A stretch of 64,000 bases of DNA, taken from the UHGV virus genome UHGV-0293664; one strand, given 5' to 3'. How positions within the stretch are numbered: the stretch's first letter is position 1; every line of letters begins with the position of its first letter. This DNA is from a virus. Below the pieces are notes generated by a model. The model made no database searches, was not told where the DNA came from, and was given only the letters and a program-made list of their open reading frames with translations. Positions 1 to 64,000 of the stretch are shown piece by piece. Made by a program: the position numbers and the translations under genes.

Positions 1-1
1 T

Positions 2-625
2 ATTGGCCCAGATAAGACAACTCTTGACTTTGGGTTAAGTGATAATATTGGGGCGTTCGATGATGGTGGCACATCTACAGTGGATGCGTTCCGTTGGAGA
101 TTCCAGCCAACTCAGCCGGACATTAATCCAGAGTTCACTTTAATGTACCTGAACGCAATCACGGCTAATCGTGCGTTGTTGAAAGTGGTGGGCAATGTTG
201 AAGTTGTTGATAACATGCGGTGTAATAACCTCACCATTAGTAGCACAGCAACATTCACTAACTGCAATGTAGCCAGTCAGTTGACAGCTGGGTCAGTATA
301 TGTCAATGGCGGTGCAAGTTGTGATAGTATGGTTGTAAGAAGCCAGCATTGTGTTGTCGGTAACAGAAATGTGGTGCGCTCTGTGAATGGAGTGACGGCT
401 AACGGCAACGGCGATGTAACGATCACCATCCCACAGACAGGTGTACAGGATATCAGAATCGGTGCAAGACTTGTTGATGGCGTTTCTGAATCTCCAATCC
501 GCAACGGATACGTTGTCACAGGTTGGCATTTTGGTGACAAAAAAGAGATGCGTGGTTCAACTTACTGGGCAGGACCTTTACAAAAACTTGTAAATGGTCA
601 ATGGATCACTGTTAATTATGCATAG
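2..625 (+). CDS. tail fiber protein, C-terminal part (5' end upstream of window)
   Basis: Frame open from window start to TAG 623-625; last ~130 aa paralogous to C-terminus of ORF 1640-2683 (FRWRFQP, NAITANRA, KLVNGQWIT.NYA). Confidence 0.7.
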   Translation: MGPDKTTLDFGLSDNIGAFDDGGTSTVDAFRWRFQPTQPDINPEFTLMYLNAITANRALLKVVGNVEVVDNMRCNNLTISSTATFTNCNVASQLTAGSVYVNGGASCDSMVVRSQHCVVGNRNVVRSVNGVTANGNGDVTITIPQTGVQDIRIGARLVDGVSESPIRNGYVVTGWHFGDKKEMRGSTYWAGPLQKLVNGQWITVNYA

Positions 626-639
626 ATCGGAGGACTAGC

Positions 640-1224
640 ATGAAAATACTTCAAGAGTTTAAACTTTACCAACCGGGATCTGGCGAATACCACGCCAACA
701 AGGAAACCAAGGAGCTGACCCCTCAAGAGGTTGAGGACTACACCGCATACACTGGGTATTTTTTACGTAATGATGATGGCGATTGGTATGTGCAGTCACG
801 AACATTACGACAAGAAAATCCGGGTTGTATCTTCCTACTTGTTGACGAGAAAGGAATTCTTAAGACATCTACAGAAGAACCTGATGCCTTATGGCCTGCT
901 CCAGGTCTTCGTGTGGTTATCGCCAAAAAAGAAGAGGTACCAGAAAACATTATGCTTCACCACGACGCTTTGCGTTTAGTTGGTGATGAATTTGTCACAG
1001 ATAATGAATTCTTTGTTCAACAGGCAGAGGGTGTCATAGAGACAGAACTTGCTTGGGCTACTGCTAGACTTGGTGCCTATCAAGACATGATTGACCTTGA
1101 ATATGATCTTACTGATGACCAGAAACGTAACATCAGAGATTTGAAAATGTACAGGGTAAAACTTCTTGAAATAGATACATCTAAAGCCCCTGACATTTTC
1201 TTCCCGGAGCGACCTACCCTCTAA
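640..1224 (+). CDS. hypothetical protein between tail fiber genes (possible fiber assembly factor)
   Basis: 194-aa ORF; ATG 640 preceded by GGAGGA; starts 14 nt after upstream stop. Confidence 0.7.
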   Translation: MKILQEFKLYQPGSGEYHANKETKELTPQEVEDYTAYTGYFLRNDDGDWYVQSRTLRQENPGCIFLLVDEKGILKTSTEEPDALWPAPGLRVVIAKKEEVPENIMLHHDALRLVGDEFVTDNEFFVQQAEGVIETELAWATARLGAYQDMIDLEYDLTDDQKRNIRDLKMYRVKLLEIDTSKAPDIFFPERPTL

Positions 1225-1235
1225 GAGGAGGTGTT

Positions 1236-1550
1236 GTGGAGTTGGATTTGGCGGCATTGTACGGTATCTGTATGGGTACCGTTGTCCCGATCTGTGTATG
1301 GGCTTTCAACCAGTGGCACACCAAATGGAAAGGCATTTCCCAGAGGTTGGATGAACTGGAGAAAGACCTCATCTTAGTGAAAAATAGTATGGTTACAAAA
1401 GATAGACTTGATTCCGTTATCGAGACCCGGTTAAGCAAGCTAGAGGCCGATATTAACGACCTTAAGCAGGATGTCAGGACAGATGTCTCCGGCATCCGAG
1501 CTGATGTACAAAAGATTTTGCACATGCTCGTAGAGCATAGTAAAAGGTAA
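1236..1550 (+). CDS. small membrane/coiled-coil protein
   Basis: 104-aa ORF with GTG start after GAGGAGG; hydrophobic N-terminus then heptad-like region; terminator follows. Confidence 0.55.
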   Translation: MELDLAALYGICMGTVVPICVWAFNQWHTKWKGISQRLDELEKDLILVKNSMVTKDRLDSVIETRLSKLEADINDLKQDVRTDVSGIRADVQKILHMLVEHSKR

Positions 1551-1559
1551 ACAAAGGTC

Positions 1560-1595
1560 AGAACGGAAAGGACTCCGTTCTTGCATTTTGTTCTC
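1560..1595 (+). terminator. intrinsic terminator
   Basis: Hairpin GAACGGAAAGGACTCCGTTC followed by T-rich tract. Confidence 0.6.
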
Positions 1596-1639
1596 TAAAG
1601 TGTTAAAATAGTCCTAAGGAATTTTCTCAGGAGAACGCG

Positions 1640-2683
1640 ATGACTAAACCAGTTATCCCTCTTGATATTTGGGCCAATCAGGATGTTGTGCTTGAAAATA
1701 CGGGAGAGTTGAATAAATCTCAACCAAAAAAAGAAGAGAGATTGAAAGGTTGGGATATGACACAAAGAATGGCATGTGAAGTTGTTAACTTTGAACTTCA
1801 CATGCTTTCTGCGTGGTTGAAGCATTTAACAGAAGATGTTGTCCCAGGATGGGATAATAGATTCTTAAGGGTCACTAATAACCTAGCAGACGTTCCAGAC
1901 AAAGCTGCTGCACGTCAAGTTCTCAATGTATACTCACCTGAAGAAATGGACGATCTATATGTTGACAAGTCTGGAGACATAATGACTCAGACTCAAACTT
2001 TAGGTCTTCAAAGAATCGAGTTTGCATCTGCGTCAACAGACAGTGCGGCAATATACACCACCATAACTCCAGACAAGACGACGATGGATTTCTGGATTAT
2101 GGACAACATCGGTGGTGCTGACGGCACAGACCTTGATGATCCTTCTCACCAAATAGACGGGTTCCGTTGGAGATTTCAACCTTCTGGTGGGCAGCCTGTG
2201 TTTTCGGCTATGAAGCTCAATGCTATAACTGCCAACCGTGCAAGACTGGCTATCCAAGGAAATCTTGAATGTAACGATGCAAAAAGTTCCTCTGCAAATG
2301 CCAATGCGGTCACGATACCAAGAGCCACTGTTAACGGACAACAATCCTGCGGAAGCGCTCAAATAGGTGGAAGAGTTGATTGTAACGATGAAACCGTTAG
2401 GGGCCAATATGCAACCGTTGGTGGAAGAAACGTGGTCCGCAGGGTAAATGGTAACAGCGCAGACGGTAGTGGTAACCTTACTATCCCTATGCCTAGCAGA
2501 GGGGTTGATGATGTAAGGATAGCGAACCGTTTCAAAACCACCTACAGAGAGTCAAGAGTCTACCCTGGACATGTGATGTGCTCTGGTAACTACGCCTATA
2601 AACACCCTTATCAAGGTGATTACTGGACAGGTGCTATCCAAAAACTTGTAAATGGTCAATGGATCACTATATCTTATGCTTAA
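1640..2683 (+). CDS. tail fiber protein
   Basis: 347-aa ORF; SD AGGAGAA; C-terminal domain paralogous to upstream partial fiber gene. Confidence 0.8.
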   Translation: MTKPVIPLDIWANQDVVLENTGELNKSQPKKEERLKGWDMTQRMACEVVNFELHMLSAWLKHLTEDVVPGWDNRFLRVTNNLADVPDKAAARQVLNVYSPEEMDDLYVDKSGDIMTQTQTLGLQRIEFASASTDSAAIYTTITPDKTTMDFWIMDNIGGADGTDLDDPSHQIDGFRWRFQPSGGQPVFSAMKLNAITANRARLAIQGNLECNDAKSSSANANAVTIPRATVNGQQSCGSAQIGGRVDCNDETVRGQYATVGGRNVVRRVNGNSADGSGNLTIPMPSRGVDDVRIANRFKTTYRESRVYPGHVMCSGNYAYKHPYQGDYWTGAIQKLVNGQWITISYA

Positions 2684-2694
2684 AAAGAGGGTAA

Positions 2695-2961
2695 ATGAAA
2701 CTAACTCAGTTTTTATGGGGACTGGTTGCGGCATCTGATGACCCTACGAAAGTGTCCCAATCTAAGCTATGGTCGAACATAGGTATGGCGGTGATGACTG
2801 GGGTGTTTATTCATATGGGGTATAATGATACGCTTCCTGAATGGTATGCGTGGATATACGCGCCTTCAGTAGCTTGCCCCCAGCTTATTAGCAAATTCAT
2901 CTCGCTCCGGTGGGGTTGCCAGCACCCTGACCACGTTAAAAACGAAGAGCAAAAAGCTTAA
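2695..2961 (+). CDS. hypothetical protein (tail fiber associated)
   Basis: 88-aa ORF; SD AGAGGG; 11 nt after upstream stop. Confidence 0.6.
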   Translation: MKLTQFLWGLVAASDDPTKVSQSKLWSNIGMAVMTGVFIHMGYNDTLPEWYAWIYAPSVACPQLISKFISLRWGCQHPDHVKNEEQKA

Positions 2962-2970
2962 GGAGAAATC

Positions 2971-4716
2971 ATGGCGCAAGACATGACAAGCTTTGAGCAG
3001 GCGGTAGATCAAGTAATTGTTGATTCTGAACGTTTGCACCTGATTGTCAACGGTAACGCTGTGGATGAAGTTGTCGTAGAGGATGGGACCACCATCCCTA
3101 CGGTACGAAAAGCCATGCTTGACACCCTTTATTTTAAAACGCCACCGATCCCTTGGGCGTATGGTGCATCCACAACAGTTTTTAACCAGCTGTACGAGTT
3201 TAAGGGGGACACAGGCCCTCAGTGGTGGTACGCTCCCGCAGCATCAAAATCTAACCCGGTTAGAATGCCAGCAGATCCTTCACAATCTCCAAACTGGAGA
3301 TTATATACAGATTCTGCAGTAATGGCAAAATACTACGCAAAACTTAACAGTCCGAGGTTCGAAGGTGACCCGCGAGTACCGACACCTCCAATGGACGACA
3401 AATCCGAGTCTATAGCAAACACAGAGTTTGTTGTTGACTACGTGGATAGCATATTTGAAGCCATGGAGGGGATGAAAGTTACTGTAGGGTCTTTGGTGGT
3501 AAAAGGTCTTACAGAACTTGCTAACACCATAGTTGGTGGCACACTCACCCTACATGGGCCTGTTAATGGAGCAGATTCTACTGCACGCTTCAGGAACCTA
3601 ATCCTCACGGCAAACACTTCTACACTTACTTTTGCGTGGAGCGATCCTAAGCATGCAGACTGGAGAAGTACAGAGCTGCAGCCTCATGAAGTGTCCACCC
3701 ACAGGATTATAGCTGACACTATAACTTCTGGGAAACCAGTGGCTAATAATAACGATGTGCATTTTGATGGTCTAGGTAATAACTTTTTTGACTACGTGTA
3801 CATTCGTGGTAATGCCATGAAGGCAGCAACCGAACCGACATTGCAGGTAGATGGAACCACCAGGGTTAAGAACCTTGAGGTGACAGGTACTGTTACAGGA
3901 ATAACCTACTCTGTCGATGGCACCATGATCTACCCTAGCTATATTGAAAGCACGGGGGACGCATTAATAAATGGTGATTTAGAAGTTGGCGGATCTGTAG
4001 TTATTCGAGGTACAGCCTCTATCCAAAACATAGCTCTGAATACCTTAAGAGTCAATGAGCGTGCAACTTTTGAAGGAGAAGGGCTTGCAGCCAATAAAGG
4101 TACAATTACCGAGCTGACCACCACCACTCTAACTGCAACAACTGCAAACTCTGAAAACTGCAACGTTACCAGAAACTTGCAGGTAAATGGGGATGTTAGT
4201 TTAAACGCAGCAGGTACTGGCACCACCTACCTGCACAACCTTGAAATATCCGGCACAGTGACTGGGTGGCTGCCAGACTTCTCTAATGTCAACTTTGTTT
4301 GTAATGGCATTAACTCTAGCGGTAAGATAACCACCTCTCAAGGAATTGAAGCTGGTAAAACCATTACTGCCCCTACTTTCCACGCAGGGAAGGTAGATTT
4401 TGATTTAGAGGAGGTTGACGCGTCCAGTGGGACATGGACACCTAACGGGCAGGCCAGTATGTATGTTGTCCACGCGAAAGGGGATTTTACAATAGGACAG
4501 TGGCCTGGGACATCAGCGGAAGATAAACCTTATCCATTCACTGCAGTTATCTATGTAATTCAGGATGCTGTAGGTCACAACGTGACTTTGCACGATAAGT
4601 ATGCCATCCTGTCGGCAACACCTGTTATTAACAACAAGGCTAACAGTGTTACCTTGCTGCAATTAACGTATTGTGGTGTTGGTGATATTGTAGACGTAGT
4701 AATTGCACAACGTTAA
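2971..4716 (+). CDS. tail fiber/tail spike-like structural protein
   Basis: 581-aa ORF; SD AAGGAG; Thr/Gly/Asn-rich repetitive beta-type sequence typical of fibers. Confidence 0.8.
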   Translation: MAQDMTSFEQAVDQVIVDSERLHLIVNGNAVDEVVVEDGTTIPTVRKAMLDTLYFKTPPIPWAYGASTTVFNQLYEFKGDTGPQWWYAPAASKSNPVRMPADPSQSPNWRLYTDSAVMAKYYAKLNSPRFEGDPRVPTPPMDDKSESIANTEFVVDYVDSIFEAMEGMKVTVGSLVVKGLTELANTIVGGTLTLHGPVNGADSTARFRNLILTANTSTLTFAWSDPKHADWRSTELQPHEVSTHRIIADTITSGKPVANNNDVHFDGLGNNFFDYVYIRGNAMKAATEPTLQVDGTTRVKNLEVTGTVTGITYSVDGTMIYPSYIESTGDALINGDLEVGGSVVIRGTASIQNIALNTLRVNERATFEGEGLAANKGTITELTTTTLTATTANSENCNVTRNLQVNGDVSLNAAGTGTTYLHNLEISGTVTGWLPDFSNVNFVCNGINSSGKITTSQGIEAGKTITAPTFHAGKVDFDLEEVDASSGTWTPNGQASMYVVHAKGDFTIGQWPGTSAEDKPYPFTAVIYVIQDAVGHNVTLHDKYAILSATPVINNKANSVTLLQLTYCGVGDIVDVVIAQR

Positions 4717-4725
4717 TATATCTAA

Positions 4726-4750
4726 CCGCTCCTGACGGGGCGGTTTTCTT
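4726..4750 (+). terminator. intrinsic terminator
   Basis: ACCGC...GCGGT stem followed by TTTTCTT. Confidence 0.55.
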
Positions 4751-4764
4751 ATCTGGAGAACACA

Positions 4765-7700
4765 ATGCTTCCAATCCCTTTGCTAAAACTTGGTCGTCAT
4801 TTCCTCGATAAGAGGGGTGGAATTAAGGAACTTGCTGTTCTGTCATACCCAATAGACAACAGTGATGGCACAAGCACTACAGTATCCTATGTAAATAGTT
4901 TAGCTATACTTTTTGATGATGGTCAACTCAATATCACGGGCTATAACAGGTTCGGAGAGTGCCGCACTGGGGGTCTTGACACGATAAACTACCCCAACGA
5001 GGCTGCCTGGAACGTTGATCATGTGTGGAGAGCAGACCGTGCGTTTGTGATCCGAACTTTTGATAACCAGTTTTTCTACATCGGCTGCACTGCAGGGCTT
5101 ATTGGGTCTGATGCTGCAGGCGGTAATGATGTTTGTGTAAGAGAGTGGACACCTCTTCCTGAACAGATCGTTAAAGGGTTGCACCTTGACACCCACCCAG
5201 AGCGCCTTATTGAAGTAATGGGCGGTATTAACAACACTATCTGGGTTATTGCAGAGGCAGAAGGCACTGGCATACTTAACCTGTATGGATCTGGTAACAA
5301 CACCTACGGATCTTTGCATGTAGATAAAAATCAGCATGCAACCCCTGTAAAGATCGGTGAGACATCGGAAAATCCTGAAACAGGCCCTTGGAAAAACCCA
5401 AGCATCAACTGCGAGGTGCATGACAACTCTGTTATTTTCGGTGGTCCTAGAGGTTTCTGGATTGCTGGATACGACTTTCTGAGAAATAACAGTAGAAACG
5501 ATCTTGTTTGGCCTCCTGTGCAGATTACTCGTAACGATTTGAGGGGCATTCCTGCAGATGAGGAGTGGAAAGGGTTTATGTGTGGTCCTAACGGGGCAAT
5601 AATTGCCACACAGAGGATGCATAGACCCGATGACCAGCAGCTTGTTAACGTATTCTACGGGCAAGACGTTTGGGGAGATGACACATGGCGTTCCTTAAAT
5701 ATCACCTACACCCATGAGGTAATAATGGCTCGTGGGTACGGCACAAGTGGCATTTTCTTCAATAATGGCACTAAGCAGTATCGTGGATTCTCTCGCAACT
5801 TGTGTAATGATATTGGCGCACAATCTGCAAACAATAGCCCTAGGGCCAATTTTATCCACTATCAAGCTCTTGCTACAGCTAAATATGTTGAGCAACGCCT
5901 GCCAGTTAGCTGGACAGAGAGTGTTTATTTCCAAGGCATCCACAGGGAAGGTTTCTTAGGAACCTTTACTGTTGTTAATGGTAAACTTTGGTGGTCAGGC
6001 ATCCCAAGGGGGAGTTTTGCAGGCTCTAACAACCTGTTTGGCGGCAGACTTAATAGTCAGGGGTTCACAGAGGTTCCTGAGAATTGGTATAAAAATGTCC
6101 CAGTAGACAGTTGGGATGTTGATGATATTTTCGACGTTAACGGTGTTAGCAGCGTTAGCAATATTTACATTGGTGACACGGTCAAGATGAAATTGAAGCC
6201 TCAGCCAGAAGGGGCTACGTTCATTATTGACAAGATTGAACTGGTAAATGCTGCAGGCACGGTTGTTACAGATGCAAATTACCAATTCTCCACCAACTGG
6301 AACCACGGCGGGGCCAATGAAGTTGTTGTTACCCAGTATAACAGAAATGTTAACAGACGTGGCCTGTACTCTGTAAAAATAACTTATCATGACAAGCATG
6401 GCACAGGCAGAACCCATACGACAAGGACTTTGAACTGGAACACCATAGTTCCTGCGTATCCGTCTAACGGCAAGTGGCATACCGTTGGTAGAAACAAGCA
6501 GTTCCATGTTAACGATACTGTATACTTTGGGCTGAATGGTACTCAGCCTGCAGTAGAAGGTGATACATCATATATGGTCCGACTCCACAGAATGGATGCT
6601 GGATCAGTCACTTACGATGTTACCCAAGAGATTTATGATCAGAGAAGAAATACCTACAACAACTTGGTGCAGACACAGGCCGTATGGGAGTTCAACCCTA
6701 ACGGCAGAGGTGGTAAAATGTTGCAGGTTAACGAGCAAAACGGAACGTCGTTAACTGTCCACAAACACCCAGACCCTTGGCCTGATCCTGGAAAACCTCA
6801 CCCAGGCGCTCGTACGCTGAAAATTGTCAGCCATGATGTAGGATATTTCGGAATACGCTGGGAAGCTACAGTAAGGTATGCCGACGGGACAACAAACAAC
6901 ATAGGGATTACACTTGGTGGCACCAGTGAAGATAACTCGCTGAAAATTGCCTACACTCCTAGAGGTATATCTATTGACAATATGGATGTTGTTCGCAATG
7001 GTTACGGCGATGTGAATGTCAAAGTTACTCTTGGCGAACATCTTGGTGGGGAAAGGATCATCATGTATGCTTTTGATCATGACCCGCGTACCAACGGAAC
7101 TTATGCAAATCAGGCATGGAGTTACCTGATAAATGCACCTGGGCCGAATACTAAAGAGTTCTACTACGGCATGAAGCGAGATGTGTGCAAGAAAACAGGA
7201 ACACATGACTGGATTGCTATCTGCGTTAAAGATGAGCGCACAGCTTGGGATGAGCCTGTTAACAGATGGTTCATAGGTATTCCTACCAGAAGTGATAAGT
7301 ATGTCGCAGAATATATTGTATGCATGGGCGGTACCAACCTGAACATGTGTTGGAACGAGGATGCAAACAAATACTCTGATTATGACTATATGAGGGACTA
7401 CTCTTGTAATCAGTGGTTTAACCAATCAACAGGATACCCTCCACGTCAGGCGAGAGTAAACCCTGCAATCTTCACAGATACGCAGGTTTTCTTGACAAAA
7501 CAGGCCAACAAGGTTCAGACCTTCAAGAATAAATACGATCCTAACAAGTGGTTCTACAACTGTTACGGCGCATTTTTCTGGGGACCTGGTGAGTTACCTG
7601 GTGGAGGATCTTGCTTGAATGAGGCAACTTACGCCAGTGACTACATCATGGGGCAGGTCAAGAAGTATAAGATAATCCCCGGTCCTGAGACTCTGGGCAA

Positions 7701-10392
7701 TGCCGTTGACCCTTATATCATCATGACTGCACTGAGATCAAACATGGACGGGACATCCATGTCTATGCAAATTCCGGTAACAAACGGGTACAAACGTGTT
7801 GTGATGATCATTAAGTGCGACTTAATAGGTAAACAAGTTCTTGCAGAAAACGGGACATCCACACATCCTTTTGAGATTGCTCTGCACTATCAGTTTGCTG
7901 ACTCGCCTTTTGCAGGTGATAAGAGAATATCTGATACAGATGCACAGCGTTGTAAGAAAGTATTGTTGGGTGCAGGTTGGTGGTGGTATGAGTTTGATTT
8001 AACAGACAAATTCACCGACACGTCTAAAGTTGTAACAGGACTTCGTCTAGACCTTGGCGAGAACATGCACAAAGCTGTTTGTGATGGCACCTATGGTGAC
8101 CCTACAATATACCTAAAATATATTTCTTTTGAGCATCCGGAAGATGTTGTCTACGGTCCAAAACTGAGATTGTTTGGCAGTTGGATTGCAAAAGATAGGG
8201 TAGGCATGGGTAAGAAGGTGAGAGGGTTCTTGGTTGATGCAGGAACAGAAGACATGCTGGTTAATGCAGTATGGCCTGAATTACCTGGGACTCAGTGGAA
8301 CAACTCAGCCAAATCTATAAACTGGTTTAACATCCACAGGGCTATGTGGACCACTAACTGCTACTTGTGGAGAGAGCTTAACGATCAGGCTTTTGGCTTC
8401 AGTGATGGCAGGAGGATGGCGATCATTTGCTGGACAACGCTGCAAAGATGCTATGACCATGACTACGAGATTGGTGGTAGGGCATGGAAAAATATCAGGG
8501 ACAGAATCATAACCAATTTTGCAGACGACAACGGTGGTGGAGCACATAACTTTGGCACAAGCCGACTTATCCATTTGAATGGATCCTCGGCCTACAAGAA
8601 AGAAGGTTACTCAGGGTCCATGATCGAGTGGGGTCTGGTGAAAGATGCTCGCGTATTGATGGGCCAGCAACTTGCTGCCGCAATAGGCCCAAGCGCAGTG
8701 CAGTCGGTTAAACCAGCGTGGTTCGATATCCCATTGTGGTCACCAGGAACACCGGGAACTGCTGCAATCAACCCTACCACTGGGGATCTAGAAATATCCT
8801 GGGAGGACTTGAAGCAGGTCGGTGGTTGGGATAAAACGGGGTATCAGGTCCAGTGGTGGAGGGCTGATGGATCTTTAGCCTCTGATGAGTTTGTTAAGGA
8901 CAATTTCTACACCATGTCCTCTGCAAAAGCACAGCAATTATTTGGTCAGGCCACTCCGTCAACGATCACCATGTCTATGTGCTGTAAAGACAACAGGACT
9001 GGAGCTTTGGGGCCAAGGGTTGCTAAGGTTTTCTCAGGTATTAAATGGAATCTCCCTGTTCAAAGTGTTTCATGGAAGCAAATAGGTGATAACAAGCTGC
9101 TGGTTACCCCTGCCTGTCAGTTCAACGCAACTCTTAACGTTGATCCTGCTGTTGCGGCAAACTCAGCTAAAGCTTCTGACTTCTCTGTGTCTAACACTGC
9201 TATGGCAGATGTGAGGAAGATTGACACACTGAACGCCAGAATTACCTGTAAAAACACTTATGGCACATTCCAAATCATCAACAACTTCACAGATGCTGAT
9301 TCTAAGGTAGTAAGGACAGCAAGCCAGACTCTGAGTTTAGGGACTCTGGCCTATGCGGCCCTGATCACCGAACAGTCGGCAACACTCCAAGGAGGCGGTG
9401 TAGGCAAGTCCATTGCAACACCTGTGTGGAAGCCGAATGAGTGGGTTGTGTTTGATTTGACTGTGGACTTCTCCAGTGATAATAACTGGACATGGGTAAG
9501 GAATTGTTTGTCACAGTTGATGGGCGGTCCAAGCTCCATTAGCGATAGTCACGACTCTACTGACCCGAGCGTGTTCCAGGTGGGTAAAACTCACCCAGAG
9601 ACTGGAGAAACGTTGCCTGACAGGAAGTATGCTTTGGTTTGCATCTCTTACGGGAAGGCAGATGTCACCTTCTCAGGGACACACACTTATAACGGAACCT
9701 ACAACTTCTCAAGGAAGTATAGTCTCAAAGCAGGGAACATTGTAGACGAGGTTGGTGTGCTGTATAATCCAGGTAACGGCATAGGGATTGTGGGTGGTCA
9801 ACTGCAGATGCAGGAACCTTCTATTACACCTTCCAACGTATCCGGGATTAGAAAGACTTGGGAAAGTAGTAATACCAACATTGCAACAGTGGATGCCACC
9901 ACAGGACTGGTAACATTTAAAGCCACTGGGAATGTCACCATAAAGTTTGTAGTTACAGATGATGCAGGCCGCAAAACGTCTTCAACATCATTCACTGTCA
10001 AACAGATGGCACCTCAGTGGTTTATTTGGGAAGGAAATCCTCTTGACGGGGCTTACCCTAGACCTGCAGGAACGTCTAATATGAGGGTCTTTACCGGTCC
10101 GGTCATGAACAATCCGACCACAACCACCAACCCTACATTTTTTGGTGCTTACATACCTGAAATCATTGGCCTACCAAGGAACCAGATACAACTGCTTTTC
10201 GGAGCAGGTGTTGATGGTCTAGCCACCTTTGGGTACAGTGACAACATTGATGCAGCCAGAAGCTCGGGTTGGATTGGATTTAAGTTCCAGTGGAACCCTG
10301 GTGGTAGAACATTAGGTCTTGCAAGCATAGGTGTTATGCTACCTGGTAACCAGCAATACCATCTCGAAGCTTATACAAACTTCCCTAGTTAA
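4765..10392 (+). CDS. giant tail fiber/adhesin-like structural protein with Ig-like (Big_2-type) domain
   Basis: 1875-aa uninterrupted ORF; SD GGAGAA; Big_2-like segment ITPSNVSGIRKTWESSNTNIATVDATTGLVTFKATGNVTIKFVVTDDAGRK. Confidence 0.85.
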   Translation: MLPIPLLKLGRHFLDKRGGIKELAVLSYPIDNSDGTSTTVSYVNSLAILFDDGQLNITGYNRFGECRTGGLDTINYPNEAAWNVDHVWRADRAFVIRTFDNQFFYIGCTAGLIGSDAAGGNDVCVREWTPLPEQIVKGLHLDTHPERLIEVMGGINNTIWVIAEAEGTGILNLYGSGNNTYGSLHVDKNQHATPVKIGETSENPETGPWKNPSINCEVHDNSVIFGGPRGFWIAGYDFLRNNSRNDLVWPPVQITRNDLRGIPADEEWKGFMCGPNGAIIATQRMHRPDDQQLVNVFYGQDVWGDDTWRSLNITYTHEVIMARGYGTSGIFFNNGTKQYRGFSRNLCNDIGAQSANNSPRANFIHYQALATAKYVEQRLPVSWTESVYFQGIHREGFLGTFTVVNGKLWWSGIPRGSFAGSNNLFGGRLNSQGFTEVPENWYKNVPVDSWDVDDIFDVNGVSSVSNIYIGDTVKMKLKPQPEGATFIIDKIELVNAAGTVVTDANYQFSTNWNHGGANEVVVTQYNRNVNRRGLYSVKITYHDKHGTGRTHTTRTLNWNTIVPAYPSNGKWHTVGRNKQFHVNDTVYFGLNGTQPAVEGDTSYMVRLHRMDAGSVTYDVTQEIYDQRRNTYNNLVQTQAVWEFNPNGRGGKMLQVNEQNGTSLTVHKHPDPWPDPGKPHPGARTLKIVSHDVGYFGIRWEATVRYADGTTNNIGITLGGTSEDNSLKIAYTPRGISIDNMDVVRNGYGDVNVKVTLGEHLGGERIIMYAFDHDPRTNGTYANQAWSYLINAPGPNTKEFYYGMKRDVCKKTGTHDWIAICVKDERTAWDEPVNRWFIGIPTRSDKYVAEYIVCMGGTNLNMCWNEDANKYSDYDYMRDYSCNQWFNQSTGYPPRQARVNPAIFTDTQVFLTKQANKVQTFKNKYDPNKWFYNCYGAFFWGPGELPGGGSCLNEATYASDYIMGQVKKYKIIPGPETLGNAVDPYIIMTALRSNMDGTSMSMQIPVTNGYKRVVMIIKCDLIGKQVLAENGTSTHPFEIALHYQFADSPFAGDKRISDTDAQRCKKVLLGAGWWWYEFDLTDKFTDTSKVVTGLRLDLGENMHKAVCDGTYGDPTIYLKYISFEHPEDVVYGPKLRLFGSWIAKDRVGMGKKVRGFLVDAGTEDMLVNAVWPELPGTQWNNSAKSINWFNIHRAMWTTNCYLWRELNDQAFGFSDGRRMAIICWTTLQRCYDHDYEIGGRAWKNIRDRIITNFADDNGGGAHNFGTSRLIHLNGSSAYKKEGYSGSMIEWGLVKDARVLMGQQLAAAIGPSAVQSVKPAWFDIPLWSPGTPGTAAINPTTGDLEISWEDLKQVGGWDKTGYQVQWWRADGSLASDEFVKDNFYTMSSAKAQQLFGQATPSTITMSMCCKDNRTGALGPRVAKVFSGIKWNLPVQSVSWKQIGDNKLLVTPACQFNATLNVDPAVAANSAKASDFSVSNTAMADVRKIDTLNARITCKNTYGTFQIINNFTDADSKVVRTASQTLSLGTLAYAALITEQSATLQGGGVGKSIATPVWKPNEWVVFDLTVDFSSDNNWTWVRNCLSQLMGGPSSISDSHDSTDPSVFQVGKTHPETGETLPDRKYALVCISYGKADVTFSGTHTYNGTYNFSRKYSLKAGNIVDEVGVLYNPGNGIGIVGGQLQMQEPSITPSNVSGIRKTWESSNTNIATVDATTGLVTFKATGNVTIKFVVTDDAGRKTSSTSFTVKQMAPQWFIWEGNPLDGAYPRPAGTSNMRVFTGPVMNNPTTTTNPTFFGAYIPEIIGLPRNQIQLLFGAGVDGLATFGYSDNIDAARSSGWIGFKFQWNPGGRTLGLASIGVMLPGNQQYHLEAYTNFPS

Positions 10393-10406
10393 CAAGAGGA
10401 AAATAA

Positions 10407-10434
10407 AAAGGGGCCGTTTGGCCCCTTTCTTTTT
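10407..10434. terminator. bidirectional intrinsic terminator between convergent gene blocks
   Basis: AAAGGGGCCGTTTGGCCCCTTT hairpin flanked by A-run and T-run. Confidence 0.75.
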
Positions 10435-10438
10435 ATAA

Positions 10439-10639
10439 TTAGTAATATTCCCAACACGACCCATCTTCAGACGGCTGGACACGCTTACCTTCATGATCGA
10501 CATAGGTGTAACCACAGCCTTCACAGATAACAGGTGCCGCATAACCTTCCTTCCACTGCTTCTCCGTGATCAATCCTTTCAGATCTCCGCAGTCACGACC
10601 AAACAACTCTTCAGAACAGTCTTTACAAAAATCAGCCAT
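10439..10639 (-). CDS. small Cys-rich zinc-ribbon-like protein
   Basis: 66 aa; two CxxC pairs (CKDC...CEGC); GGAG upstream. Confidence 0.65.
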   Translation of the reverse strand: MADFCKDCSEELFGRDCGDLKGLITEKQWKEGYAAPVICEGCGYTYVDHEGKRVQPSEDGSCWEYY

Positions 10640-10708
10640 CTCTATCAGTCTCCATATTTAACCAATCTGTATTACATATTGCCGAAGAAACAGTATTTCA
10701 TTTCATCA

Positions 10709-10927
10709 TTACAGATCTCCAACAACTTCCCAAATACCCCAGTGAGCATCCATATCCTTGATAAAGTATCTTTCTCCACGGTTTGTCCACACACCTATCC
10801 CAACTTTACCATCTATCCCATTGTATACATCTGCCTCATACTCTTTGCCCGGTGTAAAGTGTACACCCATCATAAGGGCTGTTATTCCGTTAGGATTTTT
10901 AAATTTAACAAATTTTACTTTGCTCAT
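10709..10927 (-). CDS. hypothetical protein
   Basis: 72 aa; AAGGA SD upstream; minus-strand operon. Confidence 0.6.
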   Translation of the reverse strand: MSKVKFVKFKNPNGITALMMGVHFTPGKEYEADVYNGIDGKVGIGVWTNRGERYFIKDMDAHWGIWEVVGDL

Positions 10928-10928
10928 A

Positions 10929-11258
10929 TTACTTAATCCTTGCAGTTACAGTAGCGCTATACCCCATGTAGTTATGAGACATAAAGAATGTAAGCCCTTT
11001 AAGTTCAGGATTCTTTCTAAGAAATCGTTTCAATTTTCGAATGCAATTAACACCATGATCATAGTTTGAGAAATTAAATTTAATACCCTGCTCTATCATA
11101 GTGCACACTTCTTCATGGGTATGCCATTGTCTATCGTGGTCACAAAACCAGTAACCAATACTTTCTTTTTCTTGGATATGCAACCCCCAAAATACTTTAT
11201 GCATTGGATATTTTGGTTTTCTACCATGATAATGTAGTTTAATATTCACATGTGCCAT
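10929..11258 (-). CDS. hypothetical protein
   Basis: 109 aa; GGAGT SD upstream; abuts downstream gene. Confidence 0.6.
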   Translation of the reverse strand: MAHVNIKLHYHGRKPKYPMHKVFWGLHIQEKESIGYWFCDHDRQWHTHEEVCTMIEQGIKFNFSNYDHGVNCIRKLKRFLRKNPELKGLTFFMSHNYMGYSATVTARIK

Positions 11259-11428
11259 TTTTTTGTTACTCCGTTCTGTATCTGTGATAATGAGAATAGC
11301 AAACTGGAGTGTGTGCTGTCAACAACATTTTTTAAGCGTTTTGGGGAAGTTTTTTGAAAGGTGGGTGTAATCACAAGAGGGGGTAGAGTTATTGAAGGCA
11401 CAGGCCTCGTTTGAGGCCTTAAAACAGA

Positions 11429-11809
11429 TTATGATGCTTTGACGTAGCGCTCTGACAAAGCTGGGAAGCCAAAAGCAGCACCTACACTGCCGTACGCTAT
11501 CCACCATTGAAGTTCATCGTGACACCATTTTCCGATCAGAAAGGTGCTGGGGTAGCGGGTCAATATTTTGGCATAAGCTTTAGGGTCTGCATCCTCTGGG
11601 ATAATGATGCTTGGAACATCTTTGTTATGACCACAGCAGCAGTTTAGAGTTTTCAATCCTGCCGCCCATAGACTCATGATAGGCTTAGCCATGCACTTAT
11701 CAAGGCACACACGTTTTTTGCCGTCTCGAAGTTTTTTAGGCACATCAACGATAACATTTGGATGCTTGGCACCTTTCACTTTCCAATTATAGGATTTACA
11801 CTTGCACAT
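11429..11809 (-). CDS. hypothetical Cys-rich protein
   Basis: 126-aa ORF, several Cys clusters (CLDKC, CCCGH). Confidence 0.55.
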   Translation of the reverse strand: MCKCKSYNWKVKGAKHPNVIVDVPKKLRDGKKRVCLDKCMAKPIMSLWAAGLKTLNCCCGHNKDVPSIIIPEDADPKAYAKILTRYPSTFLIGKWCHDELQWWIAYGSVGAAFGFPALSERYVKAS

Positions 11810-11935
11810 TTAATCAGTCTCCGTCTAGAAAGCTCTGTAACTAAAATGATGCACAAAACTACCTAGCAATGCAATCTTATGCCTGCGGTGAGTTAAGTGC
11901 GCTACAGGGACTCCTGTTGCGTTTTAAGGCATATT

Positions 11936-12106
11936 TTACTTAAAGTCTTTATCACCTGCCACGATTGCATGAATCCACTCATTGTGATGCTTAATAGCGG
12001 TGAGATGTAACATGATGTAGTGATCGTCATTGCCAAACATGGTATGATAGGCTTTGGCAGCATTTTGATATAACTTCCACATCAGGTAATAATATCTTCG
12101 CCTCAT
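11936..12106 (-). CDS. possible small protein (56 aa)
   Basis: Hand-translated ORF MRRRYYYLMWKLYQNAAKAYHTMF..., starts 5 nt after stop of upstream gene; not in ORF track (<60 aa). Confidence 0.3.
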   Translation of the reverse strand: MRRRYYYLMWKLYQNAAKAYHTMFGNDDHYIMLHLTAIKHHNEWIHAIVAGDKDFK

Positions 12107-12111
12107 GGCTC

Positions 12112-12582
12112 TTACTCCGGTTCAGGATCTGGGTAATCTTCAATAATAAAGGGCCATCCGTTCCGCTTAGCCTCAGACTTATACTCGATCTCCTTCATTG
12201 CAAACTCTAACTGATTCTTAGCCGGAATACATGCCGGAGAATCATCAATCCAGATATCTGGGTAGATATCAAACTGCGCCAGATAGGCTGCCTTCTGAAC
12301 ACCCCCAGTATAAAACACACCAACATCAAGCTCCTTGCGCCAATACTCAATGTCTACATTGTCTTGAGTAATGAATCGGGAAGTCACAAGGTAGACTGTC
12401 CACCCCTCCTTCTTCAGATCCCTGATCAGGCGGGAGAAGATGAAAGGGCTCGCATTAAACGTTCCATCAAAGTCAATGGCAATGATGTGCGTGCCGTGGC
12501 GAGTCTCATATGGATTGCTCGTGGTAAGATTGCTGTAGTTAAAAGGAACTTCTTCCCCGCAGTAGCTGTAGTCCATATTCAC
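12112..12582 (-). CDS. HAD-superfamily phosphatase-like protein (possible nucleotidase)
   Basis: 156 aa; HAD motif I-like IAIDFDGTF near N-terminus. Confidence 0.75.
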   Translation of the reverse strand: MNMDYSYCGEEVPFNYSNLTTSNPYETRHGTHIIAIDFDGTFNASPFIFSRLIRDLKKEGWTVYLVTSRFITQDNVDIEYWRKELDVGVFYTGGVQKAAYLAQFDIYPDIWIDDSPACIPAKNQLEFAMKEIEYKSEAKRNGWPFIIEDYPDPEPE

Positions 12583-12854
12583 ACCTTCTCGTTGATAAAT
12601 TTACGGGCGGTTTGGTGAGTTGTTTCTGCTGTCTTCAGAATGATGTTAATTTTATTGTCAAGATCATTCATCTCTGCAGTTAATTCAGGAATCTCTCCGG
12701 CGTGCATAGTGAAATCATACATAGACATGCCCAGAATCTCATTGATGCGGCGGTTGCATTCTGCAGCACGCTGGTTCATTTTCCAAGCTAACACCAAAGC
12801 CTCCTGCGTAGCCTCTAGTGCAAAATCTAATACGTCGGCCTCTTCTTTCGTCAT
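12579..12854 (-). CDS. hypothetical protein
   Basis: 91 aa; 4-nt overlap with downstream gene. Confidence 0.65.
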   Translation of the reverse strand: MTKEEADVLDFALEATQEALVLAWKMNQRAAECNRRINEILGMSMYDFTMHAGEIPELTAEMNDLDNKINIILKTAETTHQTARKFINEKV

Positions 12855-12911
12855 GTCAGTCTCTCCTGTTGTATTGTTGGTAGGTGTATGAATACCTTAT
12901 AACTCACCTTT

Positions 12912-13478
12912 TTATTCAAACTGCAATAGTAAATCCACCACCGCGCTAGGTCTGTCAACAAATTCCCCTGGTCCACATGCCCATAAAGGGTATCCGTCTA
13001 CATACCGCCAAATCCAACCTGCAGTGTGGAGTTCGAGCAGGGCAGTACCGTCCTTACTGTCAACCACTCTTTCCCACAGTGTCGGGCAGCGAAGCTTGAG
13101 GATCGGATCCCCTCCCTTATACCCGTCCATGTAGATACCCATTGCAAAGTTCAGCATCATCTTTTTGTGCACCGATCTCTTACTGAGAGTGCTCATCACT
13201 TCCTCTTTGTGAATGTTTGTAAGCTTCTCCTTGGCTATCCGCAGATCGTTGCAACCATTGTTCAGCAAATCTTCTAGACACCTGATCCGAAGGTCGTGAA
13301 TGTCTTTGTCGTGTACCGTTGGCACAGGGTCGTAGCGGTATAGCACTGTTGATACAAGGTTGCTCGGGTGTGGGTCTGACAGCAACCCATAACCCCAATA
13401 CTCTTCTGTATCTGAAAGGACAAGACACCCAATGTCTCTGTCAAGCTTTCCTGTGTTGTAAGCCACATTGACCGCCAT
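12912..13478 (-). CDS. hypothetical protein
   Basis: 188-aa ORF in minus-strand operon. Confidence 0.7.
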   Translation of the reverse strand: MAVNVAYNTGKLDRDIGCLVLSDTEEYWGYGLLSDPHPSNLVSTVLYRYDPVPTVHDKDIHDLRIRCLEDLLNNGCNDLRIAKEKLTNIHKEEVMSTLSKRSVHKKMMLNFAMGIYMDGYKGGDPILKLRCPTLWERVVDSKDGTALLELHTAGWIWRYVDGYPLWACGPGEFVDRPSAVVDLLLQFE

Positions 13479-13480
13479 GA

Positions 13481-13726
13481 CTATAGCTCCACTAGCAAAG
13501 TGCTTTCAAAGTGCCGTTCATGCAGACCGTTGTAAGGGACCACCTCCACAACGCCATCACGAACATATGGGGTCATCATAGTGGTATAATCTCCAAACGG
13601 GTTGGTATTGTCACTAACCACAACCACCTTCTGCCCTTCCTTGGCAGAGTGCCAAATAGATCTGCACTTCATCAGGTGTTCGAGAGCTCCAGGTAAAATT
13701 TTGTTACGTTCTTTACGGGTCTTCAT
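13481..13726 (-). CDS. hypothetical protein
   Basis: 81 aa; tightly packed. Confidence 0.6.
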   Translation of the reverse strand: MKTRKERNKILPGALEHLMKCRSIWHSAKEGQKVVVVSDNTNPFGDYTTMMTPYVRDGVVEVVPYNGLHERHFESTLLVEL

Positions 13727-14172
13727 AACAGGTATAGCTCCTTATGAAAGTGATCTTTTAATTTCTCACTGAGAAACTTCTTGATACCTTCCTCTAAAGT
13801 GTTTTCGATGTAGTCCAGCTTAACTGCTTCGATAGACATATCATAGATCGCCAGCTCTAAGCTGTCAAGTCCCATCATAGCATGAACCATAAGATTTTCA
13901 TCTTCAGATACATTCAGGGGACTTCCTATAACATCTGGAGGCAGAATAGTTTCCCAATTATTCTGGGTGGTAGTTCTCCCCCCCTCTGCTTTACGGCGCA
14001 GTTCGAATGTGTTCTTAGTATAGAACACTTCATAAGAAACGATACGACTGTCGCTCTCATAATAAACGAAGTTCAGGTAGGAGCCTAGCCGCAGTCGGCA
14101 AACTTCCACCCCAAACCATTGTTTCTTATAAGAATTCAGGCTAATGCTGTCGCATTCACGTTTGCTCAACAC
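13723..14172 (-). CDS. hypothetical protein
   Basis: 149 aa; 4-nt overlap with downstream gene. Confidence 0.7.
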   Translation of the reverse strand: MLSKRECDSISLNSYKKQWFGVEVCRLRLGSYLNFVYYESDSRIVSYEVFYTKNTFELRRKAEGGRTTTQNNWETILPPDVIGSPLNVSEDENLMVHAMMGLDSLELAIYDMSIEAVKLDYIENTLEEGIKKFLSEKLKDHFHKELYLL

Positions 14173-14188
14173 GGCTCTCTCCTTTTTG

Positions 14189-14422
14189 TTAATCTTCGTA
14201 AATCAGGATTTCTGCTTTAGGTTTTCGTGCTTTCAGATCCAGCTCTATCCAATGCACCATGGCTGTTTCAAGAAAAACAGCCTGGATGCATCCGTCCTCA
14301 GCGTGCCCTACCAACATAACAAGATCTTCACCTTCGTCATCTGCATCACGAACATACAGAATCTCTCCAGATTCAAAGTCTTTCACAACCTGATTGCTGG
14401 ATAATTTACGAATTTTTGCCAT
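14189..14422 (-). CDS. hypothetical protein (distant member of the 87-aa paralog family)
   Basis: 77 aa; adjacent to three tandem paralogs. Confidence 0.65.
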   Translation of the reverse strand: MAKIRKLSSNQVVKDFESGEILYVRDADDEGEDLVMLVGHAEDGCIQAVFLETAMVHWIELDLKARKPKAEILIYED

Positions 14423-14423
14423 A

Positions 14424-14687
14424 TCAGAAACCCTCTAAAAAGCTCTTGTAGAAAACAATCTCAGTGTCCACACCAGTCACAATCTTGTCGTTCCTGATTT
14501 CATCGGTAAGATAGGTGTCAAAACGCAGAACCTGTGTGGTGTTGTCACACATCCACTCAGCTGTGACCATTGCGAAAATCTTAGCATCTTCATTATCCGG
14601 TGTAAATGTTACCACCTCACCGCATTTAAACTTTTCGATAGGTTGAGTGTTAGCTTTCGGCTCTGCGATAGTGATTTTTGTGGTCAT
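14424..14687 (-). CDS. small paralog family protein, copy 3
   Basis: 87 aa, 264 nt; shares CGxVV / FD...L pattern with copies 1 and 2. Confidence 0.7.
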   Translation of the reverse strand: MTTKITIAEPKANTQPIEKFKCGEVVTFTPDNEDAKIFAMVTAEWMCDNTTQVLRFDTYLTDEIRNDKIVTGVDTEIVFYKSFLEGF

Positions 14688-14950
14688 TATTCTCCTCCTT
14701 GTTTTGAATAGCTTGTCTCTCCAAGGATGGTAATTTTGGTATCAAGCTCTGTAACTTTCATGTTTGGTGGCAGATCGTACAACTCCTTATTTTCTAAATC
14801 GAACCCCCACACACAATGTTCTCCTGTTTTGACAATCATAACTATGTTTTGAATGCCGTCTCCGTCGCAACTTACCACGGTCCCACACGGAAAACTATCT
14901 GCACGCTTTTTGTTCTTCACCTTAGAATTGAATACAATGCTAGTAGCCAT
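14687..14950 (-). CDS. small paralog family protein, copy 2
   Basis: 87 aa, 264 nt; MAT...KKR...PGTVV...FDL...ILGE shared with copy 1. Confidence 0.7.
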   Translation of the reverse strand: MATSIVFNSKVKNKKRADSFPCGTVVSCDGDGIQNIVMIVKTGEHCVWGFDLENKELYDLPPNMKVTELDTKITILGETSYSKQGGE

Positions 14951-15213
14951 TATTGTTCCTCCACCATAACTTCGCCAAGAATTTCTATGCAGGCATCCAT
15001 TTCTGTAACAACCAAGGTGTGAGGTAGTTCTGCAAACACCTTTCTGAACAGGTCAAATACCCCAACATATATGTTTGCAGGATGTGATTTTACAACAAGT
15101 GCTGTATTCACATCCCCAAGTTCATCAACAAACATCACCACAGTGCCTGGAGCTACTGAAGACAGATACTTCTTAGTTTTACGGTTTGATGCAAATTTTA
15201 ACTCTGTTGCCAT
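14950..15213 (-). CDS. small paralog family protein, copy 1
   Basis: 87 aa, 264 nt; start/stop abut the next copy. Confidence 0.7.
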   Translation of the reverse strand: MATELKFASNRKTKKYLSSVAPGTVVMFVDELGDVNTALVVKSHPANIYVGVFDLFRKVFAELPHTLVVTEMDACIEILGEVMVEEQ

Positions 15214-15228
15214 AAATAATCTCCTCCT

Positions 15229-16710
15229 TTATTTAGCGTACTCGATTAATTCCACAGTTTTCCCAAAGCTCGGGATATAATTTTTATTATACCCCTCGGT
15301 GAGAACCCATAAAGTATCGTACTTTTTCCACTTGTTGTCAACAGCCTTTTGTTCAAAGTTATGCTCAAAGTATAGGTCGGTCAGGACGATGACATCTTTT
15401 GCATTCGGTATATTGGCATCCAGATACTCGAACACGCAAGCAGCTGTTGTGCCCCATGTTGAGTGGACCTCATAGTTGATCATCTCATCTATGTTACCGC
15501 GAGTGTATACTTTAACCTCTCCAACCTCAGTTGACCAACAGAACATTGTAACCTTAAACTCTTTATACAGATTGCACAATCCGGTGATTTCATTGAACAT
15601 TTTCTTTAAAGTTCTTTGAGAGATCGAGCCAGAAACGTCTAAAGCCACCACAATATCTATGGTGTTTTCCGGATTACGACCAGGAACAATAACGTGCTGG
15701 TTCTTGTTTATAGCCCCAACTTTTCGCATTGTGCTGGTCAAAGACCCAGATCGGCGACCAGGTTTTCTGTAGGTCAGTTCAGCCTTTCGTTTAGACAACA
15801 TGCGTTGCTTAATGATATCTATATAGTTGATTACAGGCTTGCCTCTGTTCTTGACAAACTCACGCACCGCCTCAGGGCAACGACCTCCGGAAGCTTGCAT
15901 TGCTGCCTCCAGCATGTCACCAGAATCCTGCATGGCCTGATCTTTATCAGATTGGCTGATTACAGGTTGTGGCCGATCATACCCCATAGCCTTCCCAAGA
16001 TCATCGCTGGTGCCACCGTTCCCGCTCATGTGATCATCGGTTTGTCGCTTATCTCCTTGGGAGTTATCACCTTTACCGCTCTTACTTTTACCGTTATTTT
16101 GATCTCTTTGCCTATCAAGAACTGCATAGACGTTCTCAGCAATCCATCCATGAAACTTCATGTCGCAGTAGCAGCTGGCTAAGAAACCAAAAGGCTTACC
16201 TTTTACGAACGTAGTGCTTTTCCCCTTCGGGAAGAAAACACAAGGGGGCTTGCTAAAGTCAACCACAAGACCTGTGTTGATAACGTGATCACAAGCAATA
16301 TTGAACAGTTCCGGCTCAAAGCTTTTGCCACGGACCAGGTGATCACAGATAATATGCCCCACCTCATGTGACAGAAGGAAAGCCACCTCTTTCACAGATT
16401 TGGGGGAATAGAAAACTTCAGCCATCTCAAACTGCTCTCCAGTTAGAGAGGCCTTGAGAATAGCCTTGCGTTCATCAGCCAACCCCATAATGAACTCAGG
16501 ACTGTAATAGATGCGTTTATGGTCGGTTGCCATGGTGGAGCACCATGTGTGGTTTTCTACGAACTGTAACCCTGACAGCAGTGTGCCATAAAACGGCAGC
16601 TTTTCAAGGAGATACATACGTGCAGCCTGTAACATTCTCAGGGCATCATCTTTCTGTGAGGCAATGATTTCTGAACTTCTGCTATCCATTAAAACTCCAG
16701 AAGGGGCCAT
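15229..16710 (-). CDS. vWA domain protein with N-terminal putative metallopeptidase-like domain (partner type of MoxR ATPases)
   Basis: 493 aa; HExxH-like HEVGHIICDH; MIDAS motif VVALDVSGSIS. Confidence 0.85.
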   Translation of the reverse strand: MAPSGVLMDSRSSEIIASQKDDALRMLQAARMYLLEKLPFYGTLLSGLQFVENHTWCSTMATDHKRIYYSPEFIMGLADERKAILKASLTGEQFEMAEVFYSPKSVKEVAFLLSHEVGHIICDHLVRGKSFEPELFNIACDHVINTGLVVDFSKPPCVFFPKGKSTTFVKGKPFGFLASCYCDMKFHGWIAENVYAVLDRQRDQNNGKSKSGKGDNSQGDKRQTDDHMSGNGGTSDDLGKAMGYDRPQPVISQSDKDQAMQDSGDMLEAAMQASGGRCPEAVREFVKNRGKPVINYIDIIKQRMLSKRKAELTYRKPGRRSGSLTSTMRKVGAINKNQHVIVPGRNPENTIDIVVALDVSGSISQRTLKKMFNEITGLCNLYKEFKVTMFCWSTEVGEVKVYTRGNIDEMINYEVHSTWGTTAACVFEYLDANIPNAKDVIVLTDLYFEHNFEQKAVDNKWKKYDTLWVLTEGYNKNYIPSFGKTVELIEYAK

Positions 16711-16722
16711 TGGCCCCTGTTA

Positions 16723-17712
16723 TTATTTAACGTGTTTGAAAATACCTGCCAACTCGGTCATTGTCATGCGGGTGGTCTTCATAAGATCTGTCATAGCTTT
16801 CTCCATAATTGGGGATACTACCATAAAGTTTCCTTTAGTGAAACCTTTATTCCAGTCGGTCACCAACAGTGGTTTAAGTCCAGCTCCGAGACGTTCACCA
16901 GTTAAAGCACAACATTTTCGAATGTATGTGCTCTTAAACTGGCTGAATGACAGATCCACTTTCATACCTGCATCGTAGAACGTCTGGCAATAGAAAGTGT
17001 AAGCTTTGGCAATCTCAACATCGTCAGGCAGTGCAGGAACCTCTTCTGTAAGCTCTTCTTCGACCCCTTGAGGCTCTTTTTCCTCTTCGTAAGCCTGTTG
17101 CGTCATCTCTTCAATCTCCTCTACTACAGGCTCGTTTACAATGTCAGAAATGTGCTTGTTGGCTCCACGATTAGCCATGAAGTTTTTAAAATCCTGCATT
17201 GGTGACATATCTTCCTCCCATTCTTCGTCAAAGAGTGCCAGTTTATCCTCTTCCGTTCCATATTGCAAGATGAAATCTTCAAAAGTGTAATCACCTTTCA
17301 ATTTCTCCATACGCTCTTCGCTCAGGTGGAGCATCATCTGCTGGACAATTTTTCGATCAGTTTTGTCTTTAATCAAGACTGCGGTCTTTTTATCTACCAG
17401 ACAGTCCTTTAGAGAGTTGCATCTCAACCCTACCACACAACAGTTATCAACCGCATAAGGGCCTTCATCATCTATCCGCTCTAGAGATGGGTAGAAAGGA
17501 TTTCCCAGTCCGTTTTCATCCGTGTGCATGTCGAAAGGTATAAGGGTATAGTCGCATACTCCATCTCCTAAAAGTTTTTTACCAAATAGGAGATATTCTT
17601 CCCATGACAGGTTGAACTCTATATCTCGTTTCCGTGCATTATTCTGTTTGCGTCTGTATTTTTTGAGCAAGCGCTCTAACTCTTCTGGTGTATAATATTT
17701 TTCAAGATTCAT
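16723..17712 (-). CDS. hypothetical acidic protein
   Basis: ORF track start at 17778 is TTG and overlaps a minus-strand promoter; ATG at 17712 (MNLEKYY...) lies downstream of that promoter. Confidence 0.7.
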   Translation of the reverse strand: MNLEKYYTPEELERLLKKYRRKQNNARKRDIEFNLSWEEYLLFGKKLLGDGVCDYTLIPFDMHTDENGLGNPFYPSLERIDDEGPYAVDNCCVVGLRCNSLKDCLVDKKTAVLIKDKTDRKIVQQMMLHLSEERMEKLKGDYTFEDFILQYGTEEDKLALFDEEWEEDMSPMQDFKNFMANRGANKHISDIVNEPVVEEIEEMTQQAYEEEKEPQGVEEELTEEVPALPDDVEIAKAYTFYCQTFYDAGMKVDLSFSQFKSTYIRKCCALTGERLGAGLKPLLVTDWNKGFTKGNFMVVSPIMEKAMTDLMKTTRMTMTELAGIFKHVK

Positions 17713-17743
17713 GAGTTGTCTCTTGTGCTCTGTGGGTGGAGAA

Positions 17744-17772
17744 ATCTTACCAAGGGCCTGGGAAGATGTCAA
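17744..17772 (-). promoter_or_regulatory. sigma70-like promoter for minus-strand operon
   Basis: TTGACA-17 nt-TAAGAT on minus strand. Confidence 0.6.
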
Positions 17773-17785
17773 CCTCAAAAACGTG

Positions 17786-17814
17786 TTGACTTTACTCTAA
17801 ATCCTCGATATAGT
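17786..17814 (+). promoter_or_regulatory. sigma70-like promoter for plus-strand replication module
   Basis: TTGACT-17 nt-TATAGT, 40 nt upstream of ATG 17855. Confidence 0.65.
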
Positions 17815-17854
17815 GCACCCATTCGAAAGAAAACTAGCATAGGAGTACTTATTC

Positions 17855-18754
17855 ATGGCAAATCTTAACAGTTTTAGCACCAGGTGGCAACAGGATATAA
17901 CAACCAATCTTTCAGCTGGAGATATCCTTTCTGCAATTTACGAGGCTTTGGATGATAAAGCTACTTCAAGATCGGTTTGTACTAATCCGCTAATTCCTAT
18001 AGTGATGAAGGTAATTGAGCGGAGGTTGGTATCCGGGTCTGATAAGTGGACATACCTTGATAATGGAGGGCATACTTACTCCAACGGATATGTTGATATA
18101 AAAGTGGAATACGCAGTATCATACCGCCGGAGCGGTTCTGTAACTTTCAACTTCTCTGGAGGTTTTCGATCTCTGGCTACTTCACCTTTTGTTTCCTCAG
18201 AGGAGAAGTATGAGCTGCCATTTCTTTGGATGATGGCTAACGCGACAGGAAAAACCCCCGTTAGCATCCGAGTAAAATACAACTACAACGGATCTAGTAA
18301 GATCTATGCCGAAAGTGCCTCAGCAAGTTTTTATTTTGTGATGGGGGATGGAATCCTCAAACATATAAAGATGTGCGATATGCATGATGTTATAAATGAA
18401 GTGACTGATAAGAATGTTCTAGTGAAAGACCTCAATAATTTTTATACACCTGGAGACTATTACGTCAACCGCCCACTGTGCATCTTTAATGCCGCACACC
18501 CTTTAGGTGAGTATTTGATCGCCAATAGCGATATTGCCAATAACCGCTTCGAGGTAGCAAGAGTACAGAATGAGGTATTGACATCTTGCAAGAGCGGTGA
18601 TAAGTTTACCGAAGAAGAGATGGGTGTTTTAGAAATGATGGGATATAAGTGTAGCCTTTGGGTAGATGAGGTGTTTAATGACTGCATCTATGGACAGGAT
18701 ATTTACCCGTTAAAGAAGTATACTGATTCCAGTTTAATTTACGCGGAGATTTGA
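17855..18754 (+). CDS. hypothetical protein
   Basis: 299 aa; AGGAG SD 9 nt upstream. Confidence 0.8.
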   Translation: MANLNSFSTRWQQDITTNLSAGDILSAIYEALDDKATSRSVCTNPLIPIVMKVIERRLVSGSDKWTYLDNGGHTYSNGYVDIKVEYAVSYRRSGSVTFNFSGGFRSLATSPFVSSEEKYELPFLWMMANATGKTPVSIRVKYNYNGSSKIYAESASASFYFVMGDGILKHIKMCDMHDVINEVTDKNVLVKDLNNFYTPGDYYVNRPLCIFNAAHPLGEYLIANSDIANNRFEVARVQNEVLTSCKSGDKFTEEEMGVLEMMGYKCSLWVDEVFNDCIYGQDIYPLKKYTDSSLIYAEI

Positions 18755-19029
18755 CTATGATGAAGTCATGTGGTAGTGTATATTATGTTGGTGAGAATGT
18801 TCAGGCAGACAGCGTGTGGAAATCCATTAAGTCTACCACCGACGATGCCTTCTTGAGCGGGTTATGTTTTCCCAGCCCTGGGGACACTCTCCCTTACCCT
18901 GGAGATTTTGTTGTCAACAAGATGGACGGTTATACCGTGTGCCTGATGGTTGAAAAAATCTTTTTAGACACTAGACACAATCACCGTCTTGTGTTAAAAT
19001 TTCAAGAATGTAAAATGACAATTGCCTAA
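18751..19029 (+). CDS. hypothetical protein
   Basis: 92 aa; start overlaps upstream stop. Confidence 0.6.
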   Translation: MTMMKSCGSVYYVGENVQADSVWKSIKSTTDDAFLSGLCFPSPGDTLPYPGDFVVNKMDGYTVCLMVEKIFLDTRHNHRLVLKFQECKMTIA

Positions 19030-19042
19030 GGAGGCCTTGCCT

Positions 19043-19399
19043 ATGTCTAAAGTTACGTATCGTGCAGCTATTTACTGCAATGAACACCCAATCAATAATG
19101 ATGGTCACTGCCTTTTTAAAGAAAATCAGTTGGGCTGTATTGTCCTCCCTGATGAAGGGAAAGGTTATCTGATTGCATTGACAGGGTTTGAGCCTGAAGC
19201 TTTGGAAGCCAATCTGGACTACCTGGTAGAAGAGGGTGCTGCAGACCTGGTTGCCAATGGCCTCTCCATAAACCTTGACGAAGTGGAGCGCTTCATGGGC
19301 AATTACCGTGTAGTGCGTGAGTTTACTATCGAGGTGGAAACTCCAGAGTGGGGTAGCCCTGAAACTAATACCGAAGAAAAAGAAGAGGAGGTAGAATAA
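19043..19399 (+). CDS. hypothetical protein
   Basis: ATG 19043 preceded by AAGGAGG; track start 19022 is TTG. Confidence 0.7.
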   Translation: MSKVTYRAAIYCNEHPINNDGHCLFKENQLGCIVLPDEGKGYLIALTGFEPEALEANLDYLVEEGAADLVANGLSINLDEVERFMGNYRVVREFTIEVETPEWGSPETNTEEKEEEVE

Positions 19400-19656
19400 T
19401 GAAAGTGCAGATTTTGACTAATGCCGAGAAGATGTTTATTGAAGATACACCTTTTGAAGCTGGTGAGCTACAGTTCGTTTATTTTGTTGACTTAGATAAG
19501 GTGTTCCCTGCACTGAATCTGGGTCTGGATGAAGTTCCTCATAAGGTTTTGTGCCAAGTTGTTCGTGCTTTAGCGGCAGATGGGGAGTTCCACACTCTTG
19601 AAGATATCCAGACCTACGGGTATCTTGAACTACAACGAGAAGAAGAGGTGGATTGA
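19399..19656 (+). CDS. hypothetical protein
   Basis: 85 aa; GAGGAGG SD; start overlaps stop. Confidence 0.75.
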   Translation: MKVQILTNAEKMFIEDTPFEAGELQFVYFVDLDKVFPALNLGLDEVPHKVLCQVVRALAADGEFHTLEDIQTYGYLELQREEEVD

Positions 19657-19658
19657 TA

Positions 19659-20039
19659 ATGGCCCGATGGAAGACAACGGTTGACCTGCATGATCAGTGG
19701 TTAGGACGCATCACTGAAGACGGGAAACTAGTAGAGTGGGACAATAAACATGTCAGCGAGTTGGCAAGTATTGTGGCTGGCAAGTTACGCTCCAAGTTCC
19801 CTGAACAACTGGATCCTGATAATTCAAAGTTCGATCCTGAGTTGGAGGATGTTGTATACTACTTCGATACCGTGGATGACTACGATGCGTGGTTTGCAGC
19901 ACGGGAGCTTTACCCACAAGGCTCCGCTATGCGTCAGATGGAAGAAGATTATCCTCCGTGCGAGCAATTCAATAGCGCAATGACTTGCCTCTATGATTGG
20001 GCAGATAAGAACCTTGTCTGGATCCGGACTGCATTCTAG
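19659..20039 (+). CDS. hypothetical protein
   Basis: ATG 19659 after AAGAGGTGG; track start 19653 is TTG. Confidence 0.7.
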   Translation: MARWKTTVDLHDQWLGRITEDGKLVEWDNKHVSELASIVAGKLRSKFPEQLDPDNSKFDPELEDVVYYFDTVDDYDAWFAARELYPQGSAMRQMEEDYPPCEQFNSAMTCLYDWADKNLVWIRTAF

Positions 20040-20054
20040 CAGGCTGTGGCAAGG

Positions 20055-20348
20055 ATGCCACTTAAAAGAGTAATAAGCATGTTATACCAGAAACACAAAC
20101 TTTGTGCAGAAAAAGAGTTAAATTTTGACAAAGTTATCCACAGATATTGTTATGGGAAAACCGGAAGACAACTAAGAAGGTGTACCCCAACATTCTTTCA
20201 CCCCAGTAGACGGCTAAGTCCTGAAGAAGCAACAGCAGAAAGGGTTGCATACAACTGGGAAGTTGTGTACGATATTGACAGATCCGATGTGGCATCTGTT
20301 TTGGAAAACTTTGAAAACACTTACACACAAGTAGAGGACTTTTACTAA
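20055..20348 (+). CDS. hypothetical basic protein
   Basis: 97 aa from ATG 20055; stop overlaps ATG of next gene (TAATG). Confidence 0.5.
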   Translation: MPLKRVISMLYQKHKLCAEKELNFDKVIHRYCYGKTGRQLRRCTPTFFHPSRRLSPEEATAERVAYNWEVVYDIDRSDVASVLENFENTYTQVEDFY

Positions 20349-21532
20349 TGTCAAGAAACGTATTTGAAAGTGGTCAAATCACTGTCCGTGAGTTGCCAGC
20401 TATCATTCAGTTTGCCCAGCGTCATAACCGATCTGTCCTGATTTTAGGACCAATGGGCGTGGGGAAGAGCCAGGTGATGAAGCAGATTGCCGATAATATG
20501 TTCGGTGAGCGAGATGACAACCTGGTTGACGTGCGACTGTCAGATAAAGATCCTGCCGACTTATCTGGGCTACCTATCCCTGTAGAAGCGGATGGAACTA
20601 CACGTACAGTGTTTGCAATTCCAGAATTCTGGCCTGCAGATCCAGACTGGAGCGGGATTATCTTTCTGGATGAGCTTACTCATGCAGATAACTATCTACA
20701 AAAGGTTGCAATGCAGATTATGCTCGACCACAAGTGCGGCACCTATGCATTCCCTAAAGGCTCTGTTTTTGTGGCTGCGGGTAACCGTTCTACAGATGGT
20801 GCGGTTCTTTCGGCGCTCGAAGCCCCTCTGGCTAACCGTTTTATCATTGTAGAAGTTACAAGCAATGCAGAGGTGTTTATTGAGGACTACGCATTCCTTA
20901 ATGGGGTGCATTCCTCTGTAATTGGGTATCTGAAAAGAGTTCCATCAGCTATCGATAATTATGAGGCTATGGCTGAGATTAATTGTCCATCTTTTGCCAC
21001 ACCGCGATCTTGGGTTGCTGCATCTGACATCTTGCACGATTTTGACAGCGGTATTATTTCTGACGCTATGGCCCGTGTTCTTCTGCAAGGTGCTATTGGT
21101 CACACTGCAGCGGTAGAGATCTGGACCTACCACACCAAGAAACGCAACTTACCGGAAATCGGTCGGATTATGGCAGGGGGTTGCAAAGAATACGTAGGTC
21201 CTAAACAGCCAGACATTTTGTGGATTCTTGGATCTGAAGGTTGTATCGCTATTCGTAATATGATGGAAAATGCAAGTATCTCCGACGAAGATCTTGTCAG
21301 CTGCGTGGCAAACTTCCTCGATTTCCTTTGGGAAAACTTCAAAGACGAGAACCGAGATTTTGTATTCTCAGTCTTTATGGCGATGATGAAACCTAATGCC
21401 TTAGGAAATGCCTTGCTTATCGGTAAAGGGCGTGACAAGATTGTTGCTCAGCTGATCAAAGCATACCCAAACCTGATGAAGATTGTAAAAGAGTTTGGTG
21501 AAGAGTTTAGCGCCATTTTGGCTAAAGCTTAA
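20348..21532 (+). CDS. MoxR-like AAA+ ATPase
   Basis: 394 aa; Walker A LILGPMGVGKSQ; Walker B IIFLDELTHA; AAGNRS and LANRF motifs. Confidence 0.85.
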   Translation: MSRNVFESGQITVRELPAIIQFAQRHNRSVLILGPMGVGKSQVMKQIADNMFGERDDNLVDVRLSDKDPADLSGLPIPVEADGTTRTVFAIPEFWPADPDWSGIIFLDELTHADNYLQKVAMQIMLDHKCGTYAFPKGSVFVAAGNRSTDGAVLSALEAPLANRFIIVEVTSNAEVFIEDYAFLNGVHSSVIGYLKRVPSAIDNYEAMAEINCPSFATPRSWVAASDILHDFDSGIISDAMARVLLQGAIGHTAAVEIWTYHTKKRNLPEIGRIMAGGCKEYVGPKQPDILWILGSEGCIAIRNMMENASISDEDLVSCVANFLDFLWENFKDENRDFVFSVFMAMMKPNALGNALLIGKGRDKIVAQLIKAYPNLMKIVKEFGEEFSAILAKA

Positions 21533-21541
21533 GGGGGTTGT

Positions 21542-21922
21542 ATGGCTAAAGTAGGTAAGCGGGGAAACTACCTGGTGGTATTGACCGAGGAGCCAGAGAA
21601 GGAGTACGAATGCAGCTCCACTTGCGTGATCGATATCCGAGAAAAAGATGTAGATGAAATCTGGTTTGAAATATTAGACGCTTGCGACAGCAGTGATTAT
21701 TTCTTCATCTATGTCAACGATAAGGCTGGGTTCTTCCATGACGACGGAGAGTTGCCGTATGAAATCTATGAACTTGTAGAGGCTTGCCATCGCGGAGATG
21801 CGGAGTTGTTTGGCCTACGGCTGAAAAGCGGTAAATTCTTCTATCAAGATGAGTGCATGAATCTTCATAACTTTGTAGAGGGAACTTGCAACGATGGAGA
21901 GATTTTGGCACACTACGATTAA
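21542..21922 (+). CDS. hypothetical protein
   Basis: 126 aa; SD AAGGGGG. Confidence 0.75.
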   Translation: MAKVGKRGNYLVVLTEEPEKEYECSSTCVIDIREKDVDEIWFEILDACDSSDYFFIYVNDKAGFFHDDGELPYEIYELVEACHRGDAELFGLRLKSGKFFYQDECMNLHNFVEGTCNDGEILAHYD

Positions 21923-21933
21923 TTTCTAAGACA

Positions 21934-21960
21934 CCCCGCTTCGGCGGGGATTTTCTATTT
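21934..21960 (+). terminator. intrinsic terminator
   Basis: CCCCGC-TTCG-GCGGGG hairpin then ATTTTCTATTT. Confidence 0.7.
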
Positions 21961-21969
21961 GGAGTTATT

Positions 21970-22470
21970 GTGAAAATTAAGATCTTTGCTATTATTTTGA
22001 GCGCATTTTTATCGCTGCCTGTTGTTGCAGCACCAAAACAAAAAGTATATCATACTTGCAAGCCCTCAGATACTAAGGAAAACATTCTGGCATGCAATAT
22101 CTACAGGGAAGCTAGAGGGGATGGCACGATGGGTATGCTGGCATCTGGGTTTGCCACACTAAACAGGAAATCTCACCCCAAATACCCAGACACTATAAGA
22201 AAGATCGTCTACCAACCTAACCAGTTTTCGTGGACAAACCACGGCAAAACTTTTAAGGTGACAGAAAAAGATTCATGGGATCACGCTAAAAGTCTTGCAA
22301 AGATGCTTCTAAAGGTCTATAATAACAACCATGTTGCATACATGGCTATGGATATAACAGGTGGAGCAACACACTACCATACAACCAAAGTACGACCGAA
22401 ATGGGCAAAAAAGATGCAGAGGACAGCTCAATTCGGGAACCATATCTACTACAAGGAGCGCAATAAATGA
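21970..22470 (+). CDS. SleB-like cell wall hydrolase with N-terminal signal peptide
   Basis: GTG 21970 after GGAG; MKIKIFAIILSAFLSLPVVAAPK signal-like N-terminus; YREARGDG...LNR...YQPNQFSW matches Hydrolase_2/SleB pattern. Confidence 0.7.
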   Translation: MKIKIFAIILSAFLSLPVVAAPKQKVYHTCKPSDTKENILACNIYREARGDGTMGMLASGFATLNRKSHPKYPDTIRKIVYQPNQFSWTNHGKTFKVTEKDSWDHAKSLAKMLLKVYNNNHVAYMAMDITGGATHYHTTKVRPKWAKKMQRTAQFGNHIYYKERNK

Positions 22471-24449
22471 TCGTAAACAGTAATGAAACTAAAGCGGTAC
22501 TGACCGGGAATATGGAGGTCACCAGGGGCTCAATTTCTCTGAACAAAGAGACTTTTGGGCTAATCATTAAAGGGATTTACGAAGATAAGGTGCTGGCAAG
22601 CTGCCGTGAACCAATCTTCAATGCTGTGGACTCCCATGTTGAGTCTGGACGGGGTGATGTACCGATCATCATTCACTCTCCTACAGACCTTGAACCATAC
22701 TTCTTTGTGCAGGACGTTGGATTGGGCATGTCAGAAGAGATGGTCCGTAACACTTTCATGAACCTCGGGGAGTCAACCAAGCGCAACAGCAACGCCCTGG
22801 TTGGCAATAAAGGTGTTGGTTCAAAGGCCCCGTTCAGCATGGTGGACACTTTCGATGTGATCAGTGTGCACAATGGGGTTGAAAGCACATATCTATTGTT
22901 CTTGGATCAGGGTATCCCAAACGTTACCAAGATCCGCGAGCGGAAGACCGAAGAGCACAATGGGGTAAAAGTTCAGTTCCATGTTAAGAAAGAGCATGTT
23001 CTGAAATATCGCACTGCTATTGCGTCATGCCTACGCTATGCAAAGTTTCCGTTTACCGTTACCGACCCTATGACCAGTAAGATGCTGGAAGGTGACAAGG
23101 TTGAGGCGCAGTATCACTACGAGAAGGATGGTTGGAAAATGACCATCCTGAAAGGTTATACCAGCTCTGATGAGAGCCGTGTGGTGATGGGACACCAACC
23201 TTACCGCTCTAAGTTCCTGGAAACATTGACAGACTACCCTGCAATCTGTGTGGAGATCCCTATCGGGGATTGCAATATTAACCCTGGGCGCGAATGGACC
23301 ATAGAGGGTCACGACGATGGTGGATTCCAAGAGCGTCTGGAGGCTTTTGTCAAAGAGGGTATCCGTCTTCGTGGGGCAGAAGTTGTTGCGGAATTGGAAA
23401 CAGCAAAAACATCCTCAGAAGCACGCGAAATGATGAAGAACAGCGGAGTGTTCGGGCACATCTTCGGTAAGAATTTTATGTGGGAACGATGGGAAGAGAC
23501 AGGCCTAGGAAATTTGGGGGACTGTGAGATCTTCGCTGGCGGCTTAAATAAAGGCCGCATAGGTTACGCTTGTTACGGAAAGGTAGAATTCTTACGGGGA
23601 GTCTATTTAGTATTTAACGACGGAGACGGCAAATATAACCGAAATAAGTGTAACTACTTAAGCGAGATCACCGGACGCAACGTTTTCTATTGCCGGAACA
23701 CGGATCTGGTGAAAGAGTTTAAAGAGGCGGCACACCATCCGTTCTTTGCAGATACGATCAAATTGTTATCAGAGCTCCCTCGCCGACCTGCGAAGAAAGG
23801 TGAAACAAAAACTCATTATGAGCCAGGCTATTGGGTTAAAAAACTTGAGGATGATGGTTACTTCCGTCGTGAGCGTATTACTAAGGCAGAGTTCAAGAAG
23901 ATTAAGCACTGCATTCCTTATGAGGGCGATATCCAACGTGGAAGTTGTTGGCTGGGACAGCTGAGTAACATCTACCAGCAAAATTATGACCGTGTGCGTG
24001 CGGCACTCCAAATTCCTGAAGGTGAAGATCTGTACTTGGTATCAGAATCTCGTCTGCTTTGGACTGATCCTGATTGCCAGTATGTTACAGAGAAGAGTGT
24101 GGAACATTTGTTGAAAGAGGATGCTTGGAAATTCTTACTGACTCGCGCAGCAAATGAAACCTCATATGACAGCCTGTATAGACAATTAGGGAAAATTATC
24201 CCCATGCAAGATTTTGGAAATTATCGGCCACATTTCCACAAGTGGGAAGGTAACACCGCGTGGAAGCACAGTGAGCTAAATCATCGTGCCAAAATCTTAA
24301 TCGCCAACCGAGTTAAGTGCGGGAAGGCCTATATTGCAAGATTGGAAAAGAAATATCCACTTTTGAAGCATGTGGGCTTGAAATATTGGGACACTCCTGC
24401 TATGATTGAATACCGTGAACTGATTGATACAAAGAATAACACCAACTAA
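22467..24449 (+). CDS. GHKL-type ATPase domain protein
   Basis: 660 aa; Bergerat-fold motifs: N box E..FNAVDS, G1 VQDVGLGMS, G2 GNKGVGSKAPFS. Confidence 0.8.
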   Translation: MIVNSNETKAVLTGNMEVTRGSISLNKETFGLIIKGIYEDKVLASCREPIFNAVDSHVESGRGDVPIIIHSPTDLEPYFFVQDVGLGMSEEMVRNTFMNLGESTKRNSNALVGNKGVGSKAPFSMVDTFDVISVHNGVESTYLLFLDQGIPNVTKIRERKTEEHNGVKVQFHVKKEHVLKYRTAIASCLRYAKFPFTVTDPMTSKMLEGDKVEAQYHYEKDGWKMTILKGYTSSDESRVVMGHQPYRSKFLETLTDYPAICVEIPIGDCNINPGREWTIEGHDDGGFQERLEAFVKEGIRLRGAEVVAELETAKTSSEAREMMKNSGVFGHIFGKNFMWERWEETGLGNLGDCEIFAGGLNKGRIGYACYGKVEFLRGVYLVFNDGDGKYNRNKCNYLSEITGRNVFYCRNTDLVKEFKEAAHHPFFADTIKLLSELPRRPAKKGETKTHYEPGYWVKKLEDDGYFRRERITKAEFKKIKHCIPYEGDIQRGSCWLGQLSNIYQQNYDRVRAALQIPEGEDLYLVSESRLLWTDPDCQYVTEKSVEHLLKEDAWKFLLTRAANETSYDSLYRQLGKIIPMQDFGNYRPHFHKWEGNTAWKHSELNHRAKILIANRVKCGKAYIARLEKKYPLLKHVGLKYWDTPAMIEYRELIDTKNNTN

Positions 24450-24459
24450 GGAGACCAAG

Positions 24460-25665
24460 ATGATTTTCATCTACGAACATTTCAAAACTCGTAAAGAAGC
24501 ACGTGACCGCCGTGCAGAACTTGAGAAGAAGGGTTTCACATGTGCCATTGAGAAAGGTGATACAACCTGGACACTAGCAGTTGGTGCCCCAGAGCTGTTC
24601 GATCCTGACCGTGACAGCGTCTGCTACACCCGTGAGGATTTTGAAACCCGTGAAGAGGCCCGTTTATTTCGATATGGGCTGGAAGATAACGGTAAGTACG
24701 CCATGATCTTAGACTTAGGCGAAGGTTCCGTTAAACGTTGGGGCGTGGTATACCCACTGTGTGTTGTTCACGGTGTGGGGTTCACTGGTGTAGCAATCAA
24801 GTCAGAAGAACCTTTAGTAGAAGTCAAAGATCCGGTGCTGGAGGTGGTGAGCAGTGTGTCTCAGCAACAGACTCGAAGCATCGAGCCTTTGGTAGTTATT
24901 TGCGGAGAACTCCTCCAGATCACCTGCAACGAAGGCATTTTTGAAATTCGCCGCAGTGAAAGTGAGGAAGTTTACCAGAAAGTCTTTGACCATATCTCTG
25001 TTCAGGAATATGACGAGGCAATTGGTGAAATCCTTGTCTGGCTGGAACGCAAGAATGAGTTCACCACACTTGCAGACAACTTGATCATGAAAGATGGCAA
25101 GCTCTACTACTACGGCGTAGAGATGCGATCCACTATTGCAAAGAAAATTGAGAAAGACTATGCAGACGGAACATTGGATGACCGCTATGTGAAATTCCTC
25201 GTTCGACTGCTACGCAATCCATCTGCAAAATCTGTAAACATGCTCTACGATTTTATGCAGGCCAATGATATTCAGATTGCAGAAGATGGTCGAATCATTT
25301 GCTACAAAGGCGTTCAGTTTAACGGCAGCAAGTGGGTGGATTGGCACAGTGGTAAAGTCCCACAATACCAAGGTGCTTTTGTATCCATGCCTCGTAACTT
25401 TGTAGAGGATGATCCTGAAGCTGCGTGCTCCTATGGCTTACACTGCGCCAGCAAAGAGTATGCAAAGAGCTACGGCACTGTAATGACTGTTATGGTTGAC
25501 CCTGCAGATGTGGTTAGTGTGCCATACCAACACAATAGCGCTAAGTGCCGTGCATGCCGCTATGAGATTGTGGTAGCTCCGGAAGCACGCAAGGACGGCG
25601 ACCCGATTGAATACGTGGTTGACCGAGACGGTAACACTATCGACATTCTTTACGAGGAGGCGTAA
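24460..25665 (+). CDS. hypothetical protein
   Basis: ATG 24460 preceded by AAGGAG (track start 24424 is TTG inside upstream gene); 401 aa. Confidence 0.8.
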   Translation: MIFIYEHFKTRKEARDRRAELEKKGFTCAIEKGDTTWTLAVGAPELFDPDRDSVCYTREDFETREEARLFRYGLEDNGKYAMILDLGEGSVKRWGVVYPLCVVHGVGFTGVAIKSEEPLVEVKDPVLEVVSSVSQQQTRSIEPLVVICGELLQITCNEGIFEIRRSESEEVYQKVFDHISVQEYDEAIGEILVWLERKNEFTTLADNLIMKDGKLYYYGVEMRSTIAKKIEKDYADGTLDDRYVKFLVRLLRNPSAKSVNMLYDFMQANDIQIAEDGRIICYKGVQFNGSKWVDWHSGKVPQYQGAFVSMPRNFVEDDPEAACSYGLHCASKEYAKSYGTVMTVMVDPADVVSVPYQHNSAKCRACRYEIVVAPEARKDGDPIEYVVDRDGNTIDILYEEA

Positions 25666-27035
25666 TGGAAAAAGGGCAGTATGATGTAGGCACAGATGCT
25701 GCCCTTGTTGCAATCATGAGCGGTGAGAATGTCTTCGTTTCAGGACCCGCAGGTTGTGGGAAGACGTACCTCATCAACATGATCCAGTCAATGTATGGAG
25801 ACTCTTGCATAACGGTTGCCCCGACAGGGGTAGCCGCTTTAAACGTTAATGGAGCAACAGCACACCGAACCTTCGATCTTGCAGCAGGTGTGAGCATGGA
25901 GTCAGACTGGACCGCAATAAGGGCAAAAACAGCAAAGCCTTTGAAAAGCAAGGCATTTACCATCCTAATTATCGATGAAATCTCTATGATCCGTGCTGAT
26001 AAGTTTATAGAGATGGATAGGAAACTCCGCTTCCTTCGAAAAAATGACAAACCTTTCGGAGGCATACAGGTCATATTGTTTGGCGATTTTTACCAGGCAC
26101 CTCCTGTTGTCTCTTCTATGGAGAAGGAGGCCTACTTCAACTTCTACCACACAGACCTATGTTGCTATACCGAATCTTGGAAAGAGCTTGACCTTCACAA
26201 CATAGCCCTAATAGACCAGTTCCGACAGGAGTCTATTCGATTTGCCACAATGCTCAACTGTGTTCGTGAGGGTCGTCGCATAAAAGAGGTTGTAGCAGAA
26301 CTTAATGCTCGCTGTTACAAAGGCGGTGTACCAACAGACGCTCTCACAATTTGCGCCACCAACAAACAAGCAGAGGAAGTGAACAGAAGGTTCTATGATG
26401 CCATCAACGCCCCAGAGAAGGTATACACTGGTGAAATGAAGGGTAAGTTTCCCTCCACCCTGCCAGTGGAGCAGGAGATGAAGTTGAAAATTGGCATGAA
26501 AGTTATGATAACCGCCAACGATGTTGACCCGACGCACAAAGTACCTTATTATGTTAACGGAACACGTGCCACAATTGTTAAATTTAAGAACAAGGCGGTG
26601 GTGGTAGAGCTTGAAGATGGAACACAGGTTGACATAGAGCAGAGGTTGTGGGAGAATAACGAGTATAAGCCATCTCAGAGATACAACATTGCAGAAAGGA
26701 AGATGGAGAAGTTTATAGAGAGGGTAGTGATTGGGTCATACAAGCAACTTCCTCTGAAATCTGGGTACGCCGTAACATCTCATAAAAGTCAAGGACTTAC
26801 GTTAGATTGTTACAACCTAGACCTTGGAAAGAACGGAGCTTTCTCTCCTGGTATGACGTATGTTGCTTTGAGTAGAGTTAAGACAATACAAGGAATAAAC
26901 TTGTTGCGTCCACTAAGAGAGGTTGACATTATTGTTGACCCGCGAGTCGTAGAGTTTTACAATACAACATTCCCTGACTTAGACAAAATTGTCAGGAAAG
27001 ATTTTGAAACCAGAGCAGAAGAGGGGGACGTATGA
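25665..27035 (+). CDS. SF1B DNA helicase (Dda/RecD/Pif1-like)
   Basis: 456 aa; Walker A GPAGCGKT; Walker B IIDEISM; TSHKSQG motif. Confidence 0.9.
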   Translation: MEKGQYDVGTDAALVAIMSGENVFVSGPAGCGKTYLINMIQSMYGDSCITVAPTGVAALNVNGATAHRTFDLAAGVSMESDWTAIRAKTAKPLKSKAFTILIIDEISMIRADKFIEMDRKLRFLRKNDKPFGGIQVILFGDFYQAPPVVSSMEKEAYFNFYHTDLCCYTESWKELDLHNIALIDQFRQESIRFATMLNCVREGRRIKEVVAELNARCYKGGVPTDALTICATNKQAEEVNRRFYDAINAPEKVYTGEMKGKFPSTLPVEQEMKLKIGMKVMITANDVDPTHKVPYYVNGTRATIVKFKNKAVVVELEDGTQVDIEQRLWENNEYKPSQRYNIAERKMEKFIERVVIGSYKQLPLKSGYAVTSHKSQGLTLDCYNLDLGKNGAFSPGMTYVALSRVKTIQGINLLRPLREVDIIVDPRVVEFYNTTFPDLDKIVRKDFETRAEEGDV

Positions 27036-27373
27036 GTTTGTGGAGAAATATCGTTAACTACGTGTGTGGCAATCCAACCCCTGAAGAGAAGGATGTTGTG
27101 ATTCACGATTTTACTAAAAGATCTCGTGAAAAAGATCTACTGCTAACAAAGGTGACTGATAAAGATCCCGCAGTAGGGGACTGGGCAGGTTTTGCATTTA
27201 CATCGGACAAATACACCTTTAACAAAGGTGACTACCTTGTTGTGGATTTTAACGAAGACATTGAGGGTGCTGAACCTTACTATCAGACCCTTATTGTTGC
27301 AGGGTGTGTTGATCTCTCTGCAGGTATGCACAGTTTGATTCTTTTTGAGCTTGACTCTGAAGACCTTGAGTAG
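27032..27373 (+). CDS. hypothetical protein
   Basis: 113 aa; start overlaps helicase stop. Confidence 0.7.
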   Translation: MSLWRNIVNYVCGNPTPEEKDVVIHDFTKRSREKDLLLTKVTDKDPAVGDWAGFAFTSDKYTFNKGDYLVVDFNEDIEGAEPYYQTLIVAGCVDLSAGMHSLILFELDSEDLE

Positions 27374-27433
27374 TAAGATGTGAGTCTAAAGGGGAGGCAC
27401 TCCTCCCCACAAAAACTAAGGAAGCACTAAACG

Positions 27434-27736
27434 ATGAAACGTTATAAACCATACACTTTTGAAATCGATTTCGAACTTGACGATATGTTTACTGTGGAGG
27501 CTCAGGCAGTTGTCCAGTTGCCAGACCCGGAGTGCCGTGATTCTGATGTTGACTATTACGGATTTAGACAAATTACCGATGTGCATGTTTACCACAACGG
27601 TGAAGAGGTGGACTTCTACAAATTGCCAAACGATATGCGCCACTCAATTTACAAACGTGCAGCCCGTGAACTAGATTCCTATCTGGATGCAGCGACGACA
27701 GCAGCTGCATTTGCCGAAGAAGTGGGAGGTTTCTGA
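27434..27736 (+). CDS. hypothetical protein
   Basis: 100 aa; SD AAGGAAG. Confidence 0.7.
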   Translation: MKRYKPYTFEIDFELDDMFTVEAQAVVQLPDPECRDSDVDYYGFRQITDVHVYHNGEEVDFYKLPNDMRHSIYKRAARELDSYLDAATTAAAFAEEVGGF

Positions 27737-28131
27737 TGATTACAGGTGTGAAGATTATCCAATACCACTTAACTAAATTGGAAGATGCTGAAAAAGAGCT
27801 TGCAGAAGTTCTGAACAGTGGATATACTTTGCTATCATGCGCCTGCTCAGACACCTACGCTGTGTGGACACTTACCCGGAAGGAAGAGCCTGCATGGATC
27901 TTGGTGCCAAACCCTAAGATTATTAGTGAGGTGGATGACTACCCCCAGGACGGCCTGCCAGAAGGCTGGGAAGTATGGGAAGGTGGTGAAAACCCTGCAC
28001 CAGGTAAGTGGGTAAAATACAAACTACGTAGTGGTGCACAGTACGCTGACTACTCTGATGACCTAGACTGGAGTCATTCTTCACCAGGATCATCTGCAAG
28101 TTCATATGATATCGTTGCTTTTCAGGAATAA
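27736..28131 (+). CDS. hypothetical protein
   Basis: 131 aa; start overlaps stop. Confidence 0.7.
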   Translation: MITGVKIIQYHLTKLEDAEKELAEVLNSGYTLLSCACSDTYAVWTLTRKEEPAWILVPNPKIISEVDDYPQDGLPEGWEVWEGGENPAPGKWVKYKLRSGAQYADYSDDLDWSHSSPGSSASSYDIVAFQE

Positions 28132-28143
28132 GGAGAGAGCGCT

Positions 28144-28626
28144 ATGTCAGATTTTATGTGGAAAGTAGGCTATGCCACTCCTGAAATGTGTGAGGCTTGC
28201 TTTGTGAAAATAGGCCGCGAGGATATCGACAAAGTGATCCTTAAGTTTCGTGATGTAGCTGTGATCGGCAACCGAGTGCTTAAGCACTTAAAGAATCTGA
28301 AGCTAACCAAAAAGAAGTTCTTCGGACTTTTCGAAGAGAAAGTTGATGCTTGGACCCATTGCATTCAGGAAGCGAAATCTCACTACAGTGCTATCGTTAC
28401 TCCAGAACGGGTAGCTAAGATGGAAGGATTCATCAACAGCACAGAATTTGAGTGTCTGAAAGCTGCACTCGATAGTTATCCGAAATGCCTCAAGCACTTG
28501 GACAAGTATGTAGAAAAGGATGGGGAAATGTATCTCACCCTAGACGCATATTATGAGATGCAAGAAATTTTAAATTTAGATTTGACATTGGTATCCACCG
28601 AGTATACAATAGGTATCCGGGTTTAA
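28144..28626 (+). CDS. hypothetical protein
   Basis: 160 aa; SD AAGGAGAG. Confidence 0.75.
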   Translation: MSDFMWKVGYATPEMCEACFVKIGREDIDKVILKFRDVAVIGNRVLKHLKNLKLTKKKFFGLFEEKVDAWTHCIQEAKSHYSAIVTPERVAKMEGFINSTEFECLKAALDSYPKCLKHLDKYVEKDGEMYLTLDAYYEMQEILNLDLTLVSTEYTIGIRV

Positions 28627-28633
28627 CACTAGG

Positions 28634-28659
28634 CCCTGCCCGAAAGGGTGGGGCTTTTT
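28634..28659 (+). terminator. intrinsic terminator with GAAA tetraloop (copy 1 of 2)
   Basis: CCCTGCCC-GAAA-GGGTGGGG then CTTTTT; same hairpin at 39347. Confidence 0.75.
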
Positions 28660-28677
28660 GCATTAGGAGACAGCAAA

Positions 28678-29289
28678 TTGAAATTTATATACAAAGAACA
28701 CTACCACAAAGGTGTTGTGTGGAGTCTATTTGACGGGTCTGGTGGTGCAGTCATTGACTGGGCAAAAGCTGGGTACCTGTGCCTGTGCTTTAATGCAGAA
28801 GGTGCTGATCACGGCAGTTATGCAGAGGTGATCACCGATCATCCCAACATTCACTATGTTGATTATTGGATTGACCCATGGTTCCCTCAGGAAACTTTTT
28901 GCATGTACCCAGCTCCAGACTTTATTCTTGCATTTCCTCCGTGCACGCATTTAGCGGTGTCAGGTGCTGCACATTTTAAGAAAAAGCTGGCTAAGGACCC
29001 CCTGATCCAAATTAATGCTGTAAAGGATGCTCGGGTTGCGGAAGAGCTGGGAGAGATTTACGATTGCCCGTGGCATGTAGAGAATCCTGTGGGTGTTATG
29101 TCCACACTGTGGCGCAAACCTGTCCCGCAAATAGTTGACGTGGTTAGCGGGTATTCCATGCAACACGCCAAGCTGGGTGGAAAGAGTGCAAGAACGAAGA
29201 TGATTCGAAGCCTCACACCACGTGGCTGGGCAAAAGCCGTATTCTTAGCAAACGAGCCTGTAGTAAGGAGCAGAATTAATGGGAAGTAA
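28678..29289 (+). CDS. DNA cytosine-5 methyltransferase-like protein (catalytic core only)
   Basis: Motif I LFDGSGG...AG; motif IV FPPCTHLAVSG (PC dipeptide); motif VI HVENPVG; start uncertain (TTG 28678 after AGGAG; track start 28648 lies inside terminator). Confidence 0.7.
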   Translation: MKFIYKEHYHKGVVWSLFDGSGGAVIDWAKAGYLCLCFNAEGADHGSYAEVITDHPNIHYVDYWIDPWFPQETFCMYPAPDFILAFPPCTHLAVSGAAHFKKKLAKDPLIQINAVKDARVAEELGEIYDCPWHVENPVGVMSTLWRKPVPQIVDVVSGYSMQHAKLGGKSARTKMIRSLTPRGWAKAVFLANEPVVRSRINGK

Positions 29290-31357
29290 ATTTATGGCAT
29301 CTGCATACAACCGTTTCGGCGAGCCAAACCCGAAAGCAACTAAGTATAAAAGTGGGGGAAGTGTGAAACGAGACTATCGTGATGAAAAAGAAGTTGAAAC
29401 TGTAGAGACTGTTTTAGAAAATACTAAAATTGTCCCTGTCCCACAACAGAATATCGGTCTGATGGCTGCACAATATTTTGGTGTGCGATCAGCATTGTCC
29501 CAAGAAGACGGTGTGACAGTCACTGCAACATATTTCCCATATTACGACCGCTACGGAAATCTGTCCGGTTTCAAAAAGCGTGACTGGACTATTCCTAAAG
29601 AGCAAAGGGGCCATTTCTCCGTTGTTGGCATCGTAAAGGCCAACTCCCAGATGTTTGGTCAAAAGCTGTGTGCATCTTCCAACAACCGTAAGCAGATCAA
29701 CGTTTGTGAGGGAGAAGGTGATGTTATTGCAGCATGGCAGGCTGCATATCAGATACAAGTAAAAGGGATTCTCACCAATGCTAAAGCCCCGGCAAAGGTG
29801 AAGCAGTGGGCTAAAGAGGTCCAGGACGGGATCGATGCAGTTATCAACGGCGGTGATCTGGCAGGAAAACCCTGCCTGCCTTTTGTTGGAATTAACTGTG
29901 GATGTGCAAACGCAGTAGATACTTTTGCAAACAATGAGAAGTTTATCCGTAGCTATGGAACAGTTGTGCTGGCAATGGATAACGATGCAGCTAACGAGGT
30001 AGAGAAGCAAAAACACGTCATTAAAGGTGTTGAGGCCACGCACAATATCGCAGCATTTTTAATGGCTGATAACGTTTACCACGTAGAATACCCTGGTGAA
30101 GTAAACGACCCTGACGGTGTAAAAGATATCCGAGACATGCTGAAGGCTAAAAAGCTGGAAGATATTGTCAACATGTTCCGGCATCCTGTTAAATATGTGC
30201 CTGATGCTGTGTCGGATTTAGAAGACTTCTCTATCGAGTCTTTGCGGAAAAAGACTTCCAACGGGGTAGATATCAGTGCAGAGTTCCCAAAACTGCAAAA
30301 AATGCTAAAAGGCTTGCACAAAGGGACACTTGTAATGCTTACAGGTCCATCAGGCGGCGGTAAAACAACCGTGGCTAAAAAACTGGAACACTGTATTGCA
30401 AGATACCTAATGGACCCGACATGCCAGAAGGCTGATGACTATGAAGAGGATGATCGTCTATGTATGATCCATCTTGAGGAGGACCCAGAGGAAGCAATTA
30501 ACTCCTTGTATGCAAACCAGTTAGGGTTTGATGTTAAAGAGTTTGTTGAAGATCCTAGCCAGTTTTTAACTGATCAAGAACACGCAGAGATTCACCAATC
30601 ATGGGCAAAAGCTGGAAAAATCAAAGTGTTCAAACATTTCGGATCTATTCCGGTGGACGAGTTGATTACCAAGCTTAAGCAAATGGTTTGCCTGTACCAT
30701 TGCCGTTATATTGTGCTGGATCACCTGTCCATGGTAATTTCAGGGCTTAATGTTAAGGATGAGCGAAAAGAACTGGACATGGCTATGACTCAGCTGGCTG
30801 CGTTTTGTAAGCAGTTTAACGTGTTTATCTTGGTGATCGCTCACCTCAAACGTACAGAGATTGTGCCTCCTAAGGACAAGGATGGTAACCCGTTACCTTT
30901 CTGGTATCCTGTGCGAAAAGAGAATTTGCGAGGATCGGCGGGGCTTGAACAGTTGAGTTGGGTAGTCATAGGTGTCGAGGCCGAAGAAATGGTGGATCGT
31001 TCTCGTGGACGTGTCCGTCTGGTAGGTCTTAAAAACCGTCCAGCAAAAACTCTAGGTATTGCTGACACTTTGGTTATGGACCCGCACACAGGTAAGTTCC
31101 ATGATGCCAGTAATTGGTACTGGGACAAAGAAATGCAAATGTTTACAGACGGAGAAGGTGGGGAGGTTGTTTGGAGACCTCAGGCTATGTTTGAGGATCA
31201 GGAGCATGCAGTTGTAGAAACACCTATGGGCAAGGTTGTGGCTGATAAGGTTGTAACTCCTACTGTTAAGTCTGTTGACACGCAGGAAGACCTCCAGTAC
31301 GATGATCCATCCTCTGACCCGGTCCCCGGTTTTGAGGATGATGAAACGCCTTTTTAA
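29279..31357 (+). CDS. bifunctional DNA primase-helicase (TOPRIM primase + DnaB-like helicase)
   Basis: 692 aa; TOPRIM-like CEGEGD and MDNDAANE; Walker A TGPSGGGKTT. Confidence 0.9.
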   Translation: MGSKFMASAYNRFGEPNPKATKYKSGGSVKRDYRDEKEVETVETVLENTKIVPVPQQNIGLMAAQYFGVRSALSQEDGVTVTATYFPYYDRYGNLSGFKKRDWTIPKEQRGHFSVVGIVKANSQMFGQKLCASSNNRKQINVCEGEGDVIAAWQAAYQIQVKGILTNAKAPAKVKQWAKEVQDGIDAVINGGDLAGKPCLPFVGINCGCANAVDTFANNEKFIRSYGTVVLAMDNDAANEVEKQKHVIKGVEATHNIAAFLMADNVYHVEYPGEVNDPDGVKDIRDMLKAKKLEDIVNMFRHPVKYVPDAVSDLEDFSIESLRKKTSNGVDISAEFPKLQKMLKGLHKGTLVMLTGPSGGGKTTVAKKLEHCIARYLMDPTCQKADDYEEDDRLCMIHLEEDPEEAINSLYANQLGFDVKEFVEDPSQFLTDQEHAEIHQSWAKAGKIKVFKHFGSIPVDELITKLKQMVCLYHCRYIVLDHLSMVISGLNVKDERKELDMAMTQLAAFCKQFNVFILVIAHLKRTEIVPPKDKDGNPLPFWYPVRKENLRGSAGLEQLSWVVIGVEAEEMVDRSRGRVRLVGLKNRPAKTLGIADTLVMDPHTGKFHDASNWYWDKEMQMFTDGEGGEVVWRPQAMFEDQEHAVVETPMGKVVADKVVTPTVKSVDTQEDLQYDDPSSDPVPGFEDDETPF

Positions 31358-31415
31358 TGTTTAACAAAGAGTGGGAGGGGTAGTACAACCGCCTCCCCTT
31401 TAAGGAGAACACTTC

Positions 31416-32150
31416 ATGAACGAGTTCAGAGATCACTGTGTAGCCAATCACTTGTGGTCAGAGATATTGGAGTATGACGGTCAAAATCTTTTTTGGAAGA
31501 TAGACATTCTGGCAGGTAGCGGTGTAGGATATGTTAAAACTTCAGCAGGCTCTAGAGCTGACAAGGGGCAAGATGCTGATGGCAGGCCTGTGGTCAGTCT
31601 AGGAAAGCATTGCACTAAAGGTGCCCACGTCATAATTTGGGAAATGTTTAACGGTCCTGTACCGGAAGGGTATGAGGTTGACCACATCAAGGAGATAAGA
31701 GAAACAGGTGGTGTGGCTGATAACAGTATTCAAAATTTGCAACTGCTCGAGCCTACAGATAACAAAAAGAAAAGTTGCAAGATACCTCGTAGTAACAACA
31801 AGTCTGGTAGGGTCGGGGTGCACTATTCTGAAGAAAGAGAGGCATGGATAGCTCAAGGCACAGATTCTGCAGGTGAAAGAGTCTGGCTAGGCCAGTACAG
31901 AACTTTTGAAGAGGCAGAGTGGGCAAGAAAGTTCTTCGAAGATAATGGTTTTTCGCACAAGAGTGGAAGAGCCGTGCAGTATAATAACACCAGCGGTTGC
32001 TCAGGGGTGAATTGGGATAAAACCCATGAAAGATGGGTAGCCAGAATTTATGTAGATGGTAAAAGGAAATGCCTTGGGTATTTCAAGAACAGAGAAGATG
32101 CAATAGCTGCAAGAAAGAGTGCTGAGAAGAAACAGGAGGAGACAGTATGA
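31416..32150 (+). CDS. HNH homing endonuclease with AP2-like DNA-binding domains
   Basis: 244 aa; HNH core EVDHIKE...N..NLQLL; two AP2-like repeats (GVHYSEEREAWIAQ..., GVNWDKTHERWVARIYVDGKRKCLGYF). Confidence 0.85.
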   Translation: MNEFRDHCVANHLWSEILEYDGQNLFWKIDILAGSGVGYVKTSAGSRADKGQDADGRPVVSLGKHCTKGAHVIIWEMFNGPVPEGYEVDHIKEIRETGGVADNSIQNLQLLEPTDNKKKSCKIPRSNNKSGRVGVHYSEEREAWIAQGTDSAGERVWLGQYRTFEEAEWARKFFEDNGFSHKSGRAVQYNNTSGCSGVNWDKTHERWVARIYVDGKRKCLGYFKNREDAIAARKSAEKKQEETV

Positions 32151-34924
32151 GTAATTGGTGCTTCGACTTGGAGGCCTCCGGGCTTTTGGAAGACCCAGAT
32201 CTTTATTATCACTGCGGTCTGTTTAAAGAGCTGAATAAGAACCGTTTTATGCTGTTCCTTCCTCTAAATGACCGCACACACTACTCCGAGGAGGATATAG
32301 AGAAGGCTAAGAACTTTATTCTGGCAAAGAAAACTCTTTATAAAGATTTTGAAGTTCGCATAGCAGATTTTTCGGAGTTGGAAGGTTGGCTTACAGGCAA
32401 TTCCGACTGGTCACCAACAGCTTTGAACTGCCATAACTGCTACAGTTATGACTTTATGCTAATGGAAAGATTGTCCGGTATTCATTTTGATATGTTCCGT
32501 GATCCTAAATGCATGGGGACTATCAACGACCACCAGGTTAACCTGTTTGATACGTTGGCGATGAGCCGAATCTTGTGGCCTGATCGCCCTTTACCAAAAG
32601 GTTGTCCGGACTCTGTATTCAACCCGGTTACTAAGAAAATGCAGCCTGTTGGTCCTCACGGCCTTATGGCATGGGGCTACGCCCTTGGTAACCAGAAAGT
32701 TCAAATTGATGACTGGCGTGATCTTCCGTTGTGGAAGTATGTGGATCGTGTATTCGAGGACGTTATCATCCAAGAGCTGCTCTGGAAAGAGCTGGTAGCG
32801 GAATCAAAAGGTGTATTCTACGGCAAATCTGACATGCAGAACTTTATGTACGATCCTGCCAAAGAGAAGCCGAAAGGGTTCAAGAAGATCACCTGGAAGA
32901 ACGCATTACGCCGAGGCATGCTGCAGCACTTCCTGATGGAGCTGCAGGCCCGTCAGGGTGTGTATTTCGACATAGATGGAGCTATTGCTTTACGTGACCG
33001 TTGCGATGCGTGGATGAAAGAGATCGCTGATCGTGTTGAACCTCAACTTCCTTTAAAAGAGTTGTCAATGTCTCAGCGGCCCAAGTTCCCTGAAAAGCCG
33101 TTTAACCAAGATGGGACAATCTCCAATAATGGTTGGAAATGGTTAAAAGATAAGCTTGGCTATCCTGTGGACATGAGCGCTTTAGAGTTCAAAGCCCCGC
33201 CTAAGCGAGCATTTACCTCCACAGGGGATGTCAGTAAGATGGGGATAAAGTGGTGTGAAGAGATGGGCTGCAAAGACCCAGATAAGATGGCTGATTTCTT
33301 GAGAGGCTATATTAAGGGCACCTCCACACCACAACCTTTACCTAAAGAGCTAATGGATCAGGCAATAAGTGATCTACAGCAGAAGCGAATGCCGGACTGC
33401 AAGATACCTATGAAAATCAGCAATCAGGACGACATTAAGAGATACCTGATCAGTGCTGGTTGGCTTCCGACAATGTGGAGAACTAAGGATGTAACTAAAG
33501 ACAGCAAGAAGAAAGCTCTACCTGATGCAGATGTTGATGCACGAGTGTATGCATATATGGACGAGCTTTTAGAGTCAGAGTATTGTGACCTAATTATCAA
33601 CTTCTGGAACAAAACTGATGCTAAGTTCCAGACAACCGTGCACAAGTTCCGAAGCTTTCCTAACTCTGAAAGGATTAAAAAGGAAGTATTCGGGAAAATA
33701 CGTAGAAAAGCTAGGACACTTATTACTTCTCCGCAGCTGAAAGATACGTTTGGACACCTATGCCCGAATCTTGAAAAATTGAACGGGGAGATGGCTAAAG
33801 ATATCGTCTTGTGGTTATCATTGCGAAACCGCAGATCGGTCCTTGATCCAATCAAGGAGGATAAGGTTGATACTGGTCTTCTTAATCACCCACGTTTGAA
33901 GATTGACCATAAGCTTCCGGCTAAAAGCTCTGGATTAACAAACACTTCCAGACAGAAACACAGTATTTGTGCAAACATGCCTAAACCATCTCCTAAAGTG
34001 GTTATGGGTAAAGAGATGCGCAGTCTGTGGGGTGTTCCTCCAGGATACTTTGAGATCGGTATTGACGGGTCCAACTTAGAGCAGCTTATCGGGGCTTGGG
34101 GTGCCTTTGAGTTCGACAACGGCTTGTATTATGATGTTGTAAGTAACGGGGACGCACACCAAAACAATGCTGAGGCATATACAAAAGTAGCAGGCAGAGA
34201 GGTGTCTCGTAACGACGGTAAACCTATCACGTATGGGGTTATGTATGGGGCACAAAAAGACAAAGTTGCAGACATGCTGGATATCTCCCCAGAGTTGGGA
34301 CAAAGGGTAATCGATGCACTTTGGGATGCCAACCCCGGTCTTAAGGGGCGTAAAGAAGATCTGGAGAAATTCTGGGAAGCAACGGGTAAGAAGTTTATCT
34401 ACTCTTTTGATGGTCATGCTATCTGGACCCGATCTAAACACTCTTTACTTAATGCATACCAACAGAATGGTGGTGCATCGTTGTGTGACTTAGTTGGGAT
34501 ACTCATGCACCACCAAATGGTGAAGCGCGGGTGGTACGATGAAGGTGTTCGTCGTATTATTTATTACCATGACGAATATCAGCTTCAAGTCCCTGACACA
34601 CCTAAGTATAAGACTGTGTACACCTTCGACACAATTGAAGAACTGGAAGCATTTAAGGCAGAGCAGGAGGCCAAACTTCATGTGTTCGACGGTCATAAGT
34701 ACAAAAAGGCACGCAAGGATGAGGACGGAAACGAAGTGGTTGACAGAGACGGAAACACGGTGTACGATCCTATCCTGAACGATGACGGAAAGCTTGAACT
34801 TATCTGGAGCCCTGTGGGTGAAATGGTGGTGCATTGCTTCTGGCAAGCTTCTAAAATGATGGGAGTCCCGTTCCAGATCACAGGTGAATACTTGTGCGGT
34901 CGTAATTGGGGTGATTGTCACTAA
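32147..34924 (+). CDS. DNA polymerase, family A, with 3'-5' exonuclease domain
   Basis: 925 aa; exo I-like FDLEASG; motif A-like IDGSNLEQL; O-helix-like KPITYGVMYG; motif C YYHDEYQL. Confidence 0.9.
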   Translation: MSNWCFDLEASGLLEDPDLYYHCGLFKELNKNRFMLFLPLNDRTHYSEEDIEKAKNFILAKKTLYKDFEVRIADFSELEGWLTGNSDWSPTALNCHNCYSYDFMLMERLSGIHFDMFRDPKCMGTINDHQVNLFDTLAMSRILWPDRPLPKGCPDSVFNPVTKKMQPVGPHGLMAWGYALGNQKVQIDDWRDLPLWKYVDRVFEDVIIQELLWKELVAESKGVFYGKSDMQNFMYDPAKEKPKGFKKITWKNALRRGMLQHFLMELQARQGVYFDIDGAIALRDRCDAWMKEIADRVEPQLPLKELSMSQRPKFPEKPFNQDGTISNNGWKWLKDKLGYPVDMSALEFKAPPKRAFTSTGDVSKMGIKWCEEMGCKDPDKMADFLRGYIKGTSTPQPLPKELMDQAISDLQQKRMPDCKIPMKISNQDDIKRYLISAGWLPTMWRTKDVTKDSKKKALPDADVDARVYAYMDELLESEYCDLIINFWNKTDAKFQTTVHKFRSFPNSERIKKEVFGKIRRKARTLITSPQLKDTFGHLCPNLEKLNGEMAKDIVLWLSLRNRRSVLDPIKEDKVDTGLLNHPRLKIDHKLPAKSSGLTNTSRQKHSICANMPKPSPKVVMGKEMRSLWGVPPGYFEIGIDGSNLEQLIGAWGAFEFDNGLYYDVVSNGDAHQNNAEAYTKVAGREVSRNDGKPITYGVMYGAQKDKVADMLDISPELGQRVIDALWDANPGLKGRKEDLEKFWEATGKKFIYSFDGHAIWTRSKHSLLNAYQQNGGASLCDLVGILMHHQMVKRGWYDEGVRRIIYYHDEYQLQVPDTPKYKTVYTFDTIEELEAFKAEQEAKLHVFDGHKYKKARKDEDGNEVVDRDGNTVYDPILNDDGKLELIWSPVGEMVVHCFWQASKMMGVPFQITGEYLCGRNWGDCH

Positions 34925-34973
34925 TGTAAACTATCAACACATGGAAGTGTTGTTGAGCAAAGAGGAGACTTTT

Positions 34974-35258
34974 ATGGTAGTAGAACCAACAAAAACATTT
35001 ACATCCATGACTATTCCTGTTATTATGCAGGTGGAGTGTGTTCAGGTATCTCAAGTGTGGCCTGGCACCAAAATCCCGACAGGGCCTGATTTCTTTCAGG
35101 TTGGCAAAGTGTACAATGTCTGGAAGGCACCAGATTGTTACCCTTTCATCAAAGATGACCGTGGGATGCTGTGGTATCTTGGAAATGATTTGACACTGCA
35201 CCTTGGGAATGCTATTATTGCAGTATTCAGACTTAACAAGAAGGAGACTGATCAATGA
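34974..35258 (+). CDS. small hypothetical protein (paralog triad member)
   Basis: ATG 34974 after AGAGGAG; VYNVW...IKDDRGMLWYLGND similar to next two genes. Confidence 0.6.
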   Translation: MVVEPTKTFTSMTIPVIMQVECVQVSQVWPGTKIPTGPDFFQVGKVYNVWKAPDCYPFIKDDRGMLWYLGNDLTLHLGNAIIAVFRLNKKETDQ

Positions 35259-35482
35259 CGACTTTGGTTAAAGCTACCTTTGTAGAAGAAAAGATGACAG
35301 ACCTGTCATTCTTTAAAGAAGGAAAGACCTACGAGGTTTATTACGATAAAGCTCGTGCAAATAAAATGATTAAAGACGAGGAAGGGGTTGCCTGGCTTAT
35401 CTCCCATCTGGCAAACGGTGAGTATCATATCTACGGAACCACCCTGCTTGCCAAGTTTGTAGCTGTTGAAGAGGACCTATGA
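35255..35482 (+). CDS. small hypothetical protein (paralog triad member)
   Basis: 75 aa; SD AAGGAGA; YEVYYD...IKDEEGVAWLISHLANGEYHIY. Confidence 0.75.
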   Translation: MTTLVKATFVEEKMTDLSFFKEGKTYEVYYDKARANKMIKDEEGVAWLISHLANGEYHIYGTTLLAKFVAVEEDL

Positions 35483-35673
35483 AAGTAAAGTATCTGGCTG
35501 AGGGTATGAGTAGGTATTTCACCCTTGGTGAAGAATATTGGCCATTTACAAGCAACGGCGATGTCTACGTGAAAGATAATTTCGGCACGCCATGGTTTTT
35601 GCACTCTAACGGGTTAGGGTATTCTATTTATCGCAGTGCAATGAGCGACACAACCCTTGCAGAGTTTGTATAG
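35479..35673 (+). CDS. small hypothetical protein (paralog triad member)
   Basis: 64 aa; DVYVKDNFGTPWFLHSNGLGYSIY. Confidence 0.7.
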   Translation: MKVKYLAEGMSRYFTLGEEYWPFTSNGDVYVKDNFGTPWFLHSNGLGYSIYRSAMSDTTLAEFV

Positions 35674-35683
35674 AGGAGGTAGA

Positions 35684-36055
35684 ATGTTAGTAAAAGGTAC
35701 TCACACAGTCAAACAGCGTATTGAAGTTGAGATTGATGATTGTGAGCTGAAGCATATTCTACGGTCATGCTCCAACGTTTTGCTCCTTGGTATTCTCCAG
35801 GAGCGAGCGGAGAACGAGTTCTTAAATGCATTGGCAGGCCGCCCTGGTGACTTCTGTGTGCGTAAGCGTGGTGACAACAAGTCATGGCTGTGGGAGATAG
35901 ACGCAGAATGGGATTACCACAAAAATGAGGGTATAGATGAGCCTATTCGTGAATTGACAGACAAAGAGATTCAGATGTACAATGAAGTTTGTCATTGGGC
36001 AAGACGTCAACAAATTTACCTCGACCCTGTGTGGATGATTGAAAATAGCCATTGA
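35684..36055 (+). CDS. hypothetical protein
   Basis: ATG 35684 after GAGGAGG; 123 aa. Confidence 0.7.
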   Translation: MLVKGTHTVKQRIEVEIDDCELKHILRSCSNVLLLGILQERAENEFLNALAGRPGDFCVRKRGDNKSWLWEIDAEWDYHKNEGIDEPIRELTDKEIQMYNEVCHWARRQQIYLDPVWMIENSH

Positions 36056-36080
36056 CAAGAAGTAAGATTAGATATAAGAT
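36052..36080 (+). promoter_or_regulatory. sigma70-like promoter
   Basis: TTGACA-17 nt-TAAGAT. Confidence 0.55.
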
Positions 36081-36131
36081 GCTTCACACAAACAGAGCGT
36101 TGATTTTTAAATAACTAAGGAGACTGCCAAG

Positions 36132-36386
36132 ATGAAAATTACTTTGAAGCCAGAATGCGTTGCAAATGACCGAGCTTTTAAAGATTGCACAGTCGGTGCA
36201 ATTTATGAAGCGGAGTTTTGTGAGAACCCTCTGGTAAAAGCCCTTCTGGAAGAAGGGGCCCCTTTATCACAAGAAGAGATTGATGAGCTGGAAAACTCAG
36301 CACAGTGCCTTACCTTTAAAGATGACGAAGGAGATTCTGTCTGGTGCACTGTTAATGAAGTAGTTTTTGTAAAACCTGAACATTAA
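36132..36386 (+). CDS. small Cys-containing protein (paralog pair member)
   Basis: 84 aa; SD AAGGAGA; KPECVANDRAFKDCT...DDEGDSVWCT matches next gene. Confidence 0.75.
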   Translation: MKITLKPECVANDRAFKDCTVGAIYEAEFCENPLVKALLEEGAPLSQEEIDELENSAQCLTFKDDEGDSVWCTVNEVVFVKPEH

Positions 36387-36389
36387 TAC

Positions 36390-36418
36390 TTGACAACAGT
36401 GATGGGGCCTAATATAAT
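36390..36418 (+). promoter_or_regulatory. consensus sigma70 promoter
   Basis: TTGACA-17 nt-TATAAT; -10 sits in loop of GGGCC/GGCCC inverted repeat. Confidence 0.65.
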
Positions 36419-36449
36419 GGCCCTATCGAAACGAAAGGGGACCACAGCA

Positions 36450-36710
36450 ATGACCAAACAATATCAACGAATTAAAGCCAAGGTTAAGCCAGACTATCTG
36501 GAAAAGGACTCTGCTTTTCGGGACTGCACAGCCGACAAAGTTTACACAGGGGCTGTCCTGTTGAACGATAAACTTGAAGTAGATGTGCTGGGTAAAGAGG
36601 CCGTTATCGAGGATGACAACGGTGACTGTGTTTTCTGCACCACACGGGAGCTAGAAGTCTTAGAATACTTCGGTGAAATCTTCAACTCCTTAGACGACGA
36701 GGAAGCGTGA
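36450..36710 (+). CDS. small Cys-containing protein (paralog pair member)
   Basis: ATG 36450 downstream of promoter; KPDYLEKDSAFRDCT...DDNGDCVFCT. Confidence 0.7.
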   Translation: MTKQYQRIKAKVKPDYLEKDSAFRDCTADKVYTGAVLLNDKLEVDVLGKEAVIEDDNGDCVFCTTRELEVLEYFGEIFNSLDDEEA

Positions 36711-37099
36711 TGAAAAATATTTGGGATATTGATATCTTTGAAGCCTCTAAGCTTGACGGTGCTGATGGAGTGATTATGGTGTCTGACGGCAAGGCAACAC
36801 TAACTTCCGGAGATATCATCTATGCCTTGGACGAGCTGGCGCTTCTGAAATCTACCGGTAACACTTTGGAGGAGCGTCTTCAAGGCTTCGCTTTCAAAGA
36901 AGGTACAAATACCGCCATGATGTGCACCACACGGACAGTTCAGGTTGGTAACGGTGTCTATATGATCATTGCGGTGTGTCCTAAATTCAGCAACGTCAAC
37001 AAAGATGATGCTGACGCTGTCAACGATGTGGTTGTTCTCTTCGTGGGTGACGCTATGGCAGATCTGATGAATGCAGGAGAAGCAGCAAATGAAGACTGA
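36707..37099 (+). CDS. hypothetical protein
   Basis: 130 aa; SD GAGGAAG. Confidence 0.75.
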   Translation: MMKNIWDIDIFEASKLDGADGVIMVSDGKATLTSGDIIYALDELALLKSTGNTLEERLQGFAFKEGTNTAMMCTTRTVQVGNGVYMIIAVCPKFSNVNKDDADAVNDVVVLFVGDAMADLMNAGEAANED

Positions 37100-37391
37100 A
37101 AACATCACCCCCGCAGGGTTCTTAAAAGTATACCGTGAACTGCTATATACTACAGAGGACAGCGTTCTAGAGTATCCAGAATATCTTTTGCTGTATAAGT
37201 ATCTGCAGGAGGCTGGTGAAAATCTGCCAGTTAGTGCAGAAGGTGGTCCGAACTGGATATACAGCGCATGGAGAAAGGTTGACATTCTCCCAGACCCAGG
37301 TAAAGATATGGTAGTTTGGCAGCTTATCAACAACATCGGGATTCCAATCTTTGATGAAGCTGTTAAAATCTATTTTGAACTTGACGATTAA
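37089..37391 (+). CDS. hypothetical protein
   Basis: ATG 37089 after AGGAG; 100 aa. Confidence 0.65.
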   Translation: MKTENITPAGFLKVYRELLYTTEDSVLEYPEYLLLYKYLQEAGENLPVSAEGGPNWIYSAWRKVDILPDPGKDMVVWQLINNIGIPIFDEAVKIYFELDD

Positions 37392-37408
37392 TATCAGGAG
37401 ACCTTAAG

Positions 37409-37654
37409 ATGACTGAAGTAGTTGCTCGCGCAGGACAGAAAGTACGTTGTGTTGAAGTAGGTTTTGGTGGCAAAGGGTGTCAAAACTTGACTCAAGGTAA
37501 GGAATACGCTGTTATTTCTGGTGGTGGCGACGAAAGTATTGTGTTCGAGGGCCACATCCTGGATGCTGAAAACTTTGAAATCTTTGACGACGATGGGGAT
37601 CCGATCACCTGCCTGCTGGACGGGAATTGGGGAACTTTTGAAGTGATTGGCTAA
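37409..37654 (+). CDS. hypothetical protein
   Basis: 81 aa; SD CAGGAGA. Confidence 0.75.
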   Translation: MTEVVARAGQKVRCVEVGFGGKGCQNLTQGKEYAVISGGGDESIVFEGHILDAENFEIFDDDGDPITCLLDGNWGTFEVIG

Positions 37655-37737
37655 CAAATACCTATTGTAATTTGCAGAAGGGGATGCTAAAATAGTGTCT
37701 CCTTTTATGTTGTTCAAATAAAATCGGAGATTCCATA

Positions 37738-38103
37738 ATGGAACAAATGAACGATCAAACGTCGGTTGCGATGAACGAGCAAGAACAACCTCAAGAATTT
37801 TTCTTAGGGTTAAGTAAAGATCAAGTGTCTCTTCTGCTAGTGCTTTCTTCTTTCATGGGAAGACTTCAGGAGCTTACACAACAGCCAGAGGCTGAACAAT
37901 TATTCCAGGCTCTGCGTGAAGAAGAAAAATATCGTCGTTTGGACTATGCCTTAGGTTGGGTAGCTCAACAACGAGATATGCTGATGGCCCTCTCTGGGAC
38001 CACAAGTTTTGCAATGGGCCTGTTGGCTCAAGTTCAGGACAAATTAATTCAAGCAGGGTTTGCACACACGGCAAACACTAACGAAGAACAAGGAGACAAA
38101 TAA
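37738..38103 (+). CDS. hypothetical protein
   Basis: 121 aa; SD CGGAGA. Confidence 0.7.
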   Translation: MEQMNDQTSVAMNEQEQPQEFFLGLSKDQVSLLLVLSSFMGRLQELTQQPEAEQLFQALREEEKYRRLDYALGWVAQQRDMLMALSGTTSFAMGLLAQVQDKLIQAGFAHTANTNEEQGDK

Positions 38104-39329
38104 TGAGCGTTATTCAACAATTCGCTAACCCGATGAATCCGCGTGAAACTGTTTTACTGGCTCACGGCATGATTAAACGTGTCAGCATCAAGCCTATCAA
38201 GGGTGCTGATCCTACAACAGGTATTAAAACCACTGTGTGGCAAGGTAAGAAAATTGAATCCAGCCACACCATCTCTTTACTGATTTCTGAACTGGATTCC
38301 TCTGATAACCTGCTTCAAGGTGGTGAAGAAGTTTGGATCAGTATGGGTGATAAGCTGCTTAAACCTGGTCATCAAGACTCTGTCTCTGTTAAAATTGATG
38401 ACAAGTGGGAAACCGTAACGCCGGGATGGATCGTAAATATCCCTTTGAAGGCAAACGAGCATAAAGGTAAGACCTATTACAAAGGCTCACTGGCTAAGAT
38501 GGTCAAGCTGGGTGCAGGAGAGGCTCCAGCAGCGACTCAGCAGCAAAAACAGCAACAAGGTGCACAATCACAAGGCCAGAAGCAGAAACCTCAGCAGAAT
38601 GCCAATCAGGACGTTTTACGCATCTATGGTGATGTGACTCAGATTGTTGGCAACGTGGTTACTGTTAATGACCACAAGATTGGCGAAGGTGCTATGGTTG
38701 TCACTGATGAGCAGCTTAAAGACCTGGTGGTAGGTGGTCGTGTTGCAGCCATTGTTGACAAAGACACCGGAAACATTATCAGTGGTTTCAAAGCCTACCC
38801 ACCTAAGGAAGAGAACGGCACTCAAGGCTCTGGTGGCAAGCGTAAATCCTCTTACGACCCTATCGGTGTGGAAACGGGGCATAGCATCAATGCGTTGCAG
38901 ATCATCCTGGATCGCGGGTTTAAGGTAGACGACCCACTGGGCGTGGCTAAAACACTGCACGTAGTCACCATTGAGCTTAAGAAAGAGTATGCTCAAGCCA
39001 CCAACCGAACTGAAGATGAAGTAGGTGCCAGTGTCGGTAATGCGGTGTTGAACGCTTGTCGCCGTATTGACAAGAAAACGAAAGTTGATGATTTTGCAGC
39101 GGCAATTACTGCAGAAGCAAAAGATGTCTTGACTAATCTGGCTGAGCCGTTGTACGATTGGATCAAGAACGGTGCTGGGTCAACTGACCATCAAGAACCT
39201 CAGGCTGCCAAACAGGAAGCAGCTCCACAGCAAAACACTGTAGACGCTCCTCCTGTAAATGATGAGGAAGATGACCCAATGGATCAGAATCCAGCACAGT
39301 ACGCCTTTGATGATGACATCCCTTTTTAA
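38103..39329 (+). CDS. single-stranded DNA-binding protein-like, with bacterial SSB-type C-terminal tip
   Basis: 408 aa; ends ...AQYAFDDDIPF (same acidic tip as E. coli SSB); Gln-rich linker; N-terminal region OB-fold-like. Confidence 0.8.
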   Translation: MSVIQQFANPMNPRETVLLAHGMIKRVSIKPIKGADPTTGIKTTVWQGKKIESSHTISLLISELDSSDNLLQGGEEVWISMGDKLLKPGHQDSVSVKIDDKWETVTPGWIVNIPLKANEHKGKTYYKGSLAKMVKLGAGEAPAATQQQKQQQGAQSQGQKQKPQQNANQDVLRIYGDVTQIVGNVVTVNDHKIGEGAMVVTDEQLKDLVVGGRVAAIVDKDTGNIISGFKAYPPKEENGTQGSGGKRKSSYDPIGVETGHSINALQIILDRGFKVDDPLGVAKTLHVVTIELKKEYAQATNRTEDEVGASVGNAVLNACRRIDKKTKVDDFAAAITAEAKDVLTNLAEPLYDWIKNGAGSTDHQEPQAAKQEAAPQQNTVDAPPVNDEEDDPMDQNPAQYAFDDDIPF

Positions 39330-39345
39330 CAATTAGTTAACATAG

Positions 39346-39373
39346 CCCTGCCCGAAAGGGTGGGGCATTTTTG
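39346..39373 (+). terminator. intrinsic terminator with GAAA tetraloop (copy 2 of 2)
   Basis: Same CCCTGCCC-GAAA-GGGTGGGG hairpin as 28634, then CATTTTT. Confidence 0.75.
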
Positions 39374-39391
39374 TACAAGGAGATCTGAAAA

Positions 39392-39808
39392 ATGACATTA
39401 GAAGATATCATTGTTAAACCTGAGAACTATGACCAATACAACCTGTCAACTCAATCTGTAGACCTCGGATGCGCCACAGTCAGTGCATGGCTGGTTAACG
39501 GAAAAGAGCTTGACGAGTGCCTGGAAGCACACATGTCGGTGAATAAATTTCTTGATGAAAATACCCACTGGCTAGAGGGTGCAGGAGTATATGCTTCATG
39601 GTTGGAGAGTATGGGATTCGACTACCAATCTGAAGAGGGGTGGTGGAGCTATTTAGCTATCTGCCCAGAGACGCTGCAATGCTTCATGAAATACTCTGAA
39701 GATTTGGAGTACCGGGCGGTGGTTGATAGTGCTATTGCCCGTTATAGCCGTAAACCTTTTTCCCACGACATTAAAACTGTGGAAGAATTTGTTGAAGTTT
39801 TCTGTTGA
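39392..39808 (+). CDS. hypothetical protein
   Basis: 138 aa; SD AAGGAGA. Confidence 0.75.
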   Translation: MTLEDIIVKPENYDQYNLSTQSVDLGCATVSAWLVNGKELDECLEAHMSVNKFLDENTHWLEGAGVYASWLESMGFDYQSEEGWWSYLAICPETLQCFMKYSEDLEYRAVVDSAIARYSRKPFSHDIKTVEEFVEVFC

Positions 39809-39904
39809 CACAGGTTGAAAGGCGTGCAATTATAACTTCATATAACGGGAGGACGCGATGAACGAAGAAAACTGGGATGTATAACTAACAGGAGGCCACT
39901 GCCC

Positions 39905-40102
39905 ATGATTTATCGAATCCGTGTAAGAGAAGATGCACCAGGCTGTTACTTTGACTGGCGTGGGTGGTGGTTTCTCCACCCGATGGATGGACTCACAGAT
40001 AGAATGCTGGATGCTGCCCTTTATACAGATACCGACATAGAATATAATCTCTATCTGAAGGACGGTATAGATAACGGTCTATTTGAAGCAATTCCTGTGT
40101 AA
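39905..40102 (+). CDS. hypothetical protein
   Basis: 65 aa; SD CAGGAGG. Confidence 0.7.
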   Translation: MIYRIRVREDAPGCYFDWRGWWFLHPMDGLTDRMLDAALYTDTDIEYNLYLKDGIDNGLFEAIPV

Positions 40103-40170
40103 GAGACTGTGATAGCCATGTTTTATGATCTTCCTGTAGCACCACCACCTGTTGAACCCGGAGAACTAAG

Positions 40171-40596
40171 ATGACCTATGAAATGCCAAAACTGATTCGT
40201 GACGATGCCCAAAACGCCCACACCTTTATCATGGGCAAACGCATGGATATTATTTGTCATAAAGATTTCTGGGAAGGAAGTTACTTCACAGAGTATTTTG
40301 GTAAACTGGACAATGGTCTGCTGATCCAGTTCTACACCGATGCGGAAAACAACATTCACTGGGAGTTCGAAACTGAAGATATCCATAAACTTTTCACCTT
40401 CCTCGGTATTAAGGTTGAGGCCAAGTTTGAAGAAGGTGAGTGCGACGATTGTGGATTCTATGAGGTAACAGATTTCTATCTCCCGAGTGGTGAGAACCTT
40501 TACTATGAAAGCCACTTCGGTAACTCCAATATGCCACAGTGCTGGACTGAGTTTTTTGAAATTGCGGAAGAGGAGCTGGCATACCGTGATTATTGA
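40171..40596 (+). CDS. hypothetical protein
   Basis: 141 aa; SD CGGAGAA. Confidence 0.75.
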   Translation: MTYEMPKLIRDDAQNAHTFIMGKRMDIICHKDFWEGSYFTEYFGKLDNGLLIQFYTDAENNIHWEFETEDIHKLFTFLGIKVEAKFEEGECDDCGFYEVTDFYLPSGENLYYESHFGNSNMPQCWTEFFEIAEEELAYRDY

Positions 40597-41044
40597 TACT
40601 GTAGAGGGGGATTTAATCTCCCTTTTTAAGAGCGGTGCTGGTCACCTGATCCACGGTTGCAACTGCTTCCACACAATGGGCAAGGGGATAGCAAAACAGA
40701 TCGCCCGTGAGTTCCCTCAAGCACTGGCAGCTGACAAAGAGACCAGACATGGTTGCCTAAGTAAACTGGGCGCGTTCTCAAGATGGGAGCACTTATCTCC
40801 GATAGGTATTGTCTACGGAATAAATCTGTATACTCAGTTCTACCCAGGGCCTAATGCTGAATATTTCTCAATCCTGAAAGGCTTTGAGCGAGTCAATGAG
40901 GTATTCGAGGGATCGACTTTACCATTCTACATCCCTAAGATCGGGTGCGGCATAGGCGGTTTGAAGTGGGAACACGTAGAGGACGTTATTAACCTTGCCA
41001 CTTTCGACATAGATATTGTCGTGGTGGAGTACAAAAAGTGTTGA
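40586..41044 (+). CDS. macro domain protein, TARG1/OARD1-like (ADP-ribose processing)
   Basis: GTG 40586 after AGGAG; GDLISLF...HLIHGCNCFHTMGKGIAKQIAREFP and IPKIGCGIGGLKWEHVEDVI match TARG1-type macro domain pattern. Confidence 0.75.
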   Translation: MIIDTVEGDLISLFKSGAGHLIHGCNCFHTMGKGIAKQIAREFPQALAADKETRHGCLSKLGAFSRWEHLSPIGIVYGINLYTQFYPGPNAEYFSILKGFERVNEVFEGSTLPFYIPKIGCGIGGLKWEHVEDVINLATFDIDIVVVEYKKC

Positions 41045-41069
41045 CGACAATCTTCTGAGGTGATATAGT
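41041..41069 (+). promoter_or_regulatory. sigma70-like promoter
   Basis: TTGACG-17 nt-TATAGT. Confidence 0.55.
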
Positions 41070-41098
41070 TTCCACAACAACTAAGAGAGGAGAGCACT

Positions 41099-41269
41099 GT
41101 GGAGACTAAAATCTTAATTCTTGCTGTGGTAGATACAACCGAAGGAGCTATATTCGAATCTGCAGGAGGGTATTTCTACCTACCATACGGAAAAAGAACT
41201 TCCGAGCCAAGTAAAGATTCAATCCTCAAAGTGTTCCCGTGTGCTTTCTGGCTGGAGATTTTGGTATAA
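41099..41269 (+). CDS. possible small protein (56 aa)
   Basis: GTG start after GAGAGGAGAG; hand-translated VETKILILAVVDTTEGAIFE...; not in ORF track. Confidence 0.3.
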   Translation: METKILILAVVDTTEGAIFESAGGYFYLPYGKRTSEPSKDSILKVFPCAFWLEILV

Positions 41270-41295
41270 GATTGCAGAGGATTTGGGAGAGAATT

Positions 41296-41490
41296 ATGAG
41301 AAACAAGAAAGAACTTTACTCTGGTGAGTGGATCAACGATCAACAGGTGGGAGAGGTAACCTGCTTCCGATGTTTTACCAGGTACAATCTTAAAACTGCA
41401 CCAAAAAGTGTTCCAAAGACTGACGGTTATTACATAAAAGAACCTCATTGCCCAAAATGTAAATGCCGATTGTACTGGAGCAATCTGTAA
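41296..41490 (+). CDS. small zinc-ribbon-like protein
   Basis: ATG 41296 after GGGAGAG; CFRCF...CPKCKC. Confidence 0.6.
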   Translation: MRNKKELYSGEWINDQQVGEVTCFRCFTRYNLKTAPKSVPKTDGYYIKEPHCPKCKCRLYWSNL

Positions 41491-41494
41491 GAGG

Positions 41495-41522
41495 TTGACA
41501 TCTGAAAACTGCAGTGTATAAT
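41495..41522 (+). promoter_or_regulatory. consensus sigma70 promoter
   Basis: TTGACA-16 nt-TATAAT. Confidence 0.65.
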
Positions 41523-41756
41523 ATACGCATAAACTAACAGAGAGCGATGTATTATGGTAATTTTTAACCGGGATGGTATCATAGTTAGACAGCACCCGTT
41601 CCTTGAATACTATCAAATTGAGCAATGGTGCTACGGGGATTGCAGTCACTCCTATGGACAAAGTTGGGGGGTATCGCACAGTTTTTGAATCAACAGATCT
41701 TGACAAAGTAAGACAGAAAGTTTTAGAACTTCTTAACAACAAGTGAGTATCGTGCC

Positions 41757-42089
41757 ATGGTAACATTGGAAAGACGTAAAGCTATCGCCGCCACACTGGC
41801 AGACATCTTTTGGGATTGCAACTTAAAAGATACCCGAAATTGTGGCGCATCTGTAGATGTATTATTCCCACGGCCCACCATTGTTGCAATGGGCAACCTG
41901 CTCGATGTGGTATATGGAGCATGGGACAAGGAAGGTGGATTCTATATCTGGCAACCTGACTACGGGACCTGGAAAGAGGTTAGTGGTTCTGCGGACTTCA
42001 CTCCTGCAGAGGCTAAAATGGATGGCTGGAAAATCTATGTCGGTAACGACATGGAACTGAAAGGCGAAATTGTTTACTGGTTACCTTAA
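41757..42089 (+). CDS. hypothetical protein
   Basis: 110-aa ORF; weak SD. Confidence 0.6.
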   Translation: MVTLERRKAIAATLADIFWDCNLKDTRNCGASVDVLFPRPTIVAMGNLLDVVYGAWDKEGGFYIWQPDYGTWKEVSGSADFTPAEAKMDGWKIYVGNDMELKGEIVYWLP

Positions 42090-42109
42090 GAAAGTGCAGG
42101 AGATAAAGT

Positions 42110-42355
42110 ATGAACAAAGGGTGGACATTTGTAGACGGCGTTAAAAACATGCCTCTAGGAAAGTATATTGTAGCCATGGCAGATGAGAATGGCAAGGTGG
42201 ATTTCGGAGTTTGCGAGGTTGTTCTTGCAGGATCTGGTGACTATGCTCACAAAACTGGGATAATTAACGGTCATTTCTACTTTGATTACAACCCTGTTGT
42301 GGCGTATATGGCTATGCCAGAGTTAGAGCTCCCAAAGGAGGGTGCAGATGTTTAA
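42110..42355 (+). CDS. hypothetical protein
   Basis: 81 aa; SD CAGGAGA. Confidence 0.75.
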   Translation: MNKGWTFVDGVKNMPLGKYIVAMADENGKVDFGVCEVVLAGSGDYAHKTGIINGHFYFDYNPVVAYMAMPELELPKEGADV

Positions 42356-42545
42356 GCTTAAATCTGCATGGAACATCGCTGTGGGGGACGAGATCCGTAT
42401 CCCAGGTGGAAAGACCATTATGAAGATATCTCGTATCGAGTACGAAGGTGATCGTGTATTTCATATCTTTGCAGAAGATGGTCGAGAAATTTATATACAG
42501 GCAGGCTCTCACATCTATATCTGTAAGAAAGGGGACGACAAATGA
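42348..42545 (+). CDS. hypothetical protein
   Basis: ATG 42348 after AAGGAGG; 65 aa. Confidence 0.7.
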   Translation: MFKLKSAWNIAVGDEIRIPGGKTIMKISRIEYEGDRVFHIFAEDGREIYIQAGSHIYICKKGDDK

Positions 42546-42874
42546 CAGAGATCATCGTTTCAACTGCAGGGTATGTATTCCTGACAATCATTGCGTTGGC
42601 TATTCTGGTGGCGGTGTATGGATTTGTTATCCTGCCTATTCTTGAGACATTTAGTTTGTGTCGGTGTTGGAGAAAAGCTTACGGACCACAACCGTGGAAA
42701 GACTGGTTCCATTTGGTGCGTATAGCGTTCTCTTATGCCTATGACCACTCTAGCAGTGCATGCGTAACTGGGTACCATGCCTACAACTGGAACTGGGAAG
42801 GGCTGGGGAGATGGACTGTTACAAAAACTATACCCTTACGGTTGTACAAAGGAAAGAACACACTGGGAGCCTGA
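42542..42874 (+). CDS. putative membrane protein
   Basis: 110 aa; hydrophobic N-terminal segment; SD AGGGGA. Confidence 0.7.
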   Translation: MTEIIVSTAGYVFLTIIALAILVAVYGFVILPILETFSLCRCWRKAYGPQPWKDWFHLVRIAFSYAYDHSSSACVTGYHAYNWNWEGLGRWTVTKTIPLRLYKGKNTLGA

Positions 42875-43182
42875 TATTTTAAGTTATCAGGTTGCCAGAG
42901 ATCAGGAGGATTTCTAAAATGGATTTCCTCCTTTTGATATTTTACCTGCCAGGATATTTTAAAATCCTTAGAAAATCAGAAAATGGATCGAAAACTAAAA
43001 TGGATTTTTCAGGGCAGGCACGACGAGATGAACCACTCATCCTGTCGTTTGCACCATATTCCAGACCACCATTACAGATTTCCCGCACATGCTTACATCC
43101 TTCTACTGGAACTTCCTCCGCTTGCCCTTGACCTTTTATGGTAATAATCCAACCACTATCTTGAAGTTGCGATGCAGCTTTT

Positions 43183-43372
43183 CAGGTACTCGATCTGTTT
43201 TTCGTTTCAAAGATTGAATTTTCTGAAAATTTTTCTCGATAAATTTCTCAGTACTCGATCTGTTTTTCGTTTTCTGAATCGGATTTTCTGGAAATCGTTC
43301 CGGCTCTCGACCTGAAATTTTTGGGGACGAAATCGATTTTTCGTTTTCAGAAATGGATTTTTAAAATTTCTA
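43183..43372. repeat. degenerate tandem direct repeats (~65-bp unit, about 2.5 copies), iteron-like
   Basis: TACTCGATCTGTTTTTCGTTT at 43187 and 43252, partial third CGATTTTTCGTTTTC at 43333; GATTTTCTG/GAATTTTCTG sub-repeats. Confidence 0.6.
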
Positions 43373-43477
43373 TATGGGAATATTTTATGGGATACTGTTT
43401 TATAGGAAATTGTTACGGAGGGTAATTAGCGTGCTAATTAAATTTATGAAATGCGAGGAGTTCTCATTTAGAATTTT

Positions 43478-43700
43478 GAATGATAATCATTCTCGTTTGC
43501 AGAATAACGGGCACCCCCGGTGATTGTCTCCCGGCCCCTGTTGCCCCGGCTTGTTATTATAGTATCACACAGGACAAAGAAAGCAAGGACTTTTTGCATA
43601 AATTTTTAGACGATAATGATAATCGTTCTCATTTCATGCAGCGCCCATCCCCGGTGGTTGTCTCCCCCGTCACCGGTGCCTGCCGTCCTTTCGATATGTA
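43478..43700. repeat. tandem duplication (~120-bp unit) each carrying a GC-rich box ...CCGGTG(A/G)TTGTCTCCC...
   Basis: Both units start GATAATC.TTCTC.TTTC; boxes at 43510-43550 and 43641-43688. Confidence 0.6.
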
Positions 43701-43838
43701 TATTGTGCCACCTGGCGGGGCCGCTGTCAACACTTTTCAAAAAATTTTTCTAACCTGATGCGCTAACCGTTGCAACCTGGCGGGGCCAGCCTGGCAGGTC
43801 CGCGTTATAAAGTAAACAGCTACGGAAGAGGTACAAAA

Positions 43839-43988
43839 ATGAAAGGTAATGCTACTCGCCTGGAAAATGTAGTAATTGATGATACGGAAGCTATCGCCCT
43901 GGTCGAGAAGGTTGAAACGGAAGCGCGGGAACATAAAGAAGAGTACGAAAAAATGGTAGTTAACCTGGCGGGGGCGATTCTATCATAA
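43839..43988 (+). CDS. small hypothetical protein (49 aa)
   Basis: ATG 43839 after GGAAGAGG; the longer track ORF from 43770 starts inside repeats. Confidence 0.5.
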   Translation: MKGNATRLENVVIDDTEAIALVEKVETEAREHKEEYEKMVVNLAGAILS

Positions 43989-44088
43989 AAATAATTTAAA
44001 ATAATCGTTGACAGCTCGGACAGCTATTGTTATTCTTATCCTCGCAAGGTGAACAACACCACACCAATTAACAGAGAGGATAAAAATC

Positions 44089-44286
44089 ATGAACGCCTAC
44101 GGAATTAAAGTACGTCGCAACACCCGCCAGGTGGTCACCGATCAAATGGTTTGCCGGGTGGATGTAACCATCAACAACGGGCAAGGCCTTTATAAATTTC
44201 GTCGCGGTCATAGCTATACCCTGCAGCAGCTTAATCGTTGCGCCCTGACAAAAGGTCAGATCAACCACTGGTTTAATAAAAAATAA
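44089..44286 (+). CDS. early small protein
   Basis: 65 aa; SD GAGAGGA. Confidence 0.75.
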   Translation: MNAYGIKVRRNTRQVVTDQMVCRVDVTINNGQGLYKFRRGHSYTLQQLNRCALTKGQINHWFNKK

Positions 44287-44289
44287 ATA

Positions 44290-44318
44290 TTGACATGTAG
44301 TCTGAAACAAAATATACT
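44290..44318 (+). promoter_or_regulatory. sigma70-like promoter
   Basis: TTGACA-17 nt-TATACT. Confidence 0.65.
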
Positions 44319-44350
44319 GAAAGCACAAAAGACACTAAGAGGATAAAATC

Positions 44351-44749
44351 ATGAAAACCACAACCTTTAATTTTGACAATGCTAACTTCTCTTTTTCTGA
44401 TGTTAAAAGCTGCCGCCGTGATCGCGGATTCTACAAGGCCTATAATCTGGTTGTCTTGGACGATGATAATAATTTGCACGAAGTAGCGGAGATCCGGTAC
44501 TATGCCGCCGCCAGCGGTAACACTCACTACTGTGTATTTTGGATTCACGACAACAAGAACAATAAGTACGGTTATACTGGCGGCAAGGCGAGCGGTCACG
44601 GTTATGATAAAGCCAACGCTGCACTTGAAAGCGCATTAAGTGCCATGGGAATCACTGCCGACGGCTGGATCTATGAAGAAGAGTTTTTGGCGGCACTTGC
44701 TAACCGCTTGGGCTATAAAAAGCACATTGTAACGTGCGCCCACGAATAA
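44351..44749 (+). CDS. early protein
   Basis: 132 aa; SD AAGAGGA. Confidence 0.75.
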   Translation: MKTTTFNFDNANFSFSDVKSCRRDRGFYKAYNLVVLDDDNNLHEVAEIRYYAAASGNTHYCVFWIHDNKNNKYGYTGGKASGHGYDKANAALESALSAMGITADGWIYEEEFLAALANRLGYKKHIVTCAHE

Positions 44750-44838
44750 AAAAAAAAAATTATTGACACGCTGCAAAATTAAAGTAAACTAGACACAAAA
44801 GGCGGGAATATTTCCCGCCAACACAAAGGAAAAAGATC

Positions 44839-45243
44839 ATGAATAAGAACGTACGCCGCATCATGAACGAGTTGGCAAACGATGAAAAAATTATTGACAT
44901 GCATTTGATCAACATTTGCCGCCGTTGTGTAACATATAACAACCGCGCCGCAAAAGCGCGTGAGATGAACGCAAAAGGTACCTTAAAGCCATTCCAGGTG
45001 GTGGTAAAGGCCATTAAAGATGTAACTAATACGGCAAACCAGGTACAGGGGAACACCAACGAGAGTACCAATATTGATCCGTCTTACGTAATGAAACGGA
45101 TCCGGACTTGCAAGAATAAAGAGCAGGTGTATAACGTCATAGATTGGCTGGACTCCCTGGGTGATGTGGTTTACAATAGGTTTTCTGCAGCTATCGAGAT
45201 CCAGCTTGACAGATTAGACGGGAAAGTACTAAAAACTTATTGA
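44839..45243 (+). CDS. early protein
   Basis: 134 aa; SD AAAGGAAAAAGA; preceded by TTGACA box and GGCGGGAAnnTTCCCGCC leader hairpin. Confidence 0.75.
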   Translation: MNKNVRRIMNELANDEKIIDMHLINICRRCVTYNNRAAKAREMNAKGTLKPFQVVVKAIKDVTNTANQVQGNTNESTNIDPSYVMKRIRTCKNKEQVYNVIDWLDSLGDVVYNRFSAAIEIQLDRLDGKVLKTY

Positions 45244-45290
45244 GTTTATTTTTAGATGGCCTTGACTTCAGGGCCATCAATAAAGTAAAC
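45244..45290 (+). repeat. conserved post-stop hairpin element, copy 1
   Basis: TTTATTTTTAGATGGCCTTGACTTCAGGGCCATCAATAAAGTAAAC; 7-bp stem GATGGCC/GGCCATC. Confidence 0.6.
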
Positions 45291-45323
45291 TAACCACAAT
45301 TGAGCGGAAAAGGAGGCTTAAAG

Positions 45324-45443
45324 ATGAGCACTACACGCCAGCACACAAAGGTAACTATTATCGTTTGCATCATTGGTTACATCCTGGCGCAAATGTTGAT
45401 GAGTAGCGCCAACAGTTTTGCAAAATTTTTCTTAAATTTTTAA
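45324..45443 (+). CDS. possible small hydrophobic peptide (39 aa)
   Basis: ATG after AAGGAGG; MSTTRQHTKVTIIVCIIGYILAQ...; not in ORF track. Confidence 0.45.
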   Translation: MSTTRQHTKVTIIVCIIGYILAQMLMSSANSFAKFFLNF

Positions 45444-45471
45444 TTGACAAGCTAACCCAAATCGGTATACT
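45444..45471 (+). promoter_or_regulatory. sigma70-like promoter
   Basis: TTGACA-16 nt-TATACT. Confidence 0.65.
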
Positions 45472-45522
45472 TAAACACGTAAACGGGAAAACTTCCCAAA
45501 ACACACAAAAGGAGAAAACACC

Positions 45523-45864
45523 ATGACTACTATGACCGCCGAAGAAAAAGCCCTGCAGATCGCCGCTCTGAAAAAACAGATCGCAGACCTTGAGAATAAG
45601 ATCGATAACTTTGAAATCGACGAGGACAAGTACGACGAAAACTATGATGAATGGCTAGACGAGGTTTATGGCGAAATTATGATCGGAAACATTTCTTTTC
45701 TTCCGTCGCGTATCCTCAAGGAGTTAGATCCTATCGCTTACCGCTGCGGATTTAGCGACTACATCGACAGCCTGGATATTGAGGACGATGAAGAGTACCA
45801 AGAATTGCAGACAGAGATTGAAGAAGTGAAAGAAGAGCTTTCAAAGCTGGAAGAAAACGAGTAA
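45523..45864 (+). CDS. early acidic protein
   Basis: 113 aa; SD AAAGGAGAAAA. Confidence 0.75.
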   Translation: MTTMTAEEKALQIAALKKQIADLENKIDNFEIDEDKYDENYDEWLDEVYGEIMIGNISFLPSRILKELDPIAYRCGFSDYIDSLDIEDDEEYQELQTEIEEVKEELSKLEENE

Positions 45865-45912
45865 AATTTATTTTTAGATGGCCTTGACTCCAGGGCCATC
45901 AATAAAGTAAAC
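45865..45912 (+). repeat. conserved post-stop hairpin element, copy 2
   Basis: AAATTTATTTTTAGATGGCCTTGACTCCAGGGCCATCAATAAAGTAAAC. Confidence 0.6.
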
Positions 45913-45954
45913 TTTATACTGTTAACACTGAACTACTGCAAAGGAGTTAAAACC

Positions 45955-46200
45955 ATGGCAGCACTAATCACCAAGTATTATGCCCCTACTAACACCAAAA
46001 GCGCCCGTATCATGGTAAAAGGCTTCGGACGTAAAAAGGTTTACACCTGGGATTATGCCTTAGATACGGAAGACAACTACACCAACGCGATGACCGATTT
46101 TATTAATGAGCTGAACACGCGGATCTTGACAAATTATAAAATTACCGATATTGCCTATATAGGGGAAGGCGGGATCTGTTTTGTCGGTATCGTCAAATAA
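45955..46200 (+). CDS. early protein
   Basis: 81 aa; SD AAAGGAG. Confidence 0.75.
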   Translation: MAALITKYYAPTNTKSARIMVKGFGRKKVYTWDYALDTEDNYTNAMTDFINELNTRILTNYKITDIAYIGEGGICFVGIVK

Positions 46201-46275
46201 ACTATTTTTTCGGTGGTCCTGGCTGCAGGGCCATCTATAAAGATAATTTATTAACACCGTGAAAGGAGAAAGTAC

Positions 46276-46629
46276 ATGATCAGCGGGGCTAGTTTTATTA
46301 TTGGCGCTATTGCTACGGCTTTAATTGTAAACAAGATCCAATCTAAAAACGAAAAAGATAGCAACGCGCTCACAGAATACCCATTTTGGGTATTCAACGA
46401 CAACGAAGACTACATAATCAAGTACAAGAATGAGAAGGGCGACCAGGTAACACCGCGACCGATCCCGGCTTACAAAATGCAAGAAACACTATACCGCCTA
46501 AAGGCTGGAGGCGCAAAAATCGTAGACTTTTGGGGATATGATTGCAAGGATCAGGAGGTTATAAAACGGCGTATCCGGGCGATTCAGGCAAATATCGAGA
46601 TCAGTAAGGGGGGAAGTTATGAAAATTAA
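46276..46629 (+). CDS. early protein with N-terminal hydrophobic segment
   Basis: 117 aa; SD AAAGGAGAAAG. Confidence 0.75.
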   Translation: MISGASFIIGAIATALIVNKIQSKNEKDSNALTEYPFWVFNDNEDYIIKYKNEKGDQVTPRPIPAYKMQETLYRLKAGGAKIVDFWGYDCKDQEVIKRRIRAIQANIEISKGGSYEN

Positions 46630-46816
46630 TTTCGAAAAAATTGTAAAGCGCCCCCACGATTCCGAAGAGCTGCCGGAACGCCGCCAGCGCAACAATAAAC
46701 TGAATAAACCGAAAAGATTTGGGAAGATCTGGCGGAATCATTATGATCGTAAACTGCCTGGCCTACTCTTGGAACGTGAACGACAGGCGGAACGATACCG
46801 CCACAAAGGCAAATAA
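46619..46816 (+). CDS. small basic protein
   Basis: 65 aa; SD AAGGGGGGAAG; overlaps upstream stop. Confidence 0.6.
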   Translation: MKINFEKIVKRPHDSEELPERRQRNNKLNKPKRFGKIWRNHYDRKLPGLLLERERQAERYRHKGK

Positions 46817-46824
46817 CAACCAAC

Positions 46825-46853
46825 GCCCCGCCATTGTGCGGGGCTTTTTATTT
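46825..46853 (+). terminator. intrinsic terminator
   Basis: GCCCCGC-CATTGT-GCGGGGC then TTTTTATTT. Confidence 0.8.
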
Positions 46854-46997
46854 CTATCCTACGAATAGCGCCCCTGGTTGGTCCCACAAACGCCACAAAA
46901 GCCCCTACCTATGCAATCCCCTTTCTTAGTCTGAAAACATCGCCCAGGGCCGTTTTATGGTGTTAAAAATAGCATTGACAGTGATTTTATTTAAAGC

Positions 46998-47026
46998 TTG
47001 ACACCTTGGAATAGCCCAGATATACT
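46998..47026 (+). promoter_or_regulatory. sigma70-like promoter
   Basis: TTGACA-17 nt-TATACT. Confidence 0.65.
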
Positions 47027-47061
47027 AACCACATCAAAGCAAGAAGGAAGGAGTAAACGCC

Positions 47062-47322
47062 ATGCGTAAATTAAAAAATTTTGATAAAGTCGATATTGTC
47101 CTGAATAATTTTTACTACTGCAATAATAAAGCCGTTTGGTGGCGTGATAGTTCCACCGATAAAGTTAAAGCGCGCTTTCTCCAGGGGCACTGGCAAGGCC
47201 GCCCAGTGATTAAGATCCTGGGGCAATCGGTAGCGTTTAAAAATTGCCGCCGTGTTGATGACGTTGAAGAGATTCTAAACATTTTACGCCACAATAATTT
47301 AAAAAATAGTGTTGACAAGTAA
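47062..47322 (+). CDS. early protein
   Basis: 86 aa; SD GAAGGAAGGAG. Confidence 0.75.
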   Translation: MRKLKNFDKVDIVLNNFYYCNNKAVWWRDSSTDKVKARFLQGHWQGRPVIKILGQSVAFKNCRRVDDVEEILNILRHNNLKNSVDK

Positions 47323-47339
47323 ATCTTGATAAGTATACT
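47312..47339 (+). promoter_or_regulatory. sigma70-like promoter
   Basis: TTGACA-16 nt-TATACT; followed by GGCGGGAAAACTTCCCGCC leader hairpin. Confidence 0.65.
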
Positions 47340-47396
47340 TAAACACACAGGCGGGAAAACTTCCCGCCACTAACAAAGAAAATAGGAGAAAATATC

Positions 47397-48020
47397 ATGA
47401 CCACCGTTAACATTACCGCAGGTTACAATTTATCTTTCGACGTGCTGACCGACGAACAAAAAGAAAAAGCTATTGAAATGGTCCGCGAAAGAGAAGAACA
47501 CAGCGGAGAGGATTTTTTCGCAGAAAGTGTAATTGAATATTATAAAGAACAAGTTTTTCCAGAGTACGGCCTTGAAGATACCGAAGTACATTGGTCCGGA
47601 TTTTGGTGTCAAGGCGATGGCGCGTCAATTAGTGCTGAAAATGTAGACTTAGAAAAATTCTTGCGTAAAGTAAAGGCCCTGACCAAGTTCCGATCAATTC
47701 GTCACTTGTTCGGCACAATGCACGATGGCGAGTTATCAGCCAGTATTGAACGCGACAAGTACAGCCATTACAGCCATGAAAACACTGTAAACGGATACAT
47801 TGATACCACCTGGATAAATCTGACCGCCAAACAAGAAAACAAAGTGGAAGACCTGGAAGAGCTGATCACCGAGACGGCACGGGAGCTATCCCGTAAGGTT
47901 TACGTAGACCTGGAGGAGGCCTATCTAGAACAGTTCACTACCGAAAACCTGATCGATCTTATTAAGGCTAATGATTGGCGGTTTGATGTAGATGAACATG
48001 GCGAGATGACTTTTTCATAA
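47397..48020 (+). CDS. early acidic protein
   Basis: 207 aa; SD AAATAGGAGAAAA. Confidence 0.8.
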   Translation: MTTVNITAGYNLSFDVLTDEQKEKAIEMVREREEHSGEDFFAESVIEYYKEQVFPEYGLEDTEVHWSGFWCQGDGASISAENVDLEKFLRKVKALTKFRSIRHLFGTMHDGELSASIERDKYSHYSHENTVNGYIDTTWINLTAKQENKVEDLEELITETARELSRKVYVDLEEAYLEQFTTENLIDLIKANDWRFDVDEHGEMTFS

Positions 48021-48109
48021 ATAAAGTGTTGCAATAACCTAAAAACCTGCTATATTAAAACTCAAGGGGCAAGACGTTTGCCCCCACACAAAACAAAGAG
48101 GAAAACATC

Positions 48110-48490
48110 ATGAAAAACACTACTAAAGCTATTGACACCGTTATGTTTAACCTGGTTACCTTTCGCGAGGATATGAAAGATCTTCCGCGTGAAACAGTGT
48201 GCGACCATATCGAAAACTATCGCAAACTAATCAAAAAGTTGCCTTTAAAACGTGATCAGTATGCGGCTAACGCCATGCTTAATGCCATGATCAAAAAGAT
48301 GATCCAGTGTGATTTAACTCTGGCCTATGATTATGCAGGTGGTCGTTTTGCAGTATACAATCAGCCCGTGCCTGGTATGAGCACCACAGAAGAATTGCAC
48401 GCGTTAAATCTAAAACAAGACGTGTGGGATAGCATGCCTCGCGTGGTGGTATGGGTAGAAAGCGGGAAGATTTACGGCGATAATTTTTAA
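48110..48490 (+). CDS. early protein
   Basis: 126 aa; SD AAAGAGGAAAA. Confidence 0.8.
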   Translation: MKNTTKAIDTVMFNLVTFREDMKDLPRETVCDHIENYRKLIKKLPLKRDQYAANAMLNAMIKKMIQCDLTLAYDYAGGRFAVYNQPVPGMSTTEELHALNLKQDVWDSMPRVVVWVESGKIYGDNF

Positions 48491-48500
48491 TCAGATAACA

Positions 48501-48532
48501 GGCGGCGGCATATTTGCCGCCGCCTTATTGTT
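48501..48532 (+). terminator. intrinsic terminator
   Basis: GGCGGCGGC-ATATTT-GCCGCCGCC then TTATTGTT. Confidence 0.75.
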
Positions 48533-48560
48533 AAACAGAACTGCAAAAGAGGTACATAGA

Positions 48561-48932
48561 ATGGAATTTATTATTTTGGCTGTATTGGTTGCCTTGTTTA
48601 ACGCCTGGATTGCTGGCAAGATGGGCAGATCCGCCTTTTTATGGTTTATTATATCTATTTTCCTGGGGGTGGTTGCAACTATTGTATTGGTTATCCTTGC
48701 AATTGTTGACAAGGGGAATAATAGAAAGGGTAAAGTATTTTCAGACCTGTACGACGCTCAAACGTTTGTCAACGCATATTATAGTGATCTTCCAGTCTCC
48801 CTACGCTGCAGCCTGGCACAACAAGTTTTCGATGAGGCTAAAACCAGAGATCAAGCCCATGAGATATGTTTAACTGAGGCGGATCGCCTATTTGAGAGGA
48901 ATAGAAAATATGTGGGCCAACCGTTTAAATAA
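48561..48932 (+). CDS. membrane protein
   Basis: ATG 48561 after AAAGAGG; two hydrophobic helices. Confidence 0.7.
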   Translation: MEFIILAVLVALFNAWIAGKMGRSAFLWFIISIFLGVVATIVLVILAIVDKGNNRKGKVFSDLYDAQTFVNAYYSDLPVSLRCSLAQQVFDEAKTRDQAHEICLTEADRLFERNRKYVGQPFK

Positions 48933-49155
48933 TGCCACGTTAATTAATCCCTTTAGTGAAGATTTGAAGCCAGCCGCCTGGCGTGATGGATTCAATACCG
49001 AACGCTTTATTTTCAGGCCTGATCTTGAGGAATTTTATAACAATGGATCGAACAACGACAGAGATAATTTTTCTTGTGATGTGCGTGGTGATGGTACTCC
49101 TGGGGGCCATTGTAAACCACGTCACTACTACCAGGGGGAAAGGGGGAGACGATGA
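48910..49155 (+). CDS. hypothetical protein
   Basis: ATG 48910 after GAGAGG; overlaps upstream gene end. Confidence 0.5.
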   Translation: MWANRLNNATLINPFSEDLKPAAWRDGFNTERFIFRPDLEEFYNNGSNNDRDNFSCDVRGDGTPGGHCKPRHYYQGERGRR

Positions 49156-49271
49156 CACCCAAGGATAAGCCACGCACCAATAAGGCGCGCCGTGTTATGG
49201 TGTGGCTGGAGATCATCGCCCTTGAAATATTGCTAGGCGTAGGGATGTACTTTATCGCTGTAAGTAACTAA
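49152..49271 (+). CDS. possible small membrane peptide (39 aa)
   Basis: ATG after GGGGGAGA; MTPKDKPRTNKARRVMVWLEIIALEILLGVGMYFIAV; terminator follows. Confidence 0.45.
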   Translation: MTPKDKPRTNKARRVMVWLEIIALEILLGVGMYFIAVSN

Positions 49272-49275
49272 GAAC

Positions 49276-49303
49276 GGCCCCCCGATCATGGGGGCCTATC
49301 TTT
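49276..49303 (+). terminator. intrinsic terminator-like hairpin
   Basis: GGCCCCC-GATCAT-GGGGGCC then TATCTTT. Confidence 0.55.
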
Positions 49304-49326
49304 AAAAAAATTTTTCTTCCGGGGTG

Positions 49327-49354
49327 TTGCAATCCGGTCCGGAATGTGGATAAT
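49327..49354 (+). promoter_or_regulatory. sigma70-like promoter
   Basis: TTGCAA-16 nt-GATAAT. Confidence 0.55.
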
Positions 49355-49409
49355 AACAATCAACGGGGAGCTAATCCCACCACCACAAAAACCAGAAAGG
49401 AGAAACAAA

Positions 49410-49610
49410 ATGAGCAACAATATCCGCGTTATTAACTTCAAAAAAGAAGAAAAAATTGCCGTGCTGATTGACGGTCAAGAAATCTTCAAGGGCGACTATG
49501 AAGATCATCAAACGGCGATTAGTATCACCCGCGTGATTGGTTACCATAATTTCTACCCCCAAGGTGCTGAGGCAGCAGTTAAACGAATCAAAGAGATTGT
49601 AGGCCTGTAA
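49410..49610 (+). CDS. early small protein
   Basis: ATG 49410 after AAAGGAGAAAC; 66 aa. Confidence 0.7.
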   Translation: MSNNIRVINFKKEEKIAVLIDGQEIFKGDYEDHQTAISITRVIGYHNFYPQGAEAAVKRIKEIVGL

Positions 49611-49658
49611 AATTTATTTTTAGATGGCCTTGACTCCGGGGGCCATCAATAAAGTAAA
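49611..49658 (+). repeat. conserved post-stop hairpin element, copy 3
   Basis: AAATTTATTTTTAGATGGCCTTGACTCCGGGGGCCATCAATAAAGTAAAT. Confidence 0.6.
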
Positions 49659-49702
49659 TTTAAACCCTGTTAAAATAATCAGTGCAAAAAGGAGTAATGA
49701 TC

Positions 49703-50002
49703 ATGTTTATACCCGCCAATAATCTTTATTTCTTTGATGGTCAAATCGTAGACGGCGTGGAAGTTGAGATCACCGGGTGCCCTGGTGGTCAGGCTATGAC
49801 TTTTCGGAATAATGCTTTTGATGATTCTCATATCGTTATGAGAATGGAAGTTACGAAGCTGGACGACAAGAAAACACTTATTGACTATTCTGTGAAAGAT
49901 CATCCAGACTACCGCATGATCCATGGCGATTTGTGCAGTGTTGACCGTGACAAGGTGGGCGGCATTGTGATCGCTATTGTGAACGATGTTTTCTCAAACT
50001 AA
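49703..50002 (+). CDS. early protein
   Basis: ATG 49703 after AAAGGAG; 99 aa. Confidence 0.7.
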   Translation: MFIPANNLYFFDGQIVDGVEVEITGCPGGQAMTFRNNAFDDSHIVMRMEVTKLDDKKTLIDYSVKDHPDYRMIHGDLCSVDRDKVGGIVIAIVNDVFSN

Positions 50003-50019
50003 TTTCAGCAGGTGATTTT

Positions 50020-50370
50020 ATGAAAGTCAAACTATATTACCTTAATGAGCTTAACCCCCTTGCCCAGGTCCGCGCCCTGGCTAATACCTTGATTTGTGAG
50101 AAATCTGCATATTGTGTTGAGCTTAACGCCATGCGTGAACGTCTCAAAGGGGGTTACTTCGACATCCATGCTGCAATCAACGGCCTGAATATGGAATTTA
50201 TACGCTTACGTAACAGCCGCCGGAATCTGGCAAGAATGGAACAAGATCCGGCCCACCTTCGTAAGCTGGTTATTGAAAATCATCTGATGTTTAATGCCGA
50301 GGGTGATTATTACCATTTTCACCGCAAACGCTGGTACCGTGGCGGCAATACAGGCAAGAATGCAAAATAA
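50020..50370 (+). CDS. early protein
   Basis: 116-aa ORF; weak SD. Confidence 0.65.
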   Translation: MKVKLYYLNELNPLAQVRALANTLICEKSAYCVELNAMRERLKGGYFDIHAAINGLNMEFIRLRNSRRNLARMEQDPAHLRKLVIENHLMFNAEGDYYHFHRKRWYRGGNTGKNAK

Positions 50371-50571
50371 GGCCCCAGGCAGGGCCTGCAGCGATATAAT
50401 CACATAAAGGCTATGCGGTTGCATGGCCTTTATTATTTTAGCGTTACAGCGACCCCCAAGGCGCTTAAAAAAATTTTAAAGAAGTACTTGCATCAAGCCC
50501 TACAATATGGATAATAGGACGTGTCGGGGGGCGGCCCCCAATCATTAACCGGATAGATAGGAGTTAAAACC

Positions 50572-50856
50572 ATGGCTATTGTTACCGCTGGCGATGTAGT
50601 AGAAATGGAAGCAAAATACTTAAAAGCGGGTATGCATATCCTACGCAACGATCTTGAACTGGTCCTGACAATGGTTGACTATAACCCAGGGCAAGATTAT
50701 CCAAGTGTTGACTACTTTTTTAGGTATGTTGATGAAGAATTAAAAGAGGATGAGGCTTATCAGGGCGAATTCTGTAATTTCTTTTGCTCTGATGAGGTTG
50801 TAAAAGTTATCTATCAACCTGGCGTACCTTTCCCGTTGCACGCTATCAATAAATAA
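50572..50856 (+). CDS. early protein
   Basis: 94 aa; SD ATAGGAG; TTGCAT-17 nt-ATAATA box upstream. Confidence 0.75.
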   Translation: MAIVTAGDVVEMEAKYLKAGMHILRNDLELVLTMVDYNPGQDYPSVDYFFRYVDEELKEDEAYQGEFCNFFCSDEVVKVIYQPGVPFPLHAINK

Positions 50857-50911
50857 ACCTGGCGGGGCCGAAAAGGCCCCCAATTATGAAAATAAAGAGA
50901 GGTAAATCATC

Positions 50912-51145
50912 ATGATGGAACAAATTAAACGCGCTGAGGCTATTAATGGCAATGTGATCTACTTTGTCAGCAAAAACGAAAAAGGCGTACCATATGCGGC
51001 GGTAATAGTACAGCCTGACGGTGATTATTGGTTTACTGTGTACGGCGCTTATTCTTTCGGGCGTCCGGTGCATGATAGAATTTTGAAAGTAGCGAACCCC
51101 ACCGGGAAGAATATCACGGCAGAAAAATTTTTTGAAAATAATTGA
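50912..51145 (+). CDS. early protein
   Basis: 77 aa; SD AGAGAGG. Confidence 0.75.
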   Translation: MMEQIKRAEAINGNVIYFVSKNEKGVPYAAVIVQPDGDYWFTVYGAYSFGRPVHDRILKVANPTGKNITAEKFFENN

Positions 51146-51169
51146 CAACGTTTTAAATTAGTTTAAGAT
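51142..51169 (+). promoter_or_regulatory. sigma70-like promoter
   Basis: TTGACA-16 nt-TAAGAT then conserved GTATCACGTAGGG start region. Confidence 0.6.
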
Positions 51170-51226
51170 GTATCACGTAGGGGAGACAAGCGCCCTATTA
51201 AACGCAACAGGAAGAGGATAAACACC

Positions 51227-51466
51227 ATGAAAAGCAATAAAGGTTATAACGGTTACAAAAACAAAACTCATTGGAATGTAAGCCTTTGGATTAATAACGA
51301 TGAGTCATTGTACCGGTTGGCCCAAGGCTTTATCAACGCTAATGCTAATCGTAATGATGCGGCGCGGGATATGATGCTTTTTCTGGAGCTAACCGGACAA
51401 GATAAGACCCCGGACGGCTTCAAGTACAGCACTACGGCGATCCGTGCCGCGATGGTTGGAATGTGA
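51227..51466 (+). CDS. early protein
   Basis: 79 aa; SD GAAGAGGA. Confidence 0.75.
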   Translation: MKSNKGYNGYKNKTHWNVSLWINNDESLYRLAQGFINANANRNDAARDMMLFLELTGQDKTPDGFKYSTTAIRAAMVGM

Positions 51467-51475
51467 TAAAATAGC

Positions 51476-51503
51476 TTGACACTGTTTTTTATTCTGGTAT
51501 AGT
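51476..51503 (+). promoter_or_regulatory. sigma70-like promoter
   Basis: TTGACA-16 nt-TATAGT. Confidence 0.6.
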
Positions 51504-51645
51504 TTATCACATAGGACGGCACGACAGAGTACTACGGATTCGAGGGTGTCCGGTGCGGTGAACTTGCTCGCGACCTTAAGGAAGATCCAGACCTGGAAGA
51601 TCTGCCCATCACCGTAAACGGGAAAACTTACGTAAACCGTTAACC

Positions 51646-51780
51646 ATGAGAAAGATAATCATCACCTTGGGGATTGTGGCGGGATCGCTGGCGCTCTTTC
51701 CCCTTATGGTTAGATATGTGCTGATCAGTATTGTCCTGATAGTTAGTGATTTATTGGAAACGGTTGGCACCTTGTTTTAA
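51646..51780 (+). CDS. possible small membrane peptide (44 aa)
   Basis: MRKIIITLGIVAGSLALFPLMVRYVLISIVLIV...; no clear SD; not in ORF track. Confidence 0.3.
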   Translation: MRKIIITLGIVAGSLALFPLMVRYVLISIVLIVSDLLETVGTLF

Positions 51781-51792
51781 AGAGCGGTAAAA

Positions 51793-51984
51793 ATGAATAT
51801 CGAACAAGTTAGAAAGGTATTGGCGGTACTGCGTTATCATAATCATAGAAAGGTCATAGACGATCCTGATTATGTCGATTCAAGCCTGGAAGGGGATACA
51901 CTACAAGCCATAAGCAACATGCAAGAATTGCTAAAGCGCATGACAGAGAAAAACAGATCTGATTATATAGGTGACGAGATCTAA
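51793..51984 (+). CDS. early small protein
   Basis: 63-aa ORF; weak SD. Confidence 0.6.
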   Translation: MNIEQVRKVLAVLRYHNHRKVIDDPDYVDSSLEGDTLQAISNMQELLKRMTEKNRSDYIGDEI

Positions 51985-51990
51985 AATAGC

Positions 51991-52018
51991 TTGCACAATG
52001 TATCTGATAGTGTAAGAT
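51991..52018 (+). promoter_or_regulatory. sigma70-like promoter
   Basis: TTGCAC-16 nt-TAAGAT then GTATCACGTAGGG as at 51170. Confidence 0.6.
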
Positions 52019-52068
52019 GTATCACGTAGGGCGGCAATAGTGCCGCTCACAACTGGAAGGAAAACACC

Positions 52069-52272
52069 ATGACTACAGCTAACCGCCTGATCGCCGTCCT
52101 GAACAAAGCAAAGGCTAACCGCCTGGATGTTCAAATCAAAGAGCAAGCAAATGGCGAGATCCTTGCTACGGTGTCCGATGGCGGTTATGTATCGGAATCA
52201 TTTTTATCAGGGAGCTTAGATCATCTTGTTTGGAAATTAGAAATTATCGTGGAGGATATGCAGATCATCTAA
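52069..52272 (+). CDS. early small protein
   Basis: 67 aa; SD GGAAGGAAAA; terminator-like hairpin follows. Confidence 0.75.
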   Translation: MTTANRLIAVLNKAKANRLDVQIKEQANGEILATVSDGGYVSESFLSGSLDHLVWKLEIIVEDMQII

Positions 52273-52326
52273 TCTTTACAAAACAGGGCTTGTTTTTATC
52301 CTGTTTTTTGTTATACTTGTTTCACG

Positions 52327-52372
52327 GCAGGCACCTGGCGACGGGGGGAGACAATCACCGTGGGTGCCTGTC
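52327..52372 (-). repeat. inverted copy of the GC-rich box found at 43510 and 43641
   Basis: GGGGGGAGACAATCACCGTGGG is the reverse complement of CCACGGTGATTGTCTCCCC-type box; flanked by CAGGCACC/GGTGCCTG. Confidence 0.6.
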
Positions 52373-52476
52373 ATGTAAGAACTATAAAAACCGTTGACAT
52401 CTGCCAGGGGGTGGGGTAACATTTATCTTGAAGGGGCAAAAGTGCCCACACAACAACCAGAAGAGAGGAAAACATT

Positions 52477-52749
52477 ATGTCAAGCTGGATTAATCAAGAA
52501 GTCGAATCACGTTTTAATGCTATTTGGGATCTCATCGAAAAAGAGGACGGAACATCAAGCCCCTACCTCAACAATTTGGAATTCCATTTTGTGGAAGCGA
52601 TGAACGCAGAACATGATCACGAAGGTGGTGCGGATGAATTCGCTAAAGGATATGGCTTCAACAATGCCAACGAAATGATCGAGGCGGTTGTACTCCAGGC
52701 TGAGGAAGATTATCAATTAAAAACGCTTGAATTCTGCCGCCGTAAGTAA
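52477..52749 (+). CDS. early protein
   Basis: 90 aa; SD AGAGAGGAAAA. Confidence 0.75.
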   Translation: MSSWINQEVESRFNAIWDLIEKEDGTSSPYLNNLEFHFVEAMNAEHDHEGGADEFAKGYGFNNANEMIEAVVLQAEEDYQLKTLEFCRRK

Positions 52750-52811
52750 TAAGATAATGACACGGGCCAAAAGGCCCACTAAACAAAAACCACATAAAGA
52801 GGAAAAACATC

Positions 52812-53075
52812 ATGAAACGCCTTGATCAGCTCAAATTAGTTCAATATATGGCTTATCGTGTTCTTGAAGTCCAGAAAGGTAGCAAAAAAGAGGTTTGCGA
52901 GAAAGCTTATAAGATCTTCACTCGCAAAAAAGATGACTGGATGCTACGCCAGACCAAAAAGGCTGACATCTTGGGGTACCTGGAAGAAGAGATCCGACTT
53001 GAAGAGCAAGAAGAGATCCGCCGTAGTGAGGCAGATTATCAGGCCGCTTGGGAAAACTGGATGAGCAACAAATAA
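52812..53075 (+). CDS. early protein
   Basis: 87 aa; SD AAAGAGGAAAAA. Confidence 0.75.
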   Translation: MKRLDQLKLVQYMAYRVLEVQKGSKKEVCEKAYKIFTRKKDDWMLRQTKKADILGYLEEEIRLEEQEEIRRSEADYQAAWENWMSNK

Positions 53076-53140
53076 TACAACAAGGTGCACGGTCAGGGGC
53101 TTAAAGCCCCTTGATCACATAAAAATTATGCTATCCCTGG

Positions 53141-53169
53141 TTGACAGGGATCGGCAGTTTTGCTATATT
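53141..53169 (+). promoter_or_regulatory. sigma70-like promoter
   Basis: TTGACA-17 nt-TATATT; -35 embedded in CCCTGG...CAGGG inverted repeat. Confidence 0.6.
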
Positions 53170-53218
53170 CTTTTTTGAAGGGAAGTTGTAAGAAAATTAA
53201 CTAAGAGGTAAAAACACC

Positions 53219-53638
53219 ATGAACATTAAATCTAATAATCCGGCATATAGCTTTGATAACGCTTTTTGTCACGGTCCGGCGGCGAAAGGATTCGAAATCG
53301 ATGGTAAACTAATTATTGTCAATGTTGACGGGGAAGAGGTTGCAGTATATCCGGTGGCAGACGTAAAAAGCCGTTTACAATGCCGCATGGATGTTACCGC
53401 CTATCAGCTTGATCCGGTCCGCATAGTTGCCCTGGTCCTGGAGGAAGAAATTAAAGCCATGCACCATAGCAACAGGTTTATTGGTGACGCTCAGGATAAT
53501 ATGAAGGTGTGCCGCCATAAAGTTAATGAAGTGCTTAAAGAGTACGGCTATAAGGATTTAATGATCAAGCGTGATGAAAAATTCCGCTACCGTAACGACC
53601 TGGCAAATCGGATTTTTGAAATATACGAATCATTATAA
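53219..53638 (+). CDS. early protein
   Basis: 139 aa; SD TAAGAGG. Confidence 0.8.
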   Translation: MNIKSNNPAYSFDNAFCHGPAAKGFEIDGKLIIVNVDGEEVAVYPVADVKSRLQCRMDVTAYQLDPVRIVALVLEEEIKAMHHSNRFIGDAQDNMKVCRHKVNEVLKEYGYKDLMIKRDEKFRYRNDLANRIFEIYESL

Positions 53639-53656
53639 TTTCTTAACTGAATTATC

Positions 53657-53685
53657 AAGGGGCTTAAAGGCCCCTTTCTTTTTGT
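53657..53685 (+). terminator. intrinsic terminator closing the plus-strand early block
   Basis: AAGGGGC-TTAAA-GCCCCTT then TCTTTTTG. Confidence 0.8.
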
Positions 53686-56201
53686 CTGCTCTTCTCCTAC
53701 CATAAACGGCCCTACCTGGCAAGTGGAATAATTGACTAGCCATCAATCCCACACACTGTACAAATATACATGGAAAATAACTATTGCATAATTTTTCATT
53801 GTGTGGTAGCAAGTCCATTTTTACCCGTTTTCTCTCCCAAAATTGCACGTAATGCCGCTATTGCACAAATTTTAACCTGATGCACATCTCCAATATCTTG
53901 TCAACAACTAAAAATCTTTATAAGTCATACACTTACACAGCATCGAAAGCGTGTTCTACGCGAAAAATCGAGTATAACTATAGCCGCCAGATCTCAGAAT
54001 TCACGTACGCACACCATTCTATAGTCCGCTAAGTATTTATTCCAACCACAGAATAACGGAATAGTCAATACCTGTACAAAATAATTATTCGTATAAACTG
54101 CATAACATAAACCTGTCCAGGTGTCAACATTTTTCGTAAACAGTCTGAAATTGTCACGATAGGTTACTATAATCAGAGAAATCTTTAGTCGTCTAATGTT
54201 TACTGCACATAACTATACTGACTGGAATCATTAGATGACTAATAGAAAGATAAGAAATAGTTAACAATGTAATTGTTTTACCTGTAACAATAAGGCAACT
54301 ATGCAAACGAATGTCATGGCGCGACGGAGTCGCGACATAATATAAAAGCAGTAACCATCACCCCCGTGATAGTTTGTCTGCAAACTATTAATCAGATCAT
54401 AGTTGCCTTGTATTTAGTTAATCATGACATAACAAGCAAGGCAACTATAGATCTGCTAATAGTTGCCCTGCTTTTATATTATGTCATATATTATTAACCT
54501 GTTAATTGTCAGCTTGTTGGATGTTAGCTTGTCAATTATTAACTTGCTAATTGTTTTCATGCAAACGAATGTCATGGCTGATTATTTCTATGTAAATGGT
54601 TTGTTCGTAAACAGTTTATTCGGGAACAGTTTATTCGGGAACAGTGAGGCATGCAATAGTAACAATTGTTATTGTATCCAGTGTGTTGAGTATGCCCAGT
54701 GTGTCCAGTATGTCAGACAAGTTTTTCCTCTCTTTGTCAAGTGCCGCATTAAAAATTTACAAACTGGTATGGTAGCATTTTTGCGGCCCTGTTTACATTC
54801 AGCAGTGTATGTATAACCCTTGTTGTGTGGGCGTTTAGACGTCTAGACGGTTGGAAGTCTACAGGTCAATATCTAATCTATTGGCTGCTAACTATATCCC
54901 ACACAAATAGTAAGAAATATGATTGTTATATGCGTAAACTGTAACTCATGTTATCAATCCCTGTATGTATCGCCAGTGGTTCGCATAATGGGTATTATGT
55001 TAAATTGCCAGTAATGATAACGATTCTCACAATGATAGGTATTCTCATTCATCCACACAAAATAGTTTGCAAATGTTGTGCCACTGTGTGAACGGCCTGG
55101 CCTATTAATTTCTCTCACTGCCTCGATATTTGAGAATTGTTATAAGAATGAGAAGTATTCCCATTCCGTCCGCCTGGCAGCGCTCCTGTAGGTCCTGCAA
55201 GGACTCTAGCTGAAAGCTAGACCCTTCGGGCCTCCCTGTAGGTCAGGTCAAAATCGTGGTAGAATTGGGCCTGTTCAGATATTTCTGGCTGACTCTTCAG
55301 GTCTGTGTGGGAAAAGCCAACCTCTCCGGCGGGGCAGGGGGTCATGACGGTAAAATTGCAGGTCAATTAAAAAATTTACGTGGTGTATGAAGCGCTCTTC
55401 AGGTAAGGCAGGTATTATGGGATGAAACCCTCTTCAGGCAATGATATTTGTGGGTGTGATATTTGCTGGAAAGCCAGATATGACGGGACTCCCGGCGGGG
55501 CAGGGGTAGTACAGACAGGGGAAATATGGGGGATGTGGTTGGGGAAATTGATCAGGCAGGAAGAGTATGGAATATGTTACAGATATGTTAAATATGAAGG
55601 TAGGATATTTGTAGGATTTGTGTGTAAAATCAAAGACTTAAGTGGTGTTGTGGTATTTTCTATAAATAATTCAAGTTTAATAGGCAATATTTGTCTCTAT
55701 CCGCTTTGTGTGGTAAACAGATTCAGATGAGATTGGTTTACAGGTGTATACATAATATACAAATTAAAGATACAAGAAACCCCCCTCCCCCTTCGGCTAC
55801 CATTCACCTTTTCCTCTGACTGGTACTTAAACACTTATTCAGACTCTTCAGGTTATCACCCATATATCATATGGCAGTGACTGGTGTCCTCCGGCCCCTC
55901 TTTCGTCACCCGTCCGCTTCGCCATGCTAATGCCATAGCCAAATGTTCGGTTGTTCACCCTGTTCACTCAGGTGTATCTCCATACCCCTTCAAACCGAAG
56001 AGAACAGAAAACCCGAATTACTCGGTAAAAGAAAAGAGAAGAACTTAATTTTATCAGGATAGGCAAGAATGTCAAGGCATGACTGCTCACTAAACAAGCA
56101 AACAGTCATGTGTGGGAGGTAAGTGATTGTGGTGGTAGGAAATTTAGTTGAAAGATGTGTTATAGGTGCTCCAGCACTTTATCCAGGCAGCTAATTGTGT
56201 G
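53686..56201. other. 2.5-kb non-coding, AT-rich, repeat- and palindrome-rich region at convergence of plus and minus transcription
   Basis: No convincing ORF; direct repeats, large inverted repeats and tetraloop hairpins (see findings). Confidence 0.7.
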
Positions 56202-56417
56202 TCAGTCCAGCGGTTCATCCTCTACTTCACTGAAATCAATGTTCATGGTCTCCTCCCAACCATCGATCTCAGCACAAGAGTGGAGTTCTTTAGGGTTTAC
56301 CCCCAAAGCCTCAGCAACAGAGTCTATATTTAACACCTCTGGCAGGTATGATTCATCGAATTCAAGGTAAATCAGGCCACGAGTGTTGTCAGCTCCACCA
56401 AATATCTCTATCTTCAT
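56202..56417 (-). CDS. small acidic protein
   Basis: 71 aa; GAGGAG SD 6 nt upstream. Confidence 0.75.
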   Translation of the reverse strand: MKIEIFGGADNTRGLIYLEFDESYLPEVLNIDSVAEALGVNPKELHSCAEIDGWEETMNIDFSEVEDEPLD

Positions 56418-56538
56418 TGAATCTCCTCTGGAAATGAGAGTGTGAACAGGGTTTCATACGTTACAACACGCTGGAATTATGCACGTTTGCCTCTTCAGGC
56501 CATGCTCTAGCATGAGGAACCTGTGTGGGCTCGGTGCT

Positions 56539-56943
56539 TCATAGTCTACCACCTCTGAACTCTTCGTGCTCAGGCATAATAGAGAACCAGATATCTACGA
56601 TGTCTCCCCACGTCAAGTCATCAGCCTCAGGATCTACCTGGAGCGAAGATGGAGAATCTTCAGAATCGAAGTTTTCCCCTTTCACTGGCTCAGCCAGGCT
56701 ACATATGGTCGTCACTCCTTCAGATGCATGTATGTTGATCATGTTCCACCCGTGAGTATTCCGGCAACAGCCGCTATGGACGTAATGATCATCAGGATCA
56801 CCACTAAAACCTCGGATAATGTTCTCATTGTGTATTCCATATTCTCCAAACGATGTGTGGATACTATCACGAGAGCGGTAATGTGTCAACAGAAACGCCG
56901 CGAGGGTTTGGTTAAAATCCGAGCGTATGGTGATTTTGGTCAA
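56539..56943 (-). CDS. possible acidic protein (start uncertain)
   Basis: 134-aa ORF with TTG at track start; lies downstream of a minus-strand terminator; competing plus-strand ORF looks low-complexity. Confidence 0.35.
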   Translation of the reverse strand: MTKITIRSDFNQTLAAFLLTHYRSRDSIHTSFGEYGIHNENIIRGFSGDPDDHYVHSGCCRNTHGWNMINIHASEGVTTICSLAEPVKGENFDSEDSPSSLQVDPEADDLTWGDIVDIWFSIMPEHEEFRGGRL

Positions 56944-57049
56944 AACGGACGTGCGTTCTCGCTACGCTCGAAATAGAGAGTTGCTTGTAAGCCGCCCTTA
57001 AACGCTCTGTAATGAGATTAACTGCTTAAGGTATGGAATCGTTCACCGG

Positions 57050-57078
57050 ATAAAGAAAAGGACGCCACAGAGCGTCCT
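57050..57078 (-). terminator. intrinsic terminator (minus strand)
   Basis: On minus strand AGGACGC-TCTGTG-GCGTCCT then TTTTCTTTA. Confidence 0.7.
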
Positions 57079-57102
57079 ATGTGCCTTAAATTTGATACTT
57101 TG

Positions 57103-57402
57103 CTATACCCATGAAGGCTTGTCTAGGTTTGAGTAACTAAAAGGTGTCAAAAGGTGACTGTCAAAATCTTTCAAACTATCCAGATCTTTTTCCTCGTCTT
57201 GACACCATCTGTGCCTACATTTATTGTTGTAGTGCATGGAGTGCATAGCGTTCTGCAACTTAACAGGTACAAGGGATTCAGGAGTAGATAGTATTGTTGG
57301 GTATGCCAGAACCACCTCAAACAATGGAAACACATCGAAACTGAAGTTTATTTCTGCTGAGGTTGCTGGCATATAGGAGTATTTAGCTGTCGTTGTAGAC
57401 AT
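57103..57402 (-). CDS. hypothetical protein
   Basis: ATG at 57402 after GAGGTGG; track start 57414 is GTG. Confidence 0.65.
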   Translation of the reverse strand: MSTTTAKYSYMPATSAEINFSFDVFPLFEVVLAYPTILSTPESLVPVKLQNAMHSMHYNNKCRHRWCQDEEKDLDSLKDFDSHLLTPFSYSNLDKPSWV

Positions 57403-57410
57403 AATCCACC

Positions 57411-57794
57411 TCACACAGGCTTGATAATACCTTCACCGAATAACTCTTCATATTTAATCTTATCAGGATCCCACTCTTGGATAATTTCGAAGACAATGTC
57501 CAGCCCAGGGATAATCACTTCTCCAGTATCAAGTCTGGCAAGAACAAAACCGGAAGGTTGAATGGTTTCCCAGTTGCGACGATTAGAATAGAGAACTTCG
57601 AAAATATCGCCAACCGCAATCTGCTGATCAAGATGTTCAAGATTTTCTTTCATATAGACGCAGCGGATTTTTCGTGCAGGCCATAGACCGCCTGCATCAC
57701 GTTCATTTAGCTCTTTTACAGTAATCGGTATACCCATCTCAAAATCTCCTTCATAGATAGTAAAAAGAGGGGCCCAAGCCCCTCTCTTTGTCAT
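57411..57794 (-). CDS. hypothetical protein
   Basis: 127-aa ORF with ATG overlapping upstream stop; alternative internal ATG 57737 has AAGGAG SD. Confidence 0.7.
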   Translation of the reverse strand: MTKRGAWAPLFTIYEGDFEMGIPITVKELNERDAGGLWPARKIRCVYMKENLEHLDQQIAVGDIFEVLYSNRRNWETIQPSGFVLARLDTGEVIIPGLDIVFEIIQEWDPDKIKYEELFGEGIIKPV

Positions 57795-58099
57795 TATTCT
57801 ACAGAGCGTTTGAACAGAATGTCTGCTTCAGACATGTGCTCAACCTCTTCTTCGATTTTAGCTCGACGTTTTTCAGCTTCGTAGCGGATATCGAATTCGG
57901 TAGCCACCAATGACTTGATAAACTTAGGAGAATACAGGTGATCCTGTTTCTCGACAAGAATAATATCCTTGATAGCGTCTTTCAGATCTTTAATCTGAAG
58001 CTGAAGTTCCACCAGCTCTTCAATTGTTTTACGGAGGCGATCACGCTCTGCAGTGTCAGAAGGCAGAGAGGTGAACAGTTCAACTTTAGATTTAGCCAT
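57794..58099 (-). CDS. coiled-coil protein
   Basis: 101 aa; AAGGAG SD; Glu/Lys-rich heptads. Confidence 0.75.
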   Translation of the reverse strand: MAKSKVELFTSLPSDTAERDRLRKTIEELVELQLQIKDLKDAIKDIILVEKQDHLYSPKFIKSLVATEFDIRYEAEKRRAKIEEEVEHMSEADILFKRSVE

Positions 58100-58127
58100 A
58101 GTAAGAGTCTCCTTATATTGTTTTAAA

Positions 58128-58379
58128 TTAACGTTCTACAAAAATACCGTTCAGTTCGATAACCAGGAATTTCTGGTCTTCACTATCGTCACGTGCCAGC
58201 ACCTCACAGACGTAACGGTCATCTCCGTCATCATCGCAGTCAAATACAAGGCTGAGGACTTTATCATGATAAACCTTCGCCACTACCGCCTCGTAAGTGT
58301 TGCCGATTGTGAATCCAAGATAGTCCCCGATGCATTTGACAACAACATGGTCGCCAGCATTTAAGTCAATCTTCGTCAT
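58128..58379 (-). CDS. small acidic protein
   Basis: ATG 58379 after AAGGAG; track start 58445 lacks SD. Confidence 0.7.
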   Translation of the reverse strand: MTKIDLNAGDHVVVKCIGDYLGFTIGNTYEAVVAKVYHDKVLSLVFDCDDDGDDRYVCEVLARDDSEDQKFLVIELNGIFVER

Positions 58380-58534
58380 TACTGTGCTCCTTGGGTGATA
58401 ATATGGTATGTAAAACTTTAACCAGAGATGTGAATAACGCCCCAAAACACACAGATAGCGCTAAAACGGATAAGGCCATCATTAAAGCTTCAGTAAAATC
58501 AGTCATTCCTCACCTCTTGTTAGTAACTATACTA

Positions 58535-58798
58535 TCATTTGTCTTTGCCGTCAAGAACTTTTTTAAATCTCTCAGGAATATCTCCTGTTCTTAGATAGTT
58601 CATGACCTCACAAGGTTCCCACTTAAACTTCTTACACAGCAGGGCGGCTGAGATTGTCTCATTGCGAAAAGAAAGGATATTAATATCCCACTCTGAGAAC
58701 CCTAATTTCCGAAGAGTGGCTATAGAAATCCTCACAGCAACCCAACAAGAGAGGCACGCAACAAACGCTACTGCTACAACCCACACCAAGATGTTCAT
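58535..58798 (-). CDS. membrane protein
   Basis: 87 aa; hydrophobic N-terminus; AAGGGGG SD. Confidence 0.7.
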   Translation of the reverse strand: MNILVWVVAVAFVACLSCWVAVRISIATLRKLGFSEWDINILSFRNETISAALLCKKFKWEPCEVMNYLRTGDIPERFKKVLDGKDK

Positions 58799-58887
58799 AC
58801 AGCCCCCTTAATGAAATACAAGACATAGTGCCAAGGTCACTATCCAGCAAATAATTAACAGTGCCGTTGCAACCTTGGCAAGATTTA

Positions 58888-59175
58888 TCATAGCGTCTCT
58901 AAAATTTCATACCCTTCGGGTCGGAAAACAAGCCACTCAGGTGCTCCATTTGGTCGATACGCTTTATACAGAACAACCTGATCTCGGCACATACACATTG
59001 CTACATAGTTTTCATCCACACCTGCAGCCTGCATTGCATCTTCTTCTCCGGCAACCGCTTTGCTTACAACTTCCTTGGTAGGCAGGTGGGCGATCAGTTC
59101 GTCACCATCGTTAATTCCAAAATGGCTGAGTTCTCCATTGGTGTCTTTAATCTTGATCTTAACCAAATCTTTCAT
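58888..59175 (-). CDS. small acidic protein
   Basis: 95 aa; start overlaps upstream stop. Confidence 0.75.
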   Translation of the reverse strand: MKDLVKIKIKDTNGELSHFGINDGDELIAHLPTKEVVSKAVAGEEDAMQAAGVDENYVAMCMCRDQVVLYKAYRPNGAPEWLVFRPEGYEILETL

Positions 59176-59504
59176 TAGTCTTCCCCCAAGTTCAAAGGCC
59201 CTAAGATCTCATATGCCAGATTAGAGGTTACCAGGGGATCTTCTGCATCTTTAGTATTATACCACCCGTGAATAACCAGAGTCCCACTTTGCTTCATGTC
59301 TAACTGGAACTGTTCTGCCGTTTCCTCATCCATCTCCAAGATCTCCATGAGGTATTTGATGTTAGGAAGGTATGCAGCTGTTACAGTCCCCTCTACCAGG
59401 CCTTCAGGCCAACCTACATCCGGATGACAAGTAGGGACCAGAGAGGTCAGCTTGATAGTGTATGCTTTTTCTGCACGAGCCTTCAGTAACGGATCAATTT
59501 TCAT
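59175..59504 (-). CDS. small acidic protein
   Basis: 109 aa; translationally coupled. Confidence 0.75.
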   Translation of the reverse strand: MKIDPLLKARAEKAYTIKLTSLVPTCHPDVGWPEGLVEGTVTAAYLPNIKYLMEILEMDEETAEQFQLDMKQSGTLVIHGWYNTKDAEDPLVTSNLAYEILGPLNLGED

Positions 59505-59854
59505 TATTCTTCCTCCTCTGCGGTGCCTGCTTCCAGTAGTAAGTTAAGAACATCTTCAGCAGAAGGTTCGTAGAACTCTTGGCCTTCGTTGTCGATGACA
59601 CGATAGTCATCACCACGAATAATCAGAGGATCGTTATCAAAACCTTCAAGACCTTTAACAACGACAACACGGTCGATTGCCATCATTGTAAGAACTTTAT
59701 CAACACCTTCCTCTGCCACACCATACTGCAGCAGAATGTCTTTGGTAGGAGGAACAGCATCAACCACAACACCGTTACCAAAACCTTCCGGAAGTTTAGC
59801 TAAAATATCTTCCGGAACCGCATTCATATCAAAACCTGTGATCTCTACTTTCAT
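59504..59854 (-). CDS. small acidic protein (related to family B)
   Basis: 116 aa; poly-Glu C-terminus; MKVEITG...PEGFGNG. Confidence 0.75.
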   Translation of the reverse strand: MKVEITGFDMNAVPEDILAKLPEGFGNGVVVDAVPPTKDILLQYGVAEEGVDKVLTMMAIDRVVVVKGLEGFDNDPLIIRGDDYRVIDNEGQEFYEPSAEDVLNLLLEAGTAEEEE

Positions 59855-60115
59855 TTACAGCACCTCTTCGTCAACTACTTCATAAAAATGGCTCGGGATT
59901 GCAATAGCGTTCTCACCTTCACCTACAAACACAGTCCCGTCAAGGATCAACATCATAAGAATGTCTGTAATATCCTCCTCCGGAACGTTGCCAAAACCTT
60001 TAATCAACTTACATGTCGGGACATTCGCCTCTAGGATGTCTCCATCTTTAGAACGGAAATCAACACCTTCCTGAATCTCTGCCGTTTCAAGGTTTTTCAA
60101 TTTAATCTTCATCAA
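59855..60115 (-). CDS. small acidic protein, family B
   Basis: 86 aa; AGGAG SD; MKIKL...FVGEGENAIAIPSHFYEVVDEE paralogous to 61280-61549. Confidence 0.75.
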   Translation of the reverse strand: MMKIKLKNLETAEIQEGVDFRSKDGDILEANVPTCKLIKGFGNVPEEDITDILMMLILDGTVFVGEGENAIAIPSHFYEVVDEEVL

Positions 60116-60191
60116 TCGGTCTCCTATCTTGTTAAGATGAAGGTATTATTGCACACAGGGTTGGTGTTGTCAACACCTGTGTGGCATAAAA

Positions 60192-60587
60192 TTACTGAAA
60201 CAGTGCAGATAAATTACCTTCTGGTGGGAACTTATCTGCCAGGAATGGGGTTAGAACAGTGGCCTTCTGAAGATCAGGGGTCCACTCATTGTTCAGAACA
60301 TCCCAGTAGTACGCAATGTTGCTGTGTGGGTGCCGCATTACGAACTTTTTCCCTTCGTAGTCGGTTGAAACCTCTACAGAAGAAATAACAACAGAATCTT
60401 CGAGGGTTTCTTCATAGAAAGATCCGCCCTCAAATTTCCAACGAGATGCAAGAGCTCCTGCCTTGAACGCTGCAGATAACGGACTATCTGCAAGAACATA
60501 CATTTCTTGCACTCTATCACTGCGATCTTTGCTTCTTACGTTGTATACAGTATCCGAGCTATACTCAACACGGTATAGACTTACCAT
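60192..60587 (-). CDS. hypothetical protein, family C
   Basis: 131 aa; RHPHSNIAYYWD...WTPD paralogous to 62396-62794. Confidence 0.75.
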   Translation of the reverse strand: MVSLYRVEYSSDTVYNVRSKDRSDRVQEMYVLADSPLSAAFKAGALASRWKFEGGSFYEETLEDSVVISSVEVSTDYEGKKFVMRHPHSNIAYYWDVLNNEWTPDLQKATVLTPFLADKFPPEGNLSALFQ

Positions 60588-60919
60588 TACCGAACCTCCT
60601 CAATAACTTCCACATCTGAACCCACCACAAATGCAAAAGGACAGGTTTCATGAAAGATATCCGGATCTCCACCAAGCTTGCTAACTATCTCTCCACCACT
60701 AATAAACACAAGCTCACCAATATTCATCAGATTGCTAAAATAGTAGCCATAATGATTGAAGAATGCAGCTGGGTCAGGCAGACTGGTGGCCTCAAGCTCT
60801 ACATTGCTTGAGATCACTTTCTTATCATACCCTCTCGCCTTTTGAGATGCAAGATCTGCAGAGTCTTCAGGAGACCGGAGATGCACAGGAATTGTTTCAC
60901 CAATAAAGCGTACTTTCAT
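60587..60919 (-). CDS. small protein, family A
   Basis: ATG 60919 gives MKVRFIG... matching family A N-termini; track start 60946 overlaps upstream gene. Confidence 0.7.
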   Translation of the reverse strand: MKVRFIGETIPVHLRSPEDSADLASQKARGYDKKVISSNVELEATSLPDPAAFFNHYGYYFSNLMNIGELVFISGGEIVSKLGGDPDIFHETCPFAFVVGSDVEVIEEVR

Positions 60920-60923
60920 ATTC

Positions 60924-61187
60924 TTACCCCACAACCATAGCTTCAAAAGGTGTCATAAACGAATAAACAGCATCATCATCTGCTTCAGGGAATGCCCCCA
61001 AAGACTTTATGTCTGATCCCTTGACAAATACAAGGTTTTGATCAAAAGCTTCTTGTGGATCAATCCGATACATATCTCGTAGGATACCACTTACCTCCTC
61101 ATCAAGAGGCGAGTATGCTGTGCACGTTTTTCCAATCAAGCTTTGAGAATCAGGGTATCCACCTGAAGTTTTAAAATAAACAATCAT
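60924..61187 (-). CDS. small protein, family A
   Basis: 87 aa; KGSDIKSLGAFPEADDDAVYSF resembles GSDLIAAGAPE...YYAF. Confidence 0.75.
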   Translation of the reverse strand: MIVYFKTSGGYPDSQSLIGKTCTAYSPLDEEVSGILRDMYRIDPQEAFDQNLVFVKGSDIKSLGAFPEADDDAVYSFMTPFEAMVVG

Positions 61188-61279
61188 ATAGTATCACCTC
61201 TGGTAAGAGATGGGGATTCCTTTCCCACAAATAATTATAAACCTTTCTTGTCGAGGAAAGTATTCCAACCCAAGCAGGA

Positions 61280-61549
61280 TTACTCTTCTACAACCTCATA
61301 CACATCCGGAGTTACAATCAACTCCTCTCCATTACCTGGAGCAACAAACACTACCAAACCTTCCGGTGTGTGCTTTTTAGCCATCTCTATGACATCTTCT
61401 CGCAGAGCCGGCTCCATCAGATCAAAACCTTCACCCAGGGCATCACGAACCACCTTCATGTAGTCAACTGGTTGTGCTTCAACGATCATGCCTTCAACCA
61501 GTCCACAGTTTTTGTCTGCCAGCTCAGTTTGGAATAATTTAATTTTCAT
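61280..61549 (-). CDS. small acidic protein, family B
   Basis: 89 aa; MKIKL...VFVAPGNGEELIVTPDVYEVVEE. Confidence 0.75.
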   Translation of the reverse strand: MKIKLFQTELADKNCGLVEGMIVEAQPVDYMKVVRDALGEGFDLMEPALREDVIEMAKKHTPEGLVVFVAPGNGEELIVTPDVYEVVEE

Positions 61550-61692
61550 TTAGAGGTCTCCTCAATTATTTGATATTAATAGCCGTAACCTAACACATTA
61601 ACTACAACTGCGATTGCAAACATAATTTCAAAGCATGCAATCTCTACATTTGGGACTAATTTTTTAATCATGCCTATTGTAGCACCTTAATC

Positions 61693-62004
61693 TCAAAAGT
61701 CAATCTTTACTTTACCTTTTCCCTTACCTTTCTTTCCACCGCATTTAGCCAACTGGCGTGCTGCAACATCTACCATACGGTCAGTTGCCTCGTAAGCATC
61801 ACTACCTTTAGCTTTGGCGATAACTTCTTTCCCAGAATTGTCAAAAATGAAAGCCATAACTTCCTGGTGATCATTTTCAACTTTTACACTCACACGTGCA
61901 TAGTTGGCAGAGGGGTGCAAACGCTCCAGCTTGGACATTTTGTTGGAAATGAAAGACACCATACCTTCAGTGATCTCCACGTTGCCAGTAATTTCAATTT
62001 GCAT
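61693..62004 (-). CDS. hpf: ribosome hibernation promoting factor / RaiA (YfiA) family protein
   Basis: 103 aa; MQIEITGNVEITEGM...KLERLHP...VSVKVEND...KAKGSDAYEATDRMVDVAARQLAK aligns end to end with bacterial HPF pattern; extra Lys/Gly-rich tail. Confidence 0.8.
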   Translation of the reverse strand: MQIEITGNVEITEGMVSFISNKMSKLERLHPSANYARVSVKVENDHQEVMAFIFDNSGKEVIAKAKGSDAYEATDRMVDVAARQLAKCGGKKGKGKGKVKIDF

Positions 62005-62087
62005 AATGTGTTCCTTTTAAAGAAGAGGGAACCAAACCCTCTTTGAAAACAATGATACTAAATCTGAAGCGTTGTGTCAACAGTTTT

Positions 62088-62378
62088 TTACAGCTTGTTG
62101 TCAATAGTATCTAAAATATCTACAGCAAGATCTGCCATTTTTCGAACATACTCTGCAAACTCAACAGGATCCTTGATCAAAGAATTCACAGGGTCGTACC
62201 CTAGAGCGTTCAAAATGGCTGCAGCATCTACAACCTTCTCATCATTTGCGAAGATCTCTCCGTCAAACTTGTAGGTCCATTTTGAGTCAATCTTGGCAGG
62301 GAAGGATTGGTCAATGCTTATTGCACCATCGTCTTTAAACTCTCCTGTGTTATCAATATTCAGAACTAAATCCATCAT
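62088..62378 (-). CDS. small acidic protein
   Basis: 96-aa ORF in operon. Confidence 0.75.
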   Translation of the reverse strand: MMDLVLNIDNTGEFKDDGAISIDQSFPAKIDSKWTYKFDGEIFANDEKVVDAAAILNALGYDPVNSLIKDPVEFAEYVRKMADLAVDILDTIDNKL

Positions 62379-62395
62379 AGTGGCACCTCACTGTT

Positions 62396-62794
62396 TCAGT
62401 TTAGCTTTTCTTCAACAACCCCATAGCTCGGGGCAGAGTCAAGAGCTTTTTGGTTTAAAAGTGGTGTAGCAGAATCTGCAAACGGTGTCCAAGTTTTTGT
62501 TCTGGCATTCCAATAATGTTTCACTCTGGAATCTGGATGCACTATAACAAAAACTTTTTCACTTGTCAACACATTAATTTCTTCCACACCCCTGCTGATA
62601 ATTTCTCCGTCATAGCCACCAGTCTGGTATCCTTCGTACCAGGTTCTTGCATAGGCATAGCCAGCCTGCCAGCATGCAGCCTCTTCAGAGGTGGAGACTA
62701 CGTAGAAGTCTTTCTCAAATTCTGGGATACGCCCTTGCTTTACGCTCCAAGCTCCGCGAATTTTCATTGTAACTTTGAACAGTTTATTTTTCAC
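62396..62794 (-). CDS. hypothetical protein, family C
   Basis: 132 aa; VHPDSRVKHYWNARTKTWTPF. Confidence 0.75.
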   Translation of the reverse strand: MKNKLFKVTMKIRGAWSVKQGRIPEFEKDFYVVSTSEEAACWQAGYAYARTWYEGYQTGGYDGEIISRGVEEINVLTSEKVFVIVHPDSRVKHYWNARTKTWTPFADSATPLLNQKALDSAPSYGVVEEKLN

Positions 62795-62806
62795 AACAGT
62801 TCCCCA

Positions 62807-63064
62807 TCACAGCTCTAAAATATCTGCATCTGATCCTACCCCAAAGGCATAATACGATTCCTCTCCGAAATAATATTCTGGGGCACCAGCCGCAATCAGG
62901 TCTGATCCTAAGATGAACACCACATTGTGGCCTACATATCCGCGAAAATTTTGCCGCACAGGATCATCCCACGGCAACCCTTCAAAGTATACAGCAGGTA
63001 CGACCTTTCCTTTCAGGAAGGATTGTCCCAAGTAGACGTTAGAGTCAAGAATTTTAACCTTCAT
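62807..63064 (-). CDS. small protein, family A
   Basis: 85 aa; MKVKILDSNVYLGQ...GSDLIAAGAPE. Confidence 0.75.
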   Translation of the reverse strand: MKVKILDSNVYLGQSFLKGKVVPAVYFEGLPWDDPVRQNFRGYVGHNVVFILGSDLIAAGAPEYYFGEESYYAFGVGSDADILEL

Positions 63065-63281
63065 GATCGTCCTCCACTATCTCCACATCCTCCCCTAGGG
63101 CAAAGTTGTAGGTCCACTGACTGTCAAAGCATTCCTGGGATGCACCAGCGGCAATAAGATCTGCACCTTTTATTTTTAAAAGGTCAGGATAATCTTCGTT
63201 AGGGATAGCGGTAAACACTTTCCCCACTAAGGGCTCCTGACCAATATAGAAGCTTGAATCTAAAACTTTAACTTTCATCAA
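63054..63281 (-). CDS. small protein, family A
   Basis: 75 aa; MMKVKVLDSSFYIGQ...GADLIAAGASQE. Confidence 0.7.
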   Translation of the reverse strand: MMKVKVLDSSFYIGQEPLVGKVFTAIPNEDYPDLLKIKGADLIAAGASQECFDSQWTYNFALGEDVEIVEDDHEG

Positions 63282-63562
63282 CGGTCTCCCTCAGGCGGTT
63301 GTGGAACGTAAACACTGTTACGAATCTCGTCAGCAGTGTAGTAACAAGTTTTCCCCTCTCTGTCCCTGGCAGCAATGTATTCAGCTATACCAATAAGTGC
63401 CATAGCCTTGGTGGCGTATCTCTTAAGCTCGTTAGCTCCCCAGCAAAATCTCTGCCAAAACGGTATGAAACCGAATAGGTACACCTTCTGTTTCACTATC
63501 CAATAAGTTCCTTTACAGATCACTTTAAACTCTGCAGCACTATTGCTAACACCATTGCTCAT
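63278..63562 (-). CDS. hypothetical protein
   Basis: 94 aa; start overlaps upstream stop. Confidence 0.7.
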   Translation of the reverse strand: MSNGVSNSAAEFKVICKGTYWIVKQKVYLFGFIPFWQRFCWGANELKRYATKAMALIGIAEYIAARDREGKTCYYTADEIRNSVYVPQPPEGDR

Positions 63563-63574
63563 TATCTTCTCCTT

Positions 63575-63859
63575 TTATTTTTCTGGGTTTGGCAGATATT
63601 GCACATTGGCAGGAGGAACACCGGATAGCTCCCAAACAACCATAGTGCTGTACCCTGGCACACTTCTAACATTTAAAAGAGTAGGAGCACCAACACATTT
63701 AAACTTCCTTTTCCCAAATCCGTTCTCCATCATAACCCAGTATCCGGTATCCTGATCACCGGGAATTTGTGTTCCATCATCGTCCACCCAGCGGACGGTC
63801 CATTTCGATACAGCAACGGCTCGGTATTTAAACTTTTTAAACCACTCGAACAGTTTCAT
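63575..63859 (-). CDS. hypothetical protein
   Basis: 94-aa ORF, first complete gene of the visible minus-strand block. Confidence 0.7.
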   Translation of the reverse strand: MKLFEWFKKFKYRAVAVSKWTVRWVDDDGTQIPGDQDTGYWVMMENGFGKRKFKCVGAPTLLNVRSVPGYSTMVVWELSGVPPANVQYLPNPEK

Positions 63860-64000
63860 AATTCAGCCTCGCATAGCCATAATAACTATAAACAGACAAA
63901 TAATGAATCCGAATGCCACGCCACCCATAAACGTTAATATTGATGCGACCATAATCAATCAGCCTCGTTTGGCAGCTCTTCCATTTTGACATACCGGAAA

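Follow-up and report, generated by a model that had tools for sequence, protein, structure and literature searches.

A run of small phage genes in which three protein families (A, C and B) appear twice in the same order raises the question of whether a block of genes was duplicated here and, if so, which genes made up the copied unit. The genes are situated in a window of 64,000 nucleotides (the whole stretch of DNA that was analysed), and this stretch is a minus-strand, presumably early, region of a Vequintavirus, an rV5/FV3-like phage of E. coli. The original prediction was that a four-gene cassette, A-A-C-B, had undergone segmental duplication, with an HPF gene present in one copy only.

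Gene content and organisation of the locus

All ten ORFs originally predicted were confirmed in position on the minus strand, each with a ribosome-binding site of the GGAG/GAGG type ahead of it, and all ten correspond to annotated genes in phages FV3 and S127 BCL3 (Table 1). The annotated ATG starts of A1 (63278), A4 (60919) and B2 (60112) lie slightly inside the longest ORFs. The genes are contiguous, with the order A-A-C-(U, HPF, 31-aa ORF)-B followed by A-A-C-B, and each half contains members of families A, C and B. The limits first drawn for the cassette were found to be too narrow, as B2 is the first gene of a tightly packed four-gene tandem array with B3, B4 and B5 lying downstream (58888-59854), and a fifth A gene (A5) is located approximately 3 kb upstream of the block, beyond the end of the window.

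Table 1. Genes and candidate promoters of the locus, listed in the direction of transcription
Feature	Coordinates	Strand	Details
A1, family A	63054..63278	-	74 aa, pI 4.1; phrog_5009, E 2e-38; L007 ortholog with 68% identity
A2, family A	62807..63064	-	85 aa; 11-nt overlap with A1; phrog_5009, E 5e-32
C1, family C	62396..62794	-	132 aa, GTG start, pI 7.8; phrog_7379
U, acidic, unrelated	62088..62378	-	96 aa; copy 1 only; phrog_12029
Candidate sigma-70-like promoter	62052..62080	-	TTGACA-17-TATCAT, 11/12; directly upstream of HPF; consensus match
HPF/RaiA-family gene	61693..62004	-	103 aa, basic; PF02482, TIGR00741
Hydrophobic 31-aa ORF	61576..61671	-	between HPF and B1; FV3 ORF137 equivalent; annotated in FV3 and other records
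B1, family B	61280..61549	-	89 aa, pI 4.3; gaps of 143 nt and 92 nt on its sides
A3, family A	60924..61187	-	87 aa; jackhmmer from A1, E 1e-22; weak phrog_5009 match, E 1.6e-4
A4, family A	60587..60919	-	110 aa, insertion of ~50 aa; hhalign A2-A4 95%, A1-A4 91%
C2, family C	60192..60587	-	131 aa, pI 4.9; 1-nt overlap with A4; phrog_7379, E 4e-66
Candidate sigma-70-like promoter	60145..60173	-	TTGACA-17-AATAAT with TG; upstream of B2; consensus match
B2, family B	59855..60112	-	85 aa; hhalign B1-B2 94%, B2-B3 94.5%
B3, family B	59504..59854	-	116 aa, pI 4.05; phmmer B2-B3, E 6e-6
B4, family B	59175..59504	-	109 aa; most divergent B member; without counterpart in L006
B5, family B	58888..59175	-	95 aa; hhalign B1-B5 87%

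Spacing was found to be tight within A1-A2-C1-U (-11 to 17 nt), A3-A4-C2 (-1 to 4 nt) and B2-B5 (-1 to 0 nt), with gaps of 79-143 nt containing candidate promoter-like sites between these packed units. Promoter-like sites in the region totalled 14, which is not above the 12.5 +/- 3.0 obtained in shuffles; the candidates upstream of HPF and B2 match 11 of 12 consensus positions. An 8-bp inverted repeat encloses the -35 hexamer of the B2 candidate in its loop, and the sequence upstream of B2 (60113-60191) gave a fold z of -5.0.

The three protein families

Relationships within the families were assessed by comparing Smith-Waterman scores with those of 1000 shuffles. Within-family pairs gave z values of 24 (A1-A2), 10.3 (A2-A4), 8.1 (A1-A4), 4.5 (A1-A3), 17.4 (C1-C2), 5.6 (B1-B2) and 6.8 (B2-B3), compared to -0.9 to 2.7 for between-family and U control pairs. 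Likewise, hhalign probabilities were 71-99% for most within-family pairs (including A1-A2 99.5%, A1-A3 83%, A3-A5 85%, B3-B5 83% and B3-B4 80%, with B4-B5 at 49%) and below 11% when A, B and C were compared with each other and with six other neighbouring proteins, equally acidic ones included. A jackhmmer search from A1 against 520 six-frame ORFs recovered A2, A3, A4 and the fifth member and no other, and the L007 ortholog of B3 was found to also match B4 (E 4e-4). Families A, C and B are therefore homologous families and not compositional look-alikes, and the prediction of three families was borne out by profile, shuffle and structure tests.

That the similarities stem from composition, through a bias towards acidic residues and recurrent MK[IV]K starts, has practically no likelihood left, since, even with the B1-B2 match at first marginal (blastp E 0.13; hhalign 14%) and with MK[IV]K starts and E-rich tails widespread among these proteins, the shuffle and hhalign results above separate families from equally acidic controls, the B1-B2 probability rose to 94% over 76 columns after divergent orthologs were added, and an independent structural search of BFVD with the B1 model gave the ECP32 ortholog of B5 as top match (probability 1.00, TM 0.56). 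Two details of the earlier description were revised: the proposed family A motif GSDLIAAGA is common to A1 and A2 only, and the description of the proteins as acidic holds for most members (pI 4.0-4.9) but not for C1.

The pairwise paralogy of A1/A2 and C1/C2 is already implicit in PHROGs, where full-length matches place these proteins in phrog_5009 and phrog_7379, respectively (E about 1e-32 to 1e-73). PHROGs splits A3 (phrog_13920), A4 (phrog_13661), B1 (phrog_11868) and B2 (phrog_12359), and is silent on gene order and duplication; the wider A and B families, of five members each, are joined here for the first time. Families A and B are alike in having an MK[IV]K start, five predicted strands and a (Y)E[IV]VE tail. 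A single superfamily of A and B was not established, with family-level hhalign giving 10.7% over 29 columns. FV3 ORF118 (132 aa, adjoining A5), FV3 ORF120, U and the unrelated inserts of relatives L006 and L007 were rejected as members of A, B or C (all below 5% with hhalign). A short DSxWTYxF motif is common to U and A1. The HP.S...YW....WTP motif of family C was considered as a WW domain and rejected, with no Pfam match at E<=1.

Profiles of the three families were searched against 5.8 billion clustered proteins, with family C also being searched exhaustively with HMMER against 1.84 billion representatives. Apart from a single A-type gene carried by lambdoid prophages and two spurious matches to repeat proteins (P0096, P0097), all matches were to Vequintavirus-like contigs. 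In lambdoid phages mEp554 and mEp010, and also in prophages of E. coli, an A5-like gene is situated between Q and the holin gene. Searches of Pfam, NCBIfam, PADLOC and PDB sequence profiles returned nothing for A, B or C. The rV5 genome paper makes no mention of paralogs or duplication, and the literature search found no paper mentioning these PHROG ids and nothing on Vequintavirus early-gene function. The duplicated block at this locus has not been previously described, although phage genome evolution of this kind is ordinary.

History of the repeated block

Paralogous copies were found to have diverged to 23-47% amino-acid identity, and no collinear nucleotide repeat was identified between the two halves; the repeat search of 58.5-64 kb gave short chance repeats only, with direct repeats reaching at most 37 nt, at 73% identity. 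The duplication is too old for residual DNA similarity to be informative. In the trees, each paralog clustered with its orthologs from L007, L006 or both (87-100% bootstrap), the exception being a three-way B2 grouping including L006 (45%), indicating that the duplications predate these genus-level lineages. Comparison with FV3, Bas59 and S127 gave dN/dS values of 0.00-0.28 for every gene of the three families, with C2 showing 0 non-synonymous versus 19 synonymous changes (dN/dS about 0). Purifying selection on each copy means that the copies are not fast-evolving now within the genus, contrary to what had been suggested, and that the paralogs presumably have distinct roles.

Three families occurring twice in one order, adjacent and on one strand, are explained most economically by tandem segmental duplication. 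Collinearity carries modest statistical weight here, given that the proteins are short and that family C has just two genes; by our own count, about 12 of the 420 orderings of AAAACCBB are a perfect two-unit repeat. The locus probably arose by an ancient in-situ tandem segmental duplication, later overlaid by single-gene tandem duplications, junction insertions and deletions. The repeated core would be A-A-C, tightly packed and probably translationally coupled (A1-A2-C1 and A3-A4-C2), each unit being followed by a gap and then by family B, represented by B1 in the first case and by B2-B3-B4-B5 in the second. Most likely, an A-C-B-like unit would have been copied head-to-tail through illegitimate or short-homology recombination, after which A may have doubled, or been homogenised, inside each copy, B would have expanded in the second copy, and an HPF gene of host origin, carrying a putative promoter of its own, would have ended up along with U at the C1/B1 junction.

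In the history first proposed, the four-gene A-A-C-B cassette was copied once, and U and HPF were inserted later between C and B of the first copy. This account is possible but rather doubtful. The gene order that it explains is real, U and HPF are missing from this junction in L006, B1 and B2 are related, and among cross-copy A pairs A2-A4 scored highest with hhalign (47.6 versus 37.7 for A1-A4), as position predicts; the neighbour-joining tree, however, united A1 with A2 (100% bootstrap) and A3 with A4 (64%), with deep B nodes at 27-53%, instead of pairing A1 with A3 and A2 with A4, so that a single-step copy needs later gene conversion. Furthermore, A1-A3 scored no better than A2-A3 (32.6 versus 31.9), and B2 gave similar scores with B3 (45) and B1 (42) and heads its array behind its own promoter-like site. 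As B2 is as close to B3 as it is to B1, family B is only a possible member of the duplicated unit. The tree is matched at least as well by an A-C(-B) unit in which A doubled independently afterwards, or was subject to gene conversion, as by the one-step copy. What stands of the cassette duplication is therefore the repetition of three families in the same order, but not a clean four-gene unit.

It is also conceivable, although improbable, that no block was duplicated, and that single-gene duplications of A and B, together with mosaic recombination bringing the second C and A genes, produced a coincidental collinearity. The locus is a hotspot of gene flux, with unrelated genes in place of A1/A2 in L006 and of C1 in L007, a TnpB element nearby in L006 and deletions in phage Bas59, and family A moves between phage types, as seen from its lambdoid relative. 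Against this, families C and B were seen only in this phage lineage across large protein sets, so that no outside donor is visible, and both C genes directly follow an A pair with a spacing of -1 to 12 nt.

Under the preferred history of an ancient block duplication with later changes, comparison with related phage genomes, which had been proposed as a check, identified orthologs in L006 and L007 and variable gene content at the junctions. L006 was found to have C1-B1-B2-B3-B5, without A1/A2, U/HPF, A3-A4-C2 and B4. L007 has all genes except C1, plus two unrelated inserts; its P0092 is a C2-type ortholog (40% identity to C2 versus 27% to C1). Phage Bas59 (EduardKellenberger), isolated on K-12, does not have A1, A2 and most of C1, which are therefore dispensable on this host. 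Block junctions are thus fluid, with U+HPF, C1, A1-A2 and A3-A4-C2 each lacking in some relative. In addition, a 70-aa A1/A2 hybrid gene was found in place of A1 and A2 in two independent assemblies, its crossover lying in the sole stretch of ~20 nt still common to both genes, and recombination between these paralogs is ongoing.

The gene at 61693-62004 scored 49 bits against PF02482 (cut-off 23.7; residues 3-88) and 46.3 bits against TIGR00741 (cut-off 40.9), and is the virus-encoded ribosome-hibernation gene HPF of rV5/FV3 already published by Mizuno et al. 2019 (PMC6375957). In that study the rV5 HPF, which clustered among gammaproteobacterial sequences, was reported to come from the host and to evolve under purifying selection, with no incorporation into purified ribosomes found. 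Its position inside a duplicated gene block was not described there; new beside that work are the promoter-like site of HPF and its absence in L006. As predicted, HPF is present in one copy only, U and HPF being extra in the first copy and absent at the same position in L006; U has an ortholog with 45% identity in L007. The claim of two extra genes between C and B holds for U and HPF but overlooked the 31-aa ORF at the same junction. Given that U and HPF are extra in one copy and absent in L006, and that HPF is host-derived with its own promoter-like site, the proposal of a cargo insertion at the C/B junction is reasonable. Several GenBank records carry the label 'sigma 54 modulation factor' for the neighbouring B1. 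However, B1 gave no Pfam match at E<=1 and no NCBIfam match at E<=0.1 (PF02482 and TIGR00741 included), the shuffle z for HPF-B1 was 1.8, and the B1 model is SH3-like, so that this label appears to be an annotation error.

Putative function and comparison with known systems

Structure prediction, another of the checks proposed, was performed for families B and C. B1 was modelled as an SH3-like barrel with a helical insertion of ~30 residues between strands 2 and 3, similar in predicted fold to SH3, KOW and integrase C-terminal domains, a likeness too generic to indicate function; family B gave no sequence match to Pfam SH3/KOW models. Family C is predicted to consist of an alpha/beta domain and a small beta-meander, the C1 model resembling eL20/LX of the archaeal and eukaryotic large subunit. 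This likeness is in fold only, with no sequence similarity identified in Pfam, NCBIfam and PDB profile searches, with C2 being acidic, and with PurS and other small alpha/beta proteins scoring nearly as well. To our knowledge, eL20 is absent from bacteria.

A, B and C appear to be accessory genes that are non-essential and transcribed early by the host RNA polymerase, and their products look like small, mostly acidic binding modules. Judging by where the genes lie and by the charge and generic folds of the proteins, our best guess is that these modules bind host proteins during takeover and modulate them. An obligate A-C-B complex is argued against by L006 keeping C1 and B1 without A, and by L007 keeping A1, A2 and B1 without C1.

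Acidic paralogs of this kind could instead be anti-defence proteins (DNA mimics, or inhibitors of restriction or abortive infection) that diversified in an arms race. The low pI of most members, their presumably early position, dispensability on K-12, multiplication into paralogs and presence/absence variation among relatives would agree with this, but we consider it unlikely. No match was obtained in Pfam at E<=1, or in NCBIfam and PADLOC at E<=0.1 beyond far-sub-threshold chance matches, the dN/dS values show no diversifying selection within the genus, and the SH3-like barrel predicted for B1 is not a known DNA-mimic architecture. Furthermore, an exceptional sensitivity of Vequintavirinae to restriction-modification systems has been reported (PMC8594841), which speaks against a broad anti-restriction role. 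The SH3-like barrel fold is typical of ribosomal proteins and KOW factors. It is highly improbable that the locus is a ribosome-directed takeover module in which the predicted C and B folds, with HPF, would dock on or remodel host ribosomes; if this were true, the duplication would have given two variant sets of ribosome binders.

The locus does not reveal a new kind of system, but illustrates cleanly, and in a way that can be dated, how the 'dark matter' of early regions is built up in large virulent phages: several genes were probably copied as a unit, the copies diverged and were retained, and the junctions are now sites where genes such as the host-derived HPF come and go. Fourteen 'hypothetical proteins' encoded by rV5-like phages, a group in wide use for biocontrol of E. 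coli O157, collapse into families A, B and C, with confident structural models for two of the three. The natural deletion of Bas59 and the A1/A2 hybrid variants are directly usable for functional tests.

Tandem paralog families are common in T4-, T5-, SPO1-like and jumbo phages. Like the paralog arrays of other large virulent phages, the genes described here are small, packed, presumably early, tandem-multiplied, dispensable in the laboratory and variable between relatives. Unlike in the common single-gene tandem arrays, members of three families alternate here in an order that is repeated, and such multi-gene units are less often documented; and, unlike in recently expanding arrays, all copies are old and conserved.

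Organization of the locus

The region 59500-63600 was found to share 97.5% identity with Escherichia phages NHEP1 and S127 BCL3, and 92-95% identity with approximately 110 further Vequintavirus (rV5/FV3-like) genomes. Its genes all lie on the minus strand within a long run of small 'hypothetical' genes, downstream of those for ClpP and a methyltransferase. This E. coli rV5-like region (92-98% identity) is also contained in 18 GenBank records labelled 'Campylobacter phage', some of them partial (35-75 kb) and with C. jejuni as host for 16 of the 18, which suggests mislabelled or contaminating coliphage sequence.

All ORFs listed in the original prediction were present, each with a GGAG/GAGG-type ribosome-binding site and an FV3 annotation. 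They comprise three families of small proteins (A, B and C, members numbered), an unrelated acidic gene (U) and a hibernation-factor gene (HPF). In transcription order they are grouped as A1, A2, C1 and U; HPF; a 31-aa ORF and B1; A3, A4 and C2; and B2, B3, B4 and B5. Since spacing within these groups is short (-11 to 17 nt) and the gaps between them are larger (83, 143, 92 and 79 nt), A-A-C can be regarded as a tightly packed repeated unit, with B1 isolated between gaps and B2 being the first of a four-gene B array. A pI of 4.0-4.9 is shared by all members with the exceptions of C1 (7.8) and HPF (9.0). No repeat joining both copies was identified at the nucleotide level.

Genes and sequence elements of the locus and of related sequences
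Feature	Sequence	Coordinates	Strand	Remark
A1	window	63054-63278	minus	
A2	window	62807-63064	minus	
C1	window	62396-62794	minus	
U	window	62088-62378	minus	96 aa
HPF	window	61693-62004	minus	
B1	window	61280-61549	minus	
A3	window	60924-61187	minus	
A4	window	60587-60919	minus	
C2	window	60192-60587	minus	
B2	window	59855-60112	minus	
Motif stretch in A1	window	63101-63127		27 nt
Motif stretch in U	window	62264-62290		27 nt
Promoter-like site	window	62080-62052	minus	consensus scan, 11/12 positions; directly upstream of HPF
Promoter-like site	window	60173-60145	minus	consensus scan, 11/12 positions; directly upstream of B2
U-HPF intergenic region	window	62005-62087		hairpin AGAGGG-N7-CCCTCT, then TCTTT
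C2-B2 intergenic region	window	60113-60191		8-bp inverted repeat, CACACAGG...CCTGTGTG
A5-like gene	L003 (lambdoid prophage)	6001-6228		75 aa
A5-like gene	L004 (lambdoid prophage)	6001-6228		75 aa
Gene in C1 place	L007	8068-8358		96 aa
Homolog upstream of C1	L006	9367-9642		91 aa
TnpB / IS605 OrfB-family gene	L006	13532-14644		370 aa
ORF120-C1 fusion	L010 (Bas59)	3635-4102		annotated 'putative glycosidase'

Homology within the three families

A1 and A2 were matched by blastp (E 6e-15, small database), hhalign (probability 99.5%) and shuffling (z=24). A jackhmmer search of 520 six-frame ORFs seeded with A1 converged on A2, A3, A4 and a fifth member, and nothing more; this member (A5) is FV3 ORF119, situated approximately 3 kb upstream, just past the end of the window. 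C1 and C2 both belong to phrog_7379 (phmmer E 2e-11, shuffle z=17). The relationship of B1 to B2 was marginal at first (blastp E 0.13, hhalign 14%). All-against-all searches revealed a consistent net of weak links in family B that includes the three genes downstream of B2, and after divergent orthologs from two relatives were added, hhalign gave 94% for B1-B2, 94.5% for B2-B3, 87% for B1-B5, 83% for B3-B5 and 80% for B3-B4, over alignments of mostly 59-81 columns. Independent support came from the AlphaFold model of B1 (pLDDT 93.4), for which the top-ranked entry in a viral structure library was the phage ECP32 ortholog of B5 (probability 1.00, TM 0.56).

Comparisons between families (A with B, C with A, C with B) all remained below 11% with hhalign, with shuffle z-scores of -0.9 to 2.7. 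Against the same three families, none of U, FV3 ORF118, FV3 ORF120 and four unrelated inserts taken from relatives reached 5%. Because these controls score low, the alternative that the similarity is compositional, resulting from a common acidic bias, fails; the profile, shuffle and negative-control scores show it to be homologous, as originally proposed.

U and A1 have a DS(K/Q)WTY(K/N)F motif in common, with a 27-nt stretch that is 78% identical, and the motif is kept in both orthologs of L007, an E. coli assembly contig from a genus-level relative (ClpP identity 69%). The pair gave a shuffle z of 3.8, yet only 4.7% with hhalign; U may retain, in its N-terminal half, the remnant of an A-type gene. 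B1 is labelled 'sigma 54 modulation factor' in OQ626344, MK883717, MK883718 and other records, some of which thus show two such genes. This identity was rejected, as B1 matched neither PF02482 nor TIGR00741 and its modelled fold is an SH3-like barrel; the label looks like an annotation error propagated from the adjoining HPF.

Distribution, duplication and recombination

Families A, B and C are essentially restricted to the rV5-like lineage: when 5.8 billion protein clusters were searched with profiles and 1.84 billion representatives were scanned exhaustively with family C, the matches were, with one exception, all contigs of approximately 120-140 kb from this phage type. That exception, an A5-like gene, occurs in lambdoid E. 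coli prophages and in phages mEp554 and mEp010. In the prophage loci it lies among small ORFs between the Q antiterminator and holin, an interval that is a classic moron region. Family A therefore crosses temperate and virulent phage types.

The gene order of L007 is A1, A2, an unrelated 96-aa gene in the place of C1, U, HPF, B1, A3, A4, C2, an unrelated 98-aa gene, B2, B3, B4 and B5. That of L006, a metagenome contig from another genus-level relative (ClpP identity 61%), is two unrelated genes in the place of A1 and A2, C1, two tiny ORFs, B1, B2, B3 and B5; its syntenic region lacks U, HPF, A3-A4-C2 and B4. The L007 gene in the C1 place is homologous to a gene upstream of C1 in L006 (common ...LDG.D..P.VNRV.EL..K...) and has no counterpart at the corresponding place in the window, suggesting that the rV5 lineage has lost one more ancestral gene. 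An inserted TnpB gene lies in the corresponding early region of L006, downstream of the B array at a distance of a few kb.

In neighbour-joining trees, orthologs of the same paralog slot clustered together with 87-100% bootstrap support, apart from a single weaker case, the three-way B2 clade including L006 (45%); the C of L006 is C1-type and that of L007 C2-type. All duplications therefore predate the L006 and L007 lineages, and genes missing from these would most simply be losses or replacements. Support for deeper nodes was 100% for (A1,A2), 64% for (A3,A4), 95% for the pairing of A5 with the lambdoid gene, and 27-53% for the deep nodes within B. The tree fits an A-C(-B) unit that may have been duplicated once, with A doubled later; a four-gene duplication with later gene conversion would fit equally well. 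The segmental duplication first proposed is supported in outline, but its unit is not a clean A-A-C-B, as A-A-C is packed, B1 stands alone and B2 heads the B array.

The copies had also been described as fast-evolving. They are instead conserved within the genus, every gene of the three families having a dN/dS of 0.00-0.28 (against FV3, Bas59 and S127 BCL3); C2 has 0 non-synonymous and 19 synonymous changes, and B1 has 1 and 10. The most variable gene is U. Between-genus identities (28-69%) are somewhat under those of ClpP and the methyltransferase (69-85%) and typical for neighbouring early genes.

Two independent assemblies (L011, L012) possess a 70-aa A1/A2 hybrid gene in place of A1 and A2, with the crossover in a stretch of approximately 20 nt encoding DLIAAGA, the only DNA similarity remaining between the two, indicating that recombination between paralogs is ongoing. 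A C1-U fusion protein is also known (P0093). In Bas59 (EduardKellenberger, isolated on E. coli K-12), a deletion that starts inside ORF120 and stops close to the end of C1 has removed A1, A2, most of C1 and all genes between ORF120 and C1; as Bas59 exists without them, A1, A2 and the other genes of the block are dispensable in the laboratory. What is left there is a fusion of the start of the ORF120 homolog with the 33 final codons of C1. Protein P0084, from a 657-bp metagenome contig, is chimeric, with an N-terminus of DUF7399 (PF24132) followed by the C-terminal half of B4; it represents either a further recombinant at a junction or an error of assembly.

HPF, intergenic elements and possible functions

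HPF scores above the curated cut-offs for PF02482 and TIGR00741, and is the rV5/FV3 HPF reported to cluster among gammaproteobacterial sequences and not to be detected in purified ribosomes after expression (Mizuno et al. 2019, PMC6375957). Three observations agree with insertion at a unit junction: HPF has a promoter-like site to itself, is missing from L006, and is found in L007, which lacks C1. The suggestion of a cargo insertion site is hence reasonable, though the HPF gene itself was already known. As the total of promoter-like sites was not above that of shuffles, the candidates upstream of HPF and B2 are leads only. Directly after the near-consensus HPF promoter comes a GC-rich hairpin that looks like a terminator of the A1-A2-C1-U unit, at or just past the predicted HPF transcription start. 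Between C2 and B2, a near-consensus promoter has its -35 hexamer enclosed by an inverted repeat (RNA fold z=-5.0 for the intergenic region, reached by 0/200 shuffles), which may act as an operator or form a structured 3' end for the upstream unit.

With low certainty, the A, B and C proteins may be early products that the phage can do without and that bind host targets as small modules, different paralogs being adapted to different targets. None of the three families matched a defence-related model, and the exceptional susceptibility to restriction-modification systems reported for Vequintavirinae (PMC8594841) weighs against a broad anti-restriction role. The SH3-like (B) and eL20-like (C) model folds are generic, have no sequence support in profile searches and are treated as leads. 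A ribosome-directed role, prompted by the eL20-like C, barrel-type A and B and adjoining HPF, is highly improbable, given the strong acidity of most members and the fact that relatives do not keep HPF together with the A, B and C genes. The duplication itself is a well-supported case of an ordinary mode of phage genome evolution, at a previously undescribed locus.

What the first reader, a model, noticed from the sequence alone, without database searches (positions are those of the whole stretch)
61693..62004. Phage-encoded ribosome hibernation factor (HPF/RaiA family) homolog
The 103-aa minus-strand ORF aligns over its whole length with the bacterial HPF/YfiA family (MQIEITGNVEITEGM... versus the E. 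coli-type MQLNITG..VEITEAL.. start, plus conserved KLE, VKVE and ARQL segments). It adds a Lys/Gly-rich tail (KCGGKKGKGKGKVKIDF) that I do not recall in bacterial HPFs. It sits in a block of small acidic proteins, suggesting a host-translation takeover role. A phage copy could silence or protect host ribosomes during infection.
Basis: partly seen in the sequence, partly recalled or inferred. Interest (0 to 1): 0.72.

Follow-up and report, generated by a model that had tools for sequence, protein, structure and literature searches.

The report
Known phage copy of ribosome hibernation factor
The 103-residue gene is a real, selectively maintained phage copy of the bacterial ribosome hibernation factor HPF. 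It is the already annotated and published gene gp139 of rV5-like coliphages, whose role in infection is still unknown.

Summary
The ORF at 61693..62004 (-) exists exactly as described. It belongs to the HPF/YfiA (Ribosomal_S30AE) family: Pfam E=1.1e-12, above the Pfam and TIGR00741 cut-offs. The best solved relative is E. coli HPF. [quoted passage not shown]

The window is an rV5-like Vequintavirus, and the gene is rV5 gp139/ORF144. It has been annotated since 2008 and is present in 119 phage records. Mizuno et al. 2019 (PMC6375957) described it and expressed it in E. coli. It did not co-purify with salt-washed ribosomes and did not change 100S levels.

New here:
- It is under strong purifying selection (dN/dS 0.02) and is kept at the same position in relatives only 56-64% identical.
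- About half of the residues conserved in enterobacterial HPFs are changed. The ribosome contacts K80, T53, H55 and H62 are lost; R83, K87 and K91 are kept.
- The disordered Lys/Gly tail is conserved only in its proximal part.
- The published negative result is not diagnostic, because host HPF was also missing from those ribosome preparations.

Verdict: correct identification, already known, mechanism unresolved, low interest.

The parts
61693..62004 (-). CDS of 103 aa plus stop: phage HPF homolog, the equivalent of rV5 gp139/ORF144 (S30AE domain, residues 1-89)
   Evidence: ORF list and sequence. Pfam PF02482 E=1.1e-12 and TIGR00741 above its cut-off. PDB phmmer best hit is E. coli HPF. AF2 models have pLDDT 85.7 and 84.2, with Foldseek TM 0.80-0.84 and rmsd 1.0-1.2 A to HPF chains 4hei and 6h4n_x. 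99% identical to rV5 YP_002003641.
61696..61743 (-). Region coding for the C-terminal tail (residues 88-103, CGGKKGKGKGKVKIDF). It is Lys/Gly-rich and predicted disordered, and it is encoded by an A/G-rich low-complexity run.
   Evidence: pLDDT is below 50 for residues 91-103 in both models. Residues 89-103 carry net charge +5, against +1 for the last six residues of E. coli HPF. Natural variants differ in the distal part: APECc02 ...KCGRKKGKGERQSKD, Murica ...KCGGKKGKGKAK, YN3 lacks KV, rV5 adds GE. Divergent relatives keep the length and the basic charge but not the sequence.
62052..62080 (-). Sigma-70-type promoter TTGACA-17 nt-TATCAT directly upstream of the gene
   Evidence: Promoter scan gives 11 of 12 matches. 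It coincides with promoter P144 annotated in rV5. TTGACA is retained in the 64%-identical relative L003 but not in L006. The scan's total count in the region is not above the shuffled expectation, so this is a consensus match, not proof of function.
62024..62042 (-). 5'-UTR hairpin AGAGGG-TTTGGTT-CCCTCT between the promoter and the Shine-Dalgarno sequence (AAGGA at 62012-62016)
   Evidence: Read from the sequence and folded. The fold of the 71-nt stretch holding this hairpin (61990-62060) is not more stable than shuffles (z = -0.70). The hairpin is absent from the divergent relatives L003 and L006. It is probably incidental or specific to the rV5 type.

Best explanation
This is a host-derived short HPF gene (S30AE family) that a Vequintavirinae ancestor captured from an enterobacterium. 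It has been kept under selection ever since. It is transcribed by host RNA polymerase from its own sigma-70 promoter inside the block of small genes typical of phage early regions.

The most likely mechanism is as follows. The folded domain binds the decoding-site and mRNA channel of vacant E. coli 30S/70S ribosomes, which is the site used by HPF and RaiA. Binding would use the retained alpha2 basic track (R83, K87, K91), D75, K25 and a re-made basic beta-sheet face (R28, R37, K59, K64, K66). The disordered Lys/Gly tail is 8-10 residues longer than that of HPF. It would run on towards the mRNA channel and the RMF site, as the RaiA tail does.

The expected effect is reversible, salt-labile occupation of idle ribosomes. 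That would compete with host RaiA and with HPF-RMF, and it would keep ribosomes as intact 70S rather than 100S during infection.

Shown: family membership, fold, purifying selection, synteny, the promoter motif, and the pattern of kept and lost contact residues.
Inferred: the early timing of expression, ribosome binding, the path of the tail, and the physiological effect.
For: Family and fold.

Closer to HPF than to RaiA: NF007780 56.3 bits against NF007654 18.3 bits; phmmer E about 5e-12 for E. coli HPF against 0.17 for YfiA.

Selection:
- Window against rV5 shows 13 synonymous and 1 non-synonymous differences, dN/dS 0.018.
- 117 of 119 phage records are at least 95% identical at protein level.
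- Relatives 64% and 56% identical sit at the syntenic position in more distant phage contigs. pN is 0.23-0.25 while pS is saturated at about 0.8.

Contact residues (positions from preprint 10.1101/2025.10.07.680626):
- Kept: R83 (contacts m4C1402), K87, K91, D75, K26-equivalent, E44-equivalent, N57-equivalent.
- 18 clade-specific substitutions are fixed in all three phage lineages. They include new lysines and an arginine on the beta-sheet face (R37, K59, K66), so the surface has been remodelled but is still under constraint. K64 and R28 are likewise invariant among the phage sequences.

Published data, re-read:
- Host RaiA is present in salt-washed ribosomes from cells expressing viral bS21 or bL12. 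It is absent from ribosomes of cells expressing the rV5 protein, although it is present in their crude extract. Competition for one site would give this result.
- Host HPF and RMF are absent from all three ribosome preparations, so the absence of the viral protein is not informative.
- The lack of any 100S increase fits a RaiA-like action rather than a dimer-promoting one.
- The RaiA tail heads towards the RMF site.
Against: The only direct experiment found no viral HPF peptides in 70S or 100S fractions, although the protein was present in the extract.

Several residues that contact 16S rRNA in enterobacterial HPF are replaced by non-equivalent ones: K80->V, T53->F, H55->F, H62->I, Y30->L, R33->S. 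The conserved R17->V change is a further loss. K80 is one of only four ribosome-contacting residues identical between E. coli HPF and YfiA.

Only 32 of 61 columns conserved at 90% or more in Enterobacterales HPFs are kept. The protein scores far below the HPF equivalog cut-off (56 against 125 bits).

The RaiA-displacement reading rests on single qualitative mass-spectrometry lists with low counts (one peptide in one of the two control-like samples).

No expression-timing data were found.
Confidence: 0.55

Rival explanations
1. Exapted HPF fold. [quoted passage not shown] It would bind another ligand, for example phage or host RNA, or a nucleotide immune signal as the Acb4 anti-CBASS sponges do.
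For: Loss of K80, T53, H55, H62, R33 and R17, and 29 of 61 conserved columns changed. A long branch: 38-46% identity to bacterial HPFs that are 67-99% identical to each other. No co-purification with ribosomes and no 100S effect. The SPO1 Acb4 sponge is structurally similar to V. cholerae HPF 4HEI, which shows that phages do re-use this kind of fold.
Against: Full-length sequence homology to HPF with R83, K87, K91 and D75 retained. The top 35 PDB structural matches are all ribosome-bound or free S30AE proteins, and no Acb4 chain appears among the first 50. The new substitutions add basic residues on the rRNA-facing sheet rather than removing charge. The published negative result is non-diagnostic.
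Confidence: 0.22
2. Canonical hibernation promoter. [quoted passage not shown] This is the first reader's 'silence host ribosomes' option.
For: Closest sequence and structural relatives are short HPFs that act in 100S formation. Host RMF is available and is induced in dormancy responses to phage.
Against: Expression in E. coli had no discernible effect on 100S particles. The tail is 8-10 residues longer than that of HPF and is strongly basic, and a longer tail (as in RaiA) points towards the RMF site. The window encodes no RMF homolog. Indiscriminate hibernation would also block phage translation.
Confidence: 0.15
3. Neutral passenger. The gene is a recently captured host gene, drifting and without function in the phage.
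For: No phenotype is known. The distal tail is polymorphic through indels and frameshifts.
Against: dN/dS of 0.018 within rV5-like phages. Presence in 119 records. Retention at the syntenic position after divergence to 56-64% identity, with 18 fixed clade-specific substitutions. Own promoter and Shine-Dalgarno sequence.
Confidence: 0.03

Closest known systems
rV5 gp139 / ORF144 (YP_002003641, ABI79209), the 'HPF' of rV5-like Vequintavirus phages studied by Mizuno et al. 2019 (PMC6375957)
   Same: Same gene. The proteins are 99% identical (one N21H difference and a stop two codons earlier). Position, promoter and neighbours are the same.
   Different: The window allele ends ...KIDF (103 aa) and rV5 ends ...KIDFGE (105 aa), owing to a G-to-T change that creates TGA.
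E. coli / Enterobacterales short HPF (YhbH; NF007780; PDB 2rql, 6h4n, 6y69)
   Same: Same family and fold. Alignable over residues 1-89 at 41-45% identity. R83, K87, K91, D75 and the K26-equivalent are retained. No C-terminal dimerisation domain.
   Different: - Scores 56 bits against the 125-bit equivalog cut-off.
- One-residue deletion in the beta1-alpha1 loop and a one-residue insertion (K59) in the beta3-beta4 loop.
- Contacts K80, T53, H55, H62, Y30 and R33 replaced.
- Tail 8-10 residues longer and Lys/Gly-rich instead of KHKDKLKQH.
- Lies in a phage gene block under its own sigma-70 promoter instead of the rpoN operon.
- No effect on 100S when expressed.
E. coli RaiA / YfiA / protein Y (NF007654; PDB 4v8i, 1n3g)
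   Same: Same fold and presumably the same binding site. Like RaiA, it has a C-terminal extension beyond the HPF length. Like RaiA, it does not raise 100S levels.
   Different: Sequence similarity is weak (18 bits; phmmer E=0.17). Its tail is shorter than the RaiA tail (RaiA is 113 aa) and basic, whereas the RaiA tail ends acidic. The RaiA sequence used for that comparison is from memory.
HPF-family proteins of other large phages (Cronobacter phage GAP32, Escherichia phage PBECO4, Xanthomonas phage XaC1; phrog_8990)
   Same: Phage-borne S30AE proteins in large myoviruses. They are structurally similar (TM 0.64-0.76).
   Different: Only 15-34% identical and placed in a different PHROG (phrog_8990, whereas the rV5 type is phrog_12469). 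These are independent acquisitions according to Mizuno et al..

Membership tests
Ribosomal_S30AE / HPF-YfiA family (PF02482, TIGR00741) | Significant profile match above the curated thresholds over the whole domain | tested here: met
   PF02482: 49 bits against 23.7, residues 3-88 of the protein and positions 1-83 of the 88-position profile. TIGR00741: 46.3 bits against 40.9.
Ribosomal_S30AE / HPF-YfiA family (PF02482, TIGR00741) | [quoted passage not shown] | tested here: met
   AF2 elements: E2-7, H13-29, E33-43, E46-55, E60-67, H70-89. pLDDT is 85.7 with the mixed alignment and 84.2 with the phage-only alignment. Foldseek gives TM 0.80-0.84 and rmsd 1.0-1.2 A to 4hei and 6h4n_x. The structure is predicted, not solved.
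Ribosomal_S30AE / HPF-YfiA family (PF02482, TIGR00741) | Basic track on helix alpha2 shared by HPF and YfiA (K80, R83, K87, K91) that contacts 16S rRNA | tested here: inconclusive
   R83, K87 and K91 are kept. K80 is V in the window and T or I in the divergent phage relatives.
Ribosomal_S30AE / HPF-YfiA family (PF02482, TIGR00741) | Binds the 30S decoding site of vacant ribosomes | not testable with these tools
   The published test was negative after a 500 mM NH4Cl wash. Host HPF and RMF were equally absent from those preparations, so the test is not diagnostic.
Short HPF equivalog (NF007780, gammaproteobacterial YhbH) | Score at or above the equivalog cut-off | tested here: not met
   56.3 bits against a 125-bit cut-off.
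Short HPF equivalog (NF007780, gammaproteobacterial YhbH) | About 95 aa with the short conserved KHKDKLKQH C-terminus | tested here: not met
   103 aa ending KCGGKKGKGKGKVKIDF. All 35 bacterial sequences in A2 carry the short tail.
Short HPF equivalog (NF007780, gammaproteobacterial YhbH) | Promotes or stabilises 100S dimers together with RMF | not testable with these tools
   Published: no discernible effect on 100S on expression in E. coli NM522. No RMF homolog in the window.
RaiA / YfiA equivalog (NF007654) | Score at or above the equivalog cut-off | tested here: not met
   18.3 bits against a 158-bit cut-off. phmmer E=0.17 to YfiA chains.
RaiA / YfiA equivalog (NF007654) | Long C-terminal tail that reaches the RMF site and prevents 100S formation | tested here: inconclusive
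   The tail is longer than that of HPF by 8-10 residues, disordered and basic. Its path on the ribosome cannot be computed here.
Long HPF (Firmicutes-type, with C-terminal dimerisation domain) | C-terminal dimerisation domain after a linker, giving a protein of about 180-190 aa | tested here: not met
   The protein is 103 aa, and only the N-terminal S30AE domain is matched.
Acb4 anti-CBASS sponge family | Sequence or close structural similarity to SPO1 Acb4 | tested here: not met
   No Acb4 chain appears among the first 50 PDB Foldseek matches or among the phmmer PDB hits at E up to 10. Caveat: I did not verify that an Acb4 entry is in the PDB copy. The fold resemblance between Acb4 and HPF is reported.

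The most novel reading that the evidence does not exclude
The phage protein is an anti-hibernation factor rather than a hibernation factor. It would occupy the HPF/RaiA site only weakly and reversibly, while its Lys/Gly tail blocks the RMF site. That would evict RaiA and prevent RMF-HPF 100S formation. Ribosomes of starved, stationary-phase or defence-arrested (dormant) cells would then stay immediately available for phage mRNAs. The disappearance of host RaiA from ribosomes of cells expressing the rV5 protein, seen in the published supplementary mass-spectrometry lists, would be the first trace of this.
Probability: 0.2. Interest if true: 0.6.

Novelty: already known. Interest (0 to 1): 0.22.

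Why it matters
As an identification it adds nothing new. The gene has been annotated in rV5 since 2008 and was the subject of a published experiment in 2019.

What remains open is why a strictly lytic coliphage lineage keeps a remodelled hibernation factor under strong selection. If the protein competes with RaiA and with HPF-RMF, it would be a viral handle on ribosome dormancy. That bears on how phages infect non-growing or defence-arrested bacteria.

The first is the pattern of kept and lost contact residues. The second is that only the proximal part of the tail is conserved. The third is that the published negative result is non-diagnostic.

Tried and rejected
- **Homolog searches.** The word-indexed search with the single protein returned only 6 close relatives. 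The exhaustive phmmer search of representatives gave 23 hits, all S30AE proteins, with only one closer than 50% identity. A profile that included E. coli HPF was needed to collect bacterial relatives.
- **5'-UTR hairpin as a regulatory element.** Rejected. The 71-nt stretch that holds it is no more stable than shuffles (z = -0.70), and the hairpin is absent from the divergent relatives.
- **Neighbourhood as evidence of function.** None of the ten neighbours matches Pfam, and all fall in PHROGs of unknown function. The 'translation takeover block' is unsupported.
- **A second HPF gene.** Several GenBank records label the downstream 89-aa gene 'sigma 54 modulation factor'. It has no S30AE match, so this is an annotation error.
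- **RMF partner in the window.** None found.
- **Rfam and tRNA scans of the window.** Nothing found.
- **Literature.** Searches for Vequintavirus plus hibernation and for rV5 plus sigma 54 modulation returned nothing. No paper later than 2020 on this gene's function was found.
- **Acb4-like sponge.** Considered because of the reported fold resemblance. Kept only as a low-probability rival, because all the strong structural and sequence matches are ribosome factors.

Full report
**Observation**

An AAGGA ribosome-binding site lies 7 nt upstream. A near-consensus sigma-70 promoter, TTGACA-17-TATCAT, lies at 62080..62052. The neighbours are indeed small and acidic. Twelve of the 13 minus-strand genes between 58888 and 63278 have pI 4.05-5.69, and this protein (pI 9.04) is the only basic one.

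**Identity of the protein**

- Pfam Ribosomal_S30AE matches residues 3-88 at E=1.1e-12 (49 bits, cut-off 23.7).
- TIGR00741 (HPF/YfiA family) is passed, 46.3 against 40.9 bits.
- The HPF equivalog model scores 56 bits, below its 125-bit cut-off. The RaiA equivalog scores only 18 bits.
- Among solved structures the best sequence matches are E. coli HPF chains (E about 5e-12, residues 1-89). YfiA chains are at E about 0.2.
[quoted passage not shown] Its best PDB matches are V. cholerae HPF (TM 0.84/0.94, rmsd 1.0 A) and E. coli HPF in the 100S ribosome (6h4n_x, rmsd 1.0 A). The top 35 hits are all S30AE proteins.
- That alignment was mostly bacterial HPFs, so I repeated the prediction with six phage sequences only. 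The fold (pLDDT 84.2) and the hit list were the same.

**Identity of the locus**

The window is an rV5-like Vequintavirus. A 3-kb stretch around the gene is 97% identical to phages NHEP1 and S127 BCL3. The gene is rV5 gp139/ORF144. tblastn finds the gene in 119 phage records, 117 of them at 95% protein identity or more. The annotations vary: sigma 54 modulation factor, RaiA, ribosome hibernation factor, or hypothetical.

**Literature**

Mizuno et al. 2019 (PMC6375957) list exactly this protein (ABI79209) among virus-encoded ribosomal proteins and place it among gammaproteobacterial HPFs. They expressed it from pBAD24 in E. coli NM522. It was detected in crude extract but not in 70S or 100S fractions, and 100S levels did not change. 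They proposed that viral HPF might compete with the host factor to prevent dimerisation. Mathieu et al. 2020 (PMC6969025) mention the gene again. I found no later functional work. The finding is therefore a correct rediscovery.

**New result 1: selection and age**

Against rV5, the window allele has 13 synonymous and 1 non-synonymous differences (dN/dS 0.018). Two divergent relatives, 64% and 56% identical, occur on uncultured phage contigs of up to 125-137 kb. They sit at the same position in the same series of small genes. Synonymous sites are saturated there, while pN is about 0.25. The gene is an old, vertically kept component of this phage lineage and not a recent pick-up.

**New result 2: divergence from the host factor**

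Thirty-five Enterobacterales HPFs are 67-99% identical to each other. The phage proteins are only 31-46% identical to them. Of the 61 columns conserved at 90% or more in the bacteria, 32 are kept and 29 are changed.

I used the ribosome contacts listed for E. hormaechei, P. aeruginosa and E. coli HPF in preprint 10.1101/2025.10.07.680626.
- Kept: R83 (contacts m4C1402), K87, K91, D75, and the equivalents of K26, E44 and N57.
- Replaced: K80->V, T53->F, H55->F, H62->I, Y30->L, R33->S. The conserved R17 is also replaced, by V.
- Eighteen substitutions are fixed in all three phage lineages. They include new basic residues on the sheet (R37, K59 as an insertion, K66). K64 and R28 are also invariant among the phage sequences.

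The rRNA-facing surface has thus been rebuilt and then held constant. This is what one expects of a protein that still binds something specific, but perhaps not in the same way as host HPF.

**New result 3: the tail**

The tail is predicted disordered, and residues 89-103 carry a net charge of +5. It is encoded by an A/G-rich run that is polymorphic in nature. APECc02 ends ...KCGRKKGKGERQSKD, Murica ends ...KCGGKKGKGKAK, YN3 lacks two residues, and rV5 has two more than the window. The divergent relatives keep a basic tail of similar length but a different sequence. Only the proximal K87-C-G-x-K-K-G-K-G segment is constant within the rV5 type. RaiA differs from HPF by a longer tail that runs towards the RMF site. 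An intermediate-length basic tail could therefore interfere with RMF, but this is inference.

**New result 4: the published negative result re-read**

The ribosomes were pelleted through 500 mM NH4Cl from cells harvested at OD600 of about 1. The supplementary protein lists show the following.
- Host RaiA is found in the ribosome preparations from cells expressing viral bS21 (one peptide) and viral bL12 (two peptides, six spectra).
- Host HPF and RMF are in none of the three ribosome preparations. All three host factors are present in the crude extract of the cells expressing viral HPF.
- The ribosome list from the cells expressing viral HPF (71 proteins, read in full) lacks RaiA as well.

Two conclusions follow. 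First, the procedure does not retain even host HPF, so the absence of the viral protein says little. Second, RaiA is missing only where the viral protein was expressed, which is what competition for the shared site would produce. These are single qualitative lists with low counts, so this is a lead and not a result.

**Mechanism**

My best explanation (confidence about 0.55) has these elements.
- The protein is probably made early, from its own sigma-70 promoter.
- It occupies the HPF/RaiA site of idle host ribosomes in a salt-labile way.
- Its tail extends towards the mRNA channel and the RMF site.
- It competes with host hibernation factors and holds ribosomes as 70S.

Rivals:
- An exapted fold with a non-ribosomal ligand (0.22). 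Support comes from the lost contacts and from the precedent of the Acb4 sponge, whose fold resembles HPF. Against it, all strong matches are ribosome factors.
- A canonical promoter of 100S formation that silences translation (0.15). The published gradient profiles and the longer tail argue against it.
- A neutral passenger (0.03). The selection data argue against it.

**Context**

None of the ten neighbouring proteins has a Pfam match, and all belong to PHROGs of unknown function. The neighbourhood therefore gives no functional evidence beyond resembling a phage early region with several sigma-70-like promoters. The window encodes no RMF homolog and no second S30AE gene.

**Verdict**

The gene is already known. 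The remaining interest lies in the unresolved function and in the remodelled binding surface and tail.

Noticed in passing
window 61280-61549 (-): The 89-aa gene just downstream of hpf is labelled 'sigma 54 modulation factor' in several GenBank records (e.g. S127 BCL3, APECc02, ECP26). In APECc02 the true HPF gene is labelled 'hypothetical protein'. The 89-aa protein has no S30AE or any other Pfam match and belongs to phrog_11868 (unknown function). This looks like an off-by-one annotation error that has been propagated.
   Followed up: yes
window ~53640-56200: A stretch of about 2.5 kb without convincing ORFs, where the plus-strand and minus-strand gene blocks converge. GC falls to 0.34-0.37 around 53.8-54.8 kb. 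It is dense in direct and inverted repeats, e.g. a 20-nt exact repeat at 54301 and 54559 and 18-nt perfect inverted arms at 54334 and 54468. It is 92-95% conserved and left unannotated in rV5-like phages (rV5 104013-106618, MaxTheCat 90051-92584), and at least one record ends inside it. No Rfam or tRNA hit. It may be an origin of replication, a genome terminus or a non-coding RNA region.
   Followed up: partly
window 31416-32150 (+), abutting 32147-34924 (+): A 244-aa HNH_3 plus AP2-domain homing-endonuclease gene overlaps by 4 nt the start of the family-A DNA polymerase ORF. Only 80 of 121 related records cover 80% or more of a 3.7-kb query spanning this gene and the DNA polymerase ORF (31300-35000). 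Some relatives carry two HNH genes here, or a polymerase annotated in two pieces. This looks like a mobile-element hotspot.
   Followed up: partly
window 60192-60587 and 62396-62794; 62807-63064, 63054-63281, 60924-61187 (all -): The block of small genes contains paralogous families that flank the hpf gene. Two 131/132-aa proteins belong to phrog_7379 (32% identical, E=1.6e-9). Two adjacent 75/85-aa proteins belong to phrog_5009 (39% identical), with a weaker third member. Functions are unknown.
   Followed up: partly
window 61576-61671 (-): A 31-aa hydrophobic ORF (MIKKLVPNVEIACFEIMFAIAVVVNVLGYGY; rV5 gp140; phrog_15151) lies directly after hpf. A promoter-like site overlaps the hpf 3' end (61703..61676). 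It is present in rV5-type phages but absent from the divergent relatives L003 and L006.
   Followed up: partly
phage collection records MG0656xx (e.g. MG065661, MG065672, MG065682): Eighteen or nineteen unannotated records named 'Campylobacter phage', with host given as C. jejuni, are 93-97% identical to this E. coli rV5-like lineage across every region searched. This suggests mislabelled or contaminating coliphages in that data set.
   Followed up: no
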